From the NCBI RefSeq assembly GCF_009914755.1, contig NC_060931.1: a stretch of DNA of 64,000 nucleotides; one strand, given 5' to 3'. Origin of the DNA: the human T2T-CHM13v2.0 reference genome, Homo sapiens. This document shows positions 1-64,000 of this stretch, one piece after another (the first letter of the stretch is position 1; every line of letters begins with the position of its first letter). The position numbers and the translations under genes are program-made. A model generated the notes under the pieces. The model saw only the letters and a program-made list of their open reading frames with translations. It made no database searches and was not told where the DNA came from.

Positions 1-186
1 TCGTGCCTCACAAGTGTTCACACGGACTGTAGAGGCAAGAGGGGCTGGGGAAGCACGACGGACCGTTCACCAGGCAGATCAGACACACTGGGTCATACCA
101 AATGTATTTTGCAACATTTTAGCAATCTCACAATAACCCTGAGTTTTTCCCTCAGAAAACAAAATAAAGCTATTAATCCTTTTTAC

Positions 187-347
187 CTTCTATCCTATTC
201 TTTTCTGTTGCATTGACTAAAAAGAGATCCCAGGAATAAGACAGATTCGGTATTTCACTGCAGTCCTCACACATAGCTTGAAGAGAGAGTTCGTCATTCC
301 AGTTGACGAAGGTGTCTTTAAAGCTGACCCAGGAGATGTGGACGAAT
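187..347 (-). CDS. PKD1L1: PKD1L1 exon 17 (FVHISWVSF...KNRIE), 161 nt, REJ
   Basis: Acceptor tatatttcag, donor AAG|GTAAAA. Confidence 0.94.
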
Positions 348-2738
348 CTGAAATATATAAATTGGCTTGAGATCTTAGGAAAATAATGTGAGGGTTCTTT
401 GGTCACATTAATTCATGTTAGGCATGTTTAAATCACCCTACTTTGGATCTTTATTAAGGGACTTCAATAGCAATGTCACAGCACATATGATGGCACATAT
501 GGAGTGGCCAACACTGTGCCAAGCTCGACACTCACGTGATCTGCTCTAACACTGTGAGATCCAGTGAGGCAAGGACACTGCCACCCTACAGAGTTCAGAG
601 AGGCTGTGTAGCTTTTCCGAGTCACACAGCGGTGAGGGCAGAGCTGGGCCTGGTCAAGGTCCCTCTGTTTCCAAGCCTGGGCTCTGGCCCAGCTCTCCAC
701 ACTAGAGCAGTTGCCACCACGTGATCCCTCTTCGCTGCCTTGCCTCAGGGCTTGCTTCTACCAGCTGCAAACCCATCCCCTCCCAAACTTTCCCCGTGGC
801 CGTCCACCTTTGTGATTCCCACACAGCCTCAGATGCTCACAAAGAAAGATGTCTCCACTGCCTCGGCCCCGCCTCTTCCCTGTGCAGGGTTGTGGGTCAT
901 GGGCAGTTCACACATCCCATGCCCACAGCCCGGCGCCCACCTCCCTTGGGCCTGCATTCCATGGCTGCCTTCTGTCAAGCCCTCTAGTCTCTTTGCTGAC
1001 CCAGCACTTTCCAGAGTGCACTTTTATGGTTTTTCATAATATCTCGGGGGTGGTTTGGGATTTAACAGATTTATTTCCTGTGGGACTTAGGGAGGGTTTA
1101 AAAGGCCAGGTCGGTAGATACTCTGGGGTGTGTGTGGTACCTGGTGTCTCCCATGCAAACATCCTATACTCTGCACCTGACGGCCCACGTCTCAGACCAA
1201 GGCCTAAGCACTCGACTCCCAGCACAGGGCTGAGGAGCCATGGTGGGAGAGGCCACACAGCGTCCTCGCCTGGCACTGGGCCCAGGCTGTGTGTGTGTGT
1301 GAAAGGGTGCATCTGTGTGGGTGCACAGTGGGGTGATGGGGGTGCAGACGGACATGGGCAAAGAGAGGTCCCTCCAGCCCCAGACCTCCTGGGGACATCA
1401 TCCACATAGGCCTGGACCTTCCTGACAGGATCAAAAGATGTTCACCTGATAGCTTTGGCACATATTGAAAGACTATTTTAAAATAAATTCTGTAATTATC
1501 TCATGAGTAGCAGAGGTATATAGTACATTATATTTTTGGAATAGAAGTATTTAGTTTGTTAAATTTAATGATTAATGATTTAAATTGTGCCCCAATTGTT
1601 GTAGCCTTGTACCTGGCATTTCTTCACTTTTAGTACATATCCAGAGCCTCAAATAACAGTCAGTAGTCGGGGCCTGTGGGGCTCCCTGGGCAGTGCTGTA
1701 TGACCTTGGGGCTCACCATGGCATGGCCCACTCTTATCCACTCAGCCTTATTTTCATGGCTCTAATCTTGAAACCCTGAATTCCAGTACAGGGAATGACC
1801 TTCAAAGCAGTCTTTCTGATCTCTGAGGACAGCAGATTTGCTTCCTCCTCCAGGAAGCCTTCCCAAACCACCCAGCCCACAAACAGGACCATAGTAACTG
1901 CCCAGCCCCCTTGCCCCTACCATCCATGATGGAAGCAGTTCGATCTGCCCAGGGCCTTCCAGGTGACATATAGGGCTATGGGCAGAGGGTCAGTCCCAGC
2001 ACTGCTTCCTGGGTGGGTGCCAGCTTGCAGCCCCGATGGGAGAGTGTCCAAAGCAGGTGGGCCTGGGCTCCTGCTCCATCCCGATGCTCACTTACATAAT
2101 GACCCAACCCCCTTAGAGGAGGAGGCTGGGAAACAGCTGCAACTCACACCCTTCCTGCACTTGGCTCGGTCCTGGTATCCTGTGTTTGGTGTCCGGGGGC
2201 TGCACTACACCCACTGGCGCTGTTCTGGCCTCAGCGCTACAGGGGTTCTGGGTTTGGGGCACATCACTTCTTTGCCTCTGCATCTTTCATAGTCTCAGAC
2301 CTCACAACTGGGCCCACACTGCTGTCCCCTCCATCCTGTGATGCTTGGAAGGCCTGGGCAATGGCCCTGAAACCCCTGGCTGGGAACTTGATGGCTTTGC
2401 CTCCTGGCTTCAGTCCCAAGCCCCAGGAGAGTCCCCGATCTTTCAGGCAGGTGCTGTGATGGGAGGGTTCCCGATGAGGTTCCACTTGGAACCCCCGGCT
2501 GTGCCAGCTTTAGCTAGTGTGCTTGGCTGTCAGATGCTGCCCAGACATCAGCCCGAGAGCGGGGACTGCTTCCCCAGCCGCTTTCTGAACAGTCTTCTCC
2601 TCCTCCTTTGCAGTGAGAATCCTGCATGGCCAAACTCCAAACTGCTTGCTGTGCACAGCAGATTCCTTTCACGGATGCTAGCACCAGGTGGGAACAAACA
2701 CCGGTGAGCTGAGCTGTGCTGAATACAGGGTCAGGTAC

Positions 2739-2960
2739 CTGAACGCCGAGTCAGGGTAGGGGGACAGGAACACCCGGGTCTCAGAAGAGTTCCGGCCACC
2801 ACTGGAGACCCTCAGCATCACAAGGAACTGATCATAGCTGTCACTGAGCCATTGTGCCTCAAAGGAAACAGTGGGAGCCGCGGCATCCAGTTGGTGTGCA
2901 GTGGAGGAGTCGAAGCAGGGATGTGCTGGGGAGCCAGCGGTGGCGCATTCCCAGTGATAC
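2739..2960 (-). CDS. PKD1L1: PKD1L1 exon 16 (YHWECATAG...DSAFR), 222 nt, REJ
   Basis: Acceptor ttctccaacag, donor AG|GTACCT; missing from the ORF track but open in frame. Confidence 0.93.
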
Positions 2961-4741
2961 CTGTTGGAGAAGTCATCGGAGTGGCTGAGGGGAGCATCAG
3001 GCAGAGTCAGGGACTACCCTGTGTCACTGCACGGGTTTTCCCCAGGTGAGGGGGACCACAGGGGACACGTGCTGGGAAGAGATATTGCTTCCCACATTTT
3101 CTCCTGTAACTGAAGTGGGAGGTTGCAAAAGTGCAGCAGCACCACCACCTGGGGTGGGCTCAGGCCACCCCTCCCGACTCACTGAGGCCTGACTCCAGAC
3201 AGCCTTGTTTCCAGCCCCACCAGGCTTCCTAACCCTTCTCTGCGCACAGCGACCTCCTCTGCTCACATGACTGCCACTTCCCAAGTCACACAGCTGTGCT
3301 GCCCTCAAGTATGTCCCAAACACTGCACCCCATCATCATGACAGCTCCATGTGACAGACAAGAATGCTATGTGAGCCCAGTTTTAGGAAGAAAATGTATT
3401 TGGGAGGCCTCAGAGTGTTTCCCTGTAGCACAGCTAGTGAGGGGTCTGTGAGATGGACTTCAGGCATCTCTCCTCCCAGTCTCACAGTCTTTCTGCAATA
3501 TAACAATTGCCACACCCAACAAGATAAACATGGCTGCTCCGTCCAGGTCAAGCAGGAAGATGTCTTCCCCAACCTTGAGCCAGTCTTGCTCTAGCAGGGA
3601 TGCACACTCAAACATATAGTTCCAGCAGGGAGGAAATGCTGCTATGGAAATGTTTGTGGCTAGGAAGGCCTGGCCCCATCCCGCAGCCATAAGCCCTTTT
3701 CAAAGGTGTCACCTAAATGTGAACTGATATTGATCTTTTAAAGAGCATTTCTCTGTCTGGTGTGCAGGCACCTCATTCTAGACCTTTCTGTTTCCAGAGC
3801 CTGCATAAAGAGGTACTGTGATGGCTCAGGAACTACCCTGCTCAGCAGGAGCACTGCCTCCAGCTCACAGGCTGTGCAGAGCAACTGCCCCTGGGGTTTA
3901 GCTGGAATATTCTATACTCCCAGGGAACAAATTCAGCTCATTTCAGCAGCCACACATGGAGCTCTTGTTTTTGGGCACTGTGCAGGTGCTAGGGCATGCG
4001 GATGTGAAGATGAGTAAGACACAGCCTCTGTCTCCTTAGGTTGGGTGCAGGGAAGTCTGCAGATGGCTAAGGGCTTTCCCAGAGCATGTGCATGAATCAA
4101 ATTGGGGAGTCCAAGCAGCCTTTTGCCTCCTCTCAACTCAAGAAACAGCAAATTCCACACCTGGAATACAGCAAATATGTGTGATCACAGGGGTTGGGAA
4201 AACAACGCAACTCATCTATTGCTTTATAAATAAATATTCCCTGACTAGCTACTACATTCCAGGCATGGGGGATATATCAAATAAGAGCCCTGCCCTCCAG
4301 AGCAGTGACCATAGTAAGTGAGCAAAGGCTCGATGTCAAGGGTGACTACTGTGAAGAAAGATGCCATCAAATCAGGGTAGGATCTGTCATTTTGGAGTCT
4401 CAGTGGGGGCCCCACTGGGAAGGTGATATTTGAGCAATGAGTGAAGGCGGTGATGGCAGATGTTTGGTGAACTGAGTGATGAGCTGCAGAAGGAACCCTT
4501 GCTGTAAAGAGCTGAGAGAGATGCAAGCTGGGTAAGTCCAAGGAGGGGCAGGAAGGCCAAACGGGCTGCACAGTGAGCTGTGGAGGCAGGAAGGGACAGC
4601 TGAAGCTGCAATGGGTTGGGAGAGGTCACATCATCCTCACTGGCACTGTGAGGACGTTGGCTTTTACTCTTGAGTAAAAAGGGGGTGCTGGAGGGTCAAA
4701 CTGTGAAGTAAAGTCTTCTGACTGTTTTAAAAGAATCTGTC

Positions 4742-4910
4742 TCCAAAAGGAGGGAGGTTGGGAGGTGGGTGAGGGATGAGAAATTACCTAATGGGTACAA
4801 TGTACAGCATTCAGGGAATGGTTACATTAACAGTCCAGACTTTAACACCACTAATATATCCATGTAACAAAACTGCACTCATATCCCCTAAATCAAAAAG
4901 AATAAAAACC
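4742..4910 (+). mobile_element. L1MA-type 3' end fragment
   Basis: gggatgagaaattacctaatgggtacaatgtaca...catgtaacaaaactgcact plus A-rich tail. Confidence 0.75.
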
Positions 4911-5145
4911 AATAATACTAGTAAAAGAACCTATCCCTGCCTTGGAGACAGGGCTGCAGGGGAGGATGGAGGTGTGGAGACTGGCCAGGAGATCTTACGG
5001 AGATGAGCCCAAGACCCTGGCAGCTCAAACCACAATGTACCGGGGGTAGGGGAGGTGGTGTGGAACTGATGTTTAAGGGAGGGCCAAAAAAAAAGAAAGG
5101 AAGAAAAAGAAAAAGTAAAAGATGCTGGTAAAGATTTTGGCCTGT

Positions 5146-5594
<449 letters not shown>

Positions 5595-6074
5595 CTAAAC
5601 AGAGAATTCCTGTCTGAGGCTGTTGCACATGGATCATGGATGGATCCACATCAGGACCCTGGCTGAGCCCACAGGCGGGAAGCGGTGTGGATGGAGAAGA
5701 GGACCAAGGGCTGAACTGGGGGCAGCCTCCAGCAACAAGAGACCCATCTACCTGGAGATGAGCAACCCGTGGAAACCAAGCCTTCCACACACCACGGCAT
5801 CTCACTAACCAAGAATTTAACAATGGTGACACTCAAGCCTCATGTTCCAAAACAGATCACTCTTTAAACACCACCTTAAAAAGCGACTCACATTTTACTT
5901 CCACTCTTTTCCTCAATTCCCTTATATTTTGTTCCTAAATAAAGCAGTTAAACTTAACGAAAGTTGATGTGCTTAAAATTTAAAACTATTAATAGCCTCC
6001 AACGTTCCAGAGCCTGCATTTGCAGAATGCGCGGTCTGAGTAGCTGCGCAGCTCTGTGTGGGGGTGGTGCTCAC

Positions 6075-6256
6075 CTGAGAGTCGCCCCAGGGTCGTCAGG
6101 GTCGAAGGACTGGGTCCCTCTGAGGACAATGGGGGATGAGGTGGTCCTGGAGAAGAATAGGTGTGTGCCCTCGGAGATCACACTGACAGGGGCCTGGGCT
6201 CGCACCTCCAGGCCCACACAGTAGTTGCTGTACACCACACTGCCTTCAATCTGAAC
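6075..6256 (-). CDS. PKD1L1: PKD1L1 exon 15 (VQIEGSVV...SFDPDDPGATLR), 182 nt, REJ
   Basis: Acceptor cccctgcag, donor AG|GTGAGC; S-x-DPD motif of REJ repeats. Confidence 0.95.
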
Positions 6257-6765
6257 CTGCAGGGGCAAGGAAGGACAGGGGATGTCATGCAGGGACAAGG
6301 CAGGGACTCACTGGAGAAACACACTAGTCTGAAAATTAGAAAGGAAGCCGACGAGTCTCAACGCATCCCTGGCTCCAACTAAAACAGTCTTGGTAGTCAA
6401 AATAACCACTCTACTGTACGACATGAGAGCTGTGACTGGAGTCCACGAGACCATGGACATCTTCCTATCCAAGCTTGTGTTAATGTACAAATTTGGGCAT
6501 TTCCTAGCTTGTGAACACAATAGAGACTTTCCATGTGTGCACATTTTATAGTTTTCAAACCTCCTCCCTCCACAGTGAATTGTTCAGGCTCCTGGCTTTT
6601 GTGCAACTTCCTTCACCTATCTTAGAGCTGCTTCTTTCTAACCCCCAAACATATCATGGACTTTAGGAAATGTAAATGAAATTTAAGACAAATACTTTTA
6701 AACCCAGGAATAGCAGAACATGTTATAAATAAAACATTCATATTGTTCTTTTACAAGTTTGATGC

Positions 6766-7068
6766 GGCCAGGCGCGGTGGTTCATGCCTGTAATCCCAGC
6801 ACTTTGGGAGGCTGAGGTGGGTGGACTGCTTGCACTCAGGAGTTTGAGACCAGCCTGGGCAACACGGTGAAACCTCATCTCTACTAAAAATACAAAAATT
6901 AGCTGAGCGTGGTGGCATGTGCCTGTAATCCCAGCTACATGGGAGGCAGAGGCACGAGAATCGCTTGAACCCAGTAGCCCAGAGGGGGAGGTTGCAGTGA
7001 GCTGAGATCACACCACTACACTCCAGCCTGGGCAACAGAGTGAGACCCTGTCAAAAAAAAAAAAAAAA
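6766..7068 (+). mobile_element. Alu (S-type)
   Basis: Dimeric Alu with poly-A. Confidence 0.95.
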
Positions 7069-7568
7069 CTGACGCAATTTGAAAAAATACAGTCTAATAC
7101 TTGCTATTCTTTCACTGGGTCTCAGCCTTGATCACTCTAGATTTTCTTCAGATGCACACAGTTCCCTGCTGATCAGTCTCCTGAGTAGGACCAAAGACAA
7201 CGGAACAGCTGTAGGATTAGAACTCTCATTTCCACCTTCAACCTCTGTTTGCTCAGCCTCTCCAGCTCCAAGGAGCTGCTGAGAATATTCCAAGTATATA
7301 CAAAGGCTGGAGGAGGCACCAAGCAGGAAGCTGCTTGGGGAAGATGCAGGGCTGTTCAGGAGCAAAGGAAACCTGAGGCTCTGACTGTGAGGTCAGAGAC
7401 AGCAGAAGTTACCTTATCTGTCAGAAGGTCTCCAAGACCTAGAGAAAGACACAGACCCCCTGTGAAGACACTGAAGACTACAGAAGTGGCTCCCAGCTCA
7501 TAGCCAAACCTCCTTCGGAGCTCCCATTACCTGGCCTGTCCCATAGGCTGGACACATCTTCTATGGCT

Positions 7569-8773
7569 TGCTGGGTTTAATTTAAAAATTACGTAGTTTA
7601 TATATTTAGAAAGCAGAGTTTTATTTTTTAAGAAAGGGATTATAATCTGTAAGCAGGAAGTGTAGTCTCTGGCTAAGAAATTGAAAGTAAGTATTTGGAG
7701 GAGGGAGGGAGGGGTAAGAGGAATTTCAGTTGAATGCATTATCACATATTCACAGGATATAGGAGTTATGGATATCTATGGAAGAGGATTGTGTTTTTGT
7801 GTAATAAGTAAACATATATATGTGCTTTATGTTTACTTTTGGGTGGAGACAATATTGCAATGTATTATAATTAGGTCTTTTATGTTAAAAGGTAAAGTAG
7901 GGACATGAAGGCACTTAAATGCGTAGTCAAACTGGGCAGAATTAGTTTACGGTTGGTGTTTTTTATTAGGAAAAATTTATAGAAATTAGTTTTTTGTTTA
8001 ATTAAAGTCATAGTTAAGGCTTGAGGAATGGGGGGTTAATTAGTTGATGTTTGGTGGTTGTAGAGTTGTAATTGTTTTAATATTGTTTATTTTAAGGCTA
8101 GTGTTTGTTTAGTTGATAGAGAAAAGGGGAGAAAAATCCTGTGGCAATGAGAACAGCTTATTTTTTAATTGTAGGACTGTGTGATTTCACTCTTGCCTGG
8201 CCTTAGGTCTTGTTTATAATTTGGTATCTTATTGTCATAAAGAGTATGTCCTGGCCAGGCGTGATGGCTCACGCCTATAATCCCAGCACTTTGGGAGGCT
8301 GAGGCAGGCAAATTGCTTGAGCCCAGGAGTTCGAGAGCAGCCTGTGCAACAGGGTGAAACCCTGTCTCTACAAAAAATTAGCCAGGCATGGTGGTATGCA
8401 CATGTAGTCCCAGCTACTCAGGAGGCTGAGGCAGAAGGATCACTTGAGCCCAGGAGGGAGAGGTTGCAGTGAGCCGAGATTGCAGCCACTGCACTCCAGC
8501 CTGGGCAACAGAGTGAGACCCTGTCTCAAAAAAAAAAAAAAAAAAAAAAAAAGGAGTCCGTTCTGTCAGTCTTATAATCACTATTTTAACATTAATGTTG
8601 GTCAGTTGTTGTGTCTAAACTGTGAAAGGGAGGGGGCGTAATGAGGCATATCTGACCTTGAGTCCCATTATGGCCAGGAACTCCATTTTTTAAGTATTTT
8701 CTGGGTCCCCTTGGCCAAGAGGGGATTTGTTTAGTTGTTTGGGGGGGACTTAGGATTTTATTTTTAGTTTACA
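7569..8773 (-). mobile_element. ERV1 MER4-group solo LTR, hypermutated, interrupted by an Alu
   Basis: TG...CA termini with perfect 4-bp TSD ggct; minus-strand start tgtaaactaaaaataaaatcctaag resembles the LTR start at 37717. Confidence 0.85.
8253..8552 (+). mobile_element. Alu inside the LTR
   Basis: Dimeric Alu, poly-A, degenerate TSD. Confidence 0.95.
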
Positions 8774-10184
8774 GGCTCTATCTACCTCCCCTACTAGGTT
8801 GTTCACACAAGTGTGCAAAGACCTTATTTATCTCCAAATCCCTCCCCCCAGCACACAGCCAGGTACAAATAGTGCTGTTTTCATTAGGAAAATGAAGAGC
8901 AGCCTCACCCTCCTCCACTCGTTCAGTATTACAGATTTTCCTTTGCATTTCCCCTTGGCTTCTTACAATTAGCCACCCATCAGGTCAGATGCTCCCCACC
9001 ACCCCGAGGTCCCCTGACATTGACCCTGCTCTGCTCTCTATTCCCCAGCTGCCCCCTGCTTCAGCCTCTAATGACTTCTCACCTTCACTAACACTCTCCC
9101 AACATCCCATCCTTCAGTCTGTTTCCTACTCGTTCCCAATCAACATTTCTAAAGAAGAGTATACAGCCTGCTGGGAAAGCTCTGCTTTTTCCTACAACCT
9201 GCATCTGAAGTAATGCTATGCTAAGCCTGGTCTGCAGCCTGTTGTCACTTGGCCCATCGTTACCTGCCTATTTCGCAATGAGATAAGTACAGACACTGAG
9301 AGGAAGCTTCTGGCAACTCCAGCATTTGCCATCGCTGTGACATCCCAGCACAGATTGGGAGGATTTGCTTCCTCAGGCAAGGTCAGGGCAGTTTGGGTGC
9401 CGAGGAGCTTTGTGGCAAGCCACACAAGGCACCAGATGGAACTGTGCTCAGTAGGACTGCGTGCCCCACAGCTTAAAAGAACAAAGCTCCTTCGCTGCAG
9501 ATATTCTGAGGGTCCCTGATCAGGTTCCCGCAGCCTGGCCTGCCCACTGTGCAATTTGTTCCCAGAATCTCCCACCAGGTTCTGCTCATTATCCCTGGTC
9601 TTCTTCTAGCCTTTGCCAAGCTGTTGCCCCTCCCAATCCCTTTCTATGTCTGTGGACAGATTCTCTTTTCAGCACCCTGTTTCTTGAAGCCTACTCTTTT
9701 AAAAACGACCTCTCCCTCTTTTAACTCGCATATTTTCACCACTTTTTCCAGCCAAAATGCACCAAGCACATGCTGAGAATCAAAGTGCCAGGCAGTCACC
9801 GTGAGTGCCTCTTGGATGCCCTGCCCTCTGACTGTCGTCTCCTTTCCTTTCTGGGTGATTGGCCCCTAAATGGCAGGGCCACACATTCTCCTGACATCCC
9901 GGCACCAGCACAGGGCTTATTCAAATTAGGTACACAGGAAGGTTTTGTTATACACATTGGAAGGAGTTTTTCATCAATTGCTTTGACTGCATTTGAACAT
10001 AATTTGTTCTCTTTGGGGGAATTAAACATTTCTCTTAAAATCCAATGCAGATTTTTTTTTTTTAAACAACCTCCCTTTTCCTGGATCGAACAGGTGTTGA
10101 ATTCCAAATGCTGAGCTCTTGCTCCAGGGCGATGAGAAGCATGGGTTTCATTGGGCCAGTAGAGCAGTAAGTCAGCCAGCTGAC

Positions 10185-10391
10185 CTTGGCAAGGGCAGTG
10201 TAGTTCCCATACTCCAAGGTGTGGCTCGGGAGGATGAGGGTCTGTCTGTGAGTGTCCACAGCAGCAGGGAGGGAGACAGGGAGCCCTTCAGAGTCCATCA
10301 AGTTCCAGGTGTAAGAAAGACCTTGGGAAATATCACAGAAGACTGCAGCTTCAAACGTCACTCCCAGCCTCACAGGCTGAGACCTCCATAT
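10185..10391 (-). CDS. PKD1L1: PKD1L1 exon 14 (IWRSQPV...TALAK), 207 nt, REJ
   Basis: Acceptor gatacttag, donor AAG|GTCAGC. Confidence 0.94.
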
Positions 10392-11870
10392 CTAAGTATC
10401 AAGAAGAGAAGATGTCTCATTAAAATGTCCATCACATCTAATGTACTGGTAAATTACTAGAAACTTAGTCTTAACTGTAGATCTCCCATTATTTGTTTGC
10501 ATAGTGACAGAATGGTATTCTTAGGTCTGGGCTTTAGACAACACCAGAATAAACACTACATCTATTTTATAGACAAAAATAAAAGGTTAAAAAAAAACCA
10601 ACTAAAATAATAAGTAAATATTTATATACTCATGAGAAAAAACTTCCTATGCATAAAATTAATGGAAAAATAGCAAAGATATCTGATATTTGATTACATA
10701 AAAAATTTAAGCTTCCAAACGTCAAAAATATAAATGTTATGCTTCTGGGTTTTGGCACCTATGTGTATATATAAATTTTTTAAATCAATGAATATAATAA
10801 GAAAATCATTTGCAGTATACACAACAGATGTTTGCTTTCCCTATTTTTTTCTTCACTGAAATATTCTTAAGTCATTCTCAGAAATCATGACATTTAATCC
10901 CTAAATACTAAATATACATCTCTAAAAACTAAGGGAATTTTCCTACATCAACACAACACTACTATCTCACCTTAAAAATTAACAATAAGTTCTTAGTATA
11001 ATTTAAACCTAGTTTATAATAAAATTTCCCTTATTGTCTCCAAAACATACCCTTGTGCAATTGTTTGATTTGAGATGCACAAAAGTTCTTTTGCTAAAAA
11101 AAAAAAAGGAGAGAGGAGAAAAAAATTTTCTTATCAACTAGAACTATGAGGTTTCCTAAACTATAGTTTGGTCAGGAAAATAAGAATAAATGCTTAATTC
11201 TTTCCCTTAATTACCAACATTCAGAGTAAGAAGCTGGGGCACTAGTTACTTCCAAAGGTGACCAATATGTTACTTGTGTCTGCCTGCTTGGTGGGAACAG
11301 CAGAAGCTTCTCTTTCTCTTTCAGCATAATTATTTTTAAAATATTAGCATTATTCATTCAATTGTAGATGTTACTTTTTAGATGCTCCAAGTAGCCCATC
11401 AGGGGCCTGGGGCACTCTCCTTGGCCTGGCTCTGGCAACCTTCTGGTATGACCCTGGTAGTCTTTTAAAGTGATGGGTTTGTTGCACTATTCTTTCTACT
11501 GTTATTTATGCTTTAAAATTTCCATAACAAAGAATTTTAAATGTTAATAGTAGCTGATACATATACAAAAAGCATATTTGCTCACTTTAATAAGCCAATG
11601 AGGATGAGGATATGGGGGGAATATTAGTGTCTACCCATCCACACCCCTTACCCCTCCCAGCCACTCTGTCTTTCTGAAGCCCCTCCACACCCCCTACTTT
11701 GGGCTGGAGCCAGATGCCACCTCAAGCATGGAGGAGCAAGCCAGGCTAGGGGGCCTCAGGATAGAGTCTCTGCCTGGCCAGAGCGCCTCCACCCTGCAGA
11801 TGCTGGGTGCAGGGTCTCCCCCAGAGGGATTTTTTTTTTCCTGAAGGTTCCCTAAAAATTGGAAAGGGAA

Positions 11871-12252
<382 letters not shown>

Positions 12253-12563
12253 TTACTTTTGACATTCTTTAAGTGACTTTAGTTATAATTAAAATTACTT
12301 TCCAATTACTTTTTATTGTTTCTATTCTGAATATGATATCATTCTAAGATTTGTCACAAAACTGCCCAGATTTATATGGGTTACAGCAAATTTTAATACT
12401 AGGATGCCAATTTTTAGCTCATTCATGATAATAAACATTAAAAAATATGAAATGCCTAGTGAGAGTGAGAGTTGGTCCCTCAGAGCGGACACATGTGAGC
12501 TGCTACAAAAACATCTCTAGGCTTGTCAAGATTCTGGGAAAGGCATTGTGTTCTTCAGTTCTA

Positions 12564-12989
<426 letters not shown>

Positions 12990-13265
12990 TCAGAGGACAT
13001 TATATAGTGATGTATAATCTTTATGTATGATTTAACAGTAAGACATCATTAAAATTATGTAATCAAAAGGCTGCTTAATAACAAAAGAAAATGCTCACAC
13101 TGCAACCCAGGTTTGTGACAAACACACATACCACATATAAAAAGCCTTAGAAAAATACTGAAAATAAATAATTAGACAAAAGTGGCTATCACCTACTGCC
13201 TGGATTTGAGATGATTTCATTTTTTTCTTTATACTTTTAGAAAACACGTAAAATAAAGAAAAAAT

Positions 13266-13772
<507 letters not shown>

Positions 13773-14219
13773 TCACACCCAGAGAACGCGTTCCCCCAGC
13801 ACGCAGACCTGCCCAACAGCGTGGGTGCTCGCTGGTCTAAAGGTGGGCAGGGGTATTGCCTGTGTGGGGGCCGGGACCCTTTCCGGATTGCCCCGGGCAC
13901 TTGGTCTCTGCATGCTGATCTCCACCAGCACCCTCTGCGGGCTGACCTCTTGGGGTCAGATGCCACAGAAAGCAGTTTAGCAAATGCAGCTTAGTCACGG
14001 ATTTTAATTCCCATGTGTCATTTGAGCACCTCTGCCCTGAAAAGGAAAATTTGCTCTGAATCACAGGCCTCAAAGGAATGAAAGAAATAAAAACCAACCC
14101 TATTTTTTCTAACCCAGAATAGGTGTTCAACAGATAACCGATCATGTCCTTTCATTTTGGTGTTACATATATTCAAATGTTTCATTCTCCTGAAAATGCT
14201 ACAGTTCTTAGCATAATCC

Positions 14220-14282
14220 AAAAAAAGAAAGGAAAGGAAAGGAAAAGAAAAGAAAAGAAAAGAAAAAAAAGAAAAGAAAAGA
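14220..14282 (+). repeat. (GAAAA/GGAAA)n simple repeat
   Basis: Read directly from sequence. Confidence 0.9.
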
Positions 14283-14586
14283 GCTCCTTAAAGTGAGCTG
14301 TGCTGAATGCCAGAGTAATGCAGGCGAATAAAGAACTTATTCACACACCAGACCCCAGAAATGACACTGTCTCCTCCTGTCCAGGCTGGGGTAGCCCTCC
14401 CTCCCCTGAGGACCCAGGTCACCCGCTCTGAAGCCCTTATAGGCACTCCTTTGTGTAAATTGCAGTAGGATAAACTGGACAAAGCCTCGCTTCATGCCCC
14501 AAACTCTCACCACTCCAAACAGTGGTCCCAACTCAGAGGGAGGCTGAAAAGAGGCTGGTGGAGGATTTCCCAGACTCCGAGCCTAC

Positions 14587-14719
14587 CTGGACTTTCCCAG
14601 GCCCCATGTTCTTCACCAGGGGTGGCTGGCAGGGCTCGCACACGATGAAAAGTTGCTGTCTTAGAGTGGAGGCACTGACATTATTGAAGGCAAGGACCTC
14701 CACTGTAAATTCTCCTTCC
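14587..14719 (-). CDS. PKD1L1: PKD1L1 exon 13 (EGEFTVEV...GKVQ), 133 nt
   Basis: Acceptor accgtcccag, donor CAG|GTAGGC; end of PKD domain, start of REJ (CQPP). Confidence 0.94.
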
Positions 14720-16585
14720 CTGGGACGGTGGAAAGCACAGAAATGAACAAATTTATGTTGATGAACGTCAGGCTTTCATTCACTCTTCATACCCACTCAT
14801 ATCTGCAGAATTATAGTATTTGACAGCAAGTCATCCCATGAATAAGAACAGAAGAGTCAAGGGTCACAAGACTGATTTCCACAGAGGTCTTTCATCATTT
14901 AATCAACAGACTGGCTCCCCAGCTAGCCTGGGCCAGGCCAAGTACCAAACTCCCAGACCGATGTCACATGCTATATTCAAACAATACATCTATGTGAGGG
15001 GCATGTTGCTTCCTTCTTTGGGCAACCCTCCCCACAGCCATGACCTGGCCCCCTTTTGATAACAGAACAGATCTATATATTTTCTCTGTGTGATGGGTAC
15101 CCCAACCCATAACTGGGGGGTCTCCGGGGATGGTCTTCCTGTTCTATTTCCTGCTCCATGGATCAGTTTTCCTGACCAATTTCTTAGAGTCCTACAAACT
15201 CAGGAAGGACAGGATAGATCCATAGCCTGTCTCCGGGTAAGGGGAGCATGTCACAGCTGTGGAGAGATTCAGGACAGTTGGAGGTGAGAGCTGGGTAGCT
15301 CCTGACCCAGCAGGTAGTGCTTTACTAAGGAAATAAGTGGTTATTTTGCAAATGTTGCAACATGGATAACTACTTAAGACTTCTGAATTTGAAAGAGAAA
15401 AATATTCCCATCAGAAGACCACAAATTTGAGTTTGCAAGGACCAGAATATCACTTGCCATCCTGGAGCTCCAGCAAGAAAGGTAGGGCCTACTGATAAGA
15501 ATGAAGACTAGATGGTTTTCTCAGGTTGTCAGAGCGCCCAGGGCACACTCTAGAGATGACAGTGGAGGCACCGAATAAACCATGTCACTTCCACAGGGCA
15601 CAAAAGGGCTTCTGGAGCTACCGAGTATATCGCCAGGTACCTAGGCCACCATGTGCTCAATTGAGCATGCACCAATCTACAAGCCACTACTGCTCAATTC
15701 TTTCCTTATGTGAAAATCTATTTCTGATGAAAAAGTCCTGAATCCATAGTTAGTGATGGGGCCATTCAGTCCCCACCAAAGCGTGGAGAGGCTGCAGTGT
15801 GGGTTCTCATGGAAATCTTGCATTGGAGGAAGTTTGCAATCTTTCCCTGATGCCACTGCCTACACGAACCTCATTTTCTAGATACTTCTGCACCCTTTGA
15901 CATTTCCCTACAGCAGCATAAAGTTTTGATGCCAGCCTGAGGCTCAGCCTTGACCATGTGTGTCTCCCTACTGAAAGGATTAGATCCACTTGGGTCCTAG
16001 GACTCACCCTAGAGGCTCGGCTGGGAATGAGTGATCCAGCCAGTCTGCACCTTATCATATCTCCACGATGCTTTGTCCCAGGTACACAGTGGACACTCAG
16101 TAAATGCAGAGTTAAAGGACAGAGTTCATGCTCTTCCATATGACATCAAGGCCCTTCACAATCTGCCAACCTACACTCATCTCACCCTTCTATATACGTC
16201 TTGCCAGTCACTCCAAACATCTCCTGTTGGCACCTCACTTAGCACCTTTGCCCAGGACCTTGTCACTGTTTGGGAGCCTCTCTCCCATTTCCCTTTGTCA
16301 AGCTCCTACTCAAGATATCACTTTCAGTAAGCCATCCCCACCACATCACAGGCCTCCTTTGCAGCCACAGCCCCTGTACTGAAAGCATCTCTTTCCTCTT
16401 TGTCTTTCCCCTGGACTAGGAGCTCCTTGAGAAGCATGGTCAGGTCTTATTTGTCTCTGTGTAATCATCTGTCACCTACGTTGACTGACAGGCAGGTCTC
16501 TATGTGGAACCCAAGGGCTGATGCCTTAAGACTCTGATTCCCGCGCTGTCTGTAGAGAGCACTTCGCCGCCTTGCAGTGGCTCAC

Positions 16586-16825
16586 CTACTGTAGACATGG
16601 CTGCTGGAGCTGCTCCCCAGGCTGACGGTGCCATCCCCAAAGTCCCACAGGTAGGCAACATCTGTGCCGAAGTTGATCCAGCACTCAAAGGCCACACTGG
16701 CATTTACCAGAGCTGAGGAGGGGGACGTGAGCCGATTGGCCACAATTTTCTTCTGCACCCTGATGACATGGGGCTCAGAGACCACACTGCTCATCCTGTT
16801 GGAAGCCTTAACCATCACACGATAC
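16586..16825 (-). CDS. PKD1L1: PKD1L1 exon 12 (YRVMVKAS...WDFGDG...HVYSR), 240 nt, PKD domain
   Basis: Acceptor catcctgcag, donor AG|GTGAGC; canonical WDFGDG. Confidence 0.96.
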
Positions 16826-17364
16826 CTGCAGGATGGGGAAAGGAGGGCAGGGAAGGCAGATGGCAAGACAAGAACAGGGTCAGGTCTAGAGAAACCGTCT
16901 GCTATACTTTAAGAGGAAGGCGGGGGAGGGGGAGGCAGCATTTAATTTGTAAGAACTACAAAAGTATCTAGTGATTTTCATCTTATTGAGGAGAAGGGGG
17001 TTGATATTTTTGACTACCCCCCTCTTCATTATTTAATTCATTTCTCAAAGCAGTAGGGGTAAGCATCATTGCCCTTTCTTAGATGAGGAATTTCTTAGGT
17101 CACATGGGTGGCCGAGATAGAATTCGAACCTAGGACTGTCTGCTTCAAAGCCCTACACCGTTTCCCTTAGTTCAAGCTGAAGAGAAATGAACGAAATCTT
17201 CCCTTAAATCTTATGTTGAGTTTGCTTCACAGAAGGACCTAGTGGCCCATTATAATACAAATGCAACAGCCATAAAATGCCTTCGGTAGCAGCATGGTGA
17301 TCTTCAGACTGAGTATAGGCTGCAGTACAAACAGCTACTCAGCAGGACTGCTACTTTTACTGAC

Positions 17365-17533
17365 CATTGGGGGATGCTGAGTCTTTTTTTAATGCTTCTT
17401 GAAGTTGTCCTCACTGGTGGATCCTCTCCAAAATACCACTCAAATTCCAGGGGTATTGTTTCCTTGGTAACAGCTGTAAATGTAATGTCTGTGTCTGTGG
17501 CAAACACAGTTCCATTTGTGTAGACAGAGACGG
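17365..17533 (-). CDS. PKD1L1: PKD1L1 exon 11 (SVSVYTNG...WYFGED...IPQW), 169 nt, PKD domain
   Basis: Acceptor tttgccacag, donor TG|GTCAGT; W-x-FG PKD motif. Confidence 0.94.
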
Positions 17534-18050
17534 CTGTGGCAAAAGAAAGGAAGGTATGTCTATGTCAACATAGGAGGGCTGGAATCTCCAGAGAAACTAG
17601 TACCTCTACTTTCCCACTTGGTCATGGGCTTGAGTGATGGTGAGGAAGCTCTGATATGCATGCAGATTGGCAGCAAGGATGCAGCTGTGGGCACGCGGTA
17701 GGCAGTGCTGGCCCTGGTTCAAAGGCCCCAAAGTGCTTGCACAGGAGGTGCTCCTAAGGCCATAGGGCCAACTCCCTTTGAGATTCTGCTAGAAAGGGTG
17801 TGGCACATGGAGCTGGCAGATAACAGTCCCGATAACCCACCTTCCCATTCCTTCAATTGGGAGCCTTAATGCCTGTGGTTTCAGAAAATTCCCAGAACAA
17901 ATGGCAGATGAACAAAGAACCTGTTCAATGACAAATGGGGCTCTCCAGCAGAGCCGATAACAAAACCTGCTGCTGCCTACGGCTTTCCTAATCTCAGCTG
18001 ACTGCGCGAGGGAGGTTTTTGTTAAATCTGGAATTAAAACAAAGACATAC

Positions 18051-18170
18051 ATTGCATCTTATACCAGACAGTCATGCTGTGCCAAGCCTGGCTGTCACCC
18101 ACTTGAGTCTGAGAAATAAAGGACACGTTATATGAAGGAATAGATGGAAAGTGATGTATAACCACAGTGC
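18051..18170 (-). CDS. PKD1L1: PKD1L1 exon 10 (STVVIHHF...YKMQ), 120 nt
   Basis: Acceptor ctcattttag, donor T|GTATGT. Confidence 0.93.
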
Positions 18171-18579
18171 CTAAAATGAGAAAAAAAGGAGATAAGAGAA
18201 AAAGTCTTAAAATTAATTCACTTTTATCATGCAACACACAGTCAGTATTTTTCATTTTTAACTTTCCCCCTTTGAATCTCAATAAATTTCAAAATTCTAA
18301 GCATGTGCTCTGAAATCAGACATACCTGGGAAACATAAACTTAATCACAGAATTTCTGTCATTAAATTTTTCTTTGTATATTTTCTCTAAATGAGAACTC
18401 CCTGCATGGTATTAAATATGCTAATTCCTTTGAAATATGTTAATTACTTTGATAGATGGCCTTGTTTTTAAAGTATTTCTCAATATGTACACTAAGTAGT
18501 CTTCACTTCACAGGAGTTCTTAAATAGGGGTCTAATAAGCCTTGTGCTTTTAAGTCCTATAAGATGTAATGTAAGATTG

Positions 18580-18770
18580 TGCATATATGTATATATACAT
18601 GTACACACACCATACACATACCACACATATAGCATATACACACATACATACCATATACACACCATACACAGCATATGCACTATACACATATGCACATGTA
18701 CACACATATCACACATACCCTCCTATGACATACCACACATGCATGTACATATGTATGTACATACATATGG
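18580..18770 (+). repeat. CA/TA-rich low-complexity tract
   Basis: Read directly from sequence. Confidence 0.85.
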
Positions 18771-19639
18771 AGGTGGATACCAAACACTGAATCAGATTCT
18801 GAAAGAGTACTGTGATGTCTAAGAAGATTTAGAGCAACTCATTTATCATAAAAGGGTATTAAGAAAGGAGGGTTATTTATTATTACTACTGTTCTTCTGC
18901 ATAATTTTCTCTTTATAAAGAGAAAATACTTGTTTATAACAGAGATAAAGCAGAATGGGTATTCTGTCCTTCATCAATGCATCAGAATTTTTGAAAAATA
19001 AATATCATATGACTAAAAATAGATATATGATAAATAAATATCACATGGTCTCATTAAGCATGCCTGAAAATTAATTCTGAGCACAATCTGATAATCAAAA
19101 GTGTTAAAAAAAAAAGATATAGTTTACAGATTTGCACAAGAATACCCTATTATCAATCTGTAGGGCTGGATGCAAACTTGGACCTTCCTATTCTAAATCC
19201 TGGCATGGAACCATCGGAAATTTACAAGAATTGTGCCCTTGCACTGGCTAGACGTGCTGCTTATTTATTCAGGTTTAGATAAGACAAGTCAATATGAATG
19301 ACCAACCGGCTAGTTAGGGTAGGCAAACAGGTTAAAAAAATCCTTCCATATGTATGTCATAACTTCTTGGATGGAGAGTTTCTCACTAGTCTGATTATAA
19401 ACAGGTACAGCCACTGTGTGGAACAGCTGGAAAGAATTCTTACATGGATGAGTTCACTGAGACTCATCCCTTCATTGGATCCTCCTTTCTCCTGTTTCTG
19501 GGAAATGTGACCCCATCATCCCACCCATGTAGGCTGGGCACTTTGGGAGTGCCTCTGGCTGGCTCCCATTTGCTTTGTTGCAAAGTGTAGGGACTCTTTT
19601 TTCTACGGTAAGTGGCTGGAGTTCCCCATTCCCACCCCC

Positions 19640-19835
19640 AATGGCCTCTGAGCTTCCGGTCCCTCCCTCTACAAAACTGACATGAAGCAAATACCTCCCT
19701 TACAGGTAGCTGTGCGGATAAAGTGGGGTGACACGAGTGAGGCGTTAGCAGTGGATAAAGTGGAATGGATATTTTGTCCTTCATCAATGCATCAGTGTGC
19801 ACCTGGCACACTCAGTGAGCACCGGATGCTTTCTC
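19640..19835 (+). mobile_element. MIR fragment carrying a 42-bp insertion
   Basis: MIR core-like gtagctgtgcggataaag...gcgttagca / cctggcaca. Confidence 0.6.
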
Positions 19836-20284
19836 AATTCTGTTTTAGCTCAAGGCCATGCTGTCTGACCAAAATGTGCCTCCAGCCCGTGCTGCAAGGC
19901 TCATTATGTATGCCAGCTCCCACCTCAGATGTGCCCTGTCCCCACAGTTAGATAAAGTTCCTATCTCCTAAAATCTCCCAGCCCCTTAGCCATATCCTTC
20001 CTAAGCATTTTTAATGTCGTGTCTCATCTTGCTCCTATGCATATCTTAATATTTTCACTAAGATAATAGATTCCTTGAGATGAAGACTTTGTATGACTTT
20101 ATCTTCATGTTCCCTCAGAACACAGTATTCTGCAAGACATATTTTCTGAATTAGGGAAGAATGAATGAAGGATGTTGTATCAAATTTAGAACTGCTATAA
20201 CTTGAACAGTATAAGTAAAGCGGAGATACCCTGCTTCATTTATAGTTGAAGTGTGCTTGCTCAGACTCCAGACATACGTCTTAC

Positions 20285-20458
20285 TTTTCTGATTCACTTG
20301 GGAGTCAGCAAAGACAAGCACTTCATCTTCATGGACACTGCTGGAGTTCATGAACGCAGACACGGCCTCATGGCCAATCTCCACATAATAAGGCCCAAGC
20401 TCCACTTCGGTTCCATGAAACTCGTTATAAATAACAGCCTTGAGCATATAGACTCCTT
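20285..20458 (-). CDS. PKD1L1: PKD1L1 exon 9 (KGVYMLKAV...VNQK), 174 nt
   Basis: Acceptor atttttccag, donor A|GTAAGA. Confidence 0.94.
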
Positions 20459-20597
20459 CTGGAAAAATAAGAACGAACGGACACTTGATGAATTTTTAAT
20501 AACAAGCATAACAGTTAACATTTGTAGAATGGTCAAAATGGGGTGATTAATATGGGAACTGATACAGGAGAGGTGATCTTTCTTGTCTCTTGTAGCA

Positions 20598-20772
20598 GCA
20601 GGGCCATTTCATGGGCATGTGACCCATACAGTTGCACAGAGCCCCTCACGCAATGGAGCTATGTGAGTGATTTAATGCTCTGCTATCTTGAAATTCTTCA
20701 TAATTATTTTTAGCAAGGAGTCCTGCATTTTCATTTTCCACTGGGCCTTGTGAATTACGTTGCCAATCCTCT
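20598..20772 (+). mobile_element. MER91-like hAT DNA transposon
   Basis: cagggcc...tttaatgctctgct...gcattttcattttccactgggcc, recognised from the consensus. Confidence 0.7.
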
Positions 20773-20871
20773 GCAGTAGGAAATATTCATAAGGAAGAAA
20801 ATAGATATTAGTTATCCCACAGCTAGACAAATAATACTTAAACAGCCAAATGGGAATATATCAAATAACTA

Positions 20872-21343
20872 TGATGATGGATGACAAAAATGGTCCCAAA
20901 CCCTTATCCGTTTTTCACACACTTACAATACAACTATAATATGACTCTGTGGCTCCTCTCATTAAGTGGAGAAGACTATTGCTTCACCCCTCGAATCAGT
21001 GCTAATCATATGGCCAGTGGATTTTCAAAGTGCTTGCACACTGGGGCTTGCCCTCTCTTTCTTGTCTTGGGACCTCTGTCATTGTCATTGGGACCATGTC
21101 ATTTCCATGTGAATAGCCTGGCCTAGTCTGCTGAAGGATGAGATACACATGACTGAGTCTCCCCATGGCCCCAGCCAAGGGTCAGTCTCCTCCAGGAGAC
21201 TGGCTGCAGATCTGTGAGTGAGCCCCTCTAAGACCAGCTCAGACCTGAAGAACTCCCAGCAGAACTGGGAGCTGAATAAAAGGTTATGTTTTAAGGCACT
21301 AAGTTTAGGGTGGCTTGTTAACACAGCAATAGACTGTCAATAC
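20872..21343 (+). mobile_element. MLT1-type MaLR LTR
   Basis: 3' end ttttaaggcactaagtttagggtggcttgttaacacagcaatag...aataca; start approximate. Confidence 0.75.
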
Positions 21344-22543
21344 AATTCCACTGAACTGGAAAGACATTAGCAATTCTCTAACCTCAACTCCCTACACAAT
21401 ATTCTTAAACTGTACATTTGATTGTGTCATTCCCCAGCTTGAAAATGTTAAGTGATTCCTCATGTGTCACAGGAGCAAATCTGTACCTGAGCCCTTCCCT
21501 CTCAGCTGAGCTGGTTCCAATCACTCATCCTTGACTCCACCAGGCCCACAACTGATGCATCAGCCACACAAAACCAGGCTCCACTGCTCAGACGGCCGGT
21601 CTCCATCACAAATATGCCCCTGTGCAGGCTTATCTCAGTTTACAACATCCTTCTTTGTGCCTCCATCTGGCCAACTCGCACCTACCATGAGCCTCTTTGA
21701 ATGACCCAGGCAGAATCACTGGCTTCACCTGGCATCTGACTACAGAACGTGGGCCAGGTTTCCCTCTCAGACTCACTACATTCTCTGTCTTTCTTGTCCT
21801 CAAACCTCATCACAGAACACTTAGTACATACATAATAAATGTTTATCAAAGGACCAATCAAGTTTACAGAATGGAATACTGAAGCTCAAAAGGTTAAACA
21901 ATGTGCTATAGGCCTAGAGTATGCAATGCTTTCTTAGGAATTAAGATAGTCATTTCTCTCTTCACTTGCTGCATCCAAATTATATGGAATAATATGTGGA
22001 TCTACTAGCAGCATAATAAGAAGAAAAAAGGGAATGATCTTAAAGAGTAAAAGTCTATCTCTGGGGAAGAATAGTGAACATGGTAGCATGCAGGAGGATT
22101 TGGGAATACTGTGATAAGCAGAGGCCAGAGAGAAGGGCATCGTACTCTAAGCACAACTCAGATTAACATGTAGAAGAAATAGGTACACTTTCCCAAATTG
22201 TATTCTCATCTTGGAAGCTATATCTCAAATGTTGAGACAACATTCATAACTCTATTGCAATTTTCTTACAATACTGCTCCTCTTAACTGTGTCCAAAATA
22301 ATTTTGCACAGGAATTTTAATGACAAGTAGAAAGTGAAATAGATAGCCATGCAGGTCATCCCATGCACAGGAACCAGAACTTAACTAAGAGTGTGCTACG
22401 TGTTGTTTCATGTCAAAAGGCAGATTTCACGACCACAAGTTAGAAAAGGCAGTTTATATAATAGTTAAGAATACATTCCACGGACTCAGAGGAATTTGGC
22501 ATTGGAAATCTTTGTGACCAAATCTTAGGCATATCTTACTTTC

Positions 22544-22845
22544 TTTTTTTTTTTTTTTTTGAGACAGAGTCTTGCTCTGTCGCCCAGGCTAAAGTGCAGT
22601 GGCATGATCTTGGCTTACTGCAAGCTCTGCCTCCCAGGTTCACGCCATTCTCCTGCCTCAGCCTCCTGAGTAGCTGGGACTACAGGTGCCCGCCACCATG
22701 CCTGGCTAATTTTGTTTTTGTATTTTTAGTAGAGACAGGGTTTCACCGTGTTAGCCAGGATGGTCTCGATCTCCCAACCTCATGATCCACTCTCCTTGGC
22801 CTCCCAAAGTGGTGGGATTACAGGCGTGAGCCAACGCGCCCGGCC
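22544..22845 (-). mobile_element. AluY-like
   Basis: Reverse Alu, 17-bp TSD aggcatatcttactttc. Confidence 0.95.
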
Positions 22846-22870
22846 AGGCATATCTTACTTTCAAGTTGAC

Positions 22871-23030
22871 TTTTTTTTTTTTTAAGATAGAGTCTCACTC
22901 TGTCGCCCAGGCTAGAGTGCAGTGGCATGATCTCAGCTCACTGCAACCTCTCCTCCTGGATTCAAGCGATTCTCCTGCCTCACCCTCCCAAGTAGCTCGG
23001 ATTACAGGTGTCCGCCACCACGCCCAGCTG

Positions 23031-23081
<51 letters not shown>

Positions 23082-23201
23082 TTTTAGTAGAGACAGGATT
23101 TCACCATGTTGGCCAAGCTGGTCTCGAACTCCTGACCTCAGGTGATCCACCTCAGCCTCCCAAAGTGCTGGGATTACAGGCATGAACCACTGCACCTAGC
23201 C
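22871..23201 (-). mobile_element. Alu (S-type) with (TG)n microsatellite in its linker
   Basis: Reverse Alu, TSD tcaagttgacttt, (TG)n at about 23035-23078. Confidence 0.95.
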
Positions 23202-23244
23202 TCAAGTTGACTTTAGACTTAACCCCTGATAAAAGATGTAATAC

Positions 23245-23666
23245 TGATATAGTTCGGATGTTTACCTCTCCCTAATCTAATGTGTCGAATTGTAATACCC
23301 AAAGTTGGAGGTAGAGCTTGGCGGGAGGTGACTGGATGATGGGAGTGGATTCCTCATGAATGGTTTAGTACCATCCTTTGGTGGTGTCCTTGCGATAGTG
23401 AGTGACTTCTCTTGAAATCTGGCTATTTAAAAGTGTGTGGCATCTCACTCTCTCTCATTTCTGCTTTTACTGTGTGCTGTGCCTACTGCCCTGTAGCCTT
23501 CTACCATGATTGTAAACTTCCTGAAGCCTCCCCAGAAGCTAAGCAAATGTCGGCACCCGTGCTTACTGTAAAACCTGCAGAACCGTGAGCCAATTAAGCT
23601 TCTTTTCTTTATAAGTTACCTAGTTTGAAGTATTTCTTTATAGCAATTGGAGAATGGCCTAATACA
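23245..23666 (+). mobile_element. MST-type MaLR solo LTR
   Basis: tgatatagtt...ctaataca, 5-bp TSD aatac. Confidence 0.9.
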
Positions 23667-24702
23667 AATACCAATTCCTTACTTTATTCATAAAACAACA
23701 AAAGAAACCAATGAATATGTATCAAAGTTGCAGATGCTTAAAATTATTATAATAGAGCAAGTCCTGATGTGAAATAGAGATATACTTAGCCTTCTACTTA
23801 ATCTTCTAGGAGTTAATCCAAAAACAAAAAGGAAAACAGTGAATAAAAATAAAAACTTTTTCTCTCTTTGTTTAGTGAAACTAGGAGGTAGCTAGCATGT
23901 TCAGAATACAAAATAGACGCAAAAACTGCTAAAAGCGGCAAATATCAAGCATGCATGAGCAGGAACCGTATTGAAGGAAGAAAACAGAAAACGTCCTAAA
24001 GTGAGAACTCAGTTGCCAAAGGGCTCAGTGGCTGTGAATATCATCAACACACATACATGTGTGTACGCAACACACACACACACACTCCACCAGCAGTTAG
24101 TTCAGAAAAAAATGCAACTCTTTAAATTATGAGTAATGCTGTGAAGAAAAAAAAAAAAAGAAAGGAAGGAAGAAAGGAAGGAAGGCAGGAAAGAAGAAGG
24201 GAGGGAAGGATAAAGGGAGAAAAGGAGGGAGAAAAGACCATTCAGCATGTACAAGATACTATAAGAGTCAAGAGGGAAAATTCAGGAAATACTCATAATA
24301 GATTAAGATAATTTATCAGAAAAACACTGTCCACAAGAACAGGACTGAACAACTTGAGGAATCGTTATCTTCTGAGATGGAAGACCAGAGAGCATCTGGT
24401 CTTGGAAGGAAACAAAGTCAACATTTTAGAGTATAATGGAGAACGGAAAGTGTAGAACACAAAAGAAGGGATGCAGAGGAAAATATGAGGAAAGCGGATC
24501 AGATGAAAAAGGAAAAACAAAAAAGATTTGAAAAGACAAAAGAGAACTAATAGATGTATGCCAGTCTCCCAAAAAGAAAGCTGACATATTGGAATAGAAA
24601 CAATGTAAAGATCTAATTCAAGAAATCTTTCCTGAAACAAAGGACACATTGAAAAGGTACACCATGTGCTGGAGAAAGGTGACCCAGAGTGGCCAGCACT
24701 TA

Positions 24703-25092
<390 letters not shown>

Positions 25093-25588
25093 TTAATCAA
25101 TGACGGGGAAAAAAGAAGGCTGACTTTGGAATCACCACAAGGTAAGAAAGACAGAATGGAGAATTTCAGGGAGGCTTCTTCAGACAGAGTGTCAGGGCCA
25201 CCAGCTGAATTTCTGATTCAGTAGGTCTGCAGTGGGCCTGAGAGTCTGTATTCTAAGCCAGTCTCAGGTGGTCATGATGCTGCTGGGCCAAACTTGGAGA
25301 ACCATGGTTACAGGAGAGAACAGAATGGAAAGACAACCAGATTCCCCAGGAAAAGAACATGTGTCCAAGGAGTCCAGAGCCAGCACACTGTCGTTCCAAC
25401 ATAATGGCAGCAACAGTTTTGAATATGGGAACTTAGAGGAAGCTTATTGCATGAATTTTCCTAAAAAAAATCTACTAGAGGACAAACTTCAGACAACCAA
25501 ACAGGAACACCATGCCAAAAAAAAGCTGAGTGAGGACCGAATATATTAGCTCTAGAACCGGAACTAAGACTAATGTGGGAAAGCAGGT

Positions 25589-26036
25589 TGATATGATTTG
25601 GATCTGTGCCCCCACCAAATCTCATGTCGAATTGCATTCCCCAGTATTGAAGGTTGGGCCTTCAGCACTGGCGGTGAGGAGGTGGGTGGTGATTGGATGA
25701 TGGTGGCAGATTTCTCATGAATGGTTTAGTGTCACCCCCAATCCCTGCCACTTGGTACTGTCCTCATGATAGTGAGTTCTCATGAGATCTGGTCTTTTAA
25801 AAGTGTGTGGCACCTCCCCCCCTCTTGCTCCTACTCCGGCTATGTAACGTGTGTGTTCCCTGTTCGCTTTCTGCCATGATTGTAAGTTTCCTGAGGCTTC
25901 CCCGGAAGCTGAGCAGATGCCCACATCAATGTTTCCTATACAGTCTGCAGAACTGTGAGCCAATTAAATCTCTTTTCTTTATAAATTATCCAGTGTCAGG
26001 TATTTCTTTATAGCAATGCAAGAACAAACTAATACA
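25589..26036 (+). mobile_element. MST-type MaLR solo LTR
   Basis: tgatatgatttggatctgtg...ctaataca. Confidence 0.9.
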
Positions 26037-27334
26037 TAAGTAGCAGAAAAAAAGGTAAACATTTCATGTTCTGACAATGTAGAAATCATACAGTAAACGA
26101 AATTTGGGCTGGGGAAGAGAAGAGGTAGGAGCTGTGGAATAATGCAGATTGCCTCATTAGTAATTGCTGGAAATCAAAAGACATGAAGATTTAACAAAGC
26201 AATTAAGAAAGGTGAAAGCATATATGAGAAAAAAATGAGTAAAATTGGTGATAAAGAAGAGAGAAGGGAAGAGGAAGATGGGAAATATTCTAATTTCATC
26301 ATTGCTCATAGTAGCTGATGAATGGATACGCTAAAGAAACAGAGGGATAAGGACATTTTATAAATAAAAGAGGTCAACTAAAACAAGGCACAAACCTTTC
26401 AAGTATCAGAAGGCTAACTCAGATGAACATACAAAAGAAAGAAAAGACTATTTAATGAAATGTATTTTAAAATGCACACAGAGCCCATAATGTAAAATAT
26501 GACAAACATCTGTCATTTCAATAAAGACAAAAATCACTAAACTCACATATCTCAAATAAGAATGATCAGAATGATTCACACAGCAAAGCCAAGTCCATTG
26601 TAGAGAAACATCTAGGACAGTGATTCCAAAAGGTGGCAAATGAAATAATCTCCAAAATTGTGAGAGGCTGTGTGATGAGGTGGGAGTGCCCATGCTGCAG
26701 GGGTCTTCATAGGCAAGGCAGGGCAGAAGACACAAAGGAAGAGGCTTGGGCCACCTGGGTTGTTCAAGGAATTGGGATTTCCGGTGAAAAGGGTAAAACA
26801 GGGTTATGTTTTCCTACTCAGGACAGAGGGCCAACCCTGTGGGAGGATCACCCAGAATCCTGATCCTCAACCTCATCTTACCCAATGTTTGCCTCTCTCT
26901 CTCCCTCCCTCTCCATCTGTTTTCCTTTCTCTCCCCTTCCTCCCTCTCTTTCTCTCTCTCTTTTCTCCCCCCCAACATCCCCTCTCCCTCATCAGCCTTT
27001 CCCACTGGTGGGTGGGGTGTGGTTATGAGGACCACGGAAAAGGGTGAGCAAAGGGGCTCAGCAGATAGCAGATACCTGGAGCCAGCCCACACTCACCATA
27101 CAGGAGGGACACAGGGCTGCAACTCCCTGTAACCTCCTGAGCAGCCATGCTGCTCCTAACACTGACCACATTTTAAGCCATAAAGACAACATCAGGACTT
27201 AAAGTTAAAACAGCAGAGAAAAGATTTGCTTATCATGCTACATTAAAACTAGAAATTAATAACGAAAGCAGTTCACAAAAGAGGCCACATGACATGTGAA
27301 AATTTTAAATGTAAATAATAACTAATTTAGCATC

Positions 27335-27780
27335 TGAGAAAGAAAAGGAGCTTTTATCTGAGGAATGCAAACCTCCTCTAAATGATCAGTCCCCAGAGGC
27401 GCGTGGGAATGAGACAGCAGTCACAGACCACTTCCCTCCTTGGGCTAAGGAATCCTGTCTTAAAACTGCTAGCTATCCCATGAGTGGCTATAAATTAACC
27501 TAACAATGCCACACACAGGACACCGTAGCCCATAGAGTGTATAGCCAATCACTAATCAATGTCATCTGTGTAAACCAATGAAAATTCCTGACAAACAGCT
27601 TTATATCAGCCCACTCCTTGTGGCCTCTTTTTGCTTTTAAAAACATACTGGTGACAAAGGCAGAAATAAGCTCATATCCAAGGTTACTGGGGTCTGAGTC
27701 TTCCAGGCAGCTGTTTTCACTTTGGCACAAGTAAACATTTAAAGTTGTATTTTGTGTCTCTGCTTCTTTGTAGGTGGACA
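27335..27780 (+). mobile_element. ERV1 solo LTR (LTR54/MER57-like; subfamily tentative), partly exonised as PKD1L1 exon 8
   Basis: TG...CA termini, TSD catc/tatc, CCAAT boxes; homologous end to end with the LTR at 45285-45727. Confidence 0.85.
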
Positions 27781-27816
27781 TATCCAACTGAAAATGTAAA
27801 AGATGAAAAAAAATAC
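27649..27816 (-). CDS. PKD1L1: PKD1L1 exon 8 (GIFFHLLHFQ...ISAFVT), 168 nt, symmetric phase 1-1, TE-derived
   Basis: Acceptor tttgcttttatag, donor CCA|GTATGT; peptide matches the reference protein as I recall it; overlaps solo LTR 27335-27780. Confidence 0.85.
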
Positions 27817-28624
27817 CTATAAAAGCAAAAAGAAGAAAATAAAGATAAAAGTGGAAATTAATAAACTAGGGGAAAATGTGGAATAAACAAAATCTGAAAG
27901 CTAGTTCTTTAAATAAACTAATGAAAATTTACCCAACCAATTAAGGAAGGAAAAAGAAATACAACGAAATAAAAATGATAGAAGAAAATACAGATGCCAA
28001 TTAAAATAAAAGAACTATAAGAGCCTATTTTGCTCATCTCTATGCAAAAAAATGTTAAAACCTAGATTAAATAGATAATTATAAAAGAAAAAATAACTTG
28101 AAAGAACTAACTAGTGGAGAAATTAAAATTCTTAACAGATGAATTTCCATAGAAGAAATAGAAGAAGGTATCACTGAGCTACTCCAACGGCAGTAAGAAG
28201 AAAGTACCAGTCCCAGAGTGTTAAAAAGGAAATTCTCCAAAATAGAATATATATTTCCGATGCTATTCAAACTGTTTCAGGACAAATAAAAGACAAAGAA
28301 AACTTTCACACAGCACTGATATCAAAGACCAAAACTACTGCACAAAAATCAATGACTAGAAATTGTTCTGCACCAGCCATTTGAAGGTGATCCAGTACCT
28401 ATCTACCTACCTGTCATCGAGGAGAAAAGCTATAATGAGGCAACTGGAAAATTGGACTATTTTTCAACTGCATTTGCAAATGCCTTTAAGGATTTTGGCA
28501 TTTAGAATCATAGGTCTTGCTGTTACCTTCTGAGTTCTTTCTAGAGTTGACCTATTCATTAAGTGGAACTTGGGTTCTAAGATTTAGGTGCCTTAGTCCA
28601 CTTTTTATAAATAAATAAATAAAT

Positions 28625-31600
28625 GGGGGATCACAGTGAATGGGAGGCAGGACTAGATTGCAGCTCCAACTTGGATGGACAGAGCAGTGTGTGGAGGCTC
28701 GCATAGTCAATTTTTGCTCCAGAACAACTGCAGGAATAAATCAGGAAAGCTGAGAGGACCCACAGACTCCCTGAAGTAAGTGGATTGCTCCTGCAGGACC
28801 CAGGAGACACCCCAAATACTGTGCTGGTATACTTGGCTGAGAGACTCACAAATGGTTCACATCACAGTACTCTGTGCAGACAACCCCCAGTACCAGCCTG
28901 GAATCTGGTAGACTCGCTGGGTGGCTAGATCCAGAAGAGAGATAACAATCACTACAGCTCAGCTCTCAGGAAGCCACATCCATAGGAAAAGGGGATGAGT
29001 ACTACATCAAGGGAACACCCACAGGACAAAAGAATCTGAACAACAGCCTTCAGCCCTAGACCTTCCATCTGACAGAGCCTACCCAAATGAGAAGGAACCA
29101 GAAAACCAACTCTGGTAATATGACAAAACAAGGTTCTTTAACACCTCCAAAAAAATCACACTAGCTCACCAGCAAGGAGCCCAAATCAAGAAGAAATCCC
29201 CAGTTTACCTTAAAAAGAATAGGAGGTTAGTTATTAAGCTAATTAGGGAGGCACCAGAGAAAGGCAAAGCCCAGTGTAAGGAAATCCAAAAAATGATACA
29301 AGAAGTGAAGGAGAAATACTCAAGGAAACAGATAGCATAAATAAAAAACAATCAAAACTTCAGGAAACAATGGACACACTTATAGAAATGCAAAATGCTC
29401 TGAAAAGTCTCAGCAATAGAATTGAGCAAGTAAAAGAAAGAAATTCAGAGCTCAAAGACAAGGTCTTTGAATTAACCCAATCCAACAAAGACAAAGAAAA
29501 AAGAATAAGAAAGTAAGAACAAAGCCTCCAAGAAGTCTGGGATTATGTTAAATGACCAAACCTAAGAATAATCAGTGTTCCTGAGGAAGAAGAGAAATCT
29601 AAAAGTTTGGAAAACATATGTGGGGGAATGATTGAGGGGAATAAACTTCCCCAGCCTTGCTAGAGACCCAGACATCCAAATACAAGAAGCACAAAGAATA
29701 GCTGGGAAATTCATCACAAAAAGATCATTGCCTAGGCACATTGTCATTGAGTTATCTAAAGTTAAGATGAAGGAAAGAATCTTAAGAGCTGTGAGACAAA
29801 AGCACCAGGTAACCTATAAAGGAAAACGTATCAGATTAGCAGCAGATTTCTCAGCAGAAACCCTATAAGCCGGAAGGGTTTGGTCAGTCTCTTCAAACAA
29901 AACAATTATCAGACAAGAATTTTGTATCTAGCAAAACTAAGCTTCATACATGAAGAAAAGATACAGTCTTTTTCAGACAAATGCTGACAGAATTCACCAC
30001 TACCAAGCTACCACTACAAGAACTGCTAAAAGGAGCTCCAAATCTTGAAACAAATCCTGGAAACACATCAAAATAGAACCTCTTTAAAGCATAAATCTCA
30101 CAGGACCTATAAAACAAAACTACAATTAAAAAAACCCAAAACCAATAACTAAAGTATACAGGCAACAAATAGCATGATGAATGGAATGGTACCTCACATC
30201 TCGATACTAACGTTGAATGTAAATGACCTAAATGCTCCACTTAAAGGATACAGAATAGCAGAATGGATAAGAATTCACCAACCAACGATCTGCTGCCTTC
30301 AGGAGACTCACCTAACACATAAGGACTCGCACAGACTTAAGGTAAAGTGGTAGAAAAAGACATTTCATGTGAACAAACACCAAAAGCAAGCAGGAGTAGC
30401 TATTCTCATATCAAACAAAACAAACTTTAAAGCAACAGCAGTTAAAAGAGACAAAGAAGAACATTATATAATGATAAAAGAAGCACATTATATAATGATA
30501 AAAGGCCTTGTCCAACAGGAAAATATCACAATCCTAAACATATATGCACCTAACACTGGAGCTCCCAAATTTGTAAAACAATTACTAACAGACCTAAGAA
30601 ATGAGATAGACAGCAACACAATAATAGTGGGGGACTTCAATACTCCACTGACAGCACTAGACAGGTCATCAAGACAGAAAGTCAACAACAAAAAAAAAAA
30701 CAATGGATTTAAACTATACCCTGGAACAAATGGACTTAACAGATATGTACAGAACATTCCATCCAACATACGCAGAATATACATTCTATTCAATAGTGTA
30801 TAGAACTTTCTCCAAGATAGACCATATGATAGGCCACAAAACAAGCCTCAATAAATTTAAGAAAATCAAAATTGTATCAAGCACTCTCTCAGACCACAGT
30901 GGAATAAAACTGGAAATCAACTCCAAAAGGAACATTCAAAACCATGCAAATACATAGAAATTAAATAACCTGCTCCTGAGTGATCACTGGGTCAAAAATG
31001 AAATCAAGATGGAAATTTAAAAATTCTTCAAACTGAACCACAATAGTGACACAACGTATCAAAACCTCTGGGACACAGCAAAGGTGGTGCTAAGTGGAAA
31101 TTTCATAGCCCTAAATGCCTACATCAAAAAGTCTGAAAGAGCACAAACAGACAATCTAAGGTCACACCTCAAGGAACTAGAGAAACAAGAACAAACCAAA
31201 CACAAATGCAGCAGAAGAAAGGAAATAACCAAGATCAGAGCAGAACTAAATGAAATTGAAACAAACAAACAAAAAATACAAAAGATAAATAAAACAAAAA
31301 GCTGGTTCTTTGAAAAAATAAATAAAATTGATGGACCATTAGCAAGATTAACCAAAAAAAGAAGACAGAAAATCCAAATAAGCTCAATAAGAAACAAAAC
31401 AGGGGATATTACAACTGACACTGCAGAAATACCAAAGATCATTCAAGGCTACTTAATGAACACCTTTACACACATAAACTAGAAAACCTAGAAGAGATGG
31501 ATAAATTCCTGGAAAGATATAACCCTCCTAGCTTAAGTCAGGAAAGAATTAGATACCACGAACAGACCAATAATAAGCACTGAGATTGAAATGTTAATTT

Positions 31601-34600
31601 AAAAATTAACAACAAAAAAAGTCCAGGTCCAGACGAATTCACAGGAAAATTCCACCAGACATTTAAAGAATTGGTACCAATCCTATTGACACTATTCCAC
31701 AAGACAGAGAAAGAGGAAATCCTCCCTAAATCATTTTATGAAGCCAGTATCACCTTAATACCAAAACCAGGAAAGGACATAACCAAAAAAGAAAACTACA
31801 GACCAATATCCCTAATGAACATAGATGCTGGAATCCTTAAAACACTAGCTAACCGAATCCAACATATCAAAAAGATAATCCACCATAATCAAGTGGGTTT
31901 CATACGAGGGATGCAGGTATGGTTTAACATACTCAAGTCAATAAATATGATACACCACATAAACAGAATTAAAAACAAAAATCACATGATCATCTCAATA
32001 GATGCAGAAAAAGCATTCAACAAAATCCAGCATCCCTTTATGATTAAAACTCTGAGCAAAACTGGCATACAAGGGACATACCTCAATATAATAAAAGCCA
32101 ACTATGACAGACCCACAGCCAACATAATACTGAATGGGAAAAAGTTGAAAGCATTCCCTCTGAGAACTCGAACAAGACAAGGATGCCCACTGTCACCACT
32201 CCTCTTCAACATAGTACTGGAAGTCCTAGCCAGAGCAATCAAGAGAAAGGAATAAAGGGCATCCAAATCAGTAAAGAGGAATTCAAACTGTCACTGTTTT
32301 CTGATGATATGATCGTATATCTAGAAAACCCTAAAGACTCATCCAAAAAGCTCCTAGAATTGATAAAAGAATGCAGCTAAGTTTCTGGATACAAAACTAA
32401 TGTACACAATCAGTAGGTCTTCTATACATCAACAGAGACCAAGCTGAGAATCAAATCAAGAACTCAACCCCTTTTAAAACAGCTGCAAAAAAAACCAAAA
32501 CAAACAAACAAAAACAAAAAAAAAAAAAACCACTTAGGAATATACCTAACCAAGGAGGTGAAAGGCCTTTACAAGGAAAACTATAAAAGAGTGCTGAAAA
32601 AAAATCATGGATGACACAAACAAATGGAAACACATCCCATGCTCATGGATGAGTAGAATCAATATTGTGAAAATGACCATACTGCCAAAAGCAATCTACA
32701 AATTCAGTGGAATCCCCATCAAAACACCACCATCATCTTCACAGAATTAGAAAAAACAATTCTAAAATTCATATGGAACCAAAAAAGAGGCTGTACATCC
32801 AAAGAAAGACTAAGCAAAAAGAACAAATCTGGAGGCATCACATTACCTGACTTCAAACTATATTATGAAGCCATAGTCACCAAAACAGCATGGGACTGGT
32901 ATAAAAATAAGCACACAGACCAATGGAACAGAATAGAGATCCCAGAAATAAACCCAAACACTTAGAGCCAACTGATCTGCAACAAAGCAAACAAAAACAT
33001 AAAGTGGGGAATGGACGCTCTTTTCAACAAATGGTGCTGGGATAATTGGCTAACCACATGTAGGAGACTGAAACTGGATCCTCATCTCTCACCTTATACA
33101 AAAATCAACTCAAGATGGATTAAGGACTTAAATCTAAGACCTGAAACTGTAAAAATTCTAGAAGATAACATTGGAAAAACCCTTCTAGACATTGGCTTAG
33201 GTAAGGATTTCATGACCAAGAACCCAAAAGCAAATGCAATAACAACAAAGATAAATAGTTGGGAGTTAATTAAACTAAAGAGATTTTGCATGGCAAAAGA
33301 AACATTCAGCAGACTAAACAGACAACCCACAGAGTGGGAAAAAAAATCTTCACAATCTATACATCTGACAAAGGACTAATATCCAGTATCTACAATGAAT
33401 TCAAACAAATAACAATCCCATCAAAAAGTGGCCTAAGGACATGAATAGACAATTCTCAAAAAAAAAAAAAAAAAAAAAGATATACAAATGGCCAGCAAAC
33501 ATATGAAAATGCTCAACATCACTAATGATCAGGGAAATGCAAATCAAAACTGCAATGCGATACCACTTTACTCCTGCAACAATGGCTATAATCAAAAAAT
33601 AAAAAAATAGTAGATGTTGGTGTGGATGCAGTGAACAGGGAACGCTTCTATACTGCTGGTGGGAATGTAAACCACTATGGAAAACAGTATGGAGATTACT
33701 TAAATAACTAAAAGTAGAACTACCATTTGATCCAGCAATCCCACTACTGGATATCGATCCATTGGAAAATAAGTCATTATACGAAAAAGATACTTGCACA
33801 TGCATATTTGTAGCAGCACAATTTGCAATTGTAAAACCATGGAACCAACCCAAACCAAATACCCATCAATCAATGAGTGGATAAAGAAACTGTGATATAT
33901 ATATATATAATGAGATACTACTCAGCTATAAGAAGAGTGAATTAATGGCATTCACAGCAACCTGGATGAGATTGGAGATTATTATTCAAAGTGAAGTAAC
34001 TTAGGAATGGAAAACCAAACATCGTATGTTCTCACTTATAAGTGAGAGCTAAGCTATGAGGATGCTAAGGCATAAGAATGACACTCCTCTCTCCCTCTCC
34101 CCTCTCCCCTCCCCCTCCCCTTCCCTTTCCCCCTCTCCCTCTCCCTCTCTCCCCTTTGCACAGTCTCCCTCTGATGCCAAGCCGAGGCTGGACTGTACTG
34201 CTGCCATCTCGACTCACTGCAACCTCCCTGCCTGATTCTCCTGCCTCAGCCTGCCCAGTGCCTGGGATTGCAGGCACGTGCTGCCACGCCTGACTGGTTT
34301 TCGTATTTTTTGGTGGAGACGGGGTTTTGCCGTGTTGGCCGGGCTGGTCTCCAGCTCCTGACCACGAGTGATCTACCAGCCTCGGCCTCCCGAGGTGCCG
34401 GGATTGCAGACAGAGTCTAGCTCACTCAGTGCTCAATGTTGCCCAGGCTGGAGTGCAGTGGCGTGATCTCGGCTCGCTACAACCTCCACCTCCGAGCCGC
34501 CTGCCTTGGCCTCCCAAAGTGCCGAGATTGCAGCCTCTGCCCTGCCACTACCCCGTCTAGGAAGTGAGGAGCGTCTCTGCCTGGCCGCCCATCGTCTGGG

Positions 34601-35778
34601 ATGTGAGGAGCCCCTCTGCCCGCCACCCAGTCTGGGAAGTGAGGAGCACCTCTTCCCGGCCGTCATCCCATCTAGGAAGTGAGGAGCGTCTCTGCCCGGC
34701 TGCCCATCGTCTGGGATGTGGGGAGCACCTCTGCCCCGCCGCCCCGTCTGAGATGTGAAGAGCGCCTCTGCCAGGCCGCGACCCCGTCTGGGAACTGAGT
34801 AGCGTCTCTACCCCGCCGCCACCCCGTCTGGGAGGTGAGCAGCGTCTCTGACCGGCCGCCCCGTCTGAGAAGTGAGGAGCCCCTCCGCCCGGCAGCTGCC
34901 CCGTCTGGGAAGTGAGGAGCGTCTCCGCCCGGCAGCCGCCCCGTCCGGCCAGCCGCCCCGTTGGGGAGGTGGGGGGCAGCCCCCACCCCAGCCAGCCGCC
35001 CCATCTGGGAAGTGGGGAGCCCCTCTGCCCGGCCGCCACCCTGTCTGGGAGGTGTACGCAACAGCTCATTGAGAACGGGCCATGATGACGATGGCGGTTT
35101 TGTCGAATAGAAAAGGGGGAAATGTGGGGAAAAGAGAGATCAGATTGTTACTCTGTCTGTGTAGAAAGAAGTAGACATAGGAGACTCCATTTTGTTCTGT
35201 ACTAAGAAAAATTCTTCTGCCTTGGGATGCTGTTAATCCATAACCTTACCCCCAACCCCATGCTCTCTGAAACATGTGCTGTGTCCACTAAGGGTTAAAT
35301 GGATTAAGGGCAGTGCAAGATGTGCTTTGTTAAACAGATGCTTGAAGGCAGCATACTCGTTAAGAGTCGTCACCACTCCCTAATCTCAAGTACCCAGGGA
35401 CACAAACACTGCGGAAGGCGGTGGGGCCCTCTGCCTAGGAAAACCAGAGACCTTTGTTCACATGTTTATCTGCTGACCTTCCCTCCAGTATTGTCCTATG
35501 ACCCTGCCAAATCCCCGTCTCCGAGAAACACCCAAGAATGATCAATAAATACTAAAAAAAAAAAAAAAAAAGAATGACACAATGGACTTTGGGGACTCAG
35601 GGGGAAAGGGTGGGAAGTGGGTGAGAGATAAAAGACTAGTAATAGGGTGCAGTGTATATGGCTCAGGTGATGGTTGCACCAAAATCTCAGAGATCACCAC
35701 TGAAGAACTTACTCATGTAACCAAACACCACCCGTTCCCCAATAACCTATGGAAATAAATTTTAAAAAAAACAAAAAA
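28625..35778 (+). mobile_element. Near full-length L1PB (L1PB1-like 3' end), ORF1/ORF2 disrupted, interrupted by an SVA
   Basis: 5'UTR, ORF1 remnants (ERILRAVRQKHQVTYKG), endonuclease (NIYAPN, VGDFNTPL, SDH), RT ([20 protein letters not shown]), 3'UTR and A tail; many stops and frameshifts. Confidence 0.93.
34085..35569 (+). mobile_element. Full-structure SVA (older B/C-like, tentative)
   Basis: (CCCTCT)n head, antisense Alu-like part, GC-rich VNTR, SINE-R, AATAAA plus poly-A, TSD aagaatgacac (34074-34084 / 35570-35580). Confidence 0.96.
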
Positions 35779-36264
35779 CACTAATTGAGGGGGCTCTTGA
35801 GCAGCCACTTGCTCAAGCCTGCTCCCACTCTGTGAATTGTCTTCAATAAATCTGTGCCTACTCTGGCAAAAATAAATAAATAAATAAATAATAAAAATAA
35901 ATAAATAAATAAAATCAATGATTAGAAGCCAACGCCATTTATGAGGAAGAACCATGAATACTATGTTAGAAAACTGAATGCAATAGCATAATCAAAAAGT
36001 AATTCACCAAAATCAAGTGTTTTTCACCCCTAGGAATTCAAGAATGAGTCAATAAGATATTGGCTAATAGAACACATGAGATTTGGAGTTCTAAAGAAGC
36101 AAAGAAAAAAGTTATAAAATCAGCTTCACAGATGCTGGAGAGAATTTAACAAAATCAACAACTCTTTTTTTTTTAAGTCTTCATTAAGAGAGGAAAAGAT
36201 GAAAACTGCCTTTACATGATAAATTATATATGTCAAAAATCTAGTATCAAGTTTAATGGAACAA

Positions 36265-37042
36265 TGTCGCAGCCTGATGGGTTCTTCTTTCCCACTGCCC
36301 TGAAAAAAGACTAATGAGACCAGCAGGAGTTGCAACAAAGAATGTAATAATCACAGGCCTGCTGAGCAAGGAGAACAGGGAGAAAGTTCTCAAACCTGTC
36401 TCCCCCAGAATTTGGAGGCTGGGGTTTTGTAAAAGTACTTTTTAAAAAGTACTTTCCCAGCAGGGTTCTGGGAAACTGGAACAGATGATTGGCTGAACAA
36501 TTGGGATGAAATCACAGGAGCATCCCAAACTGTCTTTGTGCAGCTGAGTTAGTTCCTTGGCAGGGATGTGAGGGGGTAGTCTTAGAACTAGATGGTGTCT
36601 CTTGGTCTACTGAAACGTTAAATCCAAAAAATATCTCAAAATCAGATCTTTAGGTTTCACAATAGTGATGTTATTTACAGGAGTAGTTGGGAAAGTTACA
36701 CATTTTGCAACCCTCAGTTACGTGACTCTGGGGCAATAGACAACCTATAGAAACACAAACTAAGCAATGGCAGGTTATGGTTTAATGCCTACTCATTAGC
36801 AAAGTCCTAACCCCTATCATAATTTTAACCTTGCCTTATGAATGTGGCTTTAATCTTCAGACATGGAGGGTGCCAGTTTCCTTTGCCTCCAAGTATAATG
36901 ATAAACCTAATCCTTCTCATAGTTATCTTGGCCTCTGCATTACAGTAAGCAAGAAAAATATTTAGTCTGTGAAGTTAGAAGCAAGATGGAGTCAGTCATG
37001 CTAGATCACTCTTATTACTTATAATTCTACAAAAGCAGTTCA
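36265..37042 (-). mobile_element. ERV1 solo LTR (LTR8/MER66-like, tentative)
   Basis: TG...CA termini; minus-strand start contains gactccatcttgcttctaac. Confidence 0.75.
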
Positions 37043-37445
37043 AAAACACTGGAAGGATCTTGAGACCGACATGCCCATCATCATCAATCTCATTTAACAC
37101 TGTTCTGGCAGTATCAGCCATTGTAATTAAACAAGAGAAAGAAACTGGAGAGGTCAAATTGGAAATGAGAGGTTGATAATCACCATTCATAATTAATATG
37201 TTTACATAGCTGAAAAACACTGAAGAATACACTTCAAGATAACTATAAACAACATGAGAATTCAGTGAAAGAGAAGAGGACCTAAAATCAACAGCCAATA
37301 GCAGCAGCTTTTCTATATACCAATGACAACCAGTTTGGGGACAAAATGGAAAAAAAAAGGGAAAAAATATCCCTTTTATAATACAATAGTGCAAAAAATA
37401 AAATATCATACAAGAAACAGGTAAATTCTACATAAAGAAATGTTC

Positions 37446-37590
37446 AGGCCGGGTGCAGTGGTTCATGCCTATAATCCCAACACTTTGGGAGGCTGAGGCT
37501 GTAGGAACACTTGAGGCCAGGAGTTCGAGACCAGCCTGGTCAATATAGTGAGACTCCTGTCTCTATTAAAACAGAAAAGAAAAGAAAAAA
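37446..37590 (+). mobile_element. FLAM (Alu left monomer)
   Basis: Single monomer with A-rich tail, TSD agaaatgtt. Confidence 0.88.
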
Positions 37591-37716
37591 CAGAAATGTT
37601 TAAAATACTTTTAAAGAAAGATGCACGGAAAAAATGGACAGGAACAGGGCAGTTCATGCAGTGGGAGACTCGTAAATATAAAGACTCTACATAAATTAAT
37701 TTATATATTAAACATT

Positions 37717-38814
37717 TGTAAATGAAAAATAAAATTCTAAGCTCTCCAACCTACTGAATGGACCCCTCCTTTTGGCCAAGGGCATTCCAAAGTTAACCTG
37801 AAAAATGAGTTCAGGCCATAATGGGAAGGGAGGGTCAGACATGCCCCACGATACCCTCCTCCCATTGGAATTGAGGCACAACTGACCAGCATTAACATTT
37901 AAACAGAGGCCTTAAGAATGACAAAACAGACTTTTTGTAGCAATAAGATACCAACATGACAGATAGCAGGCCCTGAAAGAAATCAAAGTATTTTACCCCA
38001 AAATATATTTGACACTTTGAAATTGTCCTACGAAAAGAGGAGACCCAAAATGAACAGCAAATAGCAGCAGCTTTTCTATATACCAATGACAACCAGTTTG
38101 GGGACAAAATGGGAAAAAATATCCCTTTTATAATAAATAGTGCAAAAAATAAAATATCATACAAGCAACATGTAAATTCCATATGAAGAAATGTTCAGGC
38201 TGGGCGCAGTGGTTCATGCCTGTAATCCCAACACTTTGGGAGGCTGAGGCTGTAGGATCACTTGAGGCCAGGAGTTCAGGGAAAAATTTATGTTCTGTAG
38301 AGAATTCCCTTCCCTTTCCAGATCTTTTCCTGATCCAGGACAGAATTAACTGAGTCTGGCACCTTTTAAAGGCTGATAAGAAACATTTACAATCTCTTCT
38401 CTCTGAAGGCTGCTACCTGGAGGCTTTGTCTGCATGATAAAATCTTTGGTCTTCACCACCACTTATTTTCACCCAGACACTCCCTTCTATTGATTCCAGG
38501 TCTTTAGGTAATAACTTAACTCTTTCAACCAATTGCCAATCAGAAAATCTTTGTATCTACCTATGACCTGAAAGCCTCCCTGACCCCCATCTTTGAGTTG
38601 TCCCACCTTTCTGCGCAGAACCAATGTACATTTTAGATGTATTGATTGATATCTTACGTCTCCCTAAAATGTATAAAACCAAGCTGTAGCATGACCACCT
38701 TGGGCACAAGTTCTTAGGACCTCCTGGAGCTGTGCCTCAGACCATGGTCACTCATATTTGGCTCAGAATAAATCTATTCAAAAATTTTACTTAGTTTGAT
38801 TCTTTTCATCAACA
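37717..38814 (+). mobile_element. MER4-family solo LTR containing a ~250-bp foreign insert
   Basis: tgtaaatgaaaaataaaattctaag...tataaaaccaagctg...ggctcagaataaa...tcaaca. Confidence 0.88.
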
Positions 38815-38915
38815 CATGATTTAAATAAAAATACCAATAAGATATTTTTATACTAGTCAGTGTGAGTCTAAAGTTCATGTGGAAAAAGGAACAAGCAAAA
38901 ATGGCAAGAATAACA

Positions 38916-39193
38916 CTAGAGAAGATGAGTGACAAGGGAAGCTAGCAAATCACCTGAGGGCAGAGAGGAAACCAGCATTGGTAGAGGCAGCACACCCCAT
39001 CATTGTGGCAACCGAATTCCAGCATATGATGCTGAGCCAAATGGATGGCCATGCTAGAGAAGATGAGTGAACAAGGGATGCCAGCAAACGGCCTGAGGGC
39101 AGAGAGGAAGCCAGCATAGGTAGAGAGAGCACGCCCCATCAGTGTGGCAATGGAATCTTCCAGCAAATGACACTGAGCCAAATGGGTGGCCAT
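38916..39193 (+). repeat. Diverged tandem duplication, 2 x ~138 bp
   Basis: ctagagaagatgagtg...gagccaaatgg-tggccat starting at 38916 and 39054. Confidence 0.9.
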
Positions 39194-39468
39194 TCAGGAA
39201 ACAGTCAAATGGAATCTATAATGCAGGCTTTATGCCAGGATATATATTCAAATGCATTCAATATTTAAATGAGAAAACAGAATAACAGAAACTCTAGGAG
39301 AAACCATGAGAGAATTGTTCCATAAACTCAGAGTAAGGAAAAAATTTCTAACTATGACATAAAACTCAGAAACCATGAAAAAAAGGTTGATAAAGTATAC
39401 TTAATAAAAGTTAAAAATTCCTACATGAAAAGAAAAAAAAACTATAAGTAAAACCAAAACACAAATAA

Positions 39469-39782
<314 letters not shown>

Positions 39783-40497
39783 GACAAATTTTCTTAATAA
39801 CAAAAGAGCTCATTGAAACCCCATATTAGATGGAACTGTGAAAGTGCTCAGCTTGGTTGAATATGGTCATACACTGGCAGTTGACAAGGATGAACCTAAT
39901 AAAATGTAAATTTTAAAACTTCAGAAAGATACTGTTTTTACCTATCATATTGATCTCTACATCGTTCACAGGAATGTAAATAGGACAAGAGTCCTAATTA
40001 AAAGCAATTTAGCATTAACTATCAATTACAGATGCACATAGCATTTGAGGCAATAATCTTGGCTTTCCATTAAATGACATACACATGTAATTATTCACTG
40101 CAATGTTGTTTGCAATGCTGAAAGATCAGAAACAATTTCAATGTTCAGCAATAAAAAGAAAGAGCTGAATAGATTTGGTCCATTAAATTAATGGACTACT
40201 CAGCAACCACACCAAAAGCCAGGGAAGCTCTTTCTGTGTAGACAGGGAAGCCCGTCTAGATATGGATATGCATTTAAGTGGGCAAGGAGTGGGATACTGT
40301 GTGTGGTATACTTCCATTTGTGGAAAGGAGGGGAAACAACACTTATACTTGTTTATACACATAAAAGATATAAGAAGTAGAAGGCAGTAGTTGACTGTGG
40401 GTCAATAGAAAAGGACTTTTTACTATATAACTTTCTAGAATGTGGGAGTTTACACCATGAGAATGTATATGTTCAAAAAGTAACTTTAAAAACAAAA

Positions 40498-40890
<393 letters not shown>

Positions 40891-41422
40891 TCATCATCTC
40901 TAGGGGTTTAGTAGTTGTCTGAGTAGAATGGGTCCAACGCTGGAATGTAAAGAATTTTTTCTTACTTTTGTTGAGACTACAAAATGTTGGAAATTTTAGT
41001 GCAAAAGAATTCATATAGAACATTGTGTGTGTGCATATGTGTGTGCATGAGCTTGAAGGACAATTTAAGTAATTTTTCAATAGTTATTATTTTTAGAATT
41101 CTGCTTCTGTGTAGGATGAAGCGCCAGTACATTACCTTTGGGACCTCAGGGCAAGTCCCCAGCCTCACCACATCTACCTCACAAGGCAAGTGGAAAGATT
41201 AAATGCAATGAAGTATGTAGAGTTGGTCACAGTGCAAAACACAGTGCACAAACCCACCTACGTCCGCAGTGTGCCACTGAGCTACTATTCTTGGAGCCAG
41301 GAAGGTTGGCTGAGTCCAGAGAAACGGAATGCAGTTTCTTTTCTTTTCCCAACACTGCCTCTTGGGTCCCCTAGCTCAGGACCTCCTTCCCAGGCTCCTG
41401 ATAAGGACACCATGCACCTTAC

Positions 41423-41745
41423 CTTTTGAGTACTGGTGGTAGGCAGTCACCGCCATTGCCTCAGACATGTTGTGTAGCCTCATTTCAACCCCAGAACTGT
41501 CCCCGAAATCCATCATCAGACAGAGAGCCTCTCCAGAAGCCATATGAAAACGGAATCCCAGATTTGGAGGTGCCCGAGCTTCCACTTCCAGGGAGCAATT
41601 AAGAACAGGGTTCATGAAGTTATCAGAATTTCGAGCTAGGATGGCCACAGGAGGATGCTGAGTAGGGGGATAGAGGATCTCAGAACCAGACTGCGATGCC
41701 GTGAAGCTGGGGGTGCGAGGAATGCCAGGCGGAAGGCCGTGGGAG
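41423..41745 (-). CDS. PKD1L1: PKD1L1 exon 7 (SHGLPPG...MDFGDSSG...HQYSK), 323 nt
   Basis: Acceptor ctccccacag, donor AAG|GTAAGG; contains PKD-like DFGD motif. Confidence 0.94.
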
Positions 41746-41881
41746 CTGTGGGAGAGAGGGAGAGGCTTCAGATTTCATGACAGTGGACCACTGGGGTGGG
41801 AGGGCAGAAGCCAAGCAGCCTGGCCTGGGTCCAGCCAGCTAGAAGCCAAGTCTGAGAAACCTGATGAAAGGCTTCACTTCC

Positions 41882-42053
41882 ACTGGTTCTCAGAGTGGGG
41901 TCCCAGGGCCAGCAGCATCAGCATCACCTGGGCGCTTGTGAGACATGCAAATTCTTGACCCACCCCTGACCCACTGGGTCAGAAACTGGGGTGGGGCCAG
42001 CAAGCCCCCAGGTGAATCTGAGGTCAGCAAAAATTTGGGAGTCACTGCTCTAG
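41882..42053. mobile_element. MER5A-like hAT-Charlie DNA transposon
   Basis: ggttctc...cagcagcatcagcatcacctggg...atgcaaattct...cactgctctag. Confidence 0.85.
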
Positions 42054-42491
42054 CTACATTAGTAACAGTAAAAGGTAGAGTTTCTCTCATCACTGATTTA
42101 ATAGACACGAAAGATGGTATCTCCCACAAGTCACTACTTCCTGTGTTTTTGCGAAAAGCTCCCCGTGAGGGTGGGTGCCACCCTTTCTACATTTCTCCCT
42201 AGCTCCTTGTGCTGCAAATTGGTTGGGGAGTTGGAAATAGTCTAGGATACTCAAGTCTCAGCTTCCAATCACACAGGACTTTCAAGATCATTTATGTGTT
42301 AAAAGCTGGTCTTGAGTAAAGCATATGGTGTTGGTACCATTACGTGGCATAAACGAAAGATTAAAGAAAGCAGGAAAAGGAAGATCATGGAGGTAGAAAT
42401 GGCTTAAGTATCTTAATGGCCAATTCTCATGCTCCCATGTTTTTTTTTTTTTCCTCTTCCAGTGTGCTGTGCATGTCCCGTTAAAAAACAC

Positions 42492-43163
<672 letters not shown>

Positions 43164-43323
43164 TTATGTCTACAGCATTGTAACTTGAAAGTCACTGGAC
43201 TCAACTGCAACTATAATTAAAGCAAACAACGAAGATACTAAAATCACTAACGGATTGGGCATGGATGGTTCCAGACTGGGGATTGGAGAAGTGGTGCTGG
43301 CCTCCATACCTCCTTCACCGTAC

Positions 43324-43541
43324 CTTCTGGGAGAAGTGGGAAAATGTGAAATCGGCCACAGGGGCACTCGCTGGGAGCTGGTCTGAGTGGGTCTGGCCAC
43401 CTTGGTGGGGGTCTCCATCGTGACAGTCCCAGGAAGCAGCCCCGTGGCCACATCCTCCGCACAGCACAGCAGTCTCAGGACACAGCAGGAAGCCTCCATC
43501 TTCAGGCTGCAGGGAGCTGCTGCAGAAGTGGTGCCCTGGAG
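43324..43541 (-). CDS. PKD1L1: PKD1L1 exon 6 (LQGTTSAAAPC...PTSPR), 218 nt
   Basis: Acceptor cttttaag, donor AG|GTACGG; overlaps track ORF 43170..43499. Confidence 0.92.
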
Positions 43542-44155
43542 CTTAAAAGTTTAAGAACAGTTCAGGGTTTATTGAATGGCCTCGTCTGGCATCAGTAGCT
43601 GATGTCCGCCATGCTCAAAAAGCCAATTTAACAAACAGCCCCACTGCTACTGAGGTCTCTGCTATTTGGGTGGGTGACCACAAATTGGCCCCGTGCATTG
43701 GCGCTATGTTGTGAGTGGTAGGATTCACACTTTCCAGCATACTAGCCAAGACAGCGCCCAGCTGGCACCAGCTAGAACTATGAGGCATGTTTGATCAGGA
43801 ATTTCAGGGTTGCTTAGTATTAGAAGTTCATGTTACCCCTTCAGCTAAGCCAATAGAAAATTAGCAATTGCATAAGGTCATCTATAACTCTATAAGGTTG
43901 TCAGCTGGGAGATGGCGCTCTTACAGACAGCAAAAATGCTCTTACAGACAGCAAAAATATTTTCCCTTACTGTGGTGACAAATTTTAGAGATGCCTTCAA
44001 ACTGCCTGAGCAGTGTCCAAATGACTTAGAAATGCAAAATATGGTTCACTGACAAACTCTGAGGCCGCCTACATACGGGTGAGTCTCCCCCATATGCATC
44101 AGATGCTCACCAGCAGCTTTCTGATGAAATTCAATTGCAGGGGTTAGATACCAAC

Positions 44156-44276
44156 CTGGAGAAGAGCAGAGAATGTGCTGTCTGCGGTCCCAGTAGCGCA
44201 CAGCCGCCTGTGATGGAACCTGGGGCCACCACTGCTCCAGGCCCTTGCGATTATAATGAAAGGTTTGTGGGGAATT
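44156..44276 (-). CDS. PKD1L1: PKD1L1 exon 5 (IPHKPFIII...SALLQ), 121 nt
   Basis: Acceptor cccatacag, donor CAG|GTTGGT, in frame. Confidence 0.9.
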
Positions 44277-45284
44277 CTGTATGGGAAGGAAAGTGCAGAA
44301 AGAAAAGGAAACCCGGTCATGTTTCAGTCACATATCTGGCTTATTTGATTACAAATCATGCCCTTCACCAGGCTTTGCTGGAAATTCCCTTGCTGTGATT
44401 GCAGGCTCATTCCTGGGAGTCAGGCCCAGGCTGACCATGGGGATATGATGTGGTTAGAAGCCAAACCAGCGGGGCTGCTGCAGGCACTTGAGGGAGAAGT
44501 CTTAGGTAGAGTAGAGCTTATTAAACGATTGACTAAAATCCATGGCCACTGCTTCAGACAGTTCACCCAAAGGGGCGAGTCACATACAAAACATGCTCTG
44601 TCTTCCCTGCGGGGCCTGGACTTGACTGGAACATACTGTGGTGCAGTGACTGAGGGGGCACCGCGGAAGGCCTGGTGGTAACTACTTGCTTATTCCGAGT
44701 GCAGTCAAACCTGGCAGGGAGGCAGGGCTTGGGAATGGGACTCAAGGACCGTGCCTCTGGCCAGCAGGGACGAGGGTCAGTTAGCCGGTCATCTTCGTGT
44801 CCCCCATCATAGGACCCTGTTTTCAGCTGTTATCACCACCTCACCCTGCTGATGAGCCCCAGCGAGCCCTGCAGGAGTGGGTGAGGCACAGCAGGTTCCT
44901 TTCTCGGCGGCGGCTCCAGGCCCCACCTCTGGCAAGACCAGCCTTACTCTCAGCCTCCCTCCTCCCACATGGCTCCAATGAGGTGAGTGTCTCTGTCTCA
45001 GGCTGTGGCAAGGCCAGGCCAGCATTATAATCATGCATGAGAAAAATCCAAGACAAGTATTTCCAATGCCTGCAGCCAACTGGCTCTGGGCTTGCTCTGC
45101 TCTGCAGAAGAGGTGGTGGAGGCACGTTGGAGGACACAGGCCCAGGGTCAGAGGCTCTGGAGCTCAGTCCCCACCTATACAAGAGTCATCATTCTAGTGC
45201 CTCAGCTGAGGCTCACTGTCCGTGTCTGTTAGCATGGAGCTCAGAGAATAGACCTGCCCCGGTGCAGAGTAAACTATTAGATGA

Positions 45285-45727
45285 TGAGAAAGAAAAAGAA
45301 ACATTTTATCTGAGGAATGCGAGTCCCTTTAAATGATCAGGCCCAGAGATGCATTAAAATATGACAGCAGTCGTGTCTCACTCCACTTGAGCTAAACAAT
45401 GACCTCTTGAAGCCACTTGCTATGTGGGTTCTAAACTGACTGACGCCAAGTAGCCAAAAAATGCCATTCACCTTATAGTTCAACAATGTATAGCCAATCA
45501 CTGACCAATGTTATTTCTGTAAACCAACGAGAATTCCTGAGGAACAACTTCTGTAATTGCCCCCTTCCTGAGTCGTCATTTTTTCTTTAAAACTTGAGCC
45601 TCTCATTTGTTTTCCAAAGCACTTCCCAGTGTGCAGTGTGCACTTCCCCATTCTGCGGTGCTCAACCTTGGCCCAAATAAACTCCCTGTTTATTAACTTT
45701 GCCTCGGTTTCTTTCTTTAGGTCAACA
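45285..45727 (+). mobile_element. ERV1 solo LTR, same family as the exon-8 LTR
   Basis: tgagaaagaaaa...ttttatctgaggaatgc...tgtatagccaatcact...taggtcaaca; TSD atga/atgt. Confidence 0.85.
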
Positions 45728-45855
45728 ATGTGGACTGCACTTAACCTCAAATCCAACGCAACGTCCTGGCCCTGGGATGTTCACAGTGACCACCATGCCA
45801 CTGCCTGGGCCGCCCTGTTTGTCCCCAACCCTCTCTTCACCATGATCAGCCTTCG

Positions 45856-46560
45856 TGTATGGTGTACCCATGACATAACTAACTCCATCTTAGAAAAAGC
45901 CTCCATTTCTTTTCATAGAGCACTCTGCCAACAAGGAGAAGATATTTTGTTGAATAAATAAATAAATAAATAAAGGCTGCATCCAACCAGATAAGGACAC
46001 GCGCACACTCTTCCACTATTGGTTCTCACCAGAGGGCCCTGTGACCATACAAGATTAGGCCTGAACAGCTCCAAATGGCCGTCTTAACTGCCACTTTATT
46101 GCAGTCACTCGTGATGAGAGCTTGACATCTGCCGCCAGAAGCTCTGCTACCTTCAAGATTTTCTTGTAAGACTGATGAATCCTTCGGTCCAGACTGGGAC
46201 TCCTTTTGTCTTCTTGGCTTCCCCTGGACTGGTTCATTAACCCTTTCTCCTATCTCTTTTTCTTCTTGATGTTAAATGTTACTTTGTTTGCTGTGGAATG
46301 TTTACCTTACACCATTTATAGGTTAGGTATACTATTATGTATGGTTTGCAATACTGACTGACTTATGGAGTGGCATCAGCCTGTGTGCCCGCAGCTCTGG
46401 CTGCAAAGTAATGGGAAATACTACGGAAAATTGCCTCCTTAGGAGCTCCATGTAGCTCATGGCTTTTGTGATTGAATCACAATCAATAAAAGCCTGACAC
46501 TGTGGAAAAACACAAACATGCGTGGACCTAGTTATCTCTAACCTTGCACTACTCATGACA
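45856..46560 (+). mobile_element. Solo LTR (ERVL-class, LTR47-like, tentative)
   Basis: TG...CA termini, perfect 5-bp TSD cttcg, AATAAA at 46485. Confidence 0.82.
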
Positions 46561-48374
46561 CTTCGGCTCTGGGGCTTGTGGTGCAGGGGTTCACATGCTG
46601 TCCACTCTGTCAGATGAAGCCCACTTCCAGGTACTTCCAACGGCATGTCAACCCGGATCTTCTGTCCTCCCAGAGGGACATCTGAAGTCACTTCAGCTGT
46701 TCCTAATGTGACATATTTTTAGTCCATTCATCATCCTAATCACTTGCTTCCTATTTTTCCTTTTATATCCCTTTAGTTCTTAATGTAGTGATTTTCTTTA
46801 GGAAAACAACAACAACAAACCTGCATGTCTTAGCTGAGTCCTGGGGAAAAAGAAAAGGGCACCCGTGTCTATCCAGATTAAAGTCCGTGCATGTTTGTGT
46901 CTTTCCACAATGTCAGGCTTTTATTGATTGTGATTCAATCACAAAAGTAAAGGGCCTCAGAACAGGGACTGGCTTGGGGGTGGGGGGATTGCGCTCAGGC
47001 CTCAGGAGACAGACACAAGAGTACTCCCACCAGGCTTAACTCTGCTCACAGCTAAGAAGGTCTTCTGTTGCTAGGAAGGAAGACCCTTTCCTTCTAACCA
47101 AGCACACAGGCCAGAGGTTTGCTCACCCAAGCACTTCGGATTTGTAACCAGTGAGGGCCCAAGACAGACTGTGGCAGCTAAGCAGGAGGTGGGAGGTGGA
47201 GTCAATGAGCTCCCGCAGAGGGAGACCCCACTCTGCTCTTGTTTCTCGTGTGTATTCACAGGCCCTGCCTGCATTGCCAGGCCTCAGCAGAGAGACAAGA
47301 ATGACATTCCCGTGGCGGCACCCAGGGAGTGCTGATTCCACTTGAAGATTTCTTGCTAATTGAACAGTTACTTACACCTTAGCTAAGTCTTGAAATAATT
47401 TCTCAAAAATAAGCTGCGAAATTCTTCATTGGTTGACCCTAGCATTGGAGAAAATTGTTCTGCTCAAGCAGCAAAGAATGAGTTTTCTTAACTGGGGCTC
47501 CAGGGGATGTGCCAATCTACCCAGTAGAATCCAAAAGAAGTAAGAATTTCACACAGAGATGCTCTGCCCTGAAATGGATGCTACACAGGGCCTCAGCGAT
47601 CAGATTTCCGGGGGACAGACAGACAAATCCGGCCATAAAAGGTAGGCATATTGTTAGCAAAATGGAGTCCGAAAAACAACAGACCTGGGCCCACGCATCC
47701 AAGTATCTGGGTCACAAACCATCTGAAGGGTCCAATTCTCCCCAATACTGCTGTCAGCAAAGACTCGGAGACTGCAATGGTGGGGAACACAGTCAGGTGT
47801 GCAGCGTGGCCTGCCCTCACAGGTGGCTGTCACGGATTCTTCTTTTCCTAAATTTCCACCTAGGGGCTGAATCATGTGCGTCCATTGGCACAGGTTGGAC
47901 TTGGCCCGTGGTCTCCCAGGGCATGGTGCCAGCCACATGCTCTGCCCTGCCCCCTGTCCTGTCAGGTTTGAGGATTTTACAAATAAATAAAAGGAGCAAT
48001 ATTATAGCAGCAAATCAAGAGTAAAGATCAGGTGGATTGGAGGTATATCAGAAAGAACTGTGATCAGTTTAGCTGTTCTTGGCAACATTGATGGGCCACT
48101 ACCAGTCACTGCCTTTGAACAATAACATGAAAGGAAAAGTCGCATCGGTGAAAACAGTGGAACTGAATAATAACGAGGAAAACAAACATCTACATTTACC
48201 CATGTTTTTCCTTTAAGAAAGAAAAGTTACATTTGTTCTTTATATGCTTAAATGTTTAATTTCCATTAGAAGGAGTAAAACCATCAATTTCAGGTACAGG
48301 GTGACATTAGAGAAGGCCAACTATTTTTTAAAATTATGTCTACTTTAAATTTTGTATTGCCTGGTGCTATTGTG

Positions 48375-48697
48375 TTTTTTTAAATTGTGGTAAAACAATA
48401 ACATAACATTTACCATCTGAACCATTTGAAGGCACAGTTCAGTGGTGTTAAGTGTATGCACATGTATATGGTTGTGCAGTACATTTTTAGGACTTACCCA
48501 TCCTACAAAACTGAAGCTCTGTGCCCATTACACAACCCTCCGTTCCTCCTCCCCACAGCCCCTGGCAACCACCCCACTCTCCTTTCAGTGTCTATGAATG
48601 TGACTACTCTAGGGACCTCGCATAAGTAGAATTATAAAGGATGTGTCTTTTTGTGACTGGCTTATCTCACAAAGCATAATGTCTTCAAGGTTCATCG
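48375..48697 (-). mobile_element. L1MB-type 3' end fragment
   Basis: aattgtggtaaaa...cagcccctggcaaccacc...ttttgtgactggcttat. Confidence 0.85.
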
Positions 48698-49065
48698 AAT
48701 GCTGTTTTAAAGTCTGTATGTTATGCACCATGAAATAACCAATTACCATCATGTTGAGTGCTTGTACCCAGAAGGCTCACCATATTCCTTCCCAGATTTC
48801 AAAATAGAGATGATGATGATTCTTGTATGACATCACCTTCTACGGCTCCCAGCATTCGGGGGTTTGTCATACTACCTGTTCTACTCCTGCAAATTAACTT
48901 CAGAACACCGTTCTTTTTTCCATCAATTTAAGAGCTGCATTTGCTAACCCACCCTCGGGCCATGTAGGAACAAGCATCGACTTTCACATCTGAGCAATTC
49001 TTTGTAAGTTCCATGTCATTTGCATGTTCAGAAAAGCAATATTTCGCCATGGTACATTGACATAC

Positions 49066-49178
49066 CTATCAGCACTGTTATCACAATCCAGAGGCGCCTG
49101 TGTTTTTTCATTAACAACAGCCTGTGTTTTTTCATTAACAACACTTAACGCTGCTTCACTAGTTGTTTTCCAAATGTT
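49066..49178 (-). CDS. PKD1L1: PKD1L1 exon 4 (NIWKTTSE...DNSADR), 113 nt
   Basis: Acceptor ttcttacag, donor AG|GTATGT, in frame. Confidence 0.92.
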
Positions 49179-51972
49179 CTGTAAGAAAAAATAATAAAAT
49201 AATGTGAGAGAGCTGCTTATGAAAACCCAGTACATTTGGGAAAGTAATATTACTTCATTAACAAAATAGCAGTGGACCCCTGCTGTGCGCCCAGCACTGT
49301 GCTGCGCACCAGAGAAGCAACAGCGAGGAAAGCAGACAGCTTCATCCTCCCAGGGCTCCTGTTCTGCCAGAGGAAGCCAGAAAGCAAACATGTAGCCATA
49401 ACAGCATCTGCTGGGGGTCGTGCTGCGGAAGAATAGAGCTGCAGGAGGGATTCGTGCGGGGTCGGGACGGGGTGGGGGTGGGGGGGGGGGGCGGGGTGCT
49501 TTTTTATACACAGGGTCAGAGAAGGCCGCTGTGTGTGACGACATCTAAGCAGAGCTGGAAGAGGAGGAATGCAGAGCTATGCCGAAGGTGGAGGCACACC
49601 TGCTTCATTGCAGGAGCAGCAGAAGTCTCGTGGGGCTGCAGCCACAAGTGGGAACCGAGAGAGCACAGGAGGTGACCTCAGAGTTACGGGAGGCCAAGTG
49701 GGGTCAGACTCAGGACGTGGAGTTTCATTCTGAATGAGATGGAGGGTTCTGAGCACAAGAGTGGCACGCTCCAATGCACAGAAGCAACAGTGTGGTTGCG
49801 GTACTGAAGAGAGCCTGGCAGGCAGGAGTGGCAGCAGGGGATCCACTCAGAGGGCTATGAGGATGGCAGGTCTTGATTGTGGAGTGAAGGCAGAGGGTGA
49901 ACACCTCTGAGGCTATGGGGTGGCTGGGCTGGCTGCTGGACTGGAAGCGAGATGGAGCCCAAGAGAGAACTCAGAGACAATGCCACTGGGCTTGCTCGGC
50001 CTGTGCACACTGAGAGCTTAGGTGGGGTGGGGGCATTGGAGGGCAGGTGAGGAGTGCTGGGAGCCCATCTTGGTCATGAGGCCTCTGTTGACCTTGCATT
50101 GACCTGTGCAGCTCTCCTTGTGACAAAATCTCAATCCTGGTGGCACCAGGAAAGCAGGGAGGTGCCCACGGCACAGGAGGAGGGGGGACACTTTTGGCCT
50201 ACGGGAAGCTGGCCACCTTGTTTCCTACACAGGACGCCTGTCCAGAGACAACGCCCCACTGTGGACATGATTACAAAAAGCAGCCACCATCCCTCAGACT
50301 GAGGGCCCAGGGCCTCACTCTGGCTCTTGAGAGAGCTGTTACCAGAAGTAGTTCCAGCCAGTTAAGAAGTTAGTATAGGTTAACCAATGGCCCCGCCCCT
50401 CCCTGGGATGTGCGCTCCCTGTGCTGTGGGCCTTTTACAGATTTGTAACTACAGGACATCAGGTGCTTCATCTTTCAGGAGAACAACACAGGAAGGTGTC
50501 AAGAAGGCCAGAGTGGGAGCTGAAAGATGCCAGCTCGTGCCTGAGTGCATACGCCTGGCACCTGCCCCTCTTCTGTGACGAGAACAGGGAACCCCTCTGT
50601 GGCCTCCCAGAGCAGGACCTGGGTAGATCCTGGCAGTTTCCTGAGGATGTGAAACCCAGGGGCTGAGACAGCTGCATGTACCTACAACCCCTAAAAGGCA
50701 TGGTGCTAGTGAGCAGCATGGGAGACACAGGGCTTTGCAAGACACTATCCTATAACTATGCCCAATCAGCAAACTGCCCAGCACGTCCAGGCGCTGGTGT
50801 ATGGCCCTGTGTGACCTTCGCCTGAGCCCACTGGGGCTGTAGAGAGCAGAGCGGCCAGAATGCAGCTTGGAAATGGGTCTCCCAGTCAACCAAAACCAGA
50901 GAGCCCCCTGATTGCACATTTCACCAGGACCAAGGCCTTTGGGACATGATGGTCAAATCCTAAAGGCATCGATCTATGCCCAAAGCTGAGGTCCCAGGTG
51001 GCTGAACCTTGGAGTCACCTGGGTGGGGTGGGGTTGAAGCACCATCACCCTGAGCCACGCCACAGCATGTCTGTTAGAATCTTCAGAGGCAGGGCTTGTG
51101 CATGGTTTTGTTTGGTTTCTTTGACTTTTAAGCTCCCTAGGTGATTCTGCATAGCAGATCTGCACCAAGTGTTCAAGAAGCATGAGGTCTGTTTGCCCCC
51201 TTGTGTTTGGAGGTGAGGGCACTAAAAGCCTAAGGAAGTCACTGTATGTGGCTATTTACATTGTGTAATGTGAGAAACGCAGGTAATATCACCTCCCCTC
51301 TAAAACACCTCTCCCCAACCTCCTGTTCTCAGAACCATCAGACGCTCATCTTACTAAATATCCTTCCTTGGGAACCTAAAAATGCCTCCTTGAACTTTCG
51401 CTGACAAAAGTGATGGCAGAGCAGAGAAAAGCTCCCAAACACAAACACTGTGGGTTGAGATCAAATTCATTTCAATATAAACTCAGATGGATGTGCTACG
51501 GAGGGGGTGGTTTAATAACGCTGCTCTGCATGAGGAATACTGAAAAATGAACTGCAGGAGAGTCTTTGCCAAGGACAGCAGAGGTTCTGGGAGCTTCAAA
51601 GAGAACTGGCTTCTTTAAATTTGAACTAGAAACGCACAACTCTGGGCTGTCTGTGCATGTCCCTTTGGAACCAATGCTTATTCTGGGTGAAAAGCATGTC
51701 TCACTCAGAAGTTTTCACTCTTCTCTCGGACCCCACCCACAGATGTGAGAGTCACTCCTCTCACGCTTCTCCTCCATCTCCAGGGCATTGCCCAGGCCTT
51801 CAGACCCAAGCCCTGTTAGCTACTCTGATAAGCAGATGCAAGGGAATTCACAAACATCCAGGTAGCCCAGTCTTAATTAATAGGGGTCTTCAACGAGCTC
51901 CCCACACTGCGCAAGTTAAGCAGGGTTTCAGTGCTTTGGCTGCTGGAAGCCTTGTCTGTGCTGGAGCCATCT

Positions 51973-52190
51973 CGGGGCAGCTCCCACTCCCCACCTGGGG
52001 GACAGCACCCACTCCCCACCCCGGGGATAGCCCCCACTCCCCGCTTGAGGGGCAGCCCCCACTCCCCACCTGAGGGCTACCCTCCTACTTCCCACCTGGG
52101 AGGCAGCCCCTACTCCCCACCTGCAGGGCAGCCCCCACTCCCCACCTGAGGGCTACCCCTCACTCCCCATCTGAGGGCTATCCCCTACTC
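51973..52190 (+). repeat. C-rich minisatellite, about 9 x ~25 bp (gggcagcccccactccccacctga)
   Basis: Read directly from sequence. Confidence 0.9.
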
Positions 52191-52412
52191 CTCTGGGCTG
52201 GGCTAGCCCTGCCTGCACTTCTTATATGTGGAACTATGCTCTGGAGCTGAATTAAGGCTTTATAAGTCACACTTGCTTCATTGGCACAAACACACATGAT
52301 AGGAAAACAATCCCTGATGAATTCCTGATGAAACATGGAGGTGCTTTTTAGCTGTACTGTACATGTACTGTATTCAGGAAGAAAAGCCTAATTTCCCCAG
52401 ATCCAGGAATAC

Positions 52413-52537
52413 CTTCTGCCTGGAAGCTGATGAGGATGGGCTCTGTGATTCCCGGTCTTCTGCCTTTCCATTCAGAGCACACCAAGGACAGCCACACTTC
52501 CCATCACTCATAAGAAGCACATGATTAGCATAGACCT
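52413..52537 (-). CDS. PKD1L1: PKD1L1 exon 3 (EVYANHVLL...SRQK), 125 nt
   Basis: Acceptor tttctctctag, donor AAG|GTATTC, in frame. Confidence 0.93.
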
Positions 52538-54150
52538 CTAGAGAGAAAAAAAAAAGCAAACATTCTGAAGACTGCAATGTGCTGGGAAGGTGAGAACATA
52601 AAGCTGGAGAAGCCCTAAGTTATACATAAGGTCAAAGCCACCTGGGCCTAACAACGGGCTGATCATGAAGATGCGTGTCCTTGGGCTGCCGTGTCCTGCT
52701 GTGTGTGTTTTCTTTCTATTTCCTTGCTTAAACAATGTCTTAGGTGTAGCCCACACTAAGCAATATGAGGAAACGCACAACCACCAGCCACGCTGATAAT
52801 GAATGCCTGTTCCAGAAACACCCAGTGGTCTGGTCATAAAATAATGAGGGTCAAAGGTCCTGCTCAGGGGTGTGTAGTAGAGGGGGCAACACCACAGTCG
52901 GAAGGAGTGGTTGGGGAGCTGTTGGACAAACAGGAAGACCATTAAAGACACTCCAAAGTTTATAAGCAGGATGTTCCCACCCAGGCAATCTGGCCCTGAT
53001 GGTAGCACGGACCTGGCTGACGTTCACTCCTCCCATCTCTGAGGGCTGAAGGCCGGGCAGTGAGCGGAGCCAGTGTCCACCCGGCTGGGAGGCTGAGGGC
53101 CCTGCCACATCCCATGTCTGTGAGAGCATCTGGAATAGGATCTGCGCACAGCTGACAACTGTTGCCAGCGATGACAGGTCCTTGAGTGTTTGTGATGCCA
53201 TTCTCTCTACTCATGCAGATGTTTGAAAATGTCCATAATAAAAGTTAAAAGAAAATATTTCTGCTAGACCTGGCCCTGCACAGAGCCACTCTCAGCAAGA
53301 AGCCAGGCGACTGCCTTGGGTGCAAGAGCTGCTTTCCCTGAAGCCCCCACCCCTCTCATCCCCAGGTAGGAGGGGAAGGAAGTGGGGGTGGCGGGTGAAG
53401 AGGGGACTGGAGCACCCTGCTGCTTTTCTGTCAGACCCGAGTCCCTGTAAGGAAACCTGTTTCTGCCTGGGCTCTCTTAACCCCAGTCTGTTATTCTGGC
53501 CAGCTTTGCTCAGGCTAAAAGGAACCCAAAGGCCTGCAGGCCGCCGAGAGCAGCAGGTTCTCCAGGAGCTCCAGGCCAGGGCTGGGCCACCCTCACAGGG
53601 GATGTGGCTTCCAATCCCTGCACCCCAGCAGTGGTGCTGGCAGTCAGCTTGCCCCTAGCCTCCCAGGACACTCTCAAGTTTAGCCTAGGACAATATCAAA
53701 TCCAGTTTTAACATTGTGAGTCAAAGTCACTATTTACTGTCAAGAGTCCAGTGTATTAATATCTTGTGATAACAAAAGCTGAGGAAAAATCAAAGGCCGT
53801 GTTCCTGGCCTAATATGTGACGTGCTACAAATGCCATCGAGTGCCATTGAGCACCCACGCAGGCTGGATGCACCAACTGAGGTATGAAGTAATTTCCTGA
53901 ACTGGACACATCCGAGAGGAAGAAATATTTAGAAAATGTTTCGGAATAAGCTAGAATAGTCAAGTGACTCATATTTCTCTGAAACCAATTAGTCATCAAA
54001 GTCACTGTGCTCAAATTATCTGGAAAAAAAAGTGGATATACCCCTGAACAGAAAGAAATAAATAAAAAATCATAAAAAGTACATAAAATTGCAAAATTGA
54101 ATAAAGTATGTCACAAAAGGAGAAATAAACTAAGTGAGTGAAACTAATCC

Positions 54151-54568
54151 TGAAATTGGCTTAATTGTCCCACAGAAGTGATATTTATAGGTTTTTTGAA
54201 TAAACATGGAAACTGACTCTCCTAGTCTTAAAACCTGAAACTTAACATCCATCTCATCTGAGTTCTTCCCTCAGGAAACCAACCCAGGAAAGGGACCCAC
54301 CAGATCCCTGCATCCAGCCAGGCCCCTCATTCCTCAGATTGCTTCCTCACCCCTCTCTAATTTTGTTTTCTCGTCTTCCCTGCTATATAAACCCCCAAGT
54401 TTTAGTCAGATGGGGAGATATATTTGAGACTTTATCTCCCTTCTCCTCATCTGCAGCACCTGATAAAGCTTTCTTCCCTGGCAATCCTCGCAGTCTTCAT
54501 GATGATTATGCTCTGTACGTAAGCAGCAGCAGCAGGATGTCAGGCAAACCCCTGGCATTTAGGTAACA
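54151..54568 (+). mobile_element. Solo LTR (LTR26-like, tentative)
   Basis: TG...CA termini, TSD aatcc/attcc, tatataaa box, 3' end acccctggcatttaggtaaca. Confidence 0.78.
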
Positions 54569-55058
54569 ATTCCACATGATCTTAACATAAGAATTGCAAA
54601 AGAATTGGCGTTGCATTGTTTCAACATTGATGCCAGGCACACACCCGCCTCCTGCCCCGCGCCCCCGCCCCCCCACTCCATTTAAATCCGTCTCTTTAGA
54701 AATTAAAAAAATTTTTTTAAATTTAATTTTAAAAATCCGTTTCTCAGGTCTACCAAATGTGTAGCCTAAGTTGAAAACTCAAAAATTCCTTCTACTTAAA
54801 GGAATCCTGGCAATTACGTTTCAGGCAACACTTTAGAATTTTCATTTTAAAAATTAAAAACAGAGATACTCTCTGTGTTAAGGACGAGGAGGAAAACCCC
54901 ACACCTGTGGCCATGCAGACACCTCCTGTAACCTAAGTATTCCCTTCATTGGGCTCTGGGAGGCCCCACTTACAGTCTTGGTTGTTCTCGAAGTGTGGCC
55001 CCCAGATCTCAGCCTCACCCCAGACCTCCTAAAGCAGAAAGTCAGGGGTGGGGCCCAG

Positions 55059-55572
<514 letters not shown>

Positions 55573-55604
55573 TGGTGGCCATGCCTCCTTCCCCAAGGCC
55601 TTAC

Positions 55605-55720
55605 CGACCCACAATCCACCTCCAGGAGGGCTACAGCTGCACAGATGAAGACCCCAGCTCTTGTCAGTGCTCACAGACAGCTCACCACCAAAGGAAAGGC
55701 AGCAGGCAGCCTGGAGACAC
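55605..55720 (-). CDS. PKD1L1: PKD1L1 exon 2 (CLQAACC...GGGLWV), 116 nt
   Basis: Acceptor tttcccttag, donor G|GTAAGG, phases 2/1 match neighbours. Confidence 0.93.
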
Positions 55721-56300
55721 CTAAGGGAAAGAAAATAACCAGAGGAAAATTAAATTAAGTACAATCGTTTAATCACAGACATCCTGTGACCACTCTTCCA
55801 TCCATATCCATATTTCTGCCACAAAAGTATTAAGTACAAAATTGGCTGCCATATGAACAAAAAGACTCGCATCTATGGTTCTTTTCACTTCATATTTCCC
55901 AAACTCAGGGTCTGTTTTAGAAGATTAACTGAAATATAGTTCCCATCTGACTACTAAAACAGCCTCCGAACAGATCCATCTCTCTTCCTGCTGCCTCCAG
56001 GGCTTCCTGCCCAGATGCACAGAGCTGACCTTCCAGGGCAAGGTCTGGCAGCTTCCAGGGCTCCTCTTCCTCCTCCTCTCTTCCTGCCTCATCATCCCCA
56101 TTCCTGCTGCTCACTCACAGCCCTAAGAGCACATTCTTCCAGCCCATGGGGATCTGGCATGCTGCAGAAAAGAACAGCATGGAACCCATGACCCTGGGGA
56201 GAGATGCCAGCGCAGACACAGAGTAGGCACTGCATGGCATCCTCCCTGTTTATTTCCACAACAGACTTGAGAGGTTCCGTGCAGTTACTTTTTCAGATGC

Positions 56301-56678
56301 TGGTATCATTTTGGTATTTGTCCCTGTGCAAATCTCATGTTGAATTGTAATCCCCAGTGCTAGAGGTGAGGCCTGGTGGGAGGTGTTTGGATCACGGGGG
56401 CAGATCTCTCATGGCTTGGTGCTGTCTTTGTGAGTTCTCCGAGATCTGGTCATTTAAAAGTGTGTGGTATCTCCTCCCCTCCTCTTGCCCCTGCTGTCGC
56501 CATGTGATGCACCTGCTCCCCCTTCACCTTCCACCATGATTGTAAGCTTCCTGAGGCCTCCCCAGTAGCAGACGCCAGCATTATGCTTCCTGTACTGGCT
56601 GCAGAACCGTGAGCCAATTAAACTTCCTTTCTCAGTCTCAGGTATTTCTTTATAGCAATGCAAGAATAGCCTAATGCA
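56301..56678 (+). mobile_element. MST-type MaLR solo LTR
   Basis: caaatctcatgttgaattgtaatcccc...ggtatttctttatagcaatg; TSD gatgc/gatgg. Confidence 0.9.
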
Positions 56679-57598
56679 GATGGGATCATGAAGGCCCAGC
56701 AAAACAAATTAACTCAGCGAAGCTCACACCATCAGTGAGAGGCAGAGCCAACGTTTAAACCTGGTTCTCAGCACACCCAAAGCCGATGCCAATTCTATGG
56801 CACCTTCCTTCAAAGCTCTCTACAGGTGTGCCTCCAGAGCTCAAGCTGCAGCTGAAGTCAGCCCCAAAGCTCTGCCCCTTGGCACAGCTGGTGACTTTCC
56901 CTCTGGACTCCCTAGGCCTTGACAGCTGTCTGCTGCTCTCATGTTTGTCAGCAGAGATCATCGTGGGTCATCATCTGGTCCCTGGTCATTCCCTTTCAGC
57001 CTGTAGCTCCTTGGGTCCTGAGGTATCTGTGTCTGGCACCAATCGACTTGAGAAAGATCAAGTGCAGCGAGTGAAATAGTCCTGAACTAAGGTGCGGGTT
57101 TCCTGGGTTCTGGTCTTGATTCAGCCAGAAATGGATGGTGTGATTTGGGTTTCTCCTCCATGCCCATTCCCAGCGACAGGGCAATGGGAACCGTTGCCAA
57201 GTTCCCAGCTCCATATAGGCTGCTGTGCTAAGGAGAAGGGCAGGCTCTACATCCACTTCTTCTAGACACAGGCAGTCACCTTGCCTCTCTGTGTCAGTCT
57301 CCTTCTCTGTTTGAGAGGAACGACACAGACCTACTTCACGGGGCTGCTGCCAGGACTGTCATTCCAGAAAGGGCCGCCCTGTATTAGCTAAATGCTTGGT
57401 AACCAGCTGCTAAAGGTGTTCGCCTTTGTTCTTTCCCCTGAAAAATGCATTCAGCTCTTTAGAATTCTCTTTTTTACCTGTCTTGGATGTCTATAAAGTC
57501 TAGAGGATATCTACTTTATCTTAAGCAAGGTTTCTACAAAGATAAAACTGGATAGTTTCACCCAATTTTTACAAGCCTGGTTCTTGATGCCCAAGAAG

Positions 57599-57617
57599 CC
57601 GCCACCAGAGGGCAGAC
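57599..57617 (+). promoter_or_regulatory. Candidate CTCF site in intron 1
   Basis: ccgCCACCAGAGGGCAGac fits the CTCF core CCASYAGRKGGCRS; occupancy unknown. Confidence 0.55.
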
Positions 57618-58497
57618 GAGGACAATATTTATAGTTGAGGAAAGTGTGCAGGGAGGTGAAAAGCTGTTATTTTGAAGATGAAGATGGTCACTAGGTCAAA
57701 GGCCTCAAACTGTTGAATAATTCCAAGGATTTCCTTGCCTACTCTCAACTATGCTTGTCTTCCAAAGGCCAGAGAAATGAAAAAATAAAAAATAACAATA
57801 ATAGAAAAGGGGACAACTTTGGAATCATACAGACCAGACCAGATCAGACTTAGAGGATTTCTGCAATGATCTAGCGGGCAAATAAAATTAAGGAAAGGAC
57901 GAACCTAACCTCTGTCCACCACGTGCGCCCCACAGTCCACAGCTGTGAGACTGCCCACCACTCTGGGCCCACACAAGGTTAGATAGCCCTGGCACCCACC
58001 AAGTTCCGAGACCCTCCCAGACACCCCCACAACAGGATAACTTCCAAGTGCTACACACAGAAAACACCAGCCCTGGTTCCTGGGACATAGTTGGCCCTTG
58101 AGAAGTAATTTTCTGTCTCAGAAGGTGAGAAACACATCCCCAACAGGTGTGTCCTCCACTCACAGAGGCGCCAAGGATAGTGCTGCAAAGCTAATTTTCC
58201 TTGAGATTTCAGAGGTCTTTTCAAATAAAAAAAATGGAAGGGGGAGATAATTTAAATACAAGGGAGGCTCTTTTTCCTGGTGTTGTGAGGAGGCAGGTCC
58301 CCAGGCCCTGGCACAGAATCAGCACCATTTTCACAGAGGTACCTGGCTTCCTCTTAGTTAACTGTGACTGTCGGGGAACAGGATGATACTGATGGCTCAA
58401 ACACAGTCTCTGAGGCATCATGTGCCTCAAGGGAACTAGTCGAGCCATTTGTTTGAATTACATGACAGATCTCTTAGAATCCCTTAAGAGTGAGTGT

Positions 58498-58900
58498 TTT
58501 TCGGGGCCTGTCAGGGGCTGGGGGGCAAGGGGAGGGAGAGCATTAGGACAAATACCTACCACACAAACACACACCACACACTCACACCACACCACACTCA
58601 CACCACACAAACACACCACACAGCATCACACACAATATACACACACCACACAGCACATACCCACCCACCACACACACATCGCACACACCACACACCACGC
58701 ACCACACAAACACACACCATACACACAAACACCACACACACACCAACACATTACACACACATCACACAGCACACACCATGTATCACACACACACCATACC
58801 CCACTCATACCATACCACACATACACCACACACTACACACAGACCACACACCACACCACCCACACACATGTCCTATACCACACACACACACACAGACACT
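58498..58900 (+). repeat. Short L1PA 3'UTR fragment (about 58498-58557) fused to a ~340-bp degenerate CA-rich tract
   Basis: ggggcctgtcagggg...gggagagcattaggacaaatacct followed by (CA/CAC)n. Confidence 0.85.
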
Positions 58901-59896
58901 ACAGGCCTAACTCCATGAAATGAGGGCTACAGGAGAGTCAAGAAACCTCTTCTGTTTCTATGAACAAGATCAGTCACTGTCTTGCTTTAGGTGACTCAGG
59001 AAACCCCAAAAGGCTATGACTTCAGAAATGGGGCCTCGACACCAATTACAATGGCTAGTGCGTGCATGAACTAGTTGGTCTGCAAGTACAAGATGTATAA
59101 ATATACAGGGGAAAAAACATCAAGTCAGCGACTTCCGCTCCTCAGCTTTTCTTTCCTTTCTAAGGGCAAAGGGGTAATTCCTTGCAATTCCCTGACTGAT
59201 AAGAGTGAAGGTCAAATTGGGCCAACATCAAGGCTCTGGGAGTCTGCAGGAGCATGGGCATTTGGAATAAAAGAAACATGAGGTAACCAGAAAAAATAAG
59301 GGAAAAAATTGTAGCCAAAATCAGACAATGCTTGGCAGCAGTGAGTGACATAAGGCAAAGAAATTTCCAAGCATGAATGTGACCAACCCCGTCAACACGT
59401 GCAGCCTCATTTTCTCATCCTGGTTTGCTTTGGGTTTCTTTCATAAAATGATGGTGATGGCACAAAGACAGTAAGCTAACAAAGGCAGAAATGCTGACAG
59501 CAAGCATTCATCAAGGATACTGATTTTTATAACGACCCTCTGGAGTTTACAGATGTGACAACAGGGGTACTCAGATTTTCAGGATGAGAAATCTGGGGGT
59601 GAGGAGGTAAAGTGACCTGCAGTGGCGGGGTACCCCACTGGGCAAGATCTGCAGGCACAGGCTCCCATCATGCCAGGCCAGGGGACAGCGGTGACCCACC
59701 TGGGTCCTTACCACATCCCACAGGCAGGTCACCTTGCTGGCCTCACGCCCAGGAAAGGGGGCATGGAGGTTTGCACCATGTCACACTGCCATGAGACAGT
59801 CAACAGCAGAGCACACAGGCTGCCCAGCCTCAACAACACATGGGTGCTGGCGCGCACAGAGCATGGGGAAGAGGGTTTAGAAATAAGACCCATGGA

Positions 59897-60187
59897 GGCT
59901 GGGTGCGGTGGCTTATGCCTGTAATCCCAGTACTTTGGGAGGCCAAGGCGGGCAGATCACAAGGTCAGGAGATCGAGACCATCCTGGCTAACACAGTGAA
60001 ACCCCGTCTCTACTAAAAATACAAAAAATTAGTCGGGCGTGGTGGTGGGCGCCTGTGGTCCCAGCTACTTGGGAGGCTGAGGCAGGATAAATGGCATGAA
60101 CCCAGGAGGCAGAGCTTGCAGTGAGCCAAGATCGCACCTCTGCACTCGAGCCTGGGCAACAGAGAGAGACTCCGTCTCAAAAAAAAA
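59897..60187 (+). mobile_element. AluY-like
   Basis: Dimeric Alu, TSD agaaataagaccc. Confidence 0.95.
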
Positions 60188-60607
60188 GAAATAAGACCCC
60201 TGGGCCAAGACCCCATGATCTCTTCCTGTGCCAGGTTTCTCCTGGTCTCCATGCAAGGGACCTAGCAGACAAGCAGATAGCTTAACTTTGTCTACTACCA
60301 GGCAGCAGAAAGTCCTCGAACTTGGAAGGTATCCTGCATTTGCAGGAAGAGCAATCAGCACTTCTCATGGCTGAAGGCATCCGCTTGGAGGAGTCTTCTC
60401 AAAAGCCTTCAGGAAAAAACTCCATTCTCAACACCAACTCCAACCTCTGAACTGACCCCGCCGGCCAAATGCACCCTCCTGGTACAGGGCCTCCACTCGT
60501 GCCAGAGTGAGCCCACATCCTAGAGGTGATGACTTTTGAAAGAAAATTTCTGAATGCATACTTTAAAATCAAGCTTACCAAACCCTCTGAGAACAGTGAT
60601 AACTCAC

Positions 60608-60651
60608 CTTTCCTGGTCATCAGAAATGTTCTGGGCTGCCTCCTCGGCCAT
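60608..60651 (-). CDS. PKD1L1: PKD1L1 exon 1, coding part (MAEEAAQNISDDQER), 44 nt
   Basis: ATG in strong Kozak context gacATGG; donor AG|GTGAGT. Confidence 0.92.
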
Positions 60652-60887
60652 GTCCTGTGCAAGCTGGTCACAAGTATGACAGTCAGCAGACCAGCTTCTT
60701 CCTACATCCTCTGGAAGACAAAGAAATAGAGCTTAATGCTTCCAGCTTCTGTACTTGTGACCTCTTATCAGGACACACATCAAACACAGAGGGAAAAATC
60801 CAAACTCCAGTAACATTTTCCCAAGCAGAAACAGCTTTTGTTTTCCTAACACTGTCAGACAAATTCCTTCCTAAGAAGTGTGCTTTT

Positions 60888-61189
60888 GACAGACGTGGTG
60901 GCTCATGTCTGTAATCCCAGCAATTTGGGAGGCCAAGGTGGGTGGATCACTTGAGGCCAGAAGTTTGAGACCAGCCTGGCCAATATGGTGAAACCCCGTC
61001 TCTACTAAAAATACAAAAATAGCCAAGTGTGGTGGCACACATCTGTAATCCCAGTTACCCAGGAGGCTCAGGCGAGAGAATTGCTTGAACCTAGGAGGTG
61101 GAGGTTGCAGTGAGACGAGATTGCACCACTGTGCAATAGAGTGAGACTCTGCCTCAAAAACAAAACGAAACAAAACAAAACAAAACAAA
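60888..61189 (+). mobile_element. Alu (S-type)
   Basis: Dimeric Alu, (AAAAC)n tail, TSD aagtgtg(c/t)ttt. Confidence 0.92.
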
Positions 61190-61299
61190 AGTGTGTTTTA
61201 GGTAGGGATCTTTGTGGCTGCCTGAAACAGATCACTACTCAAGGGAGAGACTGTACATGGAAGCTGAGAGAAGTCTGAGAATAAAAAGCTGTAACTGTT

Positions 61300-61717
<418 letters not shown>

Positions 61718-62749
61718 TTACGGCAGAACCTAGGAATGATCTGGTTCCGAACCTCCTGCACCTCTCCTTGTTTGCAACTGGCGGGTCAGACTGAGTTCTC
61801 TCCATTACGAAACATTTTCTCTTATATTTTTAAAGCACTTGTTAGTTGTCTTAGTTCTTTATACCAACATTTAAACCTTCAGAGATTTTAGAAAACTTAA
61901 TGTTTTACTCAGAATACTAGATATTTTTTCTCTCCACTCTGAAGAGAGTGATACCAAGAAGAGTGGGAACGTTTTCAGGCACAAGCTCTTTCTCAGATGG
62001 GAACACAGACCCCTTGAACAATGATGAACCAAGCTACGGGTGTCCGGCCTTGGATCCTGTGTTTTCTGGAACTTTGCTGCCAATGAGGTGAGTAACCAGA
62101 GCCCTGTGGTGGGTTAAGGGGCCTGCTGTTGACCTAACACACCTGTCTCCTGGGGCCTGCTGCCACCTCTGCTCTTCTCACACTGCCTTGTCAGTGCCTC
62201 TGGCTTTGTCCCCACTGTGCTTGTTGTGAGTAAATCTCAGATTTGGGGGAAATGCATACTTTCCAATTTCATTAGCAATACACTTTCAAATGCGCCTGTG
62301 ACCAAGAAAAGGATAAACTGCAAACTGCAGTTTGTAAACGAACAAAATCCCTTCTTTCTGAAGCCCCTGTGATTTGCTCTGACACCTTCCTGTCAAATCT
62401 AAACAGAGTCCACTGGGTAAAGACACCTGTGCAACCCTGCCTGCTGGGCTGGCATCCATACCCACACGCACACCTGGATGCTCTGACCTTGCTGCTGCCT
62501 GTTCCTTCCTTGTGGGGCTGGACATCCTGAGAACAGGGCCTACATTTAAAGTTTGTGATGTTTTTGAAGCCAGCAGTGCTAACCAAAGATGCCAGGAAAT
62601 GAGGAGGAGCAAAGAAAGTGACATAATTGAGGGAAGAAATATGCCTGCACTGCCCTACGTGGGAGGCACTCTCATAGCCACTCTCATAGCCACTCTCAGC
62701 TACTGGAGCTTAAGTTACTTACAATTAAATAGAATTAAGAATTAGCTGG

Positions 62750-62987
<238 letters not shown>

Positions 62988-64000
62988 TCAGTAGCCAAGA
63001 TACAAACTATACAATGTTTCCATCATTGCAGAACACCCTCGGGGCCAGCGCTGGGCTGGGCAGCCTCGCCTTTTTCCGGGCAGTGCGGCCAGCATTGTTT
63101 CCTCAGAGCAGCTGCATCCAGACAAGGGAGGGGTTCCCAGTTCATCTACATTCTTGGGCCATACTCCTCCACCTGGGGTTTGCCGAGCACTGCACTGGTA
63201 CAACAGGGAGCACAACACAGAACCAAACTCACTGCTTCCCTCCCGAGGACGGAGGGGTGTGCTGCTTAAGGTGAGACGTGGATGCAGCCAAGCAAACTGG
63301 AAAACATCGAGTTTTGAAAACTGCTTTAAGTAAAAATATTCTGAATAAAATTAGGTAAATGGCTTCCAAATATGGCCCATTTTAAGAAATCACTATCTAA
63401 GCTCCTCATTTAGAAACAAAGACTCGATCAGGATTTTGACTCTCCTTATGACCTTGATGAAAGGAGGAAAAAACACAAGAAAAATCATTTCTTTGCATGA
63501 AATCAATGTGCAAGGACGGAACCCCCTGGCTGGAAGAGATCCTGGGAGGTCTTTCCCTTTGTCTTCATTGTTTTAAACAAAAGCCACCTCCTTAGAATTT
63601 GTTTTTAAGCCACATTCTGTATTTCAGATTTAATACTTAGTTTCTAAAACTGCTTCTTAGGTGATAGTTCACTTAGTCAACCCCTGCCTTACTCCACAGA
63701 CTTAAGGTGTTTAGTATGCACATAGTTCAGAATGAATACCTGAAAGTAGGTAGCACTGCCTGAAGACTTTCAGTAGTCAAAGTAGAAAAGCAAACACAGG
63801 TGTTTACACAGTTCACAGTGTAAAAAGGCACAGAGCTGCAGTTTACACAGCACAGGGTTCCTCCTCAGATGGAAACTTCAGCAATTGTTCTCACATGGGT
63901 TTTCATACTTGAAGATGTAATAGATGGCATTTAATGATACTAAGTTTCAGATTTGGGGAAATATTACATTTGCAACTCAGGCAAGTGTATACATAAAATA

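What the first reader, a model, noticed from the sequence alone, without database searches (positions are those of the whole stretch)
60608..60745. The start-codon exon looks like an internal exon: splice acceptor and open Cys-containing frame upstream of the ATG
Seen: on the minus strand, 59 nt upstream of the ATG, lies agcattaagctctatttctttgtcttccag| (pyrimidine tract plus CAG; AG at 60711-60712). From there the frame is open and in phase 1 into the ATG: xDVGRSWSADCHTCDQLAQD-MAEEAAQ. The N-terminus MAEEAAQNISDDQER is acidic with no evident signal peptide, although a large ectodomain follows. There is no CpG island or obvious TATA box, and an Alu begins about 180 bp upstream of the acceptor. 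The Cys-rich stretch ends CSCSPPGGGLWVEVY, reminiscent of the GG...VY end of WSC domains; PKD1 has a WSC domain. Inference: an unannotated or lost upstream exon supplies the true N-terminus, or the acceptor is used by read-through from the upstream gene.
Basis: partly seen in the sequence, partly recalled or inferred. Interest (0 to 1): 0.72.

Follow-up and report, generated by a model that had tools for sequence, protein, structure and literature searches.

The report
Missing signal-peptide exon of human PKD1L1
The annotated first exon of the human PKD1L1 gene is really a second coding exon: an exon 3.75 kb upstream, kept across mammals, encodes the signal peptide that the reference protein lacks.

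Summary
On the minus strand a strong splice acceptor (AG at 60712-60711) lies 59 nt upstream of the reference ATG (60651). The frame from it into that ATG is open in phase 1.

The hub table already lists an exon 60608-60710 for the second RefSeq transcript, so the acceptor itself is not new.

What I added: I read the next 9 kb of the same chromosome. At window-continued 64582-64465 there is a unique, open exon. It encodes a textbook signal peptide and ends in phase 1 at ATG|GTAAGT, which joins in frame to 60710.

- A gorilla database model starts with this exon pair and matches it at 111 of 112 residues.
- 26 of 120 listed relatives, from marsupials to placentals, carry the same signal-peptide N-terminus.
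- A profile of 26 non-hominid N-termini hits only these two human segments among 3610 (E 2.9e-11 and 4.5e-10; next 0.28).

Reading: the reference start codon is probably internal, and the reference mRNA is 5'-truncated or made from an alternative promoter. The WSC resemblance is not supported. The exon pair is already in ortholog gene models, so this is mainly an annotation and clinical-interpretation matter. No human transcript data were available.

The parts
60711..60740 (-). Splice acceptor: pyrimidine tract ctatttctttgtcttcc plus AG (60712-60711). The exon starts at 60710.
   Evidence: score 8.45, among the top 20 of 5136 AGs. The hub table lists exon 60608-60710 for another transcript.
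60652..60710 (-). 59 nt that the reference mRNA treats as 5'UTR or leaves out. Here it is read as coding, in phase 1: (E)DVGRSWSADCHTCDQLAQD.
   Evidence: One search gives the translation. In one search the ortholog profile hits the segment 60732-60607 with E 4.5e-10, and the alignment starts at the acceptor. In one search, 27 of 120 relatives cover this stretch.
60608..60651 (-). The annotated coding part of the exon (MAEEAAQNISDDQE...). Its ATG at 60651-60649 is read here as an internal Met. The donor is AAG|GTGAGT.
   Evidence: donor score 12.11; hub table.
64000..64000 (-). POINTER ONLY. The parts below lie beyond the window's end, and the form does not accept their coordinates. Window numbering is continued; L009 = window 64001-73000 = C7:48114001-48123000.
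(a) Upstream coding exon, 64465-64582. It encodes MLISSPIGAACLQMGWRGLIAALPLLSLVQPALGTSSKD plus 1 nt. Candidate starts are the ATGs at 64582 and 64543. An in-frame TGA at 64585-64583 closes the frame on the 5' side. The ATT at 64564-64562 is where many orthologs have their initiator Met.
(b) Its donor GT, 64464-64463 (ATG|GTAAGT).
(c) An old repeat that looks like an LTR, about 66523-66896, containing the RefSeq 5' end of the gene at 66591.
   Evidence: (a) (unique in the genome). E 2.9e-11.
(b): score 9.95; beats 14 of 17 annotated donors; 19 of 4170 GTs score as high. The langur model P0002 uses the same exon end.
(c): at least 40 other copies at 66-78% identity.
60890..61165 (-). Alu, antisense to the gene. 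It ends about 180 bp upstream of the acceptor. A second Alu lies at about 61293-61622.
   Evidence: hub repeat list.

Best explanation
Exon 60710-60608 is the second coding exon of PKD1L1. The first coding exon lies 3.75 kb upstream, at window-continued 64582 (or 64543) to 64465, about 0.5 kb beyond the window's end.

That exon encodes an N-terminal signal peptide. It has a hydrophobic core GLIAALPLLSLV and a small-residue motif A-L-G, so the likely cleavage is before TSSKD. It ends after the first base of a codon at a GTAAGT donor. Splicing to the acceptor at 60710 makes GAG, and the frame then runs through DVGRSWSADCHTCDQLAQD into the reference Met.

On this reading the functional protein is 59 (or 46) residues longer than the reference. 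It enters the ER by a cleavable signal peptide, as a protein with an N-terminal ectodomain of about 1750-1780 residues should. The reference mRNA, whose 5' end (60677) falls 33 nt inside the exon, would be a 5'-truncated cDNA or the product of a minor internal promoter.

Shown: the exon, its phase, its splice signals and its homology to ortholog N-termini. Inferred: that human cells make this splice, which ATG is used, that the peptide is cleaved, and that the signal-less form is non-functional.
For: 1. Anatomy. The exon is open from the ATG at 64582, an in-frame TGA lies directly 5' of it, and 1 spare nt precedes ATG|GTAAGT. This phase matches the 2 nt that begin exon 60710.
2. Splice signals are strong: donor 9.95, acceptor 8.45.
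3. The exon is single-copy.
4. Joined by coordinates, the human exons match the first 112 residues of gorilla model P0184 at 111 positions.
5. Of the 120 relatives listed, 26 cover the signal-peptide core, 27 cover the 19 codons upstream of the human ATG, and 24 cover both. They include rodents, bats, carnivores, shrew and mole, rhinoceros, xenarthrans and a possum (names).
6. A profile built from 26 non-hominid N-termini was run against 3610 six-frame segments of the 73 kb. It gives two significant hits, 64582-64331 (E 2.9e-11) and 60732-60607 (E 4.5e-10). The next best is E 0.28.
7. tblastn places Met-1 of P0063 and P0128 at 64564 (E 0.001 and 0.003).
8. The hub table shows a second RefSeq transcript that uses exon 60608-60710, in a gene whose span (to 66591) includes the upstream exon.
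9. Passages of bioRxiv 10.1101/2023.01.12.523739 report that an N-terminal tag on mouse PKD1L1 reaches the outside of the cell and is not shed. An upstream signal peptide would explain this.
Against: - I had no human transcript, CAGE or peptide data, so use of the 64465-to-60710 junction in human tissue is not shown.
- I could not see whether the second RefSeq transcript contains the upstream exon.
- The codon where 11 of 26 ortholog models start is ATT in human, and Ile sits at that position in the gorilla model. Initiation must therefore use the ATG at 64582 (T at -3, C at +4) or at 64543 (C at -3, G at +4). The reference ATG has the better context (G at -3, G at +4).
- No strong acceptor lies 5' of the exon (best score 3.94), and several out-of-frame ATGs lie just upstream.
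- 94 of the 120 listed models lack this N-terminus. Their starts are heterogeneous. All the models are gene predictions, and I do not know on what evidence they rest.
- My sequence-only chance control was weak. With loose thresholds about 0.3 signal-peptide-like, phase-matched ORFs are expected by chance in the 5.9 kb, and 3 were found.
- A search of proteins of 71-2000 residues with the exon peptide found only an unspliced genomic read-through.
Confidence: 0.8

Rival explanations
1. Start shift in hominids. The upstream exon was coding in the ancestor, but in human and gorilla the usual initiator became ATT. The exon would now serve only as 5'UTR, or not at all, and the human protein would really begin at MAEEAAQ, as the reference says.
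For: - ATT at 64564-64562 in human.
- Ile at that position in gorilla P0184.
- Met there in 11 of 26 other models.
- The reference ATG has the best context of the three candidates.
- The reference transcript starts at 60677 (hub table).
Against: - The frame is still open, and two in-frame ATGs each give a signal-peptide-like start.
- The proximal ATG (64543) aligns with the initiator of three rodent models: P0177, P0190 and P0201.
- A protein with a very long N-terminal ectodomain and no signal peptide is hard to place in the membrane. This rests on general knowledge and was not tested here.
Confidence: 0.14
2. Read-through from HUS1. The acceptor at 60710 would mainly serve transcripts that begin in the upstream gene HUS1, or in the repeat-borne start at 66591, and the region would be non-coding leader.
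For: - 2 of 120 listed models fuse HUS1 to PKD1L1. In the Microtus model the HUS1 part joins directly to the equivalent of the extended exon.
- The RefSeq 5' end at 66591 lies in an old repeat.
Against: - Both fusions are submitters' gene predictions.
- Read-through does not explain why the signal-peptide exon and its frame are kept from marsupials to placentals.
Confidence: 0.04
3. Chance. The acceptor-like motif and the open frame would be accidental, and the exon a true first exon.
For: A 19-codon open frame has a chance of about 0.4. Signal-peptide-like ORFs are not rare in this DNA.
Against: Profile E-values of 2.9e-11 and 4.5e-10 on exactly these two segments, the 111 of 112 match to the gorilla model, and the annotated exon 60608-60710 (hub table).
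Confidence: 0.02

Closest known systems
Gorilla PKD1L1 gene model P0184 (2918 aa, named), with 25 other mammalian PKD1L1 models that carry the same N-terminus
   Same: The same exon pair, frame and signal-peptide core. The human exons joined by coordinates match gorilla at 111 of 112 residues. The signal-peptide core is shared by 26 of 120 listed models.
   Different: These are predictions in other species. The human reference protein starts 59 residues later. Most non-hominid models begin at the codon that is ATT in human.
The other human polycystin-1 family proteins (PKD1, PKD1L2, PKD1L3, PKDREJ)
   Same: A large N-terminal ectodomain ahead of 11 membrane spans (passages of PMC12799467). A passage of PMC1934368 states that hydropathy shows a signal sequence in all five human proteins.
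   Different: I did not examine their N-termini. The reference PKD1L1 start (MAEEAAQNISDDQER) is acidic, which does not fit that statement.
5'-incomplete reference cDNAs whose first ATG is internal (a general class of annotation error)
   Same: The 5' end of the mRNA falls inside an exon, 33 nt below a used acceptor. An open frame runs upstream of the ATG, and orthologs are longer.
   Different: Whether 60677 is a real minor promoter was not testable here.

Membership tests
Cleavable N-terminal signal peptide (Sec type) | An uncharged hydrophobic core of about 7-15 residues near the N-terminus, behind a neutral or positive n-region | tested here: met
   GLIAALPLLSLV has a 10-residue Kyte-Doolittle mean of 2.51 and follows an Arg. 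This was my own heuristic, not SignalP.
Cleavable N-terminal signal peptide (Sec type) | Small residues at -3 and -1 of a site shortly after the core | tested here: met
   A-L-G before TSSKD. Orthologs have P-G before ISSK. The rule is recalled (von Heijne).
Cleavable N-terminal signal peptide (Sec type) | Actual translocation and cleavage | not testable with these tools
   This needs expression with N-terminal sequencing or mass spectrometry.
Coding exon of PKD1L1 | Homology to ortholog protein sequence in the right frame and order | tested here: met
   (E 2.9e-11 and 4.5e-10; the only 2 significant hits of 3610 segments).
Coding exon of PKD1L1 | Splice signals and phase compatible with the neighbouring exon | tested here: met
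Coding exon of PKD1L1 | Presence in human mRNA | not testable with these tools
   No transcript data were on hand. The hub table shows only that exon 60608-60710 exists in a second transcript.
WSC domain (Pfam PF01822) | A match to the family profile | tested here: not met
   No hit at E up to 10 on the single exons, on P0002 or on P0003. No hit at E up to 1 on full-length P0184. A genome-wide six-frame search with PF01822 finds loci on contigs 12, 16, 17, 20 and 22 and none in this window.
WSC domain (Pfam PF01822) | Eight conserved cysteines in about 80 residues (recalled) | tested here: inconclusive
   Human exons 2-3 do have 8 Cys in 80 residues, but they are kept unevenly (8 of 18 up to 12 of 12 aligned models). 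The region is found in only 22 of 119 models. No fold was predicted.

The most novel reading that the evidence does not exclude
The human reference protein for PKD1L1 (the selected RefSeq transcript) lacks its first 46-59 residues, including the signal peptide. If so, human cDNA constructs built on it would be mis-targeted. Clinical pipelines for heterotaxy and biliary atresia with splenic malformation would also miss a coding exon and misread changes at the reference ATG as start losses. In addition, hominids have moved the initiator: the usual mammalian ATG is ATT in human and gorilla, which leaves a weak upstream ATG and a downstream ATG, possibly used by leaky scanning.
Probability: 0.6. 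Interest if true: 0.6.

Novelty: already known. Interest (0 to 1): 0.5.

Why it matters
PKD1L1, together with PKD2, is a candidate sensor of nodal flow, and its loss causes laterality defects (passages of PMC12799467).

If the working protein starts at the upstream exon, three things follow:
- Expression constructs based on the reference cDNA lack the signal peptide, which could explain poor surface delivery.
- Variants in 64465-64582, at its donor, or at the acceptor at 60710 would be coding or splice variants. Pipelines tied to the reference transcript do not score them.
- A change at the reference ATG would be a missense change, not a start loss.

The mouse UniProt entry also starts without this N-terminus, while other murid models have it. 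Tagging and knock-in designs in mouse may be affected as well.

Five full-text searches found no paper that discusses an upstream human exon. I saw only the search listings, plus passages of three papers that hold both search terms. The terms, each paired with PKD1L1, were: signal peptide; signal sequence; exon 1 with start codon; first exon; RACE.

Tried and rejected
- Sequence-only chance control. Among phase-1 donors with an ATG-ORF of at least 20 residues in 60712-66591, 3 of 5 looked signal-peptide-like by my loose rule. One was at 62473 and one lay inside an Alu. So the rule alone could not carry the claim. The ortholog profile later hit neither of those two.
- Protein search with the 40-residue exon peptide among longer proteins. 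It gave 1 hit of 26 candidates, P0001, an unspliced genomic read-through with TGA read as W.
- Search with exon 7 among longer proteins. It gave 2 hits.
  - P0002, a langur model, uses the same upstream exon end but in another frame and skips exon 60710-60608. In human that frame joined to 60710 gives TGA.
  - P0003 lacks the 5' end.
- The representative search with exon 12 was crowded by multi-PKD-domain proteins. Only 6 of the 150 listed hits looked like orthologs.
- I tried to infer selection from the langur model. I dropped this because only changes visible in its other-frame translation can be seen, and that biases the count.
- WSC: rejected.
- The ISEV abstract book holds PKD1L1 only beyond the text that is held.
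- No structure prediction or complex prediction was run.

Full report
**Observation.** On the minus strand the window reads ...ctatttctttgtcttccag|AGGATGTAGG..., with AG at 60712-60711. The reference ATG lies at 60651-60649, 59 nt downstream.

Of the three frames of 60710-60608, only the one that runs into the ATG is open. It reads DVGRSWSADCHTCDQLAQD, then MAEEAAQNISDDQE, preceded by two bases (AG). That is phase 1.

A 19-codon open frame is expected by chance about 40% of the time (my arithmetic). The acceptor is another matter. With a simple matrix of recalled frequencies it scores 8.45. That is better than 9 of the 16 annotated PKD1L1 acceptors in the window. Only 20 of 5136 AGs on that strand of the 73 kb do as well, and 7 of those are annotated acceptors.

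- An Alu ends about 180 bp upstream.
- No 300-bp window between 60300 and 66899 has CpG observed/expected above 0.53.

The hub table already lists an exon 60608-60710 for the second RefSeq transcript and puts the gene's 5' end at 66591. So the acceptor is in use by annotation. The open question was what lies upstream.

**The upstream exon.** The window's genome is held, so I fetched the next 9 kb (L009 = window 64001-73000). Reading the minus strand shows a stretch that ends ...AAGGATG|GTAAGT.

Translated, it gives a stop and then MLISSPIGAACLQMGWRGLIAALPLLSLVQPALGTSSKD, with one spare base before the donor.
- One spare base plus the AG that opens exon 60710 makes GAG, so the two exons join in frame.
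- The peptide has the build of a signal peptide: an Arg, an uncharged hydrophobic core GLIAALPLLSLV, then A-L-G.
- The TGA directly 5' of the first ATG (64585-64583) means the frame cannot reach further upstream. This would be the first coding exon.
- The donor scores 9.95, better than 14 of 17 annotated donors. Only 19 of 4170 GTs reach it.
- The stretch 64380-64800 is single-copy in the genome.

**A control that did not settle it.** I scanned 60712-66591 for phase-1 donors preceded by an ATG-ORF of at least 20 residues.
- There were 5 such donors, and 3 looked signal-peptide-like by my loose rule.
- Over both strands and all phases of the 73 kb, the loose rule fires 23 times. That is about 0.3 expected in the 5.9 kb search space.
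- Only with strict, after-the-fact thresholds is the candidate nearly alone: 2 hits, the other inside an Alu.

So sequence features alone gave a p-value somewhere between 0.01 and 0.3.

**Orthologs settle it.** A search of the representative library with exon 12 returned mostly multi-PKD-domain proteins, but also a few single-match, high-identity relatives.
- Two of these, P0063 and P0128, begin with a hydrophobic N-terminus followed by ...GSWSSDC... and ...GSCWADC....
- tblastn of their first 120 residues against the 73 kb places residues 1-25 of P0063 at 64564-64490 (E 0.001) and residues 1-34 of P0128 at 64564-64463 (E 0.003, its best hit). The next parts fall on 60696-60607 (E 0.09) and 60702-60607 (E 1.8), which are weak on their own.
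- P0065 aligns across 60723-60607 (E 0.028).

A named search with P0128 (naked mole-rat), residues 1-600, listed 120 proteins. 119 are mammalian PKD1L1 models and one is an unrelated metagenome protein.
- The gorilla model P0184 (2918 aa) starts MLISSPIGAACLQMGWRG... It matches the human exons, joined by coordinates in a script, at 111 of 112 positions.
- By blastp at E up to 0.001, 26 of the 120 cover the signal-peptide core, 27 cover the 19 codons upstream of the human ATG, and 24 cover both.
- The 26 include rodents, bats, carnivores, a shrew, a mole, a rhinoceros, an anteater, a sloth, gorilla and a brushtail possum.
- The other 94 have assorted, mutually unrelated starts, or start further in.

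The cleanest test used a profile HMM built from 26 non-hominid N-termini, with gorilla left out. I ran it against all 3610 stop-to-stop six-frame segments of at least 12 residues in the 73 kb.
- Exactly two hits were significant: minus 64582-64331 (E 2.9e-11) and minus 60732-60607 (E 4.5e-10, with the alignment starting at the acceptor).
- The third best had E 0.28.
- The rival candidate at 62473 was not hit.

**Which start codon.** In the alignment, 11 of 26 models begin with a Met that tblastn places on human 64564-64562. That codon is ATT in human, and the gorilla model has Ile at that position. Three rodent models begin at the Met that matches the human ATG at 64543.

A langur model (P0002) uses the same exon end but in another frame, and it skips exon 60710-60608. 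Reading back from it suggests that langur has ATG where human has ATT. This is inference only.

Human therefore has two usable starts:
- 64582, with a weak context.
- 64543, with G at +4.

Both give a signal-peptide-like N-terminus. The reference ATG at 60651 has the best context of the three (G at -3, G at +4). That keeps alive the rival view that hominids shifted to the internal start.

**5' side.** No good acceptor precedes the exon; the best score is 3.94. The exon may be a first exon with a CpG-poor promoter, or an internal exon with a weak acceptor.

The RefSeq 5' end at 66591 lies inside an old interspersed repeat. At least 40 other copies match it at 66-78% identity. It looks like an LTR, but I did not determine the family. 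I could not see whether the second RefSeq transcript includes the signal-peptide exon.

**WSC.** No Pfam family matches the N-terminal exons singly, nor P0002 or P0003, at E up to 10. Full-length P0184 shows REJ, PKD, PLAT, polycystin and channel domains, but nothing before residue 659 at E up to 1.

A genome-wide six-frame search with PF01822 finds loci on contigs 12, 16, 17, 20 and 22, and none in this window.

Exons 2-3 do carry 8 Cys in 80 residues. These are kept unevenly, and the region is found in only 22 of 119 models. No fold was predicted, so a very remote likeness is not excluded.

**Literature.**
- Passages of bioRxiv 10.1101/2023.01.12.523739 report that N-terminal tags on mouse PKD1L1 are functional, reach the extracellular space and are 'not shed as a signal peptide'. 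This fits a tag that sits downstream of an unrecognised signal peptide, though the paper does not say so.
- A passage of PMC1934368 states that hydropathy shows a signal sequence in all five human PKD1-family proteins. The acidic reference start does not bear this out.
- Passages of PMC12799467 give the family topology and the size of the ectodomain.
- In five searches I found no paper on an upstream human exon. I saw listings, plus passages of the papers named here and of PMC5318412. Subscription papers, including the original PKD1L1 cloning paper, are not in the library.

**Verdict.** The annotated start-codon exon is an internal coding exon, and a conserved upstream exon supplies a signal peptide. 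The exon pair already exists in ortholog gene models and lies within the RefSeq gene span, so the feature is known at database level. What is not settled is whether human cells use it.

My estimates are:
- 0.8 that the extended, signal-peptide-bearing protein is the functional human form.
- 0.14 for a hominid shift to the internal start.
- Small remainders for read-through and for chance.

The practical weight lies in construct design and variant interpretation.

Noticed in passing
window 60707-60702, minus strand: Right after the acceptor the exon reads AGG ATG TAG, a start-stop mini-ORF in frame 0. It could matter only for transcripts in which this stretch is leader.
   Followed up: no
L009:2523-2896 (window-continued 66523-66896): The RefSeq 5' end of PKD1L1 (66591) lies inside an old interspersed repeat with at least 40 genomic copies at 66-78% identity. 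This suggests a start borne by a transposable element.
   Followed up: partly
L009:466-720, minus strand (window-continued 64466-64720): The upstream exon region is open in a second frame (MLMEAGKAH...GNQLKG). The langur model P0002 translates that frame. In human, joining it to 60710 gives TGA, so it would act as an overlapping upstream ORF if the mRNA starts that far 5'.
   Followed up: partly
P0241 (Microtus ochrogaster) and P0264 (Apodemus speciosus): Two rodent gene models fuse HUS1 to PKD1L1, and one of them also fuses SUN3. In the Microtus model the HUS1 part joins directly to the equivalent of the extended exon. These are probably merged predictions.
   Followed up: partly
P0174 (mouse UniProt entry): The mouse reference protein starts MDVDEDQH... 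and lacks the signal-peptide N-terminus. Other murid models (Arvicanthis P0181, Peromyscus P0177, Mesocricetus P0201) have it. The mouse entry may be 5'-incomplete too.
   Followed up: no
window 62473-62624, minus strand: A second signal-peptide-like ORF (MSLSLLLLISWHLWLALLAS...) ends in phase 1 at a donor that scores 8.77. The ortholog profile does not hit it, so it is most likely chance.
   Followed up: yes
window exons 55605-55720, 52413-52537, 49066-49178: Many ortholog models go from the extended exon straight to the equivalent of exon 44156-44276 (...ER|APHK...). They lack the Cys-rich exons 2-4. This part of the ectodomain is variable or alternatively spliced.
   Followed up: partly
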